A stretch of 64,000 bases of DNA from Vermamoeba vermiformis (GCA_045837725.1 JBEWZL010000216.1:310001-374000), one strand, 5' to 3'. Counted from the first letter of the stretch, positions 1 through 64,000 are shown. Made by a program: numbers and translations. Notes: a model not told the origin generated them from the sequence alone.

Positions 1-2377
1 TGCTTGTTGATAATCTCACGCTTGATGAACTACACGGACACGCGTTAATCAATGCTGTCACATTTAGATTCATGAAAAATAAACTTACTTCCATATTTGG
101 CGAATCAAAGTCGATGGTGCTGTTGCGGTGGCTGTTCACGTTCTCTTCACTGAACGGATTGCCGTAGGTCTCGTATTGCACGGCAAAGGCAATCTTGCGT
201 TTCTTGGTCGGATTGTTGTTGTTGGTCTTGTTCTTGGCCGCATTGTACGTGTCTTCAAGGAAGCTCAACACTTCTTTCACGTCTTTGTACGTGAAGTTCG
301 AGGGAAGCTGTGTCTTTTCCCACAATTCGTTCGTGAGGTGCTTGCCGAGCTCTTCCATGTGCTCCTTGTGGAAGGCCATAAAGTACGTCGTGCTTTGTTT
401 CTTGAGCATGGTGCGCAAGCCGTGTGCAGAACTTTGACTGAATTCTTCACCGATCTCAATGAACTGCGTGGTCGCGTCCAAAACTTGCAAGAATCGATCG
501 ATCTAATAGTGTTAACAAGTTATTAATAGCATGATATAAAGATCGATATAAGCTGTAAACTTACGGTGAGCGAATCAATTTTCGTGTTCTCAAACACGAT
601 TTTGATTGTCGTTTGCATTTCTTCCCAGATTGACTTTGTGTTGTTCATCAAACCTTGCTTAATGTCCGTGAAGAATTTGCTCTTTTCTCCTTTACTATAG
701 ACCACAAGGTAAGTACGAAGGCATATTGAAGGGTCGTATTAAACACTTACAGGTCGTATTGTTTGTGCCAAAAGAGCATAGAGTGATGAGTGTACATCAA
801 ATCGCACATATTCTCAAATAACTTATATATACACGGCACGATTTGACTGTCTGTCAACTTTTTGCAAAGCTTCACGAACTTGTCCCTGAGGTTTGGATCT
901 GGTTAGATCTGACACGAGGTGGTGCATCACAAGTGTATATATTACTTTACCTTTTCAAGCCTTCGATTGTCACTTTTGAATCTCGCAGTGATCGATGAGC
1001 AAAAACAGCGACTACATTACGAGAGGTGAGTTCAATGACTGCGGTGAAATTCTTTTGGATCTTCTCGAACACACGAATGTTCTTGCGCAACAAGTTGTAA
1101 CTATTGTGTATACGTTAGTAATACTCTTAAATGTGATAATATGAATGGTACGTACGCTACAAGTACTCGCTCGTATTCTTGCGGTTCGAACTTCTTCATG
1201 CAACAGTCCATTAAGGCGCTATCAATCTTCTGTACTAAATTGTCATATTCGTCCTAAGATATTGTCATTAGTATTAAGGTCCCACCTCGTACAATGATAC
1301 TAGCTTATATTACCTGAATGACTTTTCTCATGCCAGCCACGCACGTGAATTGAGCGTACATGTGCGCGGTACTCTGGGCATCGAGACACATTTGAATAGC
1401 GCGAGGGAAATCTCTGGACTCAATCGTCTTCTTCAATTCGTCCTTCTTTTGCAACAGATTCTTGATTTGTTCGACGTAGTTCAACACGTCCTGACCATTC
1501 AATTAGCACATGCATACAACGACACGACAAACGTTCACAGGACTATTAAACACTATTGCGATGTATACTACTCGGCCGTACTTACATTCACTTCACTTCG
1601 TCGTCGGTGCAAGCCAGAGATGGTCAGGCCACCAATGGCAAGTTCATTGTTTGCATTTTTGAGGTCGTATCTTGTGGACCGACAAGTCATCTTAGTATTA
1701 TTCAAATCCTGTTCTAATTCTTGAATTTTGCGCATAGCCTCCACTAATAATAATGAGATATTAATATAACGGACGAGGTCAATATACTATAATAAAAAAT
1801 ATTCGTGCCAAGTGCGATCCAACACGTAATGAAAACTCGCTAATGAAGCGTGTGTACTTACTGAATGAATCATAACTGTCCAATACTTTTTGTGATAACT
1901 TGTTTGTAAGAGCTTCTAATTGCCGTTCTCGTTCTGAAACAATTTTGGGGACCGCATTCAGATCTTCTCCGACTACTTGCCAAACGTAGCTCATCACGTC
2001 AAAATTCTCCAAAAAGAATCTCTTATCGATAGTATTGATAACATCTTCGTCAGTTTTGGGCTAAGCATAATAAAATTAGCGTTCGGTGCGCGATCTCGAT
2101 AATTTTCAAGCTGAAGATTCCTCTCGTGTAAATATCGCAAAAAATATATTAAAATATTATTTATGTTATATACGGACTAAATAATAAGGTCTGAATGCTG
2201 TTTGATATTTAATAATTATTTTCCGAATTATCCGTTGTATTGAATGATTTATTCAATTCTAACTGACTCCATTATATTTACCCTATCATCCAATACTGGT
2301 GGTGTTTGTTGAGGAGTATTACCACCTGCTTGAGCATTTGGATTTGCTGCAGGATTGGCCTGCACTGGATTGCTCAT
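1..2377 (-). CDS. VPS50: VPS50/syndetin (EARP subunit)-like protein, multi-exon, runs off the window start
   Basis: ATG at 2377. Spliced exons give ENFDVMSYVW...LTNKLSQKVLDSYDSF, IESRDFPRAIQMCLD, KLFENMCDLMYTHHSMLFWH and DIKQGLMNNTKSIWEEMQ, resembling the Vps54_N/syndetin N-terminal region. Introns are GT-AG. Confidence 0.75.
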
Positions 2378-2595
2378 TCTTCACAATATATTTACAGAGG
2401 AACAAGTAATGAGCTGATATATACACTGCACCAGTGGAATATTCTATGGTGAATCTACAATAATGCACATTCAGCAAAAAAAATCACGTCAGATCAAAAC
2501 GAGCAAAATTTCCGTTAGAAATTATTATTTGAAACCGCGTGATATGAAAACAATGAAAAGGTAACCATAAAAGACTCGTGCAAAATATCAGTAGT

Positions 2596-4492
2596 ATGGA
2601 GAAGAATAAGAAGGCGACAATAAAGGTCTTGCAAGGAAACGGTAAGAACGAGCCCATCTGACGTCAGAGGCCGACATCTCGAACCAAATTCAGTAAATTA
2701 ATCAGATAATGGTATAGGACTACATATGAACCGTACTGAAGAATTTAAAAAATATCGCGAGGATTCTAGCAAGCAGAGAATTCAAGAATTATCGCAAAAA
2801 TTGGATTTGTTAACCAAGCTACAAGTAAGGAATATAAAACTATGCACAATAATATCCAACCATTTTATTAACGTGCATCATTAATTTTAGCCTTCCACAC
2901 CTGCACAGAACGGATTTGTAAAATTTTTGGGAACTATCAGCGGATCCAGTAAGTTGTCTTGATGATTATTACGTGCAATATAATTACAATATTATGAAAT
3001 ACTCCATATTTAATTATTTGAAAAATTACTGATTTTCGAATTTCAGCCGCGTGTGCTAAGTGCGGTAAATCATTTGCCAGATCTCGCTGCGTGGTCTGCG
3101 AGAAGACATTTTGTGCTAGTTGTATTATAGACAAGAGTGAGATTAGAGAGCATATTAATATCAAGCCTGATGAACGTAAGTACCAGACTCAAATCCGGAT
3201 CTTGCTTGATCGGGATCCAAATGCGTTATATACGTGACTAATCGCATTAAAAGCTCATTAGGATAATATAATACCACTATTTTAAATGAAATAATTGATT
3301 TTGCTATTTTGTAACGGATCTAATGCATAATTTTTTAGCATTACAAGCCTGCGAGAAGTGCTCGGAAATATTGAATCACCAACATTCAGTCGAGTACAAG
3401 CGCATGTTGAATGAGAGCAAAGACCAGTCCGTATTAAACCACTTGCACCTCCAGGCTCACACGCAGAAGCACAACATCGACAAGTTGTTGCCGCAGTACG
3501 AGTACCTCGTCAATAGCATTGTGGAGACGAGATTGGGCGTTAAAGAGGAGGAAGAGTCTTTTGGACGAGCTTATGAGGTAAATACAACTCAATTTTTAGA
3601 GGAAATTTTAAACCGGATGTGGCTCGATTTAAATTTGTACTGATACGTTGTTTAATAGGAAGTCAAATTGAAGGAGAGACACCTCATGGAACATTTTAAG
3701 CAAATGCAAGCCGATATTAAAGAATTTTCAACGCTTGAAGTGGAAGAAGGACGAGAAGCGAAGATCTTGAGCAACATTAAAACAGCTTTTGCTGACTACC
3801 TGCACAGTAGCATGGTCACATTTAAACGTATTAAGGCCGTAAGTATTGATATATAATACTCTAAAATCGTTGTTACTGACGCGGATGTGTTTTCAGAAAA
3901 TTAGTCGCTTGGAACTTAAAGTCGTTGAAGAAGTGTTTCTGACCATCGCTAAAGTATATGAAGAGACTAAGACTCGAGAAGAATTCACTGCTGTATTTGG
4001 CAAGCTATTATTAGACTGCGTTCGAATTGTAAGTCTGAAACTTTTTGGATCGGATTTGAAACAATTCAAAAAATGCTAATTAACGTTTGAATATAGATAA
4101 AGAGAGATCTACAAGACACAGTTCTTAATTGCGGCGAAGATTGGACCAAATACGTCGCTTCATTAGGTCAAAATATGAGTGATTTTGAAAAGAACGATGA
4201 CGGCAAAGAAATTGTCTTGGCTGTGAAGCTGTTGGAGTCCTCGGCGACATTATCTGAAGGCACTCTTATAAGAAAAATCACTAAAATGACCAAAGATTTG
4301 TCACAAAAGTTGCGAACAAGGTAAGCAGATCTCGATCGAAAAAAACGAATCCGTTCAATTTCGATTTAAATGACTTTTTATTGATTGCTTTGCTTATATA
4401 GGAACCTCTTATTCCCTCAGACCTTAAAAGCGCTTGATTTCTTGCACAAAGTCATGTCGGACACGTACAGAAAACAGACTGAGTGGAGTTAA
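2596..4492 (+). CDS. FYVE-type zinc finger protein, rabenosyn-5/Vac1-like
   Basis: Exons encode MNRTEEFKKYRE, then CAKCGKSFARSRCVVCEKTFCASC...ACEKC (8 Cys with FYVE-like spacing), then helical/coiled-coil exons ending at TAA 4490-4492. Confidence 0.55.
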
Positions 4493-4723
4493 CACTAGTG
4501 AGCTAGATCTAGCTTGTACTTTATGTAAATAAATGCGCGATGCTTGTAATAAATAATATTGTGCGTTCAGTTCAGAATTCTTATTCACAAAGGACCTGGA
4601 TCTGGGAGATTTTCACGAGATATTTTTAAAATTGAAAATCAAATGACCAAGCAGCATAAATGATCACGGCCTATACCATTAATTTATATGTACAGCTAAG
4701 ATATTTACATCAATTTTAATCGT

Positions 4724-5125
4724 TCAATGAATGCTCCTTAGTCCTTGCCGGCACCAAATACTAAATGTTACGACTGCGCCGATAATCATAATACCTCCCA
4801 CTCCGATTAATACAGCTCCTGCTATTATCATCGCTAAAAAAATAATATGTTGTAGATCGAATTGAATACTAAAGCTAATCAAAGACTTACGTTGTCCGTT
4901 AGCGAGTACGAGAATGGGTACACCAGCAGCGAACAATATGAGCAAGCCTAAGGCTGCTGTGCCGTACACGAGGTACACTTGAGTGGCGTTCTGTGGCTCG
5001 CAACGGCCCATCGTTAATTGGTAATAACTTCGAATCTCATTCGCGCCATTTTTTAGTTCCCGCAAGATCTTGGAACACTTTTTTTTCTCTTTTGTTGGAT
5101 ACCACACGACGGCATTCGCCAACAT
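4724..5125 (-). CDS. Small membrane protein with two hydrophobic helices; 5' end unclear, possibly degenerate
   Basis: ORF with two TM-like segments and a probable intron at about 4834-4890. The upstream exon candidate contains a stop in the joining frame. Confidence 0.35.
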   Translation of the reverse strand: MLANAVVWYPTKEKKKCSKILRELKNGANEIRSYYQLTMGRCEPQNATQVYLVYGTAALGLLILFAAGVPILVLANGQRKSLISFSIQFDLQHIIFLAMIIAGAVLIGVGGIMIIGAVVTFSIWCRQGLRSIH

Positions 5126-5226
5126 TCTGTAATTGAGATCGGTTTATAAAGAATGTAAATTCAAACTTTACTTACTGGGTCACGGTTCTCTACACGTGAA
5201 GAAGTATTTCATTAATTTTAATAATA

Positions 5227-7629
5227 ATGAAGAAAAACGCTCGAGGTAATTTTTAACGATAAAATACTTGTCTCAATTAATTAATGTTTCGAAATAATGT
5301 TTATTTTCAATCAAATTAAATTAGCTGCTTACGTTTATTGGTAGATTAATCGCTAAATCTTCAGTCAAATTGATGATAATAATTAACGAATTAATTGATA
5401 TAGATACAAGTTTTACGACCTACTCCAAAAAGTCGGTCCTAGAGTGGACGATTGACGAAGTGGTGAATTACGCGCAAAAAGTCTTGGGCTTTGCAGAAAA
5501 TGACGTTGAAGTTCTGATCGACGAACAGTTCAGCGGTCGTAGGCTCATACGCCTTCTTAGCTTTGATGTACTCAGGTCGTATGGTTTTTCTGGAGGTGCT
5601 GCAGTCGATCTGTGGACTGAGATCGAGTTCGAAAAAAAGAAGTCTCTCCCGGAACCAGGTCTATATACTATGGAAGTCAAACGTTCTCCTAACATATTCG
5701 CCGATCAACGACAATTGACTCCTACCCACCTCCTCAATGAGCAAGGCAACTTTAGATCTAACACTTCTCGCAAGCGAAAACTCAACTTGGAGGGGGAAAG
5801 AGACGAGAATTACTCGGCCAAGAAACCTCGCCTTGAACAGGTCAAAGTAAACAGAAGAACGTCTTCGCTTATTGGGCGCGACAAAGAGATGGCTAGAATC
5901 TACCGCTGCATCGAAGAAAATATAGTAACGTTTTATACTCGCCCAAGTACGATTATCATCAGTGGTCCAAGCGGGATAGGAAAAACCTGTCTGGCACTGC
6001 ACGTTGCTCAATCAGCAATATTTGATTTGTGTTTGACGACAACGATCACGCCAAGTTGCAAATTGTTGGCACACGAGATTTTTAACGATAAGAACGCTAC
6101 AACAGTTGAAACCGCTCTGGAAAATTGGATATTACCGCATATTCCGGCTGGAGAGCACGAAAAGAAAATGAAAGTAGCAATTTATGTCGATGAAATTCAG
6201 AACTTAGCTGTGAAAGAATTGGACTCCCTACGAGCGGGAATAATGCGCTTTATACTCAGACAAAAAGATGAAATTGCCATTCAGCTCATCGTCAGCGGTG
6301 TAGCGGCCGCATTTTTGCCCGTGGATCTAACACCGAATATTAACGGAGCAGACATCGATGTAAGCAGTGGCGGATTTGATGTTTTCAACCTCCAACCTCT
6401 CGATATGGAAGATAGTGCGAAGCTGTTGACAGAATTTCTCAAGTTAGAAGGTCGTTACATCAATTTTTCTGCGATTGTCGGTCAACCTGCTGTGCAACAA
6501 GCCTTGCAATGGGCTGGTATGTATCGTTAGGTGAACCGTTTACCTCGCGTAATGAGTAGTAAAATACTGATATTATTTGCTTGGATTAGGAGGCAACGGA
6601 CGTTTGATAGAATTCGTTGCAGCTAAAGCAACTCGAGAAAATGATTTTCAAACACTGCATGACCAGGTCATCTGGGCATACAAACACGCCTACCCCTCCA
6701 GATTCAAGTTCAATATCAGTACCTATGCATGTCTTATCAATGCCTGCCTTGCTCAGATTCCTGTCGAGTTTGACAGTTCGTTGAAGTCGAAAAAAGTAAC
6801 TATTTGTTCTTCCTCTGAAAAAAATTAGCTGGCGACTAACACCTTTTTAGTACGGCGAATCTGTACTTGTCAGCAAACTGATCAAAAGTGGCATTGTGGG
6901 GTTCAACGCATTGAAGGGCGCAGATGCCAATTACTATCGAGACGATGTTGTCGGCTACTTATCGGTACCGCTCTTCGAGCTGCATTGCTTCAGAAAATTA
7001 TTGAAATTCCCGTTAAATTACCGATTTCTTGAACCAAAATCAAAGTGGACTGGGAGCGATTTTGAGGTTTGTTACAATAACAAATAATACTAATAATCAC
7101 AAATCGCTAATTGATTGCTTTCGTAGTGGTTTGTTGGGGAGTTGATGACATGCAGATTAAACGCTTTACATGATTTACAAAAGGAAAGTATAACGCTCAG
7201 AGAATTCTTTGGAGAATTCCTTAGAATGCCTTCCGAGCTCGAACAAACTCCGATTCAATTATCAACGTTCAAATACATTGAACTGAACGGTCACCACAAG
7301 ACAGCACGAGATATTAATACCGCTCTGCCTGAAGAAAGCTTTGTCGTCGTTAGAAATGGTGACAAGGCCCAGTCTTGGGATGTAGCGGTCTATGTAAAGT
7401 TGGCGGTGCAAATCAAACATACCTGCAAAGATGACGGCGGTACGGCAGTAACCATGGAGGTCATTCGCGAAGAACGGAAAAAAGTACCAAGCGAAATTCC
7501 GCTTTTGTTCATCACCAATCGGCTTACCAAGACCAAGGATCACGAGGAGCTCAAAAACACATCGTGGTGCTGAAAGACGATTTGCCCCACTTGCTCGGAA
7601 TTTTCAAATCTTATCAATTCACTGAATAA
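5227..7629 (+). CDS. Crinkler/RHS-like effector: SAM-like header, P-loop NTPase and PD-(D/E)XK-type nuclease; possible frameshift near the 3' end
   Basis: SAM-like WTIDEVVNY...FSGRRLIRL...LRSYGFSGGAAVDLW; Walker A GPSGIGKT; Walker B IYVDEIQ; GGNGR across an intron; C-terminal SWDVAVYVKLAVQIKH (D...QxK). Confidence 0.65.
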
Positions 7630-7962
7630 AGAGCTATGAATGATATATTTAGCAGTAAATACAAGCTCGTAATCTCGAGTTCTGGTTCTGGCACTTAAGT
7701 AAAGAACTATCCGACTCGTGCGATATTTCTACTACGTCGTTATTAGGGAGATAGGAGGTTTGCTAACACCCTGGTCTTTACTGAACGAATACATAATTAT
7801 TGACTTGCAGTTATGGTTCTGACGAAAATTGTTGCAAAGTAAATCGCGCAGAGGTTTTCCAGCCCGAAAAATCTGATCGCAGTCAAACATTCGATTGATT
7901 GTGTCATACACAAATACAGTATTTATTTTTATTAATTGTACATATTTTATGACGCGCTAGCA

Positions 7963-9763
7963 ATGCCTCGCCAAATTCAAGTGAGTTTATCACGTTTTAC
8001 ATTTATGCAATCCAGATCTGACACCCATTAATTAAATTTTTTTTTCTATTTTAATAAATATTTAATTTAACACTAGTAAGCGTTTTTGGGCTGCAGATCT
8101 ATCGAATTAAAAAATTAATTAATATTTATTATTTTTAGGTATTTCTGCCAACAGATAACGATTTCAAAGAGCAGCGAGAGCGCGTTAGAAATTTTTTGCG
8201 CTATCATCCCAACGTGCATTCATTTTCAGTTTTTACTGGCGAAGATCACGTGTTATTTATCTTCAGAACACCAGATAGTAAAGTCAAATCAGTGATAGGT
8301 TCATTATCGGACCTCGGTGTGGGCAGAGACTATGGCGTGATCGATATTATTCAATTACAAGCCACAAAACCATTACTTACGAAAAAAAGCAAGCATAAAC
8401 GCGAATACAGGTACTTAATTCAATCTATATTTAGTAATAATATTTATATTATTATATTATAATATTATTGGAAAGCTTATTTGCCGTTTAATTTTTCTGT
8501 CAAAAGTAAGAAGTTTCGGATGTCTTTTCGTGCGGTTGAATTTGTGAATTCTTTGAACTTTAAACGCTTGATATTAGCAAATGTTAATATTAACTGAATA
8601 GAAATAACACTATGTAATATTATAGGACGGGCGATCGAATGACAGTCGAAGAAATATACAATATTGTGGATAGTCAGCTACATCTGACGTTCGACTACTT
8701 AGTTTATACAGTTCTCGCGTCTATAATAGCAGCAGTAGGCCTAGCAACTGATAGTGCTGTCACTGTCGTCGCATCGATGATTGTAGATCCGTTCATGGGT
8801 CCTATTTTGGGCATCACTTTTGGAACTTGCATTCATGACAAAACTATGTTCAAAAAGAGCTTGAGAAATGAGGTAAGTAATATATTAATAATATTATATT
8901 ACGAATAAGACTATACGAATGTATTTTAACAAAATTTTTATTTGGTGATCCGGATCTAATTAATTTTTCTAGTTAATTGGTGTATCGTTTGCGTTCCTTA
9001 TTGGCTGCATGATCGGAATAATACCAGCTATTGTTCCGCTGTCCAAAGAAGGCTCATTGGTGGAATGGGGCAATCAAGAAATGATGTCGCGAGGAATATT
9101 ACCGAGTTTGTGGACTGGCATCTTAATCGCCATTCCGTGCGGTATGTAACATTAATATATGTCATATTGATACCTATATTAATCCCTATTTAGGTGCTGG
9201 AGCTGCGTTATCAGTTACTCAAGGCGGATCCCTTACAATTATTGGAATTGCCATTTCAGCTGCATTACTGCCACCTGTAATATTAATCATATATAATATG
9301 TATATACATATTAATGAGCTATTAGGTGGTAAATTCAGGCATGAATGTGACTTATGGACTGTTAGCACTCTTCGTAGAAGGGATCCCAGCTAAAGATGGC
9401 TGGATATGGCTTAGTGTCGCGATGTATAGCTTCTTATTGTTCGTGGTTAACTTGGTGTTTATTTATATAACTGGCATAGTATTCTTCAAGGTACGTAACT
9501 TAAAATCACCTCGTGGTACATCCGATCGAAAACCAATTTTTTTAGAAGTCATTTAAATTAGTTGTACTAACCGTATATTTATATAGATTAAGAAGATAGG
9601 ACCAATGGATACTCAGAAAAAGAAGAAACTTCAAGACTATGACGCTGTAACGTACGGCAAAGTTCGCGCATCCACCGTAAGACCAATCAACGATGAAGCG
9701 GATGACGACGAGACGTTAAATCTAATTGTTAATAACGAGGAGTTAACATCTCCGGTTACGTAG
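7963..9763 (+). CDS. DUF389 family multi-pass membrane protein
   Basis: LASIIAAVGLATDSAVTVVASMIVDPFMGPILG and IGIAISAALLPP/VVNSG motifs typical of DUF389; about 7 exons. Confidence 0.8.
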
Positions 9764-9864
9764 TAAATGCCTTGCGAAACAAAAAGAAATTAATTACTAC
9801 ATCCAAAATTTCCGCGCGAACAAAATTTGTTGCAATACAATTTTTCATTTAAGAATAGTATAAG

Positions 9865-11042
9865 ATGGATAAAAGCAAGCAAGAAGAAAATAATCCATTT
9901 AGTTTCTTTAAATATGACAAGTCATTGGACGAAGAAGACGATCTAGATCTGCACGAAGATGATCAGTCTTCAGTGGTTATTACAAAGCCTAAAGAACCTA
10001 CAAATAATATAACAGATAAAAAGAGTGATGAGAAGAGTAAAGATAATCCATATTCAATATTTGCTTATTTAGAAAATTCACCGGCAAAATCAAATCCAAC
10101 CTCCACGGCACCAAAAAAATATAAAAATACTCTTAGCGATGATGATAATCTTAGTGATGATTTTTCGGATGAAGAAGGAGACTCAGGTAATTATTGAATA
10201 TTTTTTAATTCAATTTTATTTTCGAATTTTCCAACTCGCAAGATTTTACGTAATACTTCACTATAATATTATTAATCATATTTAATAGTGCCTAGTGTCG
10301 CTATTAAACCCAATCCCAGTCCAAAATCAGACAATAAAATTTCAGTGCCAAGTGTCGTCGTCAGGCCAGACGATACAGCGCTAAATAATCACGATATGGA
10401 CGAAGATTTGGACGATGATGACGATGAATTGGATTTAAAAGCAGAAAATACTGCGTTAAAACAACGTATAAATAAGATGAGTGATGTCTATTTTACTGTC
10501 AAAGCTCGTGCTGAAGAAGTTGAAAAGAAAAACAAAGAATACAAACAGAAATTAGATAGTGCTTTGACGCAGTTACAAAAATATCAAGAGAAAGAAAAAA
10601 AAGTAAGCAAAGATCCGTGAAAAAATTGGCACTTGTCAAAGATATTTTTTTTTGAAAGTCTAATTATTATTTCCAGGAAGAAAAAGAGTTAGAAACAGCG
10701 TTGAAATTAATCGAAGCGACATTAGCAACGACAAAAGCGCGTGCAGAACAAGCCGAGGCCGACAAAATTAAATTAATGGCGCAAGTCCAGCAGTTAACGG
10801 AACAACTTAACAACGTTAATATTCAACGGCAACGCATGGCTGAAGAAATGGATTGGAAGACAATTAAAGAAAAATCAAAATTAGCTGCGGATGTCGTTAA
10901 AAAGACTACATCAACGGCACGAGAGAACTTGAAAAATTTGATCCAGGGCTTGAAATCAGTCGAAGAACTCGCGGAGATATTAAATACGATGGACAAAGTG
11001 TCGGAAGTGTACAGTAGTAATCAAATGAATAGGCCCGAGTAA
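9865..11042 (+). CDS. ENTR1/SDCCAG3-like endosomal coiled-coil protein
   Basis: N-terminal EENNPFSFFKY and DNPYSIFAY motifs, acidic linkers, and a C-terminal coiled coil (TKARAEQAE...LAEILNTMDKVSE); 3 exons. Confidence 0.55.
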
Positions 11043-11367
11043 ATTGACTTAAATCGTTCTCTGTGGCTAAATTCAGACTGCAATCATCTCCTGCGTGCTA
11101 TGAATGCACTACAATTACTCAGTTCTGTACGACCACGAGTAGTAGCGAGATTCAACTGGTTCACGATTAAAGTTACTCTTGATCCAAATTGGATAGGATC
11201 CTAAAAAACGTTGTACGTTCGGAATTCAATTCAACTATTATTAAACGAACAAGGGCAAGCAAATCTCACTTCGAACGCGCCGAGGTAGTGAGATAGTATT
11301 TTTATATAAACAAATAACTCTATTGGCATTAGATACGAGATTACACATACAACAAATCAGCTCTAGT

Positions 11368-14172
11368 CTAAGGCAATTGATTAATCAGCTTAGACTTGGG
11401 AGGTGGCCAAGTGAACTGATATTCTTTCTGCGGCGCGGCAAAGCAGTCAGCGAGGTTGTTTTTGAGGCCTAAGCCGTCCAAAAAGTGGCGCAGTGTCTCG
11501 GTCAAGTTGAACACGAAACCTTCGCCCAGACCAATGTCCGCAATGTTCTGAGTGTTAAAAACGCAAGGATTCAATGTGTAGAATTGACTATGGTCCGCTC
11601 TAAGTAATATCCTGTTAATTGTGTGCTTGAAAGTAGATCTGATCAATTCTGGCTACAAACCTGTAAATATCTCTCCACGAGTAGTACTGTGATTTAGAGG
11701 CCCACAATAAGCCATAGACATAGGCAGTAGGATTAGTGTGTCCCCAATAATTCAATCGCTGCGCATCCACGCGGTAGTTAGCAGATCTGCTCTCGGCTGT
11801 GGTAACTGCTAGCTGGACAGCTTTCACGGCTTCATTCAAGGCAGCAGCACGCTGAGAGGACGACAAGCTGAAGTCGCGTCGTGCATAGGCATTGCGCACC
11901 ACACGAGCACGCAGCATGGTCATGGTGGCCGAGTCCACAATCTCTTGCATGAAAATTGAGGCGTACTTGCCCGAGACACTCGACTGCAGTGCTGCGAACT
12001 GATTGGTGAACTGCGTGAATGTTTGGTCCATCGCGGCCAACAAGGGCTTGATGCTCTTGAAGTAGATATCGGGCGGGTAAGGCCACATCTGCCACAGATC
12101 AATTTTAGCAGGCTGAGTTTGACCCACACCAATAATGGCTGAAATTTGACTCCACGTGTCCCAGCCAGCCAAATAAGCAATGCCCGTCTTCTTGTCAAAG
12201 CTGTCAGGCTTAGTGCTGCCAATTTGACCGAGCACGAGCAATTGGTGCTCTGCTTCACAGTACTGGGCGAGCAGTTCCGCCAATGGATCTGCTGCCTGGC
12301 CGAAGATTCGAGTGACTTTCTTGAGGTACAACTTGAAGGCCTCGTCGTCACTGAGCGACAAGTCTAATGGGTCCCACGCAGCACGTGCAGTAATGACGTC
12401 GTTGAGCCAGTAAGTGTACTCCCAACCACTGTCAAAATTGAACGCGCCACTCATGCGCTTGCCAAGCTCAATCTCTCTGCGTGCAATCTTGCGCATGTCG
12501 TACAATCGAGCACGAGCATACAAAGGTAAGAACAAGGGCACGGTGTTGTCGTATGTGATCCAATAGGCAGTCTCACCTACAACACGTGTTAATTTGGCTT
12601 GCTAATTAGAAACACGCCAGGTAATGCACGTACCAAAGTAGCATGTCTCGCGTGTACCGGCCTCTAAGAACAAGTAATCGAACATCTGTGAAAAATCTTT
12701 TTGACCGTAAGTCGGTGCAGGGTCGTCAAAGGTGTAGAACTGAACAGTGTGCGGATAGACGCCGAGTCGTGAGTCAGCATAGTACGGCAAGAAGTTGAAG
12801 TTGATGGGACCATCGCCTAACGGGTTCTTGAACGTAGGACAAGTTTGACCCTGTAGCAGCAGTCAGCACGATTTCATTGCATAAGATAAGATGAAAGCGT
12901 ACCGATGAGATGTGAGCCTTGATCGAGGACCACGTGCCATACTTCTCGTTGGCGTAAATGGCAGTGTAATTCATCCAGGCCAACATAATGTCGCAGTTCG
13001 GGTGATTGAATTCAGTGTAACCGCTCTCTGTGGCTATGAAACCGAACTGTGCACCTTGAATGAGCCTAGATATTGACATATTGACTGTTAGGATGAATAA
13101 ATTTCACGCGTGTCGACATACCAATCAATACGATCAGCGATGCGTTGATATTGCTGTTCAATGGTGCCTGAAGTGTCGACCATGTACCAGCCGTGTTGCT
13201 GTCTCTCAGCAATGGGCACATCCGCACCAGTCAAGATGCCATATTGATAGGCAAGTTGATTGATGGTGGCCAAGCGAGTCTGACGAAGTGAGCTTGTTGC
13301 GAAGTCAGCCCAGTCCTTGGCACTCAACAGGACCCATTCGAGTCTGTTCTGTTTGTTAGCGACAAGCCACTCGCAGAACATTTCAAACTCGGGCAAGATG
13401 GAGTCAAAGCCTGCCTGGTCGTTTGGACCATTCAAACCCCAGCCTTGCAGCAATGGCGTGAGCTCCAAGGGGTGTTCAGTGTGGTAGTGCCAGCCTCTCA
13501 CGGGCCAATAAGGCTTTTCTGTATGAGTCCAGTTGCTGGTAGTGGTGGGCAAGGTGTCGGGAATGACTGGTTGGAATGGATGCAGGAACGCAAAACCTAA
13601 CTCTTCCAACAGAGCGTAGCAGCCATAATAAGCACCGAGTGGTGGACTAGCTGCAGATTTAACGGGCCAAACGAAGGGTCCATTGCCGTCAGCGGCATAC
13701 ACAGACACGCCACTCATGCCATTGAGTGCGGTAGATGAGGCCATTGAAAAGGCTTCTGGACCAGCAGCAGACAGCGCGCCGTAATCTAATAATTGCTTGC
13801 TTGTAGTGGTGGTGCCACAGCTAATTACAATCGATGATTGTGTTGGATAAATGGTATCGCTAGCTTTGACAACTTGGAGCGGATATGGCGCTGTTTTGTT
13901 GACAAAGAAGGTGATTCTGTTTTTTACAGCTGGTGAAAATTGGTCTCCAAGCTGGAGGACAACGTTTGGCTGAGCAAGAGCCGATCTAAGGCTTCGCGAA
14001 GATATTTTTTCGTGAGTGGATCTTGCGCTAACAGATAAAAATAATTAATTACGCTAATTTAAATGCAAGAAAAATAAACAATGCTTTTATTAGTTAAAAA
14101 CGATTAAACATACCATGCCATGCAGATCACATTGCAAAACGCAATTAAAAGGAGTAGCTTGAGAAGTGTCAT
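11368..14172 (-). CDS. Secreted protein of unknown function with a glycoside-hydrolase-like N-terminus
   Basis: Signal peptide MTLLKLLLLIAFCNVICMA. The YYGCYALLEELGFAFLHP...EKPYWPVRGWHYHTEHP pattern recalls the GH20/GH67-type domain-2 to barrel junction. About 6 exons. Confidence 0.6.
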
Positions 14173-14394
14173 TCTATTGAGGCTCTTAAGTATTAAAACA
14201 TTATAATGGAACTGGGTTGGTGTGTTTCTTTTGGTTAAAGAACGAAAAATACTCGTCGATTTCTGGCCTACTTTTGGTTTTTAGGACACAACGGGACCAT
14301 TTCAAACACATCAATTATTATAGTACAATAGGAGACTTGAAGACATTGATAAGACGTTAATTCACTTCTATTTTACATTCGCGGTATTGAGGTC

Positions 14395-15770
14395 TTAAAA
14401 TGCAACCTCAATGTATTTAACAGTCACCAAGACCATGCCAGGTCTCGGCGTGGTATATTTACATTTGTGTTCAATCAAAAAGTGTTCCACTGCTGGACCA
14501 ATGATCGCGCGACCAGTCTGATGCACGCCAATGCCAGTAATCACGCGTAACTCCTTCACTGCTGGCGGATCTTCAAGAGCCAGGGCTTGCAACTTGATGG
14601 CTAAGACCATCAATGCCTCTTCGGCGTGCAGTCCGTGCAGATCCACTTCATCTTTGCCACGGTGGTGATTGTTCGTGGCATAAATCTTGGATGCAGCTTC
14701 ATCGTGCAAGTCAACGGCTTGCGCACGCAGTTCTCGTGCTTTTTGCGTGCAATCTCGTGCCTCTGAGTGTGAGCCACGCTCGTAAGCCTTCGTGGCTTGT
14801 CTGCACGCGTTGTTGTACGATTTGAATCGTTTGACAGCCTCGCGCCTGGCCTCGCGATAGATGTCTTGTGCCGTCGTGTTCTCCAACACCAAGGACTTGA
14901 GCTGTTCTGAGGTCATCATCACAGCTTTGGCTAGTCGGCCTGAAGGTGGCGGCACTGTTGGATGTCGCTTTGCTGCAGCGCGTGATGGCTCGTATTTGCG
15001 TGAACTCTGTGCCTCGCGATCCATTTTCTTCTGCTGCTCAATGATGCTCTTATCGAACAAGGGCTCATTCTCCTCGTTGTTATTAGTGCTGTTCTCATCG
15101 TCATCAGCGCCACCCTCTTCAGCCAACAAGGACTCAAGTGTGCTCGAAGCCTCGCCTTGGTGACCGTTCAAACGCGCTATCAACGCGTCACGTGACACTC
15201 GCGTGCCAAAGATTTGCTGCAAGAAGTCAACTGTGGCATTGCCTTCGTTGGGTTTGTTGTTTGAGTTCGGGGCTAGTTGGGGAAAATCGCCCTTTTTGAA
15301 GTAAAGCGGATCTACTCGCTTTTGATATTGCGGCAAAGTCTTGCTTGGGTCTGGCTCAGTATTATTAATGCCTGCCCAACCACCAGTCTTGCGAGGGCTA
15401 ATAATAACCGTTAGAATAACAAATAATAACTGTGGTAACGATATTTTCGAATTAATGCAATTGAAAATTGTTAATAATTTCAAATAAATGTTGTAATAAT
15501 AATTTACCTCGTCTGTCGCTGTTTGGGATCACTTCTTTTTCGTTCTGGTGTTCTCGATCGACCAGGTTGTCTTGGATTTAATTTATTTTTGTCCTGATTT
15601 CGAGTATCATCCTTGGTTCTGTCTTCTTCTATAACGGCGCCCGTCATTAATGCTTCGGCAGCTCGTTCGATATCATAGTCATTCTGTTTGAGCGCCAACG
15701 AGATCCGCTGATCGCTCTCGTCAGGCAGAATGTCCTTCAATTGGTGGACCAGCTCTTGCCAATTATCCAT
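14395..15770 (-). CDS. CUE/UBA-like + DUF1771 + Smr domain protein (Cue2/N4BP2-like RNA endonuclease)
   Basis: N-terminal CUE-like QLKDILPD...YDIERAAEALM; AYERG...A...A DUF1771 segment; Smr motifs VDLHGLHAEEAL, LRVITGIGVH and PGMVLV. Confidence 0.85.
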
Positions 15771-15970
15771 TTAGTATGAGTGTAATGTTTGTTGTGACAT
15801 TCGAGCAAAGATGATTTTAACTCTTGAAAGGGACATCACATTTTTTTCGCACGACTTGAAGACTTGTCTTGCTATGACTGACACTGAACTGAGTAGACTA
15901 TTGACTACGTTATAGTAATTCGATTTGAGTTTAATTTTTACAATTTTTACATGTCGTCACTCTGTCTGTC

Positions 15971-18900
15971 TTACGAATAGAGTTGATTCGCGTTCAGATC
16001 CAATTCGACCACTGATGAAGGCTCACGCTTTAAAGAACTGTAAGTACCGTGGCTGTAATGATTAGGCATATTATGCTGACCAGAAGGGTTGTTACTGTAC
16101 GCGTAGCCACCGTTCACGTGCGTGGTGTTGGGTACTTGTTGAGTCCAAGCGCGAGGCTGTTGATGATTGCCAGCTGCAGGCAGATTGTTCTGTGCGTGAG
16201 GCACGGTCGGGGCGTAAGGCTGTTCATAACCCACATTAGGAAAACCACCTGCATTGCCCGTGACACTTGTCATGACATTTGTGCCGGTCCAGTTCGGCGG
16301 CGAGATGACATTGTTGTTAGTGCTCACTAGCGTCGGATTGGTAGTGCCATTGCTCACACTCGGCGAGGTCGTGGTCAGAGGGTACGGCATGCTCGTGTTC
16401 AGCGGTGGGTTGTCGGCACTGAGTCGTGTCGAAGTGGCTGCACGAAACAGATTAACCTTCGGTAAGAAGAAATTCAATCGCCAAGTCATGTTGATCGGGA
16501 ACTCATTCGTGATCTTTTCAGTCTGCACTTCTAACAGCTTGATGCCGTCCTTAACTGCCTCGAACTCGGTCGTGTAGCGATTGAGTATTTCAAGGGCCTG
16601 TCACAGACATTAAATTCTTGCTAGTTCCGTAATTGCAGTCACTTACGGCTTTGAACTTGTCGCGCTCGTCTTTGAACAAGTAGATCTGTGCGAGCATGAA
16701 CACTGGAATGGGCACAAAGTACAAGAAGACTGAGCCCAGTTTGGTGCCCAGATGTGCGGGGAACTTGGCCACTTGATTGAGCACGCGGTCTGCGAACTAT
16801 GGGCAGAGTGATGAGAAGGTATACGACAGTATAAATATTATTCATAAATCTAAATTATTACGACAGCAAGAAAACAATTTTTCATGCGATTGAATGATCG
16901 ATTAGAATTCATCCGATTATCGATCGATCTATCAAATTGCAATAGAAGTAAATTGCCTACCATATCAGCTGCCTCGTCGTAGTTATTAAACAAACAAAAC
17001 ACTGCTCGCATCGCATCTGTTCTGAGCAGCCAGATCCGCTCTTCAGGCATTGCATCTCTGTGGCATATATCTATTAGACCTATATATGCTTTATAGATAC
17101 GATGCCGCTACGTACTTTGTAATCTCGTTGGCTGAATAGGTCATAATGAAATCGATCAACTCTAACAACTTCAAATTGTGATTGACGCGCGCAAACAAGT
17201 CATCCAGATCTGTTTGGCCTATCAATGACATCCATGTCTAATAGAGCTCTATTAGTATCGATACTATGGTACTTTAATCAATCAATGGCAGGTCGATTCA
17301 TACCCGTTGAAAGAGAATGCCAGATATCCACGCCAAGTGTTTGTCTTTGTTATGAATCATCGTTGTGATAATATTCCGCACCACATTGATGTCGGGGCTA
17401 AGGAGATATAATTAGAACTGAAACATCAGGAAAAGAATCAAAAATTGAAATTCATATCCGGTACAAATGCAAAATAGCTGCAATATCGAACGGAAATAGC
17501 TTCTTAGTGTTAACTTACTTATATAAACCCTTCTCTGAGGTCAAAAATGCACATTTTCGAAGATTCTCCAAGTCAATGCCGTTGATAACTGGCTTGCCGA
17601 ACTTCTTCATTACTGCTTCGCTAATCATGATTGTATTTTGGCTGTAAAACTCTTCTTTGTCAAAATCGCCAATTACTGAGAAGTATCTAGCAAGTTGTTA
17701 GTCTTATTCTTCGATTAGAGATTTGGAGCTTGTAGATGCGTAATAAGCGCTGTAACATACCTAGATAGGAAGAAATATACTGCTGCCATGTACGGACTAG
17801 TTGTGTCAAAAACTGATGAGATTATAAGCCGGATCTCGTGGCTCAGATCACGCGAATGGTTTTCATGAGTGGACATTAGTGCGCCGAACATGGCCATTGC
17901 TTTAGACACCGCTAACTGTTGCTGATCAACTATTTAATACAACTATTAGCTCATTGCTTTCGATAGTATCGCAACACGGTACAAAATATTTCCTTATTTG
18001 GCATAAATTGTATTAGGATTTCGCATTTTATCGTCGTATTTGAGTCTATATTACTTACTATGTTCGTCATAAAATTGAGTGACGTCTGTTATTGGTGGTT
18101 TGATTTGGATCCAGGGGTAATATTGCCGCATATATACATTGATGTAATTATTGAGCTGTTGTGAATTCACCATATGTCCAGAGACTAACATATCTCGCGT
18201 CTGTTACAAAAATATGCCTTAATCTCAAAATACAATGATTTTTTTGGGATCCTGAAATTCATAATCATTCATGTAAAATACAATTACCTCCGCATTTGTG
18301 GTAGACAACTGAAATACTTTTCGCTCCCATTCTTTAGCTGAATTAACTTGTTTTGAGAGCTCTTCGTTTAGTTCATTGATTGTTTTTTCTAATCTGGCAA
18401 TCGTTCCTTTTATGGACGGAATTATTAGGTTAGTAAACTAAACGGCCAATATGTCACTAGACTACAATATTATTGATAACTAAGCATATAATCGGAGGAT
18501 GCGGCAACTATTGGCCACAGCCCGTATTTTCGGATTTCGAAAAAACGTCTTGGCAATATCGCCCAATACGAATTTTCGCAAGGTACTTAGAGAACATATT
18601 GCATCAAAATAAGAGAATACGTAAATTTAATTGAAAAAAGCCAAGAGATCCAGATGCTAAAAACGGAGTCGCAATTTTTCGTAATCATAAAGCTTTATCG
18701 ATCGAATACATACCTCGTGTAGGCCCTCGCTTATAGGGTTTATCTGGATACACGCATTCTTTATTTCTTTTTCGACATGTCGAGCACGGAAAGGCGCCAT
18801 CACCTAGATCGAAGTCCATTTAATTTCTGCTGATTGCTTATCGAATAATAGGCCATGCAGTAATTTTACCGTGCATAATGCAGCATATTTGTAATATTAT

Positions 18901-19080
18901 AATGATTTTTGATAATTTGTGAATTGAGGAGACAGATGGTGCTGTCCCATTTAGCAACGTACATTTCAAATGCTTCTCTTTGCATTTAAGACACGCAAGA
19001 CTAACTGTAGTCGTTCTATTCCTCTTTAGCTTTTTTTTATCTGAGGTGGACTGAGCGTCTTCTGACTCGGAGGAATCCAT
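15971..19080 (-). CDS. Zn(II)2Cys6 binuclear-cluster transcription factor (paralog A)
   Basis: Spliced ACLKCKEKHLKC-DGAFPCSTCRKRNKECVYPDKPYKRGP, a multi-exon helical middle region, and an N/P/T-rich C-terminal tail. Confidence 0.85.
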
Positions 19081-19455
19081 AACTGATAGAGGTCTTGTTT
19101 GAAGTCAGATGAGTCCTCTCGAAACGTACACTAATAACGTCTTGTGCGCAATAAATTCAACTACATAATAATAAATTGCTTGCAATAGGCATGTTGCGTG
19201 TTTTCTATCCCCGAAATTTCCGGATGTCACGTGGATAATTCGTTACCAACCTCCTCAGTTAATGATGGGAGAATGTAGTGTATGCTACTACAACGCATTT
19301 TGAAGACCAGTGAATTGCAGCAGTCTTGTTGACCAACGTAAAGTACAATTTTATTTTTACATTGCGCGAGATAATTCTGCAACACAAAACTGAAACTTAG
19401 GGGTTGCTCTGAACTACTCGCAGTATTGATTTCGCAGTGTTGGTAGCAAGATTTG

Positions 19456-22400
19456 TTAATGAAAGTGCTCGGAGGATTGTGGATGTGGATCCAGATCTTG
19501 TCCCTGGCTCGGGCCATGACTGGGGCCGTGTTGTTGATTATGTGGGAAAAATGAACTATTATGGAATTGAGGCATATAAGGGTAGTTTGGGTTCCTCTCT
19601 GAGAAGACAGGGGCATCAGGCTGGGAATGCGGCTGGTAATATTGTTGGTAGTGTTCGTGATCCACGTTGTTGTTCGACGGCATATTGCTATTGTTCGGAG
19701 TAGCACCAATAGGCATGCGATTCGTGTTGTTATTCATCTGTTGCACGGCGACCATATGCGGCGCTTGAGGTTGCGAGTACATTGCTTGGCGCTGCGTGGC
19801 TTGTTGACTGGCGAGTTGTTGCTGTTGCAGCTGATAGTACTCGGGGGACATGAAGTGCGAGCCCTCCTGCGTCATGCGCGGTGCTGCCATGCTACTGTTG
19901 GGACGGCGTGGCTGTTGATGCGGAGCCAGTGGCACCATGTTGCTGACAACACCAGTCTGTGACGCATTATTGTTGACAGCAGGACTGTACTCGCTGCTGA
20001 ACTGATGGCCGTAGACTTGATGCTCGGGCGCGGCACGGAGCTGTTGGACGGGTTGATTGCCGCTGGGAGTGTTGTTGCCGCTGCCAGGACTGTTGCTGGC
20101 ACTCGTGCTGGTCACCATTGCATTGGCATTGCTGGGCCTGTAAGCACTGCTCTTGCCCTCTTGCACTTTTGGCTGCGCGGCACCTACTGGCCTCGTGCTG
20201 ACCACAATACTCTCAATAGTACCAGCGGTGTTATAAGGCGGTGTCGCAGGCATCTTAGCATTGGCGCCGAGCTCCGATTTGATGGGCAACAATTGCTGGC
20301 TCGAGGGCGGAGGCATATTCAGTTGACTGCCCCACCGCACGGCATTCATTCTATATGTCTCTATGCGCGGGTACACGTAGTTCATGCCGAATATCGTGTT
20401 CTGATTCTGTTGTGTGTTCTTCGGTATGTCATGCAGATCAGGGCTGTGATCCAAAAGAATCTCCAGTGCACTACTGAGACTCGAATACGTCCGAATGTTA
20501 TTACTTAGCAGCTCTAGGATCTGAATTCATGCTATGCTTAGTACCGCATTCAATTTGGCTTGAATTGATTACGTGTGTCAAAATTTAGGATTAAATTTGT
20601 GAACTAAAATCAGAATAGATTAAGAAACGTACTTGCTGCATTTGCTCGCTTTGATTGCGATACATGAATATTTGAGCCAGCAGATAGAGCGGCATCATGA
20701 CTAACATAATACCGTTCTCGGGCGCTGGCAACTTGTCGAATTTCGATAAGGCTCTATTCGCTCGCTGTATGGACATTAGAATACGTATCGAATATGACCA
20801 CAATTGACTACACTTACATAATCAGCTGATTCATCTTGGCTCAGTACCAAATGGATAAATGCGCGCAAAGTATCGATCCGCAATAGAAATTTCTCGCTAG
20901 AACGGCGAATTAGACGGAGATATCTCAAGATGGTTATGATTATGTTTCGTTATTAATTAATCTACTTACGCTTCAGGGCCTACAGCATTGACAACTGTCT
21001 CGAGTGAATCTAGCACTGCCAAGCGAGTATACAAATATTCGATTTGATTCGAGTCGTTAGCAGCTAACATGTGGTAAACACCACCATATACCTAGATTTA
21101 GCGATTAGAACAGTATTACTTCGCAAAACAAGCAATTTCATACCTTGTGAAGCAGATTCAGTAAACAAAAATCGAGCAGATCTTGTCGCTGTACGCCCAA
21201 GTTCTTTAAGAACTCAGCTAGTGGTTGTGGATTGTCACTAGAGCAATAGAGCATCAATAACGGTATGAATACGATAGATCACAAAAATTGGACAGGGATT
21301 TGGGACCTAAGCCACTTACGAGTATTTGTAACACAAGGAAGCGAGATGTGCTATCTGATATAAGTGCTCTATATCAATGCCATCGAGCATCTTCACACGC
21401 GTCTTCTTTAAGAGCCGATCTGTCATTGCCAGAGCATTTTCATTAAAGAAATACTCTCGTTCAGAATCGAAGCGGTAGGCGTAGAGACTCGAGAGGATGA
21501 AGTAAGTGGCTGCCACTACTGGATTGACATTGTCGAACTTGCCCGAAACAATAATCCTAGAGTAAATGTCAGCGCAGATTTTAATTCGCATCCACACAAA
21601 ATTAAATCCGAAAAATTTGTGACTTTAGAGACAGCAATCGTAATAGTTGCCATGACAATATTATATTTCTCCTTACCTTGCTTTATTTGCGAAATCAAAG
21701 CCGACTGATTCGTTGCCTATTGCAATTGCGCCGTAAGCTGCCATAGCCGTTACGCAACCAATTTTCAGCTCGTCTTCCACTAGCATGCGGAGTTAGCTTG
21801 TGATTTAGTAGCAAAAGACTACAGTCATTTCCATATAATTACCTGTATCGTTGGTTAAAGAAATCGGCGGGTTGATCCGGAAGTACTTGAAACACCGCGT
21901 CATATAAGAGTTGACGAACGCATTTAATTGTTCCAACGGAACAATAGGTGTATTAGCCAAAGAACCTGGTGGCAAGCTCTTTTTCTAAACCGTGAAAGTG
22001 AGAAAGATTTTCGAGCTCGATAAATTACGGCAATATTTCAAAAAGATTTGATGTACTATTAGCAGCGGGCGATAAGCGCTAGAATAACGACTTACATTGA
22101 CACTAAGCATCAGTGTATCATATTTAGCTTGCCATTGCTTCGAAGCTTCGGCTTGCTTGCCGAGCTCTTCCGTTAAGCCCGAGACAACTTTCTTCAACCA
22201 AATAATCGTTCCTGAAGGTCATAGTAGCGTTAGAATAATATCTTAAGCAAGAGACACGTTCAGATTGGAATTAACTATTTTTAGTAAAAACTGTGCAAAA
22301 GTATCGAAACGTTGTGTGGATGGAAACACATGACACAAGCGCACGACAAGATTAATTTTGTGATGAACTGACACTCGGATAAAAATTAATTTTGTGGCCG

Positions 22401-22887
22401 GTGCTATTCAATTCGAAGACCTAATTCCTTGGCTAAAATGGTGGTTCTCCAGATCTGTCTAATAAACTCCGAGTTCCGTCTCATTTTGGCTTACCTGAAG
22501 TAGGGCCACGTTTCACTGGCGTTTTTTGGTAAGAGCATTCGATACCCTTTTTCTTGCAATTATCGCAGGGATTTTTTCCATCGCCTAAAGTAGGAGTCAG
22601 ATCTCGTGACTGCAATTAATCCAGAACAATCCAAGTATCTTAAAGAATCACAACTGTTTGTGACTGGTGAAAAATAAATAGAATGATAGTAAAAGCGATA
22701 GCAATTATGATCATCGCTTGATTGAAATTTAGCCCAATAAATACGAGAAGAAATTTTGGATTTGAATACTAAAGTAATTCTAACACTTACATTTAATATG
22801 TTTGGATCTGCACGATACGCAAGCAATTGAAACTGTCGATGTTCGATTTCTTTTCTTGCTAGAGAGGGATCCCTCGTCGGATTGCAT
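19456..22887 (-). CDS. Zn(II)2Cys6 binuclear-cluster transcription factor (paralog B)
   Basis: ATG at 22887. Spliced ACVSCRSKHIKC-DGKNPCDNCKKKGIECSYQKTPVKRGP, a middle region similar to paralog A, and a Q/N/P-rich C-terminal exon at about 19456-20460. Confidence 0.85.
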
Positions 22888-23601
22888 CGATAAAGCTTGA
22901 AATAGCTGATTGCTATAATTTGTTTCGTATTATGTGCTACTAAGACTTCGTTGTGCTCATACTTGTATATTGAAATATTTCACGCCAAAGGAAAAAAGGT
23001 TTCTCAGTTTTTGGTTTTCCTCTTGCCATATATGGAAGATAGGAATAAATTTGATAAAACTGGATGAGGGACGACCCGGTGGATGCCTTTTCCCAGGGAG
23101 TTGCATCCAACATTGAAAGTGCATCCAAACAGTGTATTACACTATCGGCCAGTTCGCCGTAACAATTAATGTGCATACCGCTTTCGTACCGGAATAACTC
23201 AAACCGTTAATGACGAGAAGGACTTATATAGTAGTGGTAAGAATTAGGTCGAGAATTTTGATTATTTATTCATCCAATCTTCTTTTTGAATTTATTGGCG
23301 TATTTTGTGGATTGTTTTCGCGATCATCCTATCCGCGAGTATTTCGCGATTCATTTCGTTATGATTATCATTTATCTTGTCGCTAAGTCATTAAAAATCA
23401 TAATTCCTTTCATTACGATCCCATCCAATGGGAGTATCTCGGGATGAAATTAAAATAAATTCGACGCTATTTTAAATTCTATTTATTACAATTAAAATGG
23501 CTTAAAACGCTAGTTAACGCCACCATAATTTCGTCATTCATACCTTGTCTCGATTGCACGAAGAGATGCATTCCTACCGCTCCGTGCAGTGCCGATCCAA
23601 T

Positions 23602-25978
23602 TTAAGGACGAACCGATTTCGCCACCAAATAAGCGCCGTCACGGATCTTGAAGGCGGTGTCCATGCCCCAGAAGGTCAATACACTCTCGTATCCGCCAAT
23701 CACGTACTCGCGGGGCGTGGTAAAGTATCCCATGTGGTTATTGCCTTAATAGGAAAATGCAAGTTAAATTATGCTCCCATGAAACTATGTTGGGAGCTCC
23801 CATTAAGTAAGATTCGACGCAGCCAAATGAGTCCTATTTGTAACTTACTATATCCGAATACATGCACGTTGTTGAATCCCAGCGGCAGAGTGTCGTTGCG
23901 AATCCAAGTGCCCAACTCGACGATCGGCTCGCCAGGCACAGTTACGATCAAATTGTGCACGCCGTTCACGGTCAAGCGCACGGCACTGAACTTGGGATCG
24001 TTCTCGACCCACGAGCTGTCGAGGTGCAAGTTGAGGTCGCAATTGAGCCAGCGACAAATGCCGCAAATGTCCAAGAAACCACCTTGCGTGCAGTTCGAGA
24101 GACGTGCGAGGGTGAGATTGAGATTGGTGTGGCCGAATGGCACGGGCTGCGAGTAGTGCTGCAAAGTGATTTGACCCGTGGGCTGCAGACCGTTGCGCTT
24201 CTCTTGCACGGTAGCGGCGATGAGATCCGCACCGACAAAGTGAGGCGCGTTGTCGCATGCTCCAGGTGCGGGATCAACGTCTCCTGCATCGGAATTTGCA
24301 AAGAGTGAAACTCCGCCGACATTCTGCTCGATGAGGGCGTTGACACGGCCCATAATGTCGGAACTCAGGTCCATGTTTGAGGGACCATAGCACACGCCGT
24401 GGATGGCAAAGTTCCATAAAGTAGCAATAGGCTTGCCTACAAACACGTAAGTATATGGAGGTGAATAGAAGGCTTTGTAATCAGATTCATAATTAAAGAA
24501 CGGATTCGGAAAATTGAAAACCAAAAGAAATAAAGATTCATATTCATCACGCCGCAATGATAATCAAACTTGAATCTGATTCAATATGCATTATATTAAC
24601 AGCGTACCATTGAGATCATCAACACGGAACACGCCCAAGTGTGGATCAATCGACGAGCGAGTGACGTAAGGGCTGAACTTGGCGCGACGATTGGCAGTAG
24701 CATTATAGAGCATAGCCACACTACGATTAATGTGAGTGTCGTTGCCTAATTAAGTAATATACCGCGCGTACCCGACGTCCATTTTAGCGGGCTGCAAGTT
24801 CTTTTCAGCTTGCACCATCGCACTAGCCAGATGTGACGCCAACAACTCTTGCACAGCGGGCACTAACAAGTCAGTGGCAGGGGCGAGGGCCTAGAGTGAT
24901 ATGAATTACAAAGTCAATAAAGGATTCGAATCATCAGAGGTATATTCTCGGATGATTTTCCGTGAACGGCTTGATCCAAAGAAATTTAATTTGGAAAATG
25001 TAGGTTTGCTTTGCCGAGAACAAATTGTCTATTTGAGTTTATGAACATCACATATTATTAGATGTATAACTTACCCACAATAATTCCGGTGAAACTGCAC
25101 CGGGACCGGAGTGTGAGTGCGATCCACTCAAAATCACTCTGTCTTCCGACAATGTGAAGCCCTGCAGATGATTAGCACTATAATATTATAATATAGTCGA
25201 TATGCAAAGACTTACTTGCGCTTGAGCCATGGAGAAGGCCTTCTTGAACAACGTGCCATCTGCTCCGATAGCGTCCATGGTCAAAAAGCAGAATCTGAAT
25301 GGGTAAATGAGCAATTAAATTGCTAAGGTACGTTTAATTATACTCTATCGATCATGTTTAATGAATCAAGTTAAGTCAATTATGAAACAAAAATATCTTC
25401 GGATCTCAAGGTTAATGTAATGTCGATAGAACCATCCATATTAGTGTTATATAGTTACCTATTGCCTTGACCATCATCAATCACGAGAGCTTTGGCATAA
25501 TTAGGGTCTTTGACTCCTTGACTGTCAAGTGAACAGATTAGATCCAAGTTTATCTTTAAAAAGTAAACAAATAATTATTATGATTATAATTAACAATATT
25601 TTTTGCAATGGATGATCCTATTGGCAGATCTCGTGCCTCTAGATCAAACTATGCCTGAATAGTCGCAAGAATTTTTCTCTTGTGCCAAATAATTTTTAAT
25701 TTTGCTTACCTGGGCATCATAAATGTAGTATATTGTTGAGGATAAGGCAACGGCCAATAAGGAACGCGGCGAGGACCGTGGTTGAATCCAGCTTACGAGA
25801 TTGAGCATGAGTTGCCGAGTTTACGGTTAAGAATCATGAATTAATTATATTTACCTAATGGAACACCGATGGGTAATGTTGCATCGACTGAAGCTGCACC
25901 AGCTTGCATCTGACCGTTGGCGCACACGATCAGCACAGCTAACACACAAAATAGCGCGCAGAATACACGAAGCAACAT
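23602..25978 (-). CDS. Neutral/alkaline non-lysosomal ceramidase family protein, secreted
   Basis: Signal peptide MLLRVFCALFCVLAVLIVCANG; motifs GVPLAGF, LSGSHSHSGPG, WNFAIHGVC, SDAGDVDP and VPGEPIVELG. Confidence 0.8.
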
Positions 25979-26138
25979 GATTGTACAGGGTCTGTGTTAC
26001 TTCACGAATAATGTTGCAAAAAACGTCTAAGTTCATTATTCAAATTTGTTTGTGAGCGGTTCAAAATTAGTATGGTGGACCATACAAGCAATCATATTTC
26101 TTAACAAGTTTATCAATAATAAATAAGGGTGAGGTGCC

Positions 26139-29100
26139 TCACTGTCGTTTAATTTCAATTACAGTGTTGACTTTGATCCAACAGCTCGGACACGCGGAAT
26201 ATTTACACGCACAGCTGTAACAGTGCAACATGTGGTGACACGGCGAGAAGAGCGCAGTGCGGGGCAGAACATTGCACGCGAGACACATGTTGTTCGCTTC
26301 AGCTTGTTGCACGCGTCGTTCAAGTTGTTGCAGCTGTTGTTTGAGCTGCATGGACTGTTGCTGTTCAGTTTTGAGGTCATTTTGCAGCTTCTGATTGGCT
26401 GTTTGCAGCTCAAACATGCGTCGATTGAGCTCGACTTGTGAACTCGGCACTGCTGTTGTGGACAGTGCTGCTGCCCTTGCAGGCTCAGACTTGGTAATTA
26501 TACCTAGAATAGGACCGTGTCAGCGCGATAACTTCTCTTGAGAGTGGAGTCAAACATACGTGAATCAGGCCCTGGTTTGCGCGGTGAGTCAGTGCGGCCA
26601 GGTGACTTTTTGAGCCGATCAGGTGAGGTCTCGAGCACAGTGCCGTTACTGTTCGTGACCACCACTCGCTTCTCACGCACTGGTGGCGCTGGATCTACTT
26701 CATCTTTTCTGACAATATTGGCTGCACGTGGTGGAACAGTGTCGGAGTGTTTTCTGACAGCTGTTACAATTAATGGACTTGCTTGCTCGTGTGCTACTGG
26801 CGCTGATGAGGGAGTGAGGTTAGTAATACTGTTCTAAGGCTAATTGTTATTAACACGTACAAGTGTCGCCAAAGTTGATTGTAGCGCGCTTGGACCTGTG
26901 AGCCGTGGTGTCGCTGTGGTGTACATCGTAGTGCTGAGATGGAGGTCAGTACTAATGAAGATTGAGTTCAAATCACATGACGCACCTTTACCCTCTTCGC
27001 ACTGCCATTGGCTGCATCTTTTTTCGAGGTAAATTTGGGCATTTGACGCAAAAGTGCTGTTGGACTGAGATTCAGTTCAGCTGTGCGCGGTGTCTCTGTC
27101 GCATCAGACGAGCCGTTGGGTGTTGCGGGTGTGCTGTCAGGGGTGGACGGGGATTGCAGTCGTGGCCTCGGCATTTCACTGCGGTGTTTGTATCGACTGT
27201 TTTCTTTCTTAATACGCTTGTCCAACACTTCGGTGGTGAATGGACTGCCATTTATAGTAATGTAGCCCAATTTGATCGTAATTTGATGCGTGCCCATTTC
27301 ACTAGGCATGTATTTCACCTGTTTGGCCAGTTAATACTCGTCATACGATCAATGATATTCACTCACAGTATACGTGCCGTCTCCGTTGTCAATAATTAAG
27401 TGGTCCAACACAGTTTCAGTGTCATTGGCCAATCGTACAATGCGCACATCAAATATGTCTCCTCCAACAAATCGTTTGTGACCGCGCTGATCTCGCGCTT
27501 GAATGATGAATTTAGCCTCGCGATTGATGACTGGCACTGTCAAGCCCGACCCACTGGCCGTGCAAAAATCGGCGGTGGTTGTAACTGAGGTGCGTTAGAA
27601 TGTTTTCTATTGTAATGTAATGAGCTTACTGTTGCAAGTGGTTTTCTTCAAAATGAACAACATATCTTGCGTGGCTTCATCTTCAGGCAACTTTCCAAAA
27701 TTGTCTCGGACATCAGGTGATGCTCCTTCTTCGATTAAAATTCGTGCAATCTCTTCCTGTTCGGCCTCAACTGCCACGTGTAGCGGTGTCTGTCACGTGT
27801 CAGCGATCATCCTACAGAGCTAATTATAGTCCGTACCTGACCCCACTCAGAGCGCGCCATTGGATTGGCGTTCAATTGTTTGGTGAGTGCTTTGACGAGC
27901 TCTTGATGGCCCATCAATGCAGCCAAGTGCAGTGCGGTCCAACCATCTTTGTTCGGCTCATCAATGCTGAAGCCTTGGTGCACAATGAACTCAATCAGCT
28001 CTGGTCGGTTGTAATACGCAGCCATATGAAGTGCGTTCCAGCCTCTGTTGTCGCGCACTGACAATCGTGCACCTGCCTCACGCAACATTTGTGCAAATCT
28101 TACATTGCCATAAGCAGCAGCGCGGTGCATCGCTGTCATGCCGCGGTGATCTTGTTGATTGAGATTGACATTGCTCGCTCGTTTGTACTGCCGTCATCAT
28201 TAGTTTTGACTCGCGAGCCATCATAGTACTGTTTTACTCACCTTTAACAACACTCGCAGCGAATTAACGTCTTGTTTGTCGACAGCCCAATGCAGTGGTG
28301 TGTAGCCGCGCAAATCAGCCACATTTGGATCTGCACCGTGTTCGAGCAACATCTGAATATTTTCGAATCAATGTTGTTCCGCACGAAGATTCGAAATGAA
28401 TTAAAGTCGAAAATAATTGTTTTTCGGCAGGCCTCACACCAATATTATTGAATATAACGTGACTTACGATGATAATCTCTTCTTTGGCCAACAACACGGC
28501 CCAAGTCAGCGCAGTAAAGCCTTGGTCATCGACTGCATTCAACACCTCGCGCCAGAATTCATTTGTCGCCAACAATCGACCACGTGACGATGATTGACCT
28601 GATTCGGGACTCTTTGGCGTGCTGGGCGGTGAACTAATTGAATCATCACTGCGCGGTGATTTTTTGATTGAAGAAATGCTGTCAGTGATCGCTGGTACTG
28701 TCGACTGCGAGTTGCTCGTGCTGCGCTCTTCAACATTCAAATGCGGATCTGATCCATTGCGCGGTGTCACGGGGGCACCTGTCCCGTCGTTGTGCAGTTG
28801 TTTCAAATGTTGCAGCACTTCTTTGACGTGCGCAATGTCGCTCGTGCGCACTGCTTGCCACAGCTCAGTTGTCATTTGCCACTGACGATATCTAGCAAAG
28901 GTTAGTGGATCATAATCTCTGCATCCAGATCGCACAATAAATCATAAAATTTTACTATTCGTTCGGAATAATCCCGATAATAAATAACTATTGGTTGTTA
29001 TTATTAATATTAGCTCGGAAATAATGAGAAAAATCGGCGCGAAATCCGGTTAATTCGCCTCAAAGATTACGTTTTGTTTCAAAATGATTTGAAACTGTAT

Positions 29101-29156
29101 TCTTTGAGCCATTGTATTAAGTATAGTGTTCTCTGTCACTAGTACCTGTCTTCCAT
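26139..29156 (-). CDS. Ankyrin repeat + filamin-type Ig + C-terminal RING E3 ligase-like protein
   Basis: Ankyrin repeats (GFTALTWA, GWNALHMAA, GWTALHLAA); filamin repeat (FIIQARDQRG...DNGDGTYT...INGSPF); coiled coil; RING CLAC...PCHHMLHCYSC...CPSC. Confidence 0.8.
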
Positions 29157-29967
29157 GCTTTATTATTTGCGATCTATTCCGGATCTGATTTTTGCCAATC
29201 ATCAAGGCTTAAACAACCTCGTGCCCACGAATAAATTATACTAATATAGTGGCACTCTGCTATATGATTCTGAAATTTTTAATTTTAGACAGCCCGCCGA
29301 AAATATGTTTTTACTGCGGATGTCACTTGTGCACCGGGCTATATTTATAATATTTGTCGACATATATTATAAGACTTATTTACGGTACTTTCTAATAAGA
29401 CCTAAGACACGCTAAGTGTAGCTTGTAAGTATCATTGGTCATCGTAAATTAAACATGTGCTTAACCAAAATGGTTCTGGTTCAAAGTCCTCATTAATAGC
29501 AATCGGGTGTTATTGTTGCTAGCTGATGAGAAATATGTATAGAATTTCTTGGTTAAGCCATGATTCACCAAGCAAAATTCTCATCCGCCGATACAGCTTC
29601 GCCAAAAGTAGCTAAAATTTACTTCTAAAATTTCTATCTAATTATTAGCACTTACTTGTTATCCTGAAGCAAGTAGATCGAAAATAGTGGTAATTATGAA
29701 CAATCCAGAGCGTTGCAGAATGGAAATTTGGCCAAAGGTCACCAGCTCGATTTATCTTGTTGGTATCAAATAAATAATATAGAAATAGTCTTCGATCAAT
29801 CCTATTTTCTGCTCGCGGCAGAATCTCGAACGACGAGATTTTTATTTCCATTTACGGAAGTAGTCCTAGTATTCAGCGATAAACAATTAGTCCGTTGCCT
29901 AAGCGACTTCGCTTTTAATTAACAAAAATTTACAAATTTACATTCATCGCTAACACTATTGACTCGT

Positions 29968-32900
29968 TTATCTCCTTTGAGTAGTGTCAGGCAATATTTG
30001 ACCGGATGTCGACTGCGGCGTTGTGTTGTTCGTGTTCAGCGTTGGATTGCCCCAAACATTGTTAGCAGCCATGCCCGCCAAGAATCTGTTGTTGCCCGAG
30101 CGCGAGAAATTCGAAATTGAACCAGAAAGATTCGACGTGGCGTGCGAGATACCTGACGCGGGCATGGAGGAGGTCGGTGTTTGCGAGGGCAGATTGGTGT
30201 TGATCGGCGTGGTTGAGTACGGCTGTGGCGCGGGGTTGTTCGGCACATTGTTGTACTGGCGAGGCTGTGCTGGGCTATTGTAGGGTGCATTGTTGTTGGT
30301 GTTGTATTGGGGCTGAACATGAGGTTGTGCTGAGGGCTGTGGTGCGTTATTTACAAAGCGAGGGACAGTCGCATTGGGATAGTTGGGTTGAGGAGCAAAG
30401 TTGTGCGGCTGATTGACAGGTGGTGCTTGGTTCATATTGGGATTGTTCTGCTGCGGGAAATCTTGTGGTGATCGACGCAGTGGTTGTTGTGGAGGTCGTG
30501 GGGCATTGTACGTGGGCTGTGCTTGTGGTGCATTAATATTATAGACGGATTGTGCCTGCGCTTGTGGTGGCACATTATTGTAAGTTGATTGCGCTTGTGG
30601 TGGAGGGTAATTGGGCTGATAATTAGCATCTTGATGGGCTTGGCTGTTGATATTGAACGGCACTTGCGGTCGTGGCGGTTGTTTTGGTGTTCCTTGTGTG
30701 GGTGCGTTGTTGTTGTACGGTGGATTGGGTCGCGAGGGCGTGACTGGTGTTTGTGATTGGTCATTTACAATTTGATTAGAGCCTGGTGCTGGCCTGTAAG
30801 GGGTTTTACCCGGGCCTGGTCCAGGAGTGTTGTGTTGCGGTGGAGGGCGGTAAGGTGTTTTCGGTGCACCGTGTTTGGGAGGGCCTGGAGACTGAGGACC
30901 GCCGTACTTGGGTGGGGCTTTAGGTGCAGGACTCTGGGGCTGTCCGCGTGCCATAGACATTTTAGGCTGTGCTGCTGTGGCCATCATGTCAAACGGAGAT
31001 GTGCTGTTCGTCTGCGGAGTAGCGGCTACTGGCATGACAGATCTCTTCGGTGTAGCTGTACTGCTGTTTGCCATTTTAGGCATCGCTGCTCGCGCGATTT
31101 TTGAGGGAGACTTTGCTTCCATTTCCGCGTCAGTGATCTTCAAGCTGTAAGACGAGAGCAACGAGAAGGTGGTCGTGTCAATCTCGGGCACGTCGGGAAT
31201 AGGAGAGTCGACTGGATAATGCGCTATTAGATTGGACGCTGTGATGACCAAGTGATGGACTTTGCGTGCAGGTGGAGGACTCCAGACTGAGATTGACTTG
31301 ACGTGCAACACTGAGCCCTGAAGTGGCTGTTGATTCAACTTATCTAACAATTCGCGGTGTATTGTTGCCTCGGCTGTTGCAGTCGGGTCTTTGACTTCAA
31401 CAAGAGCGTCTTCGTCAATGCTTTTAACGGACTTGACGAACAGCACGAGTTCAGGGACTTTGCTTGCAAAACCACGTGTCAACACGTAGCGTAGATTGCA
31501 CTTGAGCTGATTGGCTGCCACAGGTGTTTGTTAGTTATGTTCAGTGAATATTTGAATACGAATATACGTACTTCCGTCGAACTTGTACGGGGGTAATTTG
31601 AGCGCGTACAACATTGACAGCCACGGTCCTTTGCGAAAGTCTACTTCGTCTTCGAGTCTTTTCTTCATGTCTACTGATAGTGTGTTTGGATCTTTCTTTG
31701 GACTTCGAATCAAAACTGGCGAATTGAGCAGTTTTTCCCTTAAACAGATGTTAGTACTACGCAAAACATGTCACTAGTACTTACGGATTGGGCTTTTGAG
31801 TAGACAGATCGGGTATGGCTGGTTTTCCATCTTCTGTCAGTAGCTGCGGCAGTGCACCGGCAGGACCGGGAATGATACGCTGCTTCTTCGGCTTCTTTGG
31901 TCGCTCCTCTTGATTATCTTGCTGATTATTATTGTTCTCTTCTTCAGACACCGCGCTGTTATCTGATCGAGGCTCGGGTCTGTTTTCTTGAGGACGTTCC
32001 GGGCGCAAATGATTCGTGTTATTGGTCGTCACGTGACTCGTAGTCGGTTGTTCAGCTGCTTCTTTCCTTTTAGCAGAAAAAGCATTTGCAAAGGTACCGC
32101 TGTTGGCTGTATTATTGACTGTGTCTGATAACCGAGGAGCTGGGCGTGCGGTAGGTACTTTTGGGGTGACAGTGAGTGTTGGCACGTTGCTTGAGTCGCT
32201 CACTTTCTGCCGTTTGTAGGGTGGTTCTTCGTTGCTCGTTGAATTAGACGAAGAGGACGTAATAGTGATTGCGTCACTCGCTTGTTGCAGAGTACTGCTT
32301 GTCACGGCACTCAACGGCCGCTTCACACCAATCAACGGGTTAGGGCTTTGCACAGGTGCAGGCTTATTGTGTTTGCTCGGCAGTGGTGTCGACAAGTCAA
32401 TCATGTTCATGTCAGTATCAATGTCTGATTCCGATGCAAAGCTCGTGTCAGAAGTGGTCGTCGTGACACTCGTGTTGACAGGTTGATAGGTCACGAGGGG
32501 TGCCGACAGATCCATAGTGCTCTGTTGCATGGGGACATTGTTCGGCAATACTGACGCTGCCTCGGTAACAACAGTTGTAATCTTGTTGGCTCTATTCTTT
32601 TTGATTGCTTCGAGTATTTCTTGCGTTGATTTCTTGAAATGAGAACTTTCAATGACTGGCGGCGGAGAACCTGCGACAGATCCAGAAGAAATAATTGGTG
32701 GACCTGACTCTGCTTGTGGTGAGGGTATTTGAGAATATATTATTGGTGATCTTGGTGAACTGTCAATGTTATTTTCTGCAGATTGAGGAGGAGAGGATCC
32801 AACCAACGGAGCATTTATTTGTGGTATTGTGGTTGGTGGTGTTTGAGAATTATTTTTTGCTGCATTTGCTATCGCTTCGACCTAAAAGAGGCTAATTAGC

Positions 32901-33140
32901 GATTTTTGACAATTTTTTTCATAATTATTTAGTAGAAAAATAGATGACGCGAGGTCAGTTGACATAATCGAAACTGTCGATCCAATTTCGAATAAAATTA
33001 GCTTATAGGTAATTTTTTATAATATTTACCAGACTTGTCCCTTGTCCTTGACGAACACGATTTTTCAAAGCGGCAAGGCGTGATGAATTGTCCTGGATAA
33101 GGTTAGAATTTGTTAGAATGGTTAAATAATATATTACCAT
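29968..33140 (-). CDS. HROB: HROB/MCM8IP (C17orf53, DUF4539) OB-fold homologous recombination factor
   Basis: Motifs IPGPAGALP, DFRKGPWLSM and KVPELVLFVKS...KDPTATAEATIHRELL...GSVLHVKSISVWSP, with long low-complexity flanks. The first coding exon appears to be the ATG alone. Confidence 0.8.
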
Positions 33141-33314
33141 CACGTCATTAGTGGTATTCCGTTATAAAATAAACAAACAATTAATTTTCTGGATCGCTGT
33201 TATTCCGAGAATTTTTGTGTTGTGCAGGGGTAGCGATTACCACCGAACAGATCCCGTAACTCTAATTTCATATTGACTAGTGATAGTTACAGGCAAATAC
33301 AATTGGTGATTTAT

Positions 33315-34102
33315 TTACAATGGTGGTGTTGCTGTTACAGGCGGATCCACCTTAGCCTCAAGCTGCGGTTGTTCGATGAGCTCCCGATGTAATTTACTCA
33401 ACTCTCTTAGCGCAATGACGTGGTGTATCGTTGATACAGAAGCGAGTGTCGTCAAGGTCCACGGTACAACTAGTTGCCGATCAATGTCAGATGTGGTGCT
33501 CAACTATGAGCGAGATTTTGGTACGTACCAGCAATGGCCCTTTTAGTCATTCGATAAAGCGCTCGAGTGCCCATAACTAGAACTACTGAAGAGGATGCAC
33601 CTGTGATGGAGGGGATAAGAACCGACTGTACACTTGTTATCTCAGATATGACTACGTACCAATAGCCACTTGGTGTCCTAATCTATGTCGTTCGTAAAAA
33701 GGGTCTGTCAAACATTTTCTGTCGAAAAGAGCGGATGAGCTCACGAATAATATTTTTCATTAATTTCTAAATTAACTTACGCTGCAAAATAATATGTGGC
33801 TGAGAATGCACTACCTAATATAATATATTAAATATTATTTTAATAATGCTGTGAGAAGTATTTCGACCGTCGAAACTGGATCTACTTCTTCTCACACTAA
33901 TTAACTTTAAATGCACGATAAGTTGACCAAAATAGTACCTACCCATAACAGTGCTGCGAATGGCTCCGCGAAATAATGAAACTGCCGTCAAAATGCCAAA
34001 TCCGACAGCCATAATACTTGGCGCGAATGAAGCCTCAGCAGTAGTGTCTATAATCACTACGTCATCGCGTAGTCGTTGTTCGCGACTGTTGTTGCTCCAC
34101 AT
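33315..34102 (-). CDS. Small multi-pass membrane protein (weak TMEM14-like resemblance)
   Basis: Five exons splice in frame into a short protein with several hydrophobic segments (..VLVMGTRALYRMTKRAIAVVPWTL..). Confidence 0.5.
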
Positions 34103-35396
34103 GGTCACATCCACTATAACGGGGGGGCATTTTTTTATGTTGGTCAAATTCATTCAGTGAAGCAGCACGTTCTAGGGAATCAATGTTTGGCTAGGTAATA
34201 CGTTGCTAAGTGCCTCATCGCATGGAGGGCAGTCTTAACGCCTTGGGAAAGTTTAAAATTAAACTAGGTGAATTACTTCACAAACTCTATCTCCGGTCTT
34301 GAGCTGAAAAGATTTAATTATTTATCAATCCACAGATTCTCCTTAGAAGCGATTCGCACTGCTATATAACTTCCGAAGTTAGTTCGGAACTGAAAATCGG
34401 AGGGTAGAATCCGGATTCGTCTGTCAAAACAAATTAAATTGTGTGAGCTAGCTATATTTGTCGCTAATTATATAAATGCAATGCCATTGCGTAATATCTT
34501 CGTGTCTTTTGAGATACTAGTATCTCATTTCAATTTAACTTGAAGATCAATTTCAGTACGTAAATATTGTCATCTGTTGCAAACTACATTACTGGCCAGT
34601 AATTTTATTTCGGGTCAAATCACACTAGAGCTGTCGAGCGGAGATTACCTTGGCCAAGGCAAAGAACCGGTTAATTTAATTTTTCCATTGTGCAATCCTC
34701 CTTCCTATGTTTCAGTTTCTAGTATTAATTTTGATGCTGTAAACATTGCACACAATCAATGCAAAAGAATTAGCATAATCATAAAACCACCACCGAATTG
34801 ACTTTAACGCCCGTATGAGGCTTATCGGCAATGAAGTAATGCGCGCCTTACTTCGACATATATGTGCTTCGGCAAATCGTTATTAATTAAAGAACTAAGC
34901 GTCGTTAATTAATTTTTTTAGCTCTTCTGAAATTTCGCATTTCTTGACCAAAACAGGAGCGAGATTGTTGCAGGACTGTACCAGCGAACCGCCTTTCATC
35001 AGGAATGAGATTTACTCACGATGCGGGTCATGGGATACCGCAACTACCAACAGAAACCTTTTTCGGGTCAAATCCGCCAACAGGTGAGGGGATCTGATTC
35101 TGTATACTCGACCGCTTTGCGCGTGTAGATTTGGATGAAAGAGTCGTTGATTGCTTTGCAGAATCACTGGTGTGAGCGTTAAGAACCTGTCTACTCGTCA
35201 CTCCGGAGGTTGTGTACCACTAATTAATCAAAATTTACAACGCGAAAGAAATTCAAATCTATTCTGTCTCGCAAGTGAATACCACACGAGGACAAATTCA
35301 ATTTGAATCCACAAATTAGTTTGTATAACATCGTGGTACTTCTTACTCAACCAACAGCGACTTATTCACTTTAAACTTTTCATCTATTTTCAACAA

Positions 35397-36134
35397 ATGG
35401 AAACTCAAGTCGCCGAAAAACCGCGCAATGTGTGCTGGAAGCGCCCATCAAGGTATGTACAGGTTCATATAGCTCAGTATTACAATACAAAAGAAATAGA
35501 CCGGATTTACGAAATTTTAGATTCAATTATTGAATACTGCCGTAGTTGATGATTTTCGTGATTTTCAGTTTAACAATATACCCCTCGCACATAATAACCA
35601 TAATTACTGTCTCAACTCGGTTGCGGTATTATCCCTCCAAGGCGCTAAAAAAAATCGTAAATTTTACTTTTGCCTTTTATAATAAACCGACATTTTACTG
35701 AGGGGCATTCTAAATACACGTACTTGGTGTCCTGTTGCTAATCGTGCTATAATAGGCTTACGAGCTCCAACTACGTAGAAAAAGAAGGCAGATTCAACGA
35801 CTTACTAACAGATCGCAGCTTGTATCGTCTTTTCGAAGCTTATTTGCAAACAGACTATTGTCAAGAAAATCTTTGGTTCTATCGCGATGTCAGCCAGTTC
35901 AAAAACTTGGTTGATCAAGAAGAAATGAAGACTCGCGCCGAACAAATTATTGACAACTACTTTGGTGGCAGTGAGTCAGACCAAGATCGCGTCGCTATTA
36001 TTTATATTCCCGATCATATGCTGAAGAAAATCATGGACGCAAAGGAGTCGCCTACTCCGGATATGTTCGACAGAGCCCGAAAAGACGTTGAAAGCTTACT
36101 GCAAACTAAATACGTCTACTTCTGCCAGACCTAA
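35397..36134 (+). CDS. RGS (regulator of G-protein signalling) domain protein
   Basis: LFEAYLQTDYCQENLWFYRDVSQFK...AEQIIDNYF...MFDRARKDVESLL; 2 exons. Confidence 0.9.
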
Positions 36135-36309
36135 TACCCCTGCGACTAATGTATTTTTGAAAACCCAAGCCTTTTTGTTGTAAATACTAATTTATTTGAA
36201 TAATAAATGACCAAATTCTCCAATCCACGATAGTTTAAAAATAGATTTTTACAGCCGAAACGTTCGTTGCTGTTGTATTGCTATCGATGGTACTGAAGAA
36301 GACTTCTCA

Positions 36310-39300
36310 ATGCACCCATTGTACATAGTAGGTCCCGTTGTAGGTGTTGGCTTGGTGGTGCTGGTTGTAGTGCTCATCAAGCGCGGCAGTTTGGACTTCA
36401 GAAATGATTACTACAAGTTAACAGGTAATTTTTTTGGTATTTTTAATATTAATATTATTTACTAAGGAAGATAATTTGACATTATTTCGGTCAATCAATT
36501 TATTTGAAATTCCTAACGAAATTGACTGGATCTAGCTAACTCCTCGGTATAATAGATGCACAAAAGAGAGACAAGCTAGTAAAATTCGCAGCACAAGGAG
36601 ACTATGCTAAAATGAAACGCTGCCTCCGAGCATGCAGCCCTAAACTGATCCAAGAGCTCAGTCAAGCTAACTACTTTGTGCTTGCGAGTATTGTTGCTAG
36701 GTATGATCCGTATACTATTAAATATATATTTAACTAATGCAACATAGAATTGGTGCCTTGGACTGCTTGAAATTAGTTGTCAGTTATGGTGCGGGTAAGT
36801 GGTGGATCTGCATTAAGTTTGTAACGTTACACATGCTTACAATACCACATCCTAGACCCCAACTATCATGACTCGAAGGGCGATACTCCTCTCATGTACG
36901 CGGCGAGGAATGGTCATTTAGACTGCGTGAAATATCTCGTTGAATGCGGTGTTGAAATCAACAAACTTGGTGCGTGACTTTTACATTAATATCGTGCAGC
37001 GTGTATTGATCACTATGACTAGGCAGTGGCAATTTTAGTGCACTCATGTGGGCCTCGTTGAATGGACGCGAAGATGTTGTGAAATGTAATGCATGCAAAT
37101 TTGAATCAATTGCTCCATGGCTGACATTTGAACAGATCTGCTGACCAAAGGAGCTGACTTGCACTTGACTGATGAGCGCCGAGTGACTTGTGTGCATTAC
37201 TGTTCTGTTTCAAGGTATGATTTAATAGGGTTACTATTGAATAGATTTTGTGTTATTGGCTCACAAATCGTGGCACGGTATACCCGCTTTATTGTTAATT
37301 AATCAATGGCTAGTCATCCGGAGACCCTCAAAGTGTTGATTGACCACGGTGCAGCGGTAGACCTCGAGGACATTGAAGGTACGAGCGTGATTCAACGGAC
37401 GTGCAACTCCGCGCCGTTGTTCGATTGAATTGACACTAGATCTGACAGGTGACACGCCCCTTCACTACGCAGCCAAGCAGAGCTCACGCTGCGTGTCATT
37501 GTTGCTCAAACACGGAGCTCGAATAGACGCAGTCAACAAGAAAGGTCAAACACCGCTCGACTTGGCCGTGCAGCACGGTCATCCACTCTTCGTGCACAAG
37601 TTGCTGCTGCACTCGCCAGCACAGTCACGCGACAAAATGTTGTTGCACTGCATTGACTTGTTGCTCGAAGCGACACAGACACAGACACAAGACAAGATTC
37701 GACACGTCATCGTCGCCCTGTGCGTCAAATCGTTTAATGCGAGTGAAGAAGAATCACGTGTCAAAACTGAATCAGGGCAAGAAGAATCGTTCATGAATGA
37801 GATAATGGGTCAGCTATGCAATCAATTCATCGCGCACGGTCGAGGTGTATTGTTGGAGGACAACGTTACCCTAGCAGATGACCAAATTAGGAAATTCAGA
37901 GTGCTGATGCACACGCTGGTCAATATTGGAGTGACTTTAAAGACCAATCGCATTCTGTTGAGTCACAGCAGTGAAAACATTGCTGCCATTCGCGTGAACA
38001 ACAACAACACTTCACAAGAAGACGTGGACAACACCATTGACGAGACTACACGTGGCTTGAAATGGAACTTGTATCAAGGACACATTGGCTCGCTAGACCC
38101 GCTGTGGCGCACTGTCAGTCGTACTTTGCATGCGACACACGTGACACCTAGCAACACGAATATAGTGCGCAGTAATAACGATGATCCAGCCGATGAAGTC
38201 AAGTCAGATCTGAATGCTGTCCGACACGCCGCTGTCATCATTGAAGCATTCAGTGAACTGTCCAAACTGCACGATGACATTGAGAAACAGTACGTGAACT
38301 CCCTAATATCCCAACATATTTGACACTTCTTACCACAGGTTTGTGACCTTCATCGCGCAGTGCCGAGACTCCATTAAGCATATCGTCGATGAGAATCCGT
38401 ACTTGTTGATGACGTCATTCGATTTCATACTCGAGAACTTGCAAAAGAAAGAATGGGCCACGTCATTCGGCAGTCTCGTGCACCACTTGGCCTTCGAACA
38501 GAAAAAGACATGGCTCAAGATGAAAATAGACCAAGCCAAGCAATACAAGACCTACAACAACATTGACATCAGCGTCACGCGCGGCAAGTAAGTAGTTTGA
38601 CACGTGTCAATCGAGTAACTGAGTGACTGACGTGTCATTTGCAGTATTCTGCAAGACACGTGCGGGGCTATTAGCACGATGGACGCTGAACAGTTGAAGG
38701 GCAAAGTGTGGATCAAATTCAACAACGAAGAGGGAGTGGGTGCAGGTCAGTTCAATCGCACTTAAATATCCTCGCTCTCAGAACTCAATTTGACACGTGA
38801 CAGGTGTGGTTCGCGAGTGGTTCAGACTCGTGACTGAAGAGATGTTCAATCCCGACAACGCGCTGTTCACACTCTCCGTGGAGGGCAATAGAATGCAGCC
38901 CAATTCGTACGTACCGCCGATTGATACTTTTGACACGCAATTTGACTTATTGACACCAGGCTGTCGGACATTAATCCCGATCATTTGAGCTATTTTCGCA
39001 TGATCGGTCGTGTGCTGGGCCTCGCAATCACCAACGACGAGCTGATCAATGTGCACTTCACGCGTGGTGTGTACAAACACGTGCTGAATATAAAGCCTAA
39101 TTTGGATGACCTGTACTCGGTGGATGCTACGTACCACAAGAATCTCAAGTAAGATCTCCGTGTCAATATTCCCAATAAGGCAATACTCATCACAGCACAG
39201 GTGGATACTCGACACTAACATCAGTGACATGGACCTCGATTTGACATTTTCAGTCGAAGAGAACAATTTCGGCGCGAACAACGTGATTGAACTGGTGCCC

Positions 39301-40022
39301 GGTGGTCTAAATATAGCCGTGACTGAGCTGAACAAAGACGAATACGTGCAGTTGATGGTCGAGTACCTCTTGACCAAGGGCATTCATCAACAGCTTGAGT
39401 GTCTCACTGAAGGACTCTACGAAGTTATTCCGCGCCGCTATTTGAGAGTGTTCAACGAACACGAACTTGAACTACTCATCGCTGGATTGCCTAATTTGGA
39501 TATGAGTACGTCACAGCGATCAATCTCAGCGCACGGCTAATGATATTTGCAGATGATTGGAGGGCCCACACAGTCTACACAGGCGGGTACAGTGCCACTA
39601 GTCAACAGATCACGTGGCTGTGGCGCTACATCGAGGAGTGTTCGTTCACTGAACGGACATTGCTCTTGCAATTTGTGACGGGCAGTGCTCAGACTCCCGT
39701 CGGTGGATTCGCAGCGCTGAAGGGACACGATGGACCACTGAAATTCACCGTGCTGAAGGTACGTTCAGTGAACACATTACTTAATTTGGAAATGACACTG
39801 AGTGACACTTTGACAGACTGCGTATCAGCCTGGCTGCCTGCCCACCGCTGCGACATGGTAAGTCAGAGCCCCTTATATTAACACTTAACTATAGTCCACT
39901 GATGGATCGCTATTGTTAGCTTCAATCTGCTCAAATTGCCCGAGTATCCCTCGTACGAAGAGTTGAAGGACCGCATCCAGCTGGCCACTTCACACGGCAG
40001 CTCTGGGTTTGCATTCGCGTAA
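36310..40022 (+). CDS. Ankyrin-repeat HECT E3 ubiquitin ligase (HACE1-like) with an N-terminal hydrophobic anchor
   Basis: Ankyrin repeats ([22 protein letters not shown]); HECT motifs [27 protein letters not shown] and [18 protein letters not shown]...GFAFA-stop. Confidence 0.9.
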
Positions 40023-40154
40023 TCAATCTTGTACACTACTACTTGTATATAAACCGTTGTACTATACTCTGTTTCACTGAACCTCTCGTGTAGTAATTTC
40101 TGCCGCGGTATCTTTTTGTTTGAACTTTGAGAAAATTCACGCGAACAAGTCAAG

Positions 40155-41790
40155 ATGAAGAGCACAGTGCTGTTGATTGCTGCACTGTTGACTATTAGCT
40201 GCGTCACTATAGTGCGTGCACAGCCCTTGCCTACCGTGCTGTGGCATGGCGTAAGTGTCATTAGCAAAATAAATATTTGTTCCTCGTTACTAATATTAAT
40301 CATTATTGTGTAGATAGGTGATACATGCTGTTACTCTTTCAGGTATAATGATACATTAATATTTAATAAAACGGTTGATTTGGATAAATTTTAGTAATAT
40401 TTTCATTATTTTTCCAATCAATCGTTCTTTATTGCCATATTTCGTTGTTATGGTTACTAATTCAATTATTAATATAGCATGGGTCGAATTCAGAAAATAA
40501 TTGAAGAGAATACCGGTGCTTATGTACATAGCTTGATGATTGGAAATACAATCGAAGAAGACGAGTTAAATGGATTCTTTATGAATATTAACGAACAAGT
40601 ATGGTTCCACCTTACCACCAATAAGTGTATATTAATTGCTATTAGGTTGACTTTGCCTGCGCGAAATTGAAAGCAGATCCGAAATTGAAAAATGGCTTTA
40701 ACGCAGTTGGATTCTCTCAAGTACGTATCAACATGATTTCTATACAATGTTAGATGCTTTGCGATAATATATTGCATTCCTGCGATTTGACAAACAATTC
40801 TTCGCTGAATTTCAGCTGTCACAATAAAGACAAAAATTAGTTTTAATCACATTAATTTTAAGCACTGCAATTTCCGCGAGTTATTCGCGACAAATAGGGA
40901 CTAATTTATGAATATATTGTGATGCGGTGCTTAATTTTAAAGGTGCTTGTGTACTGACATTGCAATACTTTGCAGGGTGGATTATTCATGCGTGCTTATG
41001 TCGAGAGTAGGACTTTACGGCCATAAATAAGCCCGTATAGTACATATTAACGTGTTCTATTAGGGTGCAATGACCCACCTGTCAAGAACTTGATCTCCAT
41101 TGGTGGTCCGCATCAAGGAGTCTACGGCTTCCCTCACTGCATGGGCGCGACTTGGACGGTGTGCGAATACATCCGCGAGCTGTTGGACTACGGCGTGTAT
41201 ACCTCATTCGTGCAAGACAATCTCGTGCAAGCGGAGTATTGGCAGGTAGGGCCACTCACATTTGACACGTGACCCAGTGATTGCGAAGTCATATTACAGC
41301 CTCCTTAATGGTATTATACTAATAGGACCCGTTGTATCCCGACTACTACCTCAAGTACAACATCTTCTTGCCCGACATCAACAACGCACTGCCCACCAAG
41401 AACGCTACGTACAAACAACACATGCTCGAGCTCAACAACTTGGTGCTCGTCATGTTCACCGAGGACGAGATGGTTCAGCCCAAAGAGAGCGAGCAGTTTG
41501 GATTCTACGTGCCTGGCCAAGACAAACAAGTACGTACGCTGAATTTCCTTTGTATTGCCGCAAGCTCCAGTACTGAAAACTGACGTGACACCTGTCACTA
41601 GGTACTGACCATGCGCGACACGCCGCTGTACAAAGAAGACTGGCTCGGACTGCGAGTGTTGGACCAATCACAGCGCTTGCATCTGTTGGAGGTCGCAGGG
41701 GATCATTTGCAGTTCACTGACACGTGGTTCGTGCAGTCCATTGTTGGTCCGTACCTCAACAGCACCACTTCCAAATCAGGCAAGTACTAG
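40155..41790 (+). CDS. PPT1: Palmitoyl-protein thioesterase 1
   Basis: Signal peptide; motifs PTVLWHG, GFNAVGFSQGG, NLISIGGPHQGVYGFP, VQAEYW, FTEDEMVQPKESEQFGFY and GDHLQF. Confidence 0.95.
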
Positions 41791-41972
41791 TGCTGATCAG
41801 TCGTGTACAGTAGTAAGATAATAAATAGGACTCGTATTAGAATAAATTAGTAACTATCGCTTTACTTTGTCCTTTACAAACAAAATCAGACAGTATCTAA
41901 ACTGCCCATCTTTTTTACATATTTACAACAGAAGATTATTTGGGTATTTGTTATTGTCGAGTGTTCGTTATA

Positions 41973-43410
41973 TTACATTGACAACAGCTCTTCGACAACG
42001 GCAACAAGATTGCCATTGTGCTTGGCCAACAAAGGCAAAATCTTGGTTTGATCGCTGAAGCCCATGCCCTCGAGCACGGCCAAATCAGCCTTCTGTTGCT
42101 CAGTCAATGCGACAGTAGTAGCTGGCTTCTCTTCCACTTGTTCGGACTTCTCGATCTCAAAGTGCTCGATGAGCTCGGCCAACTCGCTCTCGCTCAAGTC
42201 GTCATTGCCGACAGGGGCAACCTCGGGTTGAGGAGCAACTTCAGATTGCACGACGGACTCGGCTTGTTTGGGCTCAGAGGTAGAGAAGAGCAACAAGGGA
42301 GGGAAGTAGATTTGACCATTTTCCTTGCGTTCTTTTTGCTCATCTGATTTCGTATCACAATTAGAATCTTGTCGAATCTACCGATAAAGAATGACAAATA
42401 AACACTTACCAGCCTTATTGCGAACTTCTTTGGCGACTTCTTGGCTCAATTTCTTGACTTCGGATTTGAGGATGGCAAACTCGGACAAGAAATCGTCAGT
42501 GGTTTGCTTGGCAAAGTTGCCAATGCCTTGACCAATCTCGCCGGCCTTGTCTTGGCAGACCTTCAAGTGCTTTTGACAGACCTGAAAGCGGATTAGTTTT
42601 TATTTTTCCGAGCTGCCACGATGCGAAATTGAACTTACCTCAACCAAGTGAGTAATCTTTGCAGGGATGTTCAATTGACCAACCAAGGTAGAGATGGACT
42701 AAATGCGAGTATTAATTGCCTGCTAGCAATCGAAATGGAATTTTGATCGACTTACGGAGACAAACTTTTGCAAATTGCGTTCGATAACCTTCAACAAATC
42801 AAACTCGTGGAGCTTTTGAATTTGTCTTTGAGGCTCAGGAGCAGGCTTTACTTCAGGCACAGGCTCGATGACTTGAGGACGAACAGCAGGATAAAGGGAT
42901 TCAAGTTTGGCATACTTGGGTTGCAATTCCTCGGGCTTTTCCTCAATAGGCTTGACCTCAGCTGAGAATAAACCAGGTTAATAGATGTAGAGCGATTTTC
43001 AATTTGTTTTTGTTGAAATTTCTAAAAAAATTAATAAAGACGGATCACGATAAAATTTAATTTCAGAGAAGCCGGATTTCTACCTGGCTATTATTCCAAT
43101 TTTGATAATTACCTTTAACTACGGGCTTGACTTCAACCTTGCTTTCGGCCAACTCGATATATTCGTTTACGAACAAGCGCAAGACTTGGGGAGCGGGTTG
43201 GTGCTCGATTTGACGGAAAGCTTCTTTGAGTTCGAGATCTGAGAAGATGGAGATGATGTCACCGTCTTCATCCTTGTATTTGAGAACGTAGCCATCAGCC
43301 AAGGTGGGGAAGAGGGTCTTGACGAGTTTGCGCAGCTCTTCGAAGGATGCAGTGCCGTCGAAAGCAATGCGCTTAATTTCGTTGCCCAGGGTGACTTTAA
43401 CAATATACAT
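41973..43410 (-). CDS. PB1 + C-terminal UBA protein (p62/NBR1-like architecture)
   Basis: PB1 IVKVTLGNEIKR...LKYKDEDGDIISIFSDLELKEA; UBA LAVLEGMGFSDQTKILPLLAKHNGNLVAVVEELL. Confidence 0.8.
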
Positions 43411-44066
43411 ATTTGATGATGTGTGGTTGTGAGTTGATGAAAGAAGGGAGAATGACGAGTTTTTGCGCTTTTATGTTTTTTTGCGCAAAATTGAAAATCA
43501 GCGAAAACCCCTGATTGGTTCGTGTTTTTTGGGTTATTTCGTGCTGCTATTATCTGTTTGATGCCTAATTTGCGTTTTTAATCATTTACGAAATCCCAAC
43601 GACCGCTGACTCAGCTTTGCGCGTCTTGTTCGGCAACTGTCCCAAAACGCGTTTCAGTGTTTCAGTTCCCTAACAGGACCGAGCACACACCACGCTCTAG
43701 GCATTGGCTTGATCACGTTGCTTGCCGCGGCGTTCTATTCCACGCTGAGTTTCGCATTTCTAAACTCCGATCGCCCGTGTTTCTTGGATTGGATCCACCC
43801 TTCATTTCTCTACCCATCCCGCGATTCAAATTAATTATCTTCACGAGACAAATCGGATTAACGTTCATTTGCATATACATGGCGCCGGACGGCTCGCGAT
43901 CCGCGGACCATTAATGCCCGTAGAAATTTGACCGAAAATTGTGCGTCGTGTTCATTCGTTTTCTGCGGCTAATAAGTTTGAAAGATACGAGCAGCCAACG
44001 AGGACACTACTCACTATCACCTGCACTTTCCGTCCAAGGGCCTTGATTTGAATAGACGCCGGCGGG

Positions 44067-46904
44067 ATGGCTGATCAAACAGTATGTCAAGTGATGGGGA
44101 GAATAACGTGAATATATTGGTTTAATTATTTTTAAAATAGCAAATACAACCTAACCCGAATTTTGCTTGGGTAATATCAGAAGAGCAACGTATTCAATTT
44201 CAAAAAGATTTCAAACTCGTAGATACAGACCAAGATGATTTTTTAACAGGTAAACAGCATCGAACTCGATTTATAATTACTTCTTAGTTCGTAAATAAAT
44301 AATCACAATATTTTTATGATTCATTTCAAATTCCATTTCATTAAATTTTCATATTAATAGGCGAGCAGGCCCGTGACTTATTTATGGGCAGTGGTGTACC
44401 CGTCGATGATCTCGTGCATATATGGTAATTTAATTAATATAACATGTAGAATATCAATGTGACCAGTCGTTTAAAGGCGTTTATCGGATCGAGATGGCGA
44501 CAACAGACTGAGCGAGATGGAGTTCGCTATTGCTCGTTTTCTTATATATGCACGTCTCAATGGTCAGAATGTCAACATGGAAAAAGTACCAGACAGTTTA
44601 ATTCAAAGCATTCTCGGTGCGTAACATTTCAATCGTGCTTAGTACGAAACCACAGTTACCTAATAAGGCAATAGAGAATGATCCTCGACCTGAACCAGTA
44701 AAGAAATCGAGCTCTCACAGCGACAAGAAGATGGCGCGACAAAACTCGAGTAAATTGCCCAAAGTACATCCGTCACCAAACGAGAAAGACAAAGAGAAAG
44801 AAAAAGAAAAAGAAGCGGAGAAAGAGAAAGCAAAGGCTGCAAAAGTAGCAGCACGTGACAAGAAGAAAACTGTAAGTAGTGCGAGCGGAATAATTTAGCG
44901 AGTGGTGCTCGGACTGACACGTGTCAAATGGCTCGCAGGCGCAGTTGAGTGCCAAACAGTGGGCCATCAGCAGTGGACAGCGCAAGAAGTACAAAGCAGT
45001 CTTCAAGCAACACAACAAGAACGGCTTCATCAATGGCCAGCAGGCTCTCGTGCTCTTCGGGGCCTCAAAACTGCCCAACGAGATACTCGCGCAGATTTGG
45101 TCAGTGAATAGTTCCGTGGTCGCGAATCTGTTGTCCTAATTAGGAATGCATTGTTAGGGCCCTGTCAGACATGGATCACGACAATCAGCTCAGTCAACAA
45201 GAGTTCTTTGTGGGGCTGCACTTGATCAGCAAAGTGCGCGAGGTGAGTGTCACGTGACGTGTTGGTGCGAGTCGTTGATTGACACGTGTCAAACAGGGAT
45301 ATGATCTGCCTGAGACTACACCTGCAGCACTCGTAGCGTCTGCCTCGAAGGTATGTTAGTTAATAGTGTGAAATCTCATTTGACACGTGTCATTCACTGA
45401 ACAGCGCTCCAAGTCAAGTTCCAAGCCGTCAAAGAAGTCTTCGGGCAATTTGAAGAACAGCGGCAATCAAATGACACCTGTCAATACTGATGTAGCGGCC
45501 AATCCATCAACTGTCAATCAGCCGCCTGTCACTGAAGTGCCGGTACGTATCGATGTTTGACACGTGTCATGGTTGCATTCTGACACTTACACAGCGCACT
45601 GCCTCGCGCACTGACACGTCACCCCTCGCCACGATCAACGCGACCATTAACACTTCACAACCCGTCACTAGCTCGCGTATGACACCTGTCATTCCTGAAT
45701 TCTCCATGGACCAAGAACTTGCCTTGTGGGATCAGAACAGTGACACTGTGAAGCGAGCACGTGACTATCAATTGAGTCTCGAGAACGAAGTGTCACAGAT
45801 CTCGCTTGCTATTGGTCGATTAGTGAGTAAAAATGGATATTTTACAGCTCTCTTAACAAAGTATTCCTTTTATAGAAAGTGCTCGAAGAAGGCATGGCAG
45901 ATCGATACAACTACCGCGTGGAGCAGTACAAGTTGTTGGAGTATCAAAAGAACAAGTTCCAACTCATCTTGAGCAACATCATGGAGCAGTGCAAAGGTAA
46001 GCACGTGATGGTGTTACAGGCCTCTGATTGACACGTGTCACTCGCAGGTGAGGAAGAAGAGTTGAATGAACTGACCAGCGAGCTGAAGACACTGTGGCAC
46101 GAGATGGAAGAGCAGCAAAAGATTGTTGCAGATCCGAGCTACGAGCCCCAACAGATCAAACTCAAGCGCAAACAGATCGGCGAGGAGTTCGATCACGTCA
46201 AACAGCTCTACGTGCAGTCCAAGGACGAGTACGATGCGCTCGTGAAAGAGATTGAGTTGTTGCGTGCTGAAGTGGCGCAGTCCTCGTCCAACGAACAGCT
46301 GCAGCACTTCAACGAACAGTTCGCCTCCATGCAAGTCACGGACTCTGATCGCGCCAAATTTCAAGGAGATTTCGATGCCAAGCAAGAGTTCGACTTCAGT
46401 GACTTGGACGCACAGCCAGCACAGAGTGGCTTGGACTTTGAGCACTTCAGCTTCAAGCCGAGTCAAGAGCACAATCTGGCCTCTTTCACCAACACGATGG
46501 ACATGTTGAGTCCACCGACCTTGACTGACATGCACAGCGAGTTCACTGAAGACACCGAGTCCGTGAGTCAGCACGAGGATGGCTTTGACGACTGGATGAC
46601 GCAGACAGCGATTGCCATGTCGCTCAATCAGCCTGCCACCAAAGATCAGTTGCAGCGCATTGACTCGCTCAAAGCACTCGAGCAAGGTGGAGCACCACCT
46701 GAGGACAATCCATTCGGCACGACTCCAGTCAAAGAGCGCGGTCGACGCAAGTCTAGCGTGGGCTCCACGACGAGCACTAGCAGTGCCAACAAAAAGGCGC
46801 TCAAAGAAGCGGAAAAACAGAAGAAAAAAGCTGAAAAAGATGCTAAGAAGCGCGACAAAGTCCTGCAGCGCCAAGACAGCAAGAAAAAGAACAAGGTGCA
46901 CTAG
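44067..46904 (+). CDS. EH-domain endocytic adaptor (Eps15/Ede1-like)
   Basis: Two EH domains (WVISEEQRIQF...LVHIW; WAISSGQRKKY...LPNEILAQIWALSDMDHDNQLSQQEF), a coiled coil, and an acidic tail with an NPF motif. Confidence 0.85.
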
Positions 46905-47534
46905 TCTGTTCGTGCTGCATTGTAGTTATTAGGTATTAAAGCAATTGTTTAAGCTAGTACCAGGCTTTCCCACGAACCAGTTTCCGCAACCCCTTCGTAA
47001 ACTGCCGCTTAGGTTCTTGGATTGAGTGGAGTAGCTTCTTATATTGCTGGCCAGTTCTTCAAATCAGCGGAATAAAGATACACGTCATCATGAGGTCGGA
47101 ATACGAGTTGAACTATTTTTCTTATCGGCTACATGATTAGTATTGAGAGCAATCGATTACCGAGTTTTTAGTGAGCGACGTCATCAATTTTGATAAACTA
47201 ACAGTTAATACTAGTATTATCCCTCCCGCATTTTCTGTCGGCGATAATGCCGATTGTCATCAAGTGTCAACTTGTTATTCAATACTTTTGCATAACCCGA
47301 GCTGTAGACAACATAAGCCTGGGTAATTAAGAGGTTTGTAATCTTCTTGGCTCTCACCAATTTACATCTCATTGTTGGTTATTTTCGCATCATTTTAAAT
47401 GTTGCGAAGAATAACACCACACCAACACCATTGAAGTGATAACTGTTCTCCACTTATAACTTAATGACGTGCACGGCCCTTGGAGAACTCGCCACCCGAC
47501 CCGTGCAACTCGTGGTTCGGTGGTGAGTTCCAGG

Positions 47535-50428
47535 ATGCGCATCTCAAAGTTATAGATGGCGGTTACAATAACATGCCTATTTTGCAATTAATAATTGTGT
47601 AGAGTACTCGCTTGCTTCCTGATTGTGACCTTCGTGATCCCCAGTTATCAGCAACTGGCAATGCCTCAAGCTCGCACGAGTTCCATATCGTGGAGTGATT
47701 TAAGCGGAGTTTTTTGGTTATTCGGCGGAAGTCTTCCATCTGGTGGTATGAAATCTTGGCATTTCGAGTGTGAATAATTCAATAGACGAATCTTTTATTA
47801 GATTATCTGAATGACCTTTGGTCGTACAAACCTTCGTCAAATCAATGGACGTTCATCAGCGGCAATAGCACTGCAAGCCAAACAGGAATATACGGAGATC
47901 TTGGTGTTCCATCAAGTTCAAATATTCCCGGTGGTCGAGGTAACTCTGCGTCGTGGATAGATTCGAACGGAAAACTTTGGTTGTTCGGAGGAAGTGGGTT
48001 CGGTGCAAAAGATCTTGGTAAAAATTCTTTCGATATTCCAAAGCAATACTGAAGTGTGTTATGTGTAGGCAAATTGAACGATCTTTGGAATTACAACCCC
48101 TCAACGAATCAATGGACCTGGATGGGCGGAAGTACTGAGACCTCTCCAATAGCGAGTGTCTACGGAGAGCAAGGAATACCATCAAATTCGACTGGGCCAG
48201 GCCTACGCTTTATCTCGACATCTTGGATTGATTTGAATGGAACCTTTTGGTTGTTTGGTGGAGTTGGCTACGGCGAATCTACAAGCAATTTTCGTAGGTA
48301 TTAATGTCACTTGGCATCATTAATCAAGATGATTTAGCGCCTTTGAATGACTTATGGAATTATAATCCTTCAACAAATCAATGGACTTGGATGCACGGAA
48401 GTAAGCAAGGCGATCAACAAGGCGTACTTGGAATACAAGGAACTTCGTCGTCTTCGAACTTTCCTGGGGCGCGATATGGCGCAGTCTCGTGGACGGATGT
48501 GACCGGCAGGCTTTGGCTATTCGGCGGTACTGGTGTAGGTAACGGTGGTGGAACAACATATGGTAAGTTTTGAGCTCGTAATGAACTCTAAGTACTCATG
48601 TATGTTCATTATAGGCTCCTTGAACGATCTTTGGAATTATAACCCTTCAACGAATCAATGGACCTGGATGAGTGGAAATGACACGCTGAATCAAGTTGGG
48701 GTGTTTGGAGCTCAAGGAACTCCATCAAGTGCAAATTTGCCTGGTGGTCGAGGCAGCTCTGTGTCATGGACAGATTCGAACGGAAAACTTTGGCTATTTG
48801 GTGGATCTACTTCAAGAGGTAAACTGCTGATGAAAATTGAACGCTTTCAAATGAATTAAGTGAATATTCATAAGGGAGGGTGAATGACCTCTGGAACTAC
48901 AATCCTTCAACGAATCAATGGACTTGGATCAGTGGAAGTAACCTGCGTGGGCAACCAGGTGTCTACGGAACTCAAGGAGTACCATCACCTTACAATGTTC
49001 CAGGTGCCCGTAGTGGCTCAGTGTCGTGGATTGATTCGAATGACAATTTTTGGTTATTTGGTGGTGATGGTTTGTACAACGTGAGTGGCCGGCCCGGGGT
49101 GTATTCCGGTAAGTTTCTTGTAATAGAATTCAAAGAGAGTACTAAGAATTATCATCAGGAAGCTTGAATGACCTGTGGAGTTTCAATCCGTCAACAAATC
49201 AATGGACCTGGATGAGTGGAATAGATCCGGCAACTTTAATACCGGTAGTAACGCCAGTAACACCGGTAGCTCCGCCATTAGCTGTACCTAGTGCTTCAAT
49301 TCCTTCACCTTCAGACGTACAACCTCAGGGTAGTGGTACCCCGCAAGAAGAGATTACTCAGGGTAATGGTATGCCTCAAGAAGAGATTATAGCAATTGCC
49401 GTTAGTATCCCTGTGGTAGTTGTCGGTGTCGGTGCGATAATTCTAGGTGTGTTGCTTGGATTGCGCAGAAGAAGAAAGACCAACAAACAGAAGAATCAGC
49501 AGGTTGACAATCCAATATCGCTCATTCCAATATCTGATAAGCGATCGATTCCATTCAAGTTCGTAACACTAGAGGAAGAAATAGGAGCTGGCTCTTACGG
49601 AAAAGGTAAGGCAATTGGGTGCTAATATTATTCGGTTACTAAAAACGGCTTTAATAAGTCTACATCGGTAAATGGCGATCAACGAAAGTTGCAGTCAAAG
49701 TCGGCAACGCAGCTATTTCCACCGAGCAATTTATAAAGGAGGCGGAACTTCAAATGAACATCCCTCCTCATCCCAACATTGTTCAATTGCTCGGAGTCTC
49801 AACAGATGGTCCCAGACCTTTGGTAGTGCTGGAATATTGCAACGAAGGCAGTCTCGACAAGCTCCTATTTGATAGTAACGAGAGGCTATCGACCGAAAAG
49901 CAATTAACGATTGCCCATTCAATCGCCAAAGGGCTGGATCATTTGCACGGAAACAACATTGTGCATCGCGATCTTGCTGCTCGAAATATATTAATTCACA
50001 ACGGAGAAGCAAAAATATCAGACTTCGGATTGTCGAGAGCACTGAAAGAAGAATCGCAAGTCGGAAAAACAGCCTCAACGATTGGTCCTATTCGATGGAT
50101 GGCTCCTGAATCGATAGGCAGTCGGGCCTATAGTACAAAATCTGACGTGTGGATGTTTGGAATTGTTTTGTACGAGATAACAGCGAGACAAGAGCCACAC
50201 ATTGGCGAGGATCAATTGACCAGTGCCATAAAAATTCGAGACTCGGGATTGACGCCGACGATACCCGAAGATTGTCTGCCAATACTGCGTGAGATCATGC
50301 ACATGTGCTGGCAACTGGACCCCAACATGCGACCGGTAAGTAACGTAATTATATTTGCTAAGGGTGTGCAATGATTTGATTATTTGTAGACGATGGCGGA
50401 GATCTGTCATAAACTTGATGGACAGTAA
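47535..50428 (+). CDS. Receptor kinase: signal peptide, kelch-like beta-propeller, TM helix and tyrosine-kinase(-like) domain
   Basis: Signal peptide MRISKVLACFLIVTFVIP; six NDLW-initiated repeats (consensus NDLWxYNPSTNQWTW...WLFGG); TM IIAIAVSIPVVVVGVGAIILGVLLGL followed by RRRRK; kinase motifs GAGSYG, VAVK, HRDLAARN, DFG and GPIRWMAPE. Confidence 0.9.
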
Positions 50429-50642
50429 GGCAGATAGATTGACGCTTGTTGTGTGAAAATGATGTTAACTCTCCCAAGATAAATAAACCGCCCGTCGAGC
50501 ACCACATTATATTAATATCAGCGCCACGTTTGTTAAATTTATCGCGATAATACAACTAGGACTAAATAAATTTCACCTACGGGCTGCTTGGTGAAATGAA
50601 AAAATGCAGATCCGTACTCAACTCCAGCCAGGCAAAAAGAGA

Positions 50643-50800
50643 AGTACGGCCACGGGGGGTCGAACCCCGTCGTTGAGAACTGAAAACCTTCCGACTGATT
50701 TCATGAGCGATAAACCTAGTGTCATCATAATGAAATGATGTTTCGTATTAAGTATGTAAACCGCCACGACTCTCAACGCCATCCGCTATGCAGCCGTACT
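50643..50800 (-). ncRNA. tRNA-like structured Pol III-type RNA (not a canonical tRNA; vault-RNA-like, tRNA-derived ncRNA or SINE)
   Basis: Terminal stem AGTACGGCT/GGCCGTACT; A-box-like GCATAGCGG; stem CGTTGAGA/TCTCAACG; T-arm/B-box ACGGGG-TTCGACC-CCCCGT; TTTTT terminator at 50634-50638. Confidence 0.7.
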
Positions 50801-51108
50801 GTGAATATGCCGTATTCTACTGCTTAATTCTGGTCCAACAGGCGCTACACCAAAAGTTATGGGATGAAGACTACCGCGGTCTTGCTTTCTGTTAAAATTC
50901 GCAAAAAGTGTGAGCAACCTGTTTGTTACATCTTTCTGTTGTCTCTGTATGTCCATTCTGTCGGTTAGCTAAGGTCTACTCTTGCCTGGTTCTTTCTTTA
51001 ATTGCTCTTCTAATTGTAACAATTCACGTCATTAATAATAACACTGCGCTGTTCCATTCAACGGATTTTAATGAACATAATACAAAGGGAAGAGGTCTTG
51101 CTATCTAT

Positions 51109-51929
51109 TTACACCTTGAGTACTTTAACCTCGTCATTGATCGTATTCAGCGTGGCAATCAGTTGTTCTACTTCAGATCTGGTCAGTTCCAGTACGACGT
51201 CTTTCTTGCCGCTATCGGAGTTGATTGTTAAGTTCAATAGGAGGACTGCCTTTCTAGTCGTGGCAATTTTGTCACTAGCCATAGTCAACTGATGATAACA
51301 ACGGTCAGTACGCGTTGAATTTCAGATGCGCTACTTACATTCAATTTCCAATCAAAGTCACTCAAATATGACTTAGAAATGCGTGTCGAATCGTCAACTA
51401 ACTGTTTTCTAATCTCACTGTTGCGTGCCTTCAGTACACTCAATATAACTGGTACAAATTCTTTTGATACATCTGCGCGCGTCAGATCAGCCTCGATCTG
51501 TTGTTGTATTCATCGATTAGCTCGATTCATTGTCACTGCTTATCATTACCTGTTCACCGCTCAAAGACAGACTAACAGCTTGCTTCACAAGTATTTTGTA
51601 GGCCTCAACAATGGCATCAAGTTCTGCTGCGTCGATCGAGGAGTAATTTTCAGCGTTGAATTCTGCGCCTAATGAATCGACGACGTGATGCAAGAACTGA
51701 TGGACGATTAGTATTATTGAAGGTAATTAATGACCAAAATAATGGAAAATTAATACGAAAAATACAAATAAATAATCAGCCATGAGACTAGGCCTAGTTA
51801 AATATGTACCTGTTCAACACCGAGTTGACTGAATTTTTCAATGCGTTTCAAACACTTTTTGAGCAACACGCGCTTGAAGGGACTGTTGTCTGGCAAACAC
51901 GCAAAATCACTCTGTCTCTCCTCTGCCAT
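51109..51929 (-). CDS. COMMD8: COMM domain-containing protein 8
   Basis: Four exons; COMM domain YLSDFDWKLNLTMASDKIA...VLLLNLTI...VVLELTRSEVEQLIATL. Confidence 0.8.
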
Positions 51930-52114
51930 GCTGTATAATTGACTATAGTGCTGTATCTATAATTAATATATTGATGCACGCGATGAGATCGAGGCTGTGC
52001 TATTCAACTGCAGCGAGTGCAATAAAAAATAATTTGATTTTAATGGATCAAAGTATTGCAGCTCGCAATAGAGCACCATATATCAGTGTAATATAATACC
52101 ATTAATTATATATA

Positions 52115-53281
52115 ATGGGCTGTTGTAGTTCAGCACCAGACGAAGAAGGTAATGACGACTGTTTTCAATATTTCGCGATCTGATCTAATCCGCTCTATTT
52201 GCCTGCACAGAGCGACGAGGTCTATTAATTAATGACAGCAGGTCAGACCATGACCCTTATTCATCAGCCACCAACAAAGTATACACCTCGTCAAAATTTG
52301 AACGGATACCAAACAACCCAAAGGGAATATTAGACATGCACGGGTAATAATGCTGTTTTAATTATGTTAATTATTATAACATTATTTGTGATTTATTCGA
52401 AAGGAATTGATAGTAATTCTTATTATTTAACAATAATTTTTGATTAAACAAATATAATGAGCGAATCCACGCACAACCTCTACAACACAAAGCACGTCAA
52501 TAGTATGTGTAAAATGAGACTTTCATTGTGCTTGAGTGTCTTTGTACTCAGAGGATGCACACGCTCATATCACACAAGCACAGCTCTATGTGCATCACTG
52601 CCTACCAATCAATTAACGTCTATTTTTAGCAACGTGTCCGAGACACCAGTCGAGACATCGAATTGGGAGCAGAAAGTGCTCGACATTATCGTGCAACGCG
52701 CACTCAAGTAAGTGTCACAGACTTGCCTTATTTGGCAATCACCGACTCGCAGCACTGACCGTTCATGAACGCAGGGATTTCATTGATATTTCACAGACCA
52801 CTGAATTCGCAGGCGCGAGTTACGACACGAGCCGAGAGCGCAGCGAGTTGTATCAGTACGTAGATCCACCCGCTGTTTAGTGTATCGCACAGGACACTAG
52901 GCGTGCTCAGTATATGTACCTCTATGCGCGCTCTAATGTGCCCCACAGGACGATGAAGAAGCACAAGAAGTTGGCGAGCAAGACCTCCAAGCTGAATGTG
53001 CTGTCGCTGCCCAAGCCCTCGCTGAGCCACAGTGCCCTCACCGCACCCGCCGTGCTGAATCGACCTGACGTGCTCAATCAGCCCGAGAAGGAGTTTGTAC
53101 GATATTGAACAGACACTAGGCACAGTGGTGTAGTGACTCACTGCTCCTAATCGATTAGGTCACGCTGTGTGCGCGCAATCTGACCAAAGTGCTGCACGAC
53201 GTCAAGCCGAGTGATGTGGGCTCGTTGGTCGTCATGTTCTCCCCTTCACCTTCCGCGCCGATCCACGACATGCATGTATAG
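52115..53281 (+). CDS. LAMTOR1: Ragulator subunit LAMTOR1 (p18)-like
   Basis: MGCC myristoyl/palmitoyl motif, acidic dileucine EERRGLL, EQKVLDIIVQRALKDFIDIS and C-terminal DVGSLVVMF; 5 exons. Confidence 0.7.
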
Positions 53282-53547
53282 ATAGAGTGGCGAGGCACCT
53301 GTGATATAAATAGATTTGTTTATCGAACACCGCACCTACACTGTAATGCGATCCGGAATCCTATAATCTTACTTACTGTCATGACCACGTGATTTCCTAA
53401 TATGGGCTGTCTTGTGTTAGATTTTCGTTTTTTCGTTTTTGCGTTTTTTAACGCGATTTTGTCATTTTGAATGATTCAATCGAACATAGACACTACTGTC
53501 ATATATTTAATTGTATTTACAATAGCTCAGTACTTAAATAAGAAGTA

Positions 53548-55104
53548 ATGTCGTCTTCGGAATCATCGTCCTCCACAACGCTCTCTTCCAAACAAGGTAA
53601 GCATTTGTTCCTTGTATGGAAATACTATCGACCATGCGTCGCACAATACTCCCTTATTTAGCAATACTGCGATTCGCATTTAATCGCGGCATTTCGATCG
53701 GCTTGAGCCTGATCTGCTCATACCAAAAATTCGCTTGACAACACAATGCTACATTCAACTTATGCTAATCTGACATTATTTTTAATATGATGCAATTATT
53801 TGCATTGTTGAAAGCAGATCAAAAAAGATTTTTATTATTTGGCGAATTCTATTGCAAGCCCTTTTTAACGAAAATTATTGCTATAATAAGACGCTTCTCA
53901 TGAATACAGCTAACGCAAAATAATTCGCGACAGATCCCATCGAGTTGGAAAAGAAGAGTCACGACAAGTCACACTCAAAGAGCAAATCTGGCTCGTCTTC
54001 GAGTTCAGCCAAGCCAGTACACGAAGCAGAACACAACCGCGTGTCTAAAGAACTGTTGCGCGAGGAACAGCAGCACAAAGAGGGCCACAAACACGAGCAC
54101 CAAGCCCCCGTGCCGCAAGCAGCGCAGATTGACAAGAAGAAGAAGGCCAGTGAAGGCAAGGTGTGGGTGGGCACTGACGATCATCCGCAGACTGAAGAAG
54201 TCGCCATTGCAGACATGACTGCCCAGCACTTGTCCAAGCTGTTCGGCTTCAAGACGATCAAGTACCTCGTGTCACACGACAACGAGTACGTTGCCCCCGA
54301 TGCCAACAACAGCTTTGCCTACCGCGTCAAGTACGGCATGTCGTATCTGATTGCAGGGCTGGAGGAGTACGAGGACAAGTGCATTCGCTGTCGCAAGCTG
54401 TTCAATCTCAATCAGAAGAAGACGTGTCGCTATCACCCTGGCGAGCGTGTGTTGATCGACTTGAGCAAGAACAAGAAGAAGAAACAGAAGAAGGGCGAGG
54501 AGGAGTTTGAATTGCCACCGACACTGACTGAAGTGTGGAGCTGTTGCAAAGAAGACGAGATCATTTCGAACGGCTGTTGCAAGGTCAAAGGGCACGTGGG
54601 CATGCTTGAGAAGAATTTCAAGCCCAAACCTCTCGGCGACGAGCCTCTCGACCCGCAATATGACTCCAAGAAGAGATCTCAGTACGTGTTGTAATATTAT
54701 GATCATGTGCACTGTTACTCATCGTTCATATTCACTCACAGAGCGCGCAAGAAGCGTGAGGCTAAGATGGAGAAGTTCAAGCCCTGGCAAAAGCCTGCAG
54801 TAGACACTAAGGGCGTTGCTCCTGGTGCCCCTGCAGCCAATACTAACCAGAAGTGTAAGTACTATATGTTATTCATGAACGCTAGTCAAGGCACGTACTG
54901 ACTGTTGTTGCAGCTGCACCCAAACCTGCAGCCCAGGAAGAGTTCAAATTGAAAGAAAAGCCAGAAAGTGAAGAAGTTGTTGTAGAAAAGAAGGCCACCA
55001 ATGGTGCTGCTGCTACTGAGAAATCGAGTGACGACAGCTCAAGCGAATCTGGATCTTCAGAGTCATCAAGCTCAGTCTCTTCTTCAACCACTAAATCCGA
55101 CTAA
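53548..55104 (+). CDS. Protein of unknown function with a CHORD-like Cys/His zinc-binding module
   Basis: CIRC...CRYHPG...WSCC...GCCKVKGH with K/E/S-rich flanks; 4 exons. Confidence 0.55.
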
Positions 55105-55295
55105 CCCCATTGTAACTGCCCTTATAAACATTGTATTTATTGACGCAAATCACTCGCGCACTCAGATCTGTTTTTGTCATTTTGGGCCAAATTCCTTCGC
55201 AAAATGATGTTTTTCTCTTTTTGCTGTAACGACGCTCTATTTGTTCTGCGACGACACTACGTAGTTAACACACGAGCGCAACTAATCTTCAAATA

Positions 55296-56307
55296 ATGTC
55301 TCAATTCACTGGTTTGGATACCCCCGCTGGTTTGGGCAAGCTCAACAGCTTCCTCTCCAACGAGAGCTACATCGCTGGGTAAGATCGCTTTCCTTGTGGG
55401 TGCTCGTACCTCCGTAAATTTTGTTGGTGCAATATGGAAGAAAAAATTCAGTCATTGATATGCAAAGAACGCATAAAGCTTTCGCGATTCACTTTTTTGA
55501 TCAAATACATAAAACGACGCCCACGCATTTAATTCAGTTTTAATTATAAATTTATCACTCTACAAAAACCAATTATAATTATTAATATTTATTCGTGCAG
55601 CTACCAAGTCACTCAAGCTGATGTCGATCTCCACAAGCAAATCAAGGCCGACAGCTTCGATCACCACAAGTTTGCTCACTTGGCCAGATGGTACAAGCAC
55701 GTTGCTACCTTCTCCGCTGAAGAAGTTGCTGCGTAAGTAATTCTATCAATGTTTAATTGTTTTTCCGAAATCGGATTCTGAAAGTTGTAAGACTTAAATA
55801 CTTTGCTGCAAATCAGTCCGTAATCGATGCTAAATATTAACAAATATCCGCAGTCACGGTGCTGCTGCCCCCAAGAAGGAAGAGAAGGCTGCCCCCGCTG
55901 ACGACGACTTTGACGTCTTTGGTGATATGACCGAAGAAGAGGCCGCCAAGAAGGCTGAGAACGAGAAGAAGGCCGCTGAAGAGAAGGCCAAGAAGGACGC
56001 CGCCAAGAAGGCTCCTGTTATCGGCAGATCTACCATCATTCTTGACGTTAAGCCTTGGGAAGCCGATGAGGAAGGCTCCACCAAGATTATGGATGAAATT
56101 GATGCTGCTTGCAGATCCATCCAACAAGAAGGTCTTGAATGGAAGGCCAAGGAAATCATCAAGATCGGCTTCGGTATCACCAAGCTCCGTATTATGGCCA
56201 ACATCGTCGACGACCTCGTCTCTGTTGACGGTATTATTGAACAAATTCAAGACAAAAATGAGGACCTCGTCCAATCTGTTGATATCTTTGCCTTCAACAA
56301 GCTCTAA
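55296..56307 (+). CDS. EEF1B: Translation elongation factor 1-beta
   Basis: GLGKLNSFLSNESYIAGYQVTQAD, HLARWYKHV, DDDFDVFG, STIILDVKPW, IGFGITKL and VQSVDIFAFNKL; 3 exons. Confidence 0.97.
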
Positions 56308-56452
56308 ATTTGTTCTTAGTATGTTCCTTGGAGGCAGGCGGCTCAGATCTGCATCCACTTAGTTTTGTGAAATCAATAAAACCTCATTGCGAAATAACTT
56401 ACAAAGGGATTGAATTTATTGCTACAAGATGACGATAACAGCACTATTATTA

Positions 56453-58728
56453 TTACAAATCGAGATCCATGTCGAGTGGTCCACTAGGCCACACGTGCGT
56501 AATGACCACTTCGCGCCGTTGTTCAGCGAGACCGCGCAGCTCGAGACCACACAGCACTGGTCCGACTGTCAGCTGATTGGTACTCGCTGCGTCCACACCG
56601 AGCATGGTGAGGACCATCTGTCTGCAGCGCTCTGCTGTCATCTCTGTCGTGCTTTTCACTGAATCGTGCCACGTGATCACGGGCAGCACGAAACGCGCCA
56701 CGTGATGTTCAGGACCAGTGGGCGACAACAACTGTGCGGCACAGTGCCACGCGGTGTGTTCTTCTTCTTTGGGCAAGTGCACTTCAATGCGTGCGCGTAC
56801 AATGACAAAGCGACGCTCGAGAGGGTGCAAATCATCGAGCTCTTTGTCCAGATCTGCAAATTGCAGGGGCGGAGTGCGCAGTGCGGGCTGATGATGGACC
56901 ACAGACCAGACGTAGGTGTTGGGACAGGGCGGCACAAAGTCGTTGTAATGTGGCAGCGGAATGTCCAAGTAGTCTGCGGGCAAGTCGTTGAACCAGCGCA
57001 CAAACTGTTTGACACGTGTCAAAGGCAGTGTTGTCACCTCTTCATTGGCGTAAATGTCCGTGTAGATAGTGGACTCGAGGAAGGTGATGGTGCTGTTGCC
57101 TGCGTCAGACGAGACTTGCTGCACGGTCATGTGTGTCAGCAGCACGACATCACCGAGCTGCAGCGCATCGAGTCGATCGAATTGTGAATTCGCGAACAGT
57201 TTGACCGCTGTCTCCGTGTCAGAGTGCTGATCACGTGTCTTGAGCCAGCGATAGGCACTGAAGCCCAGTGTGCTGCTGTTGCGAATGCGCACGAGTGGTG
57301 AGGCGTAAGTGACGAGGGCGAGGTGTTCGATTTGCGTCTTGTCTGCGAGGGCACTGAATCACGTGCTTAGTAACACTTAGGGACTATGTATTGGCACCGT
57401 ACCTGATCTTGTTGCTGCCAATCAGTCGCATGGGCAGATCTGGCAAGTTGAATGCAGTGAGTGCTGGGCCGTCAATGATGTTGATCACGCCGCCAGGGCT
57501 GTGCGGATTGACGGTCAGCTCAAATGTGTTCGGATCATCGTAGCTCTGCTTCAGCTTGAAGTCGCGCAGCAGTATCGCATCACCCGCAGCGAGGCCGTGC
57601 CAGTACTTGGGCACACTGCTCGACCAGATCACCACATTCGCACTGCCTGTGCTGTCGCTGATCTGCAGCACACAGCGCACGGGCCAGCGCACTCCGTACT
57701 GCGCAGCTGTCGCGAAGTGAATCACTGCTGAGCGCGCCATGACACGTGCCACCACAATCACATTCAGCAGGGACTTGGGCGCACGTGACTTGTGCCAAAG
57801 TGCGGCAATCTCTGCCAGGGTCGCGTACCGGTCATTGCGCGTCACAAAGAGCTCTGTCAGCTCGTTCAGTGAACGGCGCAGATCGGGACCACGTGTCCAC
57901 AGCGAGCCCTGGACAGTGTCCTGCGTGTAGAGTCCTATGTACGAAGCACGTGGTCCAATGATGGGTCTGCACTCGAGGTATTCGAGCACTGTGTCCTGTT
58001 CAGTGAATTCAGCGCGCTTGGGCACCAGTGCGGACACGGTCACGTGACTGTCACTCTTGGCCTCGTCACGTGTGCGGTGTTGTTGCAGGGCGTGGTCACG
58101 TGATCGTGTGTCCCACTGCGGCTCTTGCCACTGATGCAGCGTTAGTACTGCGCGCACAGCACTATATTCAAGCGGTGCCTAGTCTCACCTGATCATTCTC
58201 TTCGTGCACGGAGAGGGCGCTGTCAGGCTGTTCAGTGAGCGCGGCACGATTCAGCGCGCGGATGATGACGACGAGTGAGCTAGTGGCGGGGTCTTTTAAT
58301 ATGCGCCACTCAGTCATCTCAATCACCGTGTACTGCACGATTATTTGTTGGTGGATTAGCGCATTCAGCTTGGGCCACAAGAAGCACTTCGTCTGTTCTG
58401 AAGGTTAACGCGATATGTTGTTATATAAGCATCTGTTACCTTCAATACACCATCGCTCAGTACAATGTCAAAGCAGTCTCCGAGCGCGCAGTCTTGTTCT
58501 GTCAGATCCATGTTGCTCAACAATGTTTTGTCCGCTACAACTGATAATGCATGTTCGGCATTAATATCCATTGCATGTATCACGATAATACTTACATCGC
58601 TTAATATCAAGCACTTGAAGCTGCAATATTTCTTTTTTGTCGCCTTTTTTGTATAATTGATAGAGCTTATCGATGCCATTCTCAGTCAGCTCAATGCCTG
58701 TTTCCTCTTCGGATGCGCTGTTTGCCAT
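56453..58728 (-). CDS. RADX-like (RPA-related) multi-OB-fold ssDNA-binding protein
   Basis: OB1 LQVLDIKR...FDIVLSDG...LWPKLNALI. OB2 VVARVMARS...WPVRCVLQISDSTGSANVVIWSSSVPKYWHGLAAGDAILLRDFKLKQSY...ELTVNPHSP parallels human RADX as recalled. Confidence 0.7.
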
Positions 58729-59022
58729 AATTAATTGTTATTTTTGAATTATTTCTGTCGATCGGGAGGGTAGATCTGCTTTTGTAACCTATAATTTGAA
58801 CTGCTGTAATTACAAATATCGCAAATATCAATATCGACTAACTGTGGACACGTTCCAAGCGTGCAGCAGACATTGGATTTCAAATTAGTTGCGCTGAAAT
58901 TTGCGCGCGAAACCGTAACTAACAACTGACGCGTGACTTAACTGCAAAGGCGTGACTTAATCGAGTGCCAGTACGCGTCAGAGTGGGGGGATTGTGTTTA
59001 TTGAGTATTATTTAACAGGTGT

Positions 59023-60231
59023 TTAATGTGTTCGTTGTCGCTTATTCGGACGTTTGTTGCCGCCTTGATTTTGACCTTGTCGTGCTCGCTTGCCAGGTCT
59101 CGATCCACCAGCGCCAGGTCTCGATCCACCAGCATTCTTGTTGGTAGAAACGAAGCCCTTCATGTCCTTGTTACGTCGAGTACTCCAACCACTGGTATCA
59201 CCTGCACTGTTCGCATCATTGCGTTTACGACCACTCTTCTTGCCACCAAATCCGTACTTCTGATCCTTCGCTAGTCGCTTGTGATTAACATTTCTAATGC
59301 GCGTTAGTTACAGTGATACACAGTCATATATAAGTACATACCGCTTAGGTCCTCTGCTGTTGTTGTTGTTGTTGTTCTTGTTGTCCTTGCCGTTAGACTT
59401 GTTGAACATGTCCATATCAAACTCCTCGCCCTCACCACCGTGCTGCTTGCGCCACTTCTTGATGGCATCGAGGTCTTCTTTCTTCTGCTTGTCGCGCGAG
59501 GCTAGCTTCTCTTGCTGCACTTTCTTCGCGAACTTCTTGCTCTCGCGCTGCTTGCGCATTTCATTGGACTTTTCAACGCGTGCCTTCTCGCCGAGCAGTT
59601 TGTCCTTGACGCGCAGCATGTGTTCGTCAGTCTTGAGCATTTCTGCGAAATAATCGTCGGGTCTGCGCCAGGGGATGCCTTCTGACTCGAGCTTGTTGAT
59701 CGCCATGGTGACTGTGTCTTTGACTTGTGTGTAGCTGATATGCGTCGGTTAGTGTTTGCGGTATTGAGTGGAGATATTGTTAATGCTTACAATGCTGCTT
59801 CGCGTTCGAGATCGTCGTTTGGATTTGCGACTTGGATCGGAACGGTGGAAGTTACGTCGAGAACTTCATCCCAAGGTACAACCTTCATATTAGGGATGCG
59901 CAATTTAATTTCATCTAATTTCTCTTCGAGAGCGGCCTATAAATCGAGTCAGATTAAATTTGTGCGATGCGATCTGCACGATCGGATTTCAAAAATAATT
60001 ATTTATAATTCAAAACGTGAAAATAATAATGCTAATATATGAAAAGGCAACTTGTAATACCTCGTCGTTAATATAAGTCTTTTTTGGTTTATCAAGAGCT
60101 GGAATCAGTTGATCGAGTGCGACCTGATCGTCGTCAGACTCCTCGTCCTCCATTACTAAATCGAGGTCTTCATTGTCTGATTCGTCTGAATAGGTTGGTT
60201 CAGGTTGTTTTCGTTTCAATCCTCGACTCAT
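59023..60231 (-). CDS. EBP2: rRNA processing protein EBP2
   Basis: DDLEREAAF, IPWRRPDDYFAEMLKTDEHMLRVK, QRESKKFAKKVQ, KYGFGGKK and RPGKRARQ. Confidence 0.95.
59093..59133. repeat. 21-nt-period tandem duplication in the EBP2 C-terminus (AGGSRPG x2)
   Basis: CCAGGTCTCGATCCACCAGC repeated twice with a 21-nt period. Confidence 0.85.
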
Positions 60232-60531
60232 TGTGTTCTTTGGTTTGGATCCGGTTTATTTATCAGCAAATGTCGTTGACCGCGAATACTATTCACGCGC
60301 TCGATCCTCTGGTGGCGTTACACGTTGTGGAAACTGCACTCCCTAAACAGGTGTCTAGCTATGCTTGTCTAACGACATCCTGCTCTTTCTCGTTCTATTT
60401 CCGCGATCAAATGTCATAGCTACAACATCACAGGAATAGTGGAAGTAGAGTTAGATCCTCTTAAGTACAATTATACCGGTTTCCATCGTTTCTTTGTCAT
60501 AATCAATTACCGCGGAATATGAACAGCACAA

Positions 60532-63500
60532 ATGAGCACATCTAACACCCCTGGCGAGTTCTTTATCAATCATCTGTTTCTGAGTACACTGCAAGAACTA
60601 GCTCAGCAAGCAAATTTCCAACTCAACCGCAAGAAAGCATTCGCGTACACCAAGGCAAGCAGATCTGACCTTTCAAACTCTGAGAATTATTTCTAGTAAT
60701 TAAGTGCTCTTTCAATTTCATATTCGCCATTTAATTCCGATACAATTAATATTATTGATAATTTATAAAATAGTCTCAGCATTATTAACCACCCGTATCA
60801 ATATTCAGGCTGCGAACTCGATCCGCGATCACAAACAGCCACTGAAGAGCGCTGAAGATGCGCGCAAGTTGTCGGGCATAGGACCTATTATCTCACAACA
60901 GCTCGACTTTGTGCTGCAGAAGTACTATCGCGATCAAGGCAAGAAAGACACCACCACCGCACCCAAATCTGGCAAAGAGATGGTCGCGTGGTTCTTGCAG
61001 GGCATGGGCGAGGAGTATACAACGCTGTACTCCAAGTTGATGCTCGACAAGGGCTACGACAACGAGCTGATTCTGTCCGATCTGACGGATGAAGATCTGG
61101 ACAAGATTGGTGTCACACTGCCAGGTCACCGCCGCACCATCATACTCAAGTCGCAGGAGATGAGGCACAAGCGTGAGGGGGCAGCGAACAATACTAATAG
61201 TAACAACAGCGCTGCAGTCACTGCCTCGCCCAGTGCTGTGTCCCCGCGCACAGACCACGTGCCGCAGAGTCGCGTGGCCGATCAGATCATCGAACAGACG
61301 CTGCAGCTCTATCCACAGCACTCACTGCTCGCGGCACTCGGCATCAGCGTGCACACGCACATGGCTGCACAGCCTGCGGAACAGAACACTACGGCACTCA
61401 AAGTGTTTCAAACTGCGCGTGGTGGCAGATTGCCAGCACAATTGGACCGCAACTTCATCGAAAAAAACTGCAGGTATGTCCAAATATGGCAAGAGGCGCA
61501 GTACTAATCACGTGACAGCGAGCCGAGTTTCATCAAGGGTCACGTGCTGTTCAAAGAAAACAAAGTGGTCCTGATCGTGCTGAACGGTGACGAGATGTAC
61601 GGCGAGATACAAGCGGGAGATCATTTGTATCACGTGATTGCTACACAGTCACGTGGTCGAGTCACCAAAGCACTGTGCGAGTGCAGCTACAACAAGCACG
61701 GCTGGTGCAAACACATTGCTGCGCTGCTATTGGCCGCGCTCGAGTGTCTCGTGCAGAGTCGCGAGACTGGTGACAGCTACGTGCAAGTGTCCGCTGACAG
61801 TCGCGTGACAGTGCCGTCGACCAGTGACATCTTTGACATGAAGAACAGACTCGCTCAACGTCGTGCTCAGCGCCGTCAAAGTGTGACACGTGTCAGCGGA
61901 GACTCCGACGACGAGACTCAGCGCGAGGAGATTGCCGCAGAGATTGACAGCTCTGACATTGACAGCGCAGATCTCGAGGAGATTGACAGTGCATTCCGCG
62001 CCGAGCCAGTGACACCTGTCACACCGCGCACTCCACCCGCCAACAAGATGTACATACCGCGCTATCGATCAGGGGCCTGGGCAATACTGATCAGCATGCT
62101 GACTGCTGCACGTGAGGAGGGTGAGGGCGATGACACGTGTCAAACACTGATGTCCAAGGAGGAGATTGTCATGCGCGCTCGACCCCTCAGCACTGCGAGC
62201 TTTGAAGCGGAACAACAAGTCTTTGATCTCGCCAACAAATCCACCGAAGAGCTCGAGCGCGAGATCACGTGCCCTGGTGGATACACCGCGTGGAGTGCCA
62301 TGACTAAATTAAGAAGTCGCGGACTCGTGGAAGTGAAGGTCATGAACAACGTGCACATGTTCCGCTTGACCAAATCGGGCAAAGACTTGGCCAAGAAGCT
62401 ATTTTTAGCTGCGCAACAACTCGACGAAGACCCGCGCGAGATTGCCACGCCAAAGAGGGCACGCGAAGGTACGTGGAGGACTGTTGTTGACACTTGACTG
62501 ACACTTTGACAGCTGTGGATGATGACAGAACGCCAAAAAAGCGACGCATTGACACGTGTCAAACAGAGACTTCCAACAACATCAACGTGAACAATGTCGA
62601 TGTGATTGACGTCGAGTCAGGGCCTGATCCCACCACCGTGCAATCTCCGCTCAAGACAGTGACACCTGTCAAACACGCACCTCAACCGAGCCACGTGACA
62701 GATGTGCGCACCATTCTCAGCAGCCCTCACGCACGAGTGGTGCTATTAATAGACAATCGCGAGCTGAACCGCGACACCACCCGTTCACTGAAAGACAAAT
62801 TAACTGAACTCGGCGTGGTGTGTATCTCGCGCAATCTCGAGCTCGGTGGTACGTACCAAATTAGGCAATATGAACTAATTTTCACTGAACAGACATGATG
62901 TGGGTGGTGACTGATGCCCCAGCCCTGGTAGATGGCACGCACGCACCTGAACTCGACGCGCGTCAAGTGGTGTTGAATGTCATTGTGGAGCGCAAGACCA
63001 TTGGAGATCTGCGCTCAAGCTTGGCTGACGGCAGGTACGGTGTTTGACACGTGTCATTGCGAGGTCTGTACTGACACGTCACAGGTACAAAGAACAGAAA
63101 TTCCGCTTGAAGAAAAGTGGCATCAGTCGCGTGCTGTACGTGATTGAAGGGGCAGTGGAAGATGAGACTTTCAGACCTCTGCTCAGCGCCATTCAGTGCA
63201 GCATGAGCGTTCATGAATCGATCGAGCCAGTGCGCACCAAGGGCGAGGAAGACACCGCGATATACCTGTCACACGTCACGCAGTACCTCACTCGACAACT
63301 CGACGCGTACCGTGCAGGGGATGGCAGTGCAGTGCCCGCGTGGAGCAGTGCCGTGACCCTGGCCGAGTGGTGGCACACTGCCAGCAAGTCCAAGCACCTG
63401 ACACTCAGCGATGTCTTTGCCAAACAGCTGCTCATGCTCAAACAGCTCACTCCGCAGCGCGTGGCAGCTATCGTGCAGCAGTACCCGACACCGCGCTCAC

Positions 63501-63658
63501 TGCTCGCTGCGTACAATGCGCGCGAGGTGGATCCACGTGGGCGCGATGAACTGCTCGCGGACCTCAAGACTGGGGCTGACAAGAAACGCATTGGACTTGC
63601 CACCAGTCAGCGCGTCAGTCTGTTCTACAACCACATCGGTGACAATCTCACGCTCTAG
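60532..63658 (+). CDS. MUS81: Crossover junction endonuclease MUS81 with inserted SAM and SWIM domains
   Basis: N-terminal HhH (AYTKAANSI...LSGIGP); winged helix (YIPRYRSGAWAILISM...YTAWSAMTKL); ERCC4 (LLIDNRE, VERKTIGDL...DGRYKEQKFRL); C-terminal HhH (YPTPRSLLAAY). Confidence 0.92.
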
Positions 63659-63807
63659 TGTCAACAGCACTGATTGGTGGTCGATCACGTGACGCGGTGC
63701 AGTTCTCGGAGAAATTTCTGACTTTGTGACCGCGACGGAGCGATTTGTTTGCGCCATGTTAAGCTCGAATTTGAGTTGAATAAGCACGACTATACAACGC
63801 AGTATAT

Positions 63808-64000
63808 ATGGAACACTTGCCTATTGATATAGTGCTTATTCGCCACGGTGAATCCGAAGGCAACCTCGCGCAGTCCAGATCCAAGAAAGGTATGCGCTTT
63901 AATTTTCCGAAAACATTGATATTTTTAATATGAATTTGGTATCACATCAATATAAAACAAATTATATGGCCTTAACCAATGAAGCTTGGTGGATTTGAAT
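63808..64000 (+). CDS. Histidine phosphatase / phosphoglycerate-mutase family protein, first exon only
   Basis: MEHLPIDIVLIRHGESEGNLAQ followed by a GT donor at 63890; continues beyond the window. Confidence 0.8.

What the first reader, a model, noticed from the sequence alone, without database searches (positions are those of the whole stretch)
50634..50800. Approximately 158-nt tRNA-mimic Pol III RNA with an approximately 90-nt insert in place of the anticodon loop
Seen (minus strand): a 9-bp closing stem AGTACGGCT/GGCCGTACT; an A-box-like GCATAGCGG with at most a weak D-stem; an 8-bp perfect stem CGTTGAGA/TCTCAACG enclosing about 90 nt; a 6-bp T-arm with loop TTCGACC; and a T5 terminator just downstream. 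The insert holds a CATCAT/ATGATG hairpin and three GGTTT motifs. The 5' part loosely follows tRNA-His(GTG) spacing, but the acceptor register, U8 and U33 do not fit a functional tRNA. Known: vault RNAs have a terminal stem, internal A/B boxes, a variable centre and an oligo-U end; the tmRNA tRNA-like domain also replaces the anticodon arm with a long stem. Inference: a candidate undescribed ncRNA (e.g. a protist vault-type RNA) or a tRNA-derived SINE. Intact pairing argues against simple decay.
Basis: partly seen in the sequence, partly recalled or inferred. Interest (0 to 1): 0.75.

Follow-up and report, generated by a model that had tools for sequence, protein, structure and literature searches.

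The report
tRNA-like RNA gene with long insert
A single-copy gene in a microbial eukaryote encodes a roughly 160-base RNA with tRNA-like ends, no normal D-arm, and a conserved 100-base rod in place of the anticodon arm, so it is probably a tRNA-derived regulatory or scaffold RNA, not a working tRNA.

Summary
Every stem, the T-arm/B box, the hairpin and the T5 run lie at 50634-50800 on the minus strand. ARAGORN and Rfam in default mode find nothing. With introns allowed, ARAGORN makes a marginal tRNA(tca) call with an 85-nt intron. Thirty shuffled windows gave one call, and none with an intron of 100 nt or less. The B box is the only one in the 64 kb. RNA-seq reads filed under the same species label carry a diverged homolog. 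I compared it with the window by eye, over 32 base pairs. Four pairs changed on both sides and still pair. These lie in the 8-bp stem, the stem inside the insert and the T stem. The putative 3-bp D stem is broken in the homolog. Thirty-six of the first 38 laid bases (two stem bases, then the insert) are identical. Identity ends 2 nt after the T5 run. Some reads end inside the insert in A-runs, which points to transcription of this strand. My best reading (0.5) is a tRNA-derived Pol III non-coding RNA whose long arm is the constrained part. It may stay whole, or the tRNA splicing enzyme may cut it at a plausible 37/38 site. Rival readings are an odd intron-containing decoding tRNA and a decaying relic. 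Vault identity could not be tested. No genome and no further relatives could be obtained.

The parts
50634..50800 (-). Whole unit: presumed Pol III primary transcript from about p1 (A after CAC) to the T5 run.
   Evidence: Sequence reading. ARAGORN -i calls c[50644,50797]. In the homolog, identity ends at 50632, 2 nt past the T5 run.
50792..50800 (-). 5' strand of the 9-bp closing (acceptor-like) stem, p1-9.
   Evidence: Complementary to 50643-50651.
50643..50651 (-). 3' strand of the closing stem, p150-158.
   Evidence: Identical in the homolog reads.
50779..50788 (-). A-box-like motif TAGCGGATGG inside the 12-13-nt single-stranded joiner (p10-22). There is no conserved D stem.
   Evidence: ARAGORN's 3-bp D stem keeps 1 of 3 pairs in the homolog (my reading).
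50771..50778 (-). P1, 5' strand (p23-30). Its last 5 bp are the tRNA-type anticodon stem.
   Evidence: In the homolog, 7 of 8 pairs are kept, two of them after changes on both sides.
50671..50678 (-). P1, 3' strand (p123-130).
   Evidence: Same as for the 5' strand.
50679..50770 (-). 92-nt insert enclosed by P1. It forms a rod of P2, P2b and P3 plus a 22-nt single-stranded 3' segment.
50760..50769 (-). P2, 5' strand (p32-41).
   Evidence: Pairs with p90-100 across a bulged U95. In the homolog C38-G93 becomes U-A and G40-U91 becomes G-C.
50701..50711 (-). P2, 3' strand (p90-100).
   Evidence: Same as for the 5' strand.
50741..50759 (-). 19-nt 5' side of the internal loop (p42-60), nearly invariant. 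It is the candidate partner-binding site.
   Evidence: 1 change in 19 nt in the homolog, at 50742. Partly paired as P2b (p48-52 with p83-87) in my model.
50723..50740 (-). P3 hairpin CATCAT-loop-ATGATG (p61-78).
   Evidence: In the homolog the stem is unchanged and the loop differs and is 1 nt shorter.
50679..50700 (-). 22-nt single-stranded 3' segment (p101-122). It holds the possible 3' splice site (50680|50679) and ARAGORN's anticodon loop TTTCAGT (p116-122).
   Evidence: Only its last 2 nt are readable in the homolog.
50652..50670 (-). T-arm (p131-149), 5-6 bp with loop TTCGACC. It contains the B box GGTTCGACCCC (50656-50666).
   Evidence: In the homolog C132-G148 becomes A-U.
50634..50638 (-). 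T5 run, the presumed Pol III terminator, starting 7 nt after the discriminator-like A156.
   Evidence: The trailer p159-169 is identical in the homolog, then the flank diverges.
50764..50765 (-). Possible canonical 5' splice site (after tRNA position 37 = p36). Splicing here would give anticodon CGU.
   Evidence: My reading. In-silico removal of 85 nt here gives an ARAGORN tRNA-Thr(cgt) call.

Best explanation
This is a single-copy, tRNA-derived gene for a small non-coding RNA. It is most likely transcribed by RNA polymerase III from internal promoter elements: an A-box-like motif and a perfect B box. Transcription would end at the T5 run. The RNA folds as a three-way junction. One arm is a 9-10-bp acceptor-like closing stem stacked on a canonical T-arm. 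A 12-13-nt unpaired joiner replaces the D-arm. The third arm is a roughly 108-nt rod (P1-P2-P2b-P3) where a tRNA has its anticodon arm. I infer that the acceptor/T minihelix keeps the promoter. I also infer that it gives the RNA tRNA-type handling: La binding, possibly RNase P and RNase Z cutting at p3|4 and after A156, and possibly CCA addition. The rod, with its nearly invariant 19-nt internal loop, would be the part that binds the partner. The RNA is not a decoding tRNA. Whether the rod stays in the mature RNA (my estimate about 60%) or is cut out by the tRNA splicing endonuclease at the canonical 37/38 site (about 40%) is open. The cut-out form would be an 85-nt linear or circular RNA, as with tricRNAs. 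Shown here: the anatomy, the departure from chance, and conservation with compensatory changes in one homolog. RNA reads of that homolog with A-runs at internal 3' ends are also shown. Inferred: Pol III transcription, end processing, and the rod as effector.
For: Detection and chance. ARAGORN -i makes its only call of the 64-kb window here. It makes 1 call in 30 shuffled windows, and 0 with introns of 100 nt or less. The only B-box match of the window lies here, against 0.17 expected. T5 follows 7 nt after the discriminator position.

Homolog reads. Raw RNA reads under the same species label were laid: 26, 20 and 4 reads from about 13 million records read per run. They fit only two blocks. One is 50735-50772, with 36 of 38 bases identical. 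The other is 50632-50668, with 36 of 37 identical. The rest of each read is unlike the window.

Pair comparison (my reading). I read the printed loose ends against the window by eye. Both partners of 32 base pairs are readable. 25 are unchanged. 4 changed on both sides and still pair: p23:130 C-G to G-U, p28:125 A-U to U-A, p38:93 C-G to U-A, p132:148 C-G to A-U. 1 changed G-U to G-C. 2 are broken: p25:128 and p52:83. By my own arithmetic about 0.4 compensated doubles are expected if the 12 changes fell at random (Poisson P about 0.001).

D stem. The 3-bp D stem needed for a cloverleaf keeps 1 of 3 pairs in the homolog. The alternative extension of P1 keeps 2 of 3.

Rate of change. The tRNA-like 'exon' stems change at about the same rate as the insert: about 10 of 46 against about 12 of 67 readable positions. 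A decoding tRNA would be far more constrained.

Boundary. Identity stops 2 nt after the T5 run, which marks the functional 3' boundary.

Transcription. Loose ends made of T-runs abut 50738-50741, and about 50719 in run X23. These are A-runs after internal 3' ends on the minus strand, at four different positions. They point to RNA of this strand.

Energy. The covariation-supported structure scores -45.7 kcal/mol against an MFE of -49.5.
Against: Only one homolog is known. It is read from consensus loose ends of few reads. The 3' partners of P1, P2 and the T stem rest on 3-6 reads of run X22, with agreement 0.67-0.83. I aligned them by eye.

No read matches this exact locus at 99% or more (0 of 50 laid reads). 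The same runs put no read on the neighbouring kinase exon. Expression of this locus itself is therefore not shown, and the homolog may be a paralog or the ortholog of another strain.

Four reads run 58 nt past the T5 run. They could be DNA or read-through.

The A-runs could be templated in other copies.

Folding energy is only modestly better than shuffles (z = -2.28 and -1.56).

ARAGORN does call the element a tRNA once introns are allowed. The canonical splice geometry is present (position 32 G pairs with C at intron -3, with a 3-nt bulge at the 3' cut), so a real if odd tRNA is not excluded.

No partner, no function and no wider conservation are known. Scans of metagenome and viral contigs found nothing.
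Confidence: 0.5

Rival explanations
1. It is a genuine decoding tRNA gene with an 85-nt intron. One version is tRNA-Thr(CGU), spliced at the canonical 37/38 site. The other is a UCA-anticodon tRNA (UGA suppressor or recoding tRNA), if the intron sits at 31/32 as ARAGORN places it.
For: ARAGORN -i calls tRNA(tca) with an 85-nt intron. In-silico removal of 85 nt at any of 8 registers gives a tRNA call: tca at 31/32 to 33/34, cca at 34/35, cga at 35/36, and cgt at 36/37 to 38/39. The acceptor plus T stack is 7+5 bp, with T-loop TTCGACC and U33. The 5-bp anticodon stem is kept through an A-U to U-A swap in the homolog. The geometry described for Drosophila pre-tRNAs is present: a proximal base pair at position 32, 6 nt to the exon end, and a 3-nt bulge at the 3' cut (PMC6614914, passages read). 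Long tRNA introns are known; an earlier finding of this scan (e1-560373) reports 110 nt in Ostreococcus.
Against: The call is marginal. The unspliced form is lost at 105% of the default threshold and the spliced forms at 110%. Default ARAGORN and Rfam give nothing. There is no U8. Region 8-26 is 4 nt short. The 3-bp D stem is not kept in the homolog, and G18 changes to A. The in-silico spliced RNA does not fold as a cloverleaf. Under the canonical cut, G32 and G37 flank a CGU anticodon; from recalled knowledge both are atypical. The exons diverge as fast as the insert. A UCA anticodon would read UGA, yet the window's long ORFs are uninterrupted under the standard code.
Confidence: 0.17
2. It is a decaying relic: a tRNA pseudogene carrying an old intron or insertion, or a lone member of a tRNA-derived SINE family. 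It would have no function of its own.
For: The D region is degenerate and tRNA detector scores are marginal. A near-repeat of the 5' end (AGTACGG..CTGCAT) lies 26 nt past the T5 run at 50604-50618. Some homolog reads carry A-runs that could be retrocopy tails.
Against: All helices are intact. Four double changes keep pairing in the homolog, and identity ends sharply after the terminator. The element occurs once in the window. It has no significant similarity to its flanks: 50 of 300 shuffles score as well. The insert is internal to the tRNA-like fold, whereas SINEs are built as head, body and tail (recalled). The A-runs sit at four different internal positions, which fits RNA-level tailing better than retrocopies.
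Confidence: 0.15
3. It is specifically the vault RNA, or another known RNP RNA such as a Y RNA, of this organism.
For: It shares the vault RNA gene plan: a Pol III type 2 promoter with box A and box B (PMC7904556, passages read). A closing stem between the 5' and 3' ends, a variable centre and an oligo-T end are recalled features of vault RNAs. The only named homolog of the MUS81-like ORF is dictyostelid, at 28% identity. Vaults are known in Dictyostelium (reference list of PMC7904556).
Against: Rfam's vault and Y RNA models give no match at E up to 10. The length of 158-167 nt exceeds the 88-140 nt quoted for vault RNAs. The organism's lineage is not established, and presence of the major vault protein could not be checked. 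Nothing here ties the RNA to a vault.
Confidence: 0.1

Closest known systems
Intron-containing nuclear pre-tRNAs whose long, structured introns are released as stable RNAs (tricRNAs, e.g. Drosophila CR31905 with a 113-nt intron; PMC4536317 and PMC6614914, passages read)
   Same: The insert sits in the anticodon arm. The insert's helix is conserved through covariant pairs. A G-C pair is possible between position 32 and intron -3, with a 3-nt bulge at the 3' cut and 6 nt from that pair to the exon end. The gene has an internal Pol III promoter and an oligo-T end.
   Different: The 'exons' here do not make a canonical tRNA: no D stem and no U8. They diverge as fast as the insert. The 5' cut site would lie inside helix P2 and not in a bulge. 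An 18-nt bulge interrupts the anticodon-intron helix. Neither splicing nor circles are shown.
Vault RNAs (Rfam RF00006)
   Same: A Pol III gene with internal box A and box B (PMC7904556). Recalled shared features are a terminal stem joining the two ends, a variable central domain, a B-box region folded as a hairpin, and an oligo-U tail.
   Different: No Rfam match. It is longer than the 88-140 nt range. It has a true tRNA-type T-arm and a 12-bp acceptor/T stack. No link to vault proteins could be tested.
tRNA-like domain of tmRNA
   Same: An acceptor stem plus T-arm, a D region without a stem, and the anticodon arm replaced by a long helix leading to a large insert.
   Different: This is a nuclear eukaryotic locus. 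ARAGORN's tmRNA mode finds nothing, and Rfam has no tmRNA hit. There is no tag reading frame, and the element is far shorter.
tRNA-like small RNAs and tRNA-derived Pol III RNAs (mascRNA/menRNA, BC1, herpesvirus TMERs, tRNA-derived SINEs)
   Same: tRNA ancestry, and an acceptor/T minihelix that RNase P and RNase Z can recognise. The best, non-significant Rfam alignment is to mascRNA-menRNA, at 14.3 bits against a gathering score of 42.5, E = 8.6.
   Different: In those RNAs the extra sequence follows or precedes the tRNA-like part. Here it is nested inside it. mascRNA is cut from a Pol II transcript. SINEs are multi-copy.

Membership tests
Canonical cytosolic tRNA (Rfam RF00005) | Scores at or above threshold with tRNA detectors. 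| tested here: inconclusive
   ARAGORN default: 0 genes. Rfam at gathering threshold: 0 hits. Rfam at E up to 10: no tRNA hit, but that model cannot bridge an 85-nt insert. ARAGORN -i: 1 call, lost at 105% of the threshold. The spliced form could not be given to Infernal.
Canonical cytosolic tRNA (Rfam RF00005) | Cloverleaf with a 3-4-bp D stem, U8, A14 and G18G19. | tested here: not met
   Position 8 is C. Region 8-26 has 15 nt. The only D stem is 3 bp and keeps 1 of 3 pairs in the homolog. G18 becomes A there. The spliced forms do not fold as a cloverleaf.
Canonical cytosolic tRNA (Rfam RF00005) | T-arm with a 5-bp stem, a T-loop of the TTCRANY type, and a 7-bp acceptor stem stacked on it. 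| tested here: met
   CGGGG-TTCGACC-CCCCG plus a 7-bp acceptor stem with two G-U pairs. The T-stem pair 49:65 covaries in the homolog.
Eukaryotic intron-containing pre-tRNA | Intron at 37/38, a proximal (A-I) base pair at position 32, and a 3-nt bulge at the 3' cut (PMC6614914). | tested here: inconclusive
   The geometry can be drawn: G at p31 pairs with C at p119, and the bulge is p120-122. A single pair has about an even chance of forming. No spliced reads were seen, but spliced homolog reads could not have been laid.
tRNA-Sec | UCA anticodon, 9/4 or 8/5 acceptor/T stems, 6-bp D stem, long variable arm and G73 (recalled features). | tested here: not met
   UCA arises only with a non-canonical intron position. 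The variable region is 4 nt. There is no 6-bp D stem. The discriminator is A. Rfam's tRNA-Sec model gives no hit.
Vault RNA (RF00006) | Match to the family model. | tested here: not met
   No match at gathering score or at E up to 10.
Vault RNA (RF00006) | Pol III type 2 gene with box A and box B, and a length of 88-140 nt (PMC7904556). | tested here: inconclusive
   The B box is perfect. The A box is one base short of the 11-nt consensus. The length of 158-167 nt is above the quoted range.
Vault RNA (RF00006) | Association with the major vault protein or TEP1. | not testable with these tools
   No genome is held, and no biochemical data exist.
tmRNA | tRNA-like domain plus a tag reading frame; detected by ARAGORN -m or Rfam. 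| tested here: not met
   ARAGORN -m finds nothing, even at 80% of the threshold. Rfam gives no hit.
tRNA-derived SINE | Many dispersed copies with target-site duplications and a tail. | tested here: inconclusive
   There is 1 copy in the 64 kb. Flanking similarity is not above chance. Genome-wide copy number is not testable.
Box C/D snoRNA | Box C RUGAUGA together with box D CUGA near the ends (recalled). | tested here: not met
   AUGAUGA is present at p72-78, but it is the 3' strand of a perfect hairpin. No CUGA occurs in p1-167 (reading).

The most novel reading that the evidence does not exclude
This is a previously undescribed class of protist Pol III RNP RNA built on a tRNA chassis. The D-arm is lost. 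The anticodon arm is replaced by a roughly 100-nt rod that is conserved through covariation and carries an invariant 19-nt internal loop. The tRNA-like ends would serve only for transcription, processing and stability. Possibly it is the long-sought vault-type or Ro-type RNA of this lineage, or a tRNA-scaffolded precursor that releases a functional intron RNA outside animals.
Probability: 0.3. Interest if true: 0.7.

Novelty: new variant of a known kind. Interest (0 to 1): 0.5.

Why it matters
tRNA genes are a recurrent source of new Pol III non-coding RNAs, such as vault-like RNAs, SINE-derived RNAs and tricRNAs. Almost all characterised cases come from animals, plants and their viruses. This would be a case from an uncultivated-type microbial eukaryote in which the insert is nested in the fold and conserved. 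It would give a natural example of a tRNA scaffold presenting a structured RNA. It would also give a concrete candidate for the unknown small RNP RNAs of protists. If it is instead a working tRNA, then a cytosolic decoder without a D-arm and with a conserved 85-nt intron would itself be unusual.

Tried and rejected
- **Default detectors.** ARAGORN default and tmRNA modes found nothing. Rfam at gathering threshold found nothing. At E up to 10 it gave only three noise hits: mascRNA-menRNA 14.3 bits, speF 11.3 and H19_2 10.6.
- **Genome.** The window's own genome is not held, so copy number and the presence of MVP, TSEN, RtcB or Sec machinery could not be checked.
- **Earlier findings of this scan.** Nothing for this genome or sequence. 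A word search gave one unrelated long-intron tRNA in Ostreococcus.
- **Relatives.** Two metagenome scans and one viral-contig scan, using motifs conserved between the window and the homolog, returned 0 loci.
- **Lineage.** The protein atlas returned only bacterial look-alikes for the ORF at 11615-12601. The MUS81-like ORF had one named hit, a dictyostelid at 28% identity. The kinase domain has many metagenome relatives at 50-74% identity but no informative names. The lineage stays open.
- **Tandem duplicate or target-site duplication.** Suggested by the near-repeat at 50604-50618 and short repeats at offsets 273 and 276. Rejected because local alignment of the element to its flanks is no better than 50 of 300 shuffles.
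- **tRNA-Sec, box C/D snoRNA, tmRNA.** Rejected on features; see Membership tests.
- **GGTTT motifs.** The second of the three is changed in the homolog, the first is kept and the third is unreadable. I give them no weight.
- **Public runs.** They say nothing about habitat.
- **Run X5.** It covers only the kinase mRNA, not the element. A hole there proves nothing.
- **Literature.** Searches listed no paper describing such an RNA. That is only as wide as those term sets.
- **Not seen.** Supplementary Figure S6 of PMC6614914, on the diversity of BHB-like motifs. It could bear on how unusual the splice geometry is.

Full report
**Numbering.** I number the element on the minus strand, with p1 = 50800 and p = 50801 - window coordinate.

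**1. The observation**

- A 9-bp closing stem: p1-9 AGTACGGCT with p150-158 GGCCGTACT. A tenth G-U pair is possible.
- An A-box-like TAGCGGATGG at p13-22.
- A perfect 8-bp stem: p23-30 CGTTGAGA with p123-130 TCTCAACG, enclosing 92 nt.
- The CATCAT/ATGATG hairpin at p61-78.
- Three GGTTT motifs.
- A 6-bp T-arm with loop TTCGACC at p131-149.
- A T5 run at p163-167 (50634-50638).

The A-box-like motif fits TRGCNNA-N-GG. It does not fit the 11-nt form, and a motif that short is not above chance.

**2. More than chance?**

- The B box GGTTCGANNCC occurs once in the 64 kb, here, against 0.17 expected.
- ARAGORN with introns allowed makes a single call in the window, this element.
- In 30 dinucleotide-shuffled copies of the window it made 1 call, with a 207-nt intron. 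It made 0 calls when introns were limited to 100 nt, and 0 without introns.
- The 161-nt RNA folds at -49.6 kcal/mol, z = -2.28, with 4 of 200 shuffles as good.
- The long arm alone gives z = -1.56, with 15 of 200 as good.

The composite is therefore real, but folding energy alone is weak evidence.

**3. What the detectors say**

Default ARAGORN finds no tRNA or tmRNA. Rfam finds nothing at gathering scores and only three noise alignments at E up to 10.

With introns allowed, ARAGORN reports 'tRNA-SeC(tca)': 69 nt mature, an 85-nt intron placed at 31/32, a 3-bp D stem and a 4-nt variable region. The name only reflects the anticodon. None of the structural marks of tRNA-Sec is present.

The call is marginal. 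It disappears at 105% of the default threshold. In-silico spliced forms disappear at 110%. Removing the same 85 nt at the canonical 37/38 register gives anticodon CGU instead.

**4. Surroundings**

The window is eukaryotic nuclear DNA with about 43% G+C. It has long ORFs under the standard code.

The element lies in an intergenic gap, on the strand opposite a tyrosine-kinase-like gene (PF07714, E = 1e-64). A contig of run X5 shows that gene's last intron, 50335-50388, GT..AG, 54 nt. The spliced frame then stops at TAA 50426-50428.

Other genes in the window are MUS81-like and RADX-like. The only named homolog of the MUS81-like ORF is dictyostelid, at 28% identity, so the lineage is not settled.

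The element is single-copy in the window. A near-repeat of its 5' end at 50604-50618 and two collinear 9-10-mers further on are not supported as a duplicate copy. No genome is held.

**5. A homolog in RNA reads**

This is the most informative result. Three raw RNA-seq runs filed under the same species label as the best DNA holders were laid on 50200-51000. Of about 13 million records read per run, 26, 20 and 4 reads were laid. None was 99% or more alike. All but one fitted only in part.

The reads pile on two blocks.
- 50735-50772 (p29-66), with two fixed differences at 50763 and 50742.
- 50632-50668 (p133-169), with one fixed difference at 50653.

They then run on into sequence unlike the window. 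No read lies on the kinase exon. So these runs contain a diverged homolog, and not this allele. It could be a paralog, or the ortholog of another strain.

I read the printed loose-end consensus against the window by eye, ungapped apart from a hairpin loop 1 nt shorter. Both partners of 32 base pairs can be compared.

| Outcome in the homolog | Pairs |
|---|---|
| Unchanged | 25 |
| Changed on both sides, still pair | 4 (p23:130 C-G to G-U; p28:125 A-U to U-A; p38:93 C-G to U-A; p132:148 C-G to A-U) |
| G-U improved to G-C | 1 (p40:91) |
| Broken | 2 (p25:128, p52:83) |

With 12 changes among 64 paired bases, I expect about 0.4 compensated doubles by chance. That is my own arithmetic, and it gives a Poisson P of about 0.001.

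Several further points follow from the same comparison.
- The pair p38:93 lies inside the insert, so the insert's helix P2 is under selection for pairing.
- The 3-bp D stem of the ARAGORN model keeps only 1 of 3 pairs. The same bases read as an extension of P1 keep 2 of 3.
- The 19-nt 5' side of the internal loop (p42-60) has 1 change.
- The P3 stem is unchanged, while its loop differs.
- The trailer through T5 plus 2 nt is identical, and the flank then diverges at once.
- The readable 'exon' positions outside the T-loop and trailer differ at about 10 of 46. The insert differs at about 12 of 67.

Caveat: the 3' partners rest on 3-6 reads of one run, with agreement 0.67-0.83.

**6. Transcription**

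Several groups of reads have T-runs directly abutting 50738, 50739 and 50741. In run X23 a T-run comes after about 50719. On the minus strand these are A-runs added after four different internal 3' ends. This fits oligo(dT)-captured, tailed 3'-truncated RNAs of the minus strand.

It is also what a poly(A)-type library would be expected to recover from a Pol III RNA under surveillance. That last link is my inference. The yeast precedent, PMC4937561, I saw only as a listing and abstract.

Four reads of X22 continue 58 nt beyond the T5 run. These could be read-through or DNA. Expression of this exact locus is not shown.

**7. Interpretation**

The anatomy is a three-way junction.
- An acceptor-like stem stacked on a canonical T-arm. 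This is the 12-bp minihelix that RNase P, RNase Z and the CCA enzyme recognise (established knowledge).
- A 12-13-nt joiner carrying the A-box-like motif.
- A roughly 108-nt rod.

The tRNA-like stems evolve at near the same rate as the insert, and only pairing is preserved. The D-arm is absent and not conserved. I therefore think this is not a decoding tRNA. I read it as a tRNA-derived Pol III non-coding RNA whose constrained, and so probably functional, part is the rod with its invariant loop (confidence 0.5).

Two maturation routes remain open. The RNA may stay whole. Its model structure scores -45.7 kcal/mol against an MFE of -49.5. Alternatively, the tRNA splicing endonuclease may cut it. 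The canonical geometry can be drawn: G at position 32 (p31) pairs with C at intron -3 (p119), there are 6 nt to the exon end, and a 3-nt bulge (p120-122) holds the 3' cut. These are the regularities reported for Drosophila pre-tRNAs (PMC6614914).

Drosophila CR31905 shows that a long tRNA intron with covariant pairs can be the stable product (PMC4536317). Against splicing, the 5' cut would fall inside helix P2, and an 18-nt bulge interrupts the anticodon-intron helix.

**8. Comparison with known kinds**

| Known kind | What matches | What does not |
|---|---|---|
| Vault RNA | Gene plan: box A and box B, Pol III type 2, 88-140 nt (PMC7904556) | No match to the Rfam model; longer; no testable link to vault proteins |
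| tmRNA tRNA-like domain | General shape | Fails every tmRNA test |
| tRNA-derived SINE | tRNA ancestry | Not built as head, body and tail |
| Pre-tRNA with a functional intron (tricRNA type) | Closest mechanistic analogue | The exons here are no longer a tRNA |

I file it as a new variant of a known kind.

**9. Limits**

- Only one homolog is known, from few reads.
- There is no genome, no wider relatives and no small-RNA data.
- The literature searches were narrow.
- Supplements, including Figure S6 of PMC6614914, were not seen.

Noticed in passing
window 50335-50388 (+): A 54-nt GT..AG intron near the 3' end of the tyrosine-kinase-like gene. It is shown by a spliced contig of run X5. After splicing, the reading frame ends at TAA 50426-50428, not at the unspliced stop at 50372-50374.
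   Followed up: partly
window 50598-50618 (-): 26 nt past the T5 run lies AGTACGGATCTGCAT, a near-repeat of the element's first 13 nt. A T6 run follows directly. It could pair with the 3' acceptor strand in a read-through transcript. It is only partly kept in the homolog's flank, and alignment statistics do not support a duplicate copy.
   Followed up: partly
window 11615-14044 (-): Two adjacent long ORFs (328 and 318 aa). Their nearest look-alikes in the protein atlas are all bacterial hypothetical proteins; some clusters carry Glyco_H_20C_C or DUF4838. This may be a bacterial-type gene in a eukaryotic contig. It is a lead only.
   Followed up: no
window 46032-46925 (both strands): Long open frames of 290 and 295 aa overlap on opposite strands over a charged, low-complexity (E/K/Q-rich) coding region. 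The minus-strand frame is probably a mirror artefact.
   Followed up: no
window 49000-52500: Runs labelled as at least eight other organisms, and as water and aquifer metagenomes, hold 5-32% of the sampled words of this stretch. Of these only X5 was laid. The organism, or a close relative, may be a common companion in cultures and water samples.
   Followed up: no
window 49658-50428 (+): The kinase domain has very many relatives at 50-74% identity in metagenome protein sets, often fused to Kelch-type repeats. This suggests a large receptor-kinase-like family in this lineage.
   Followed up: no
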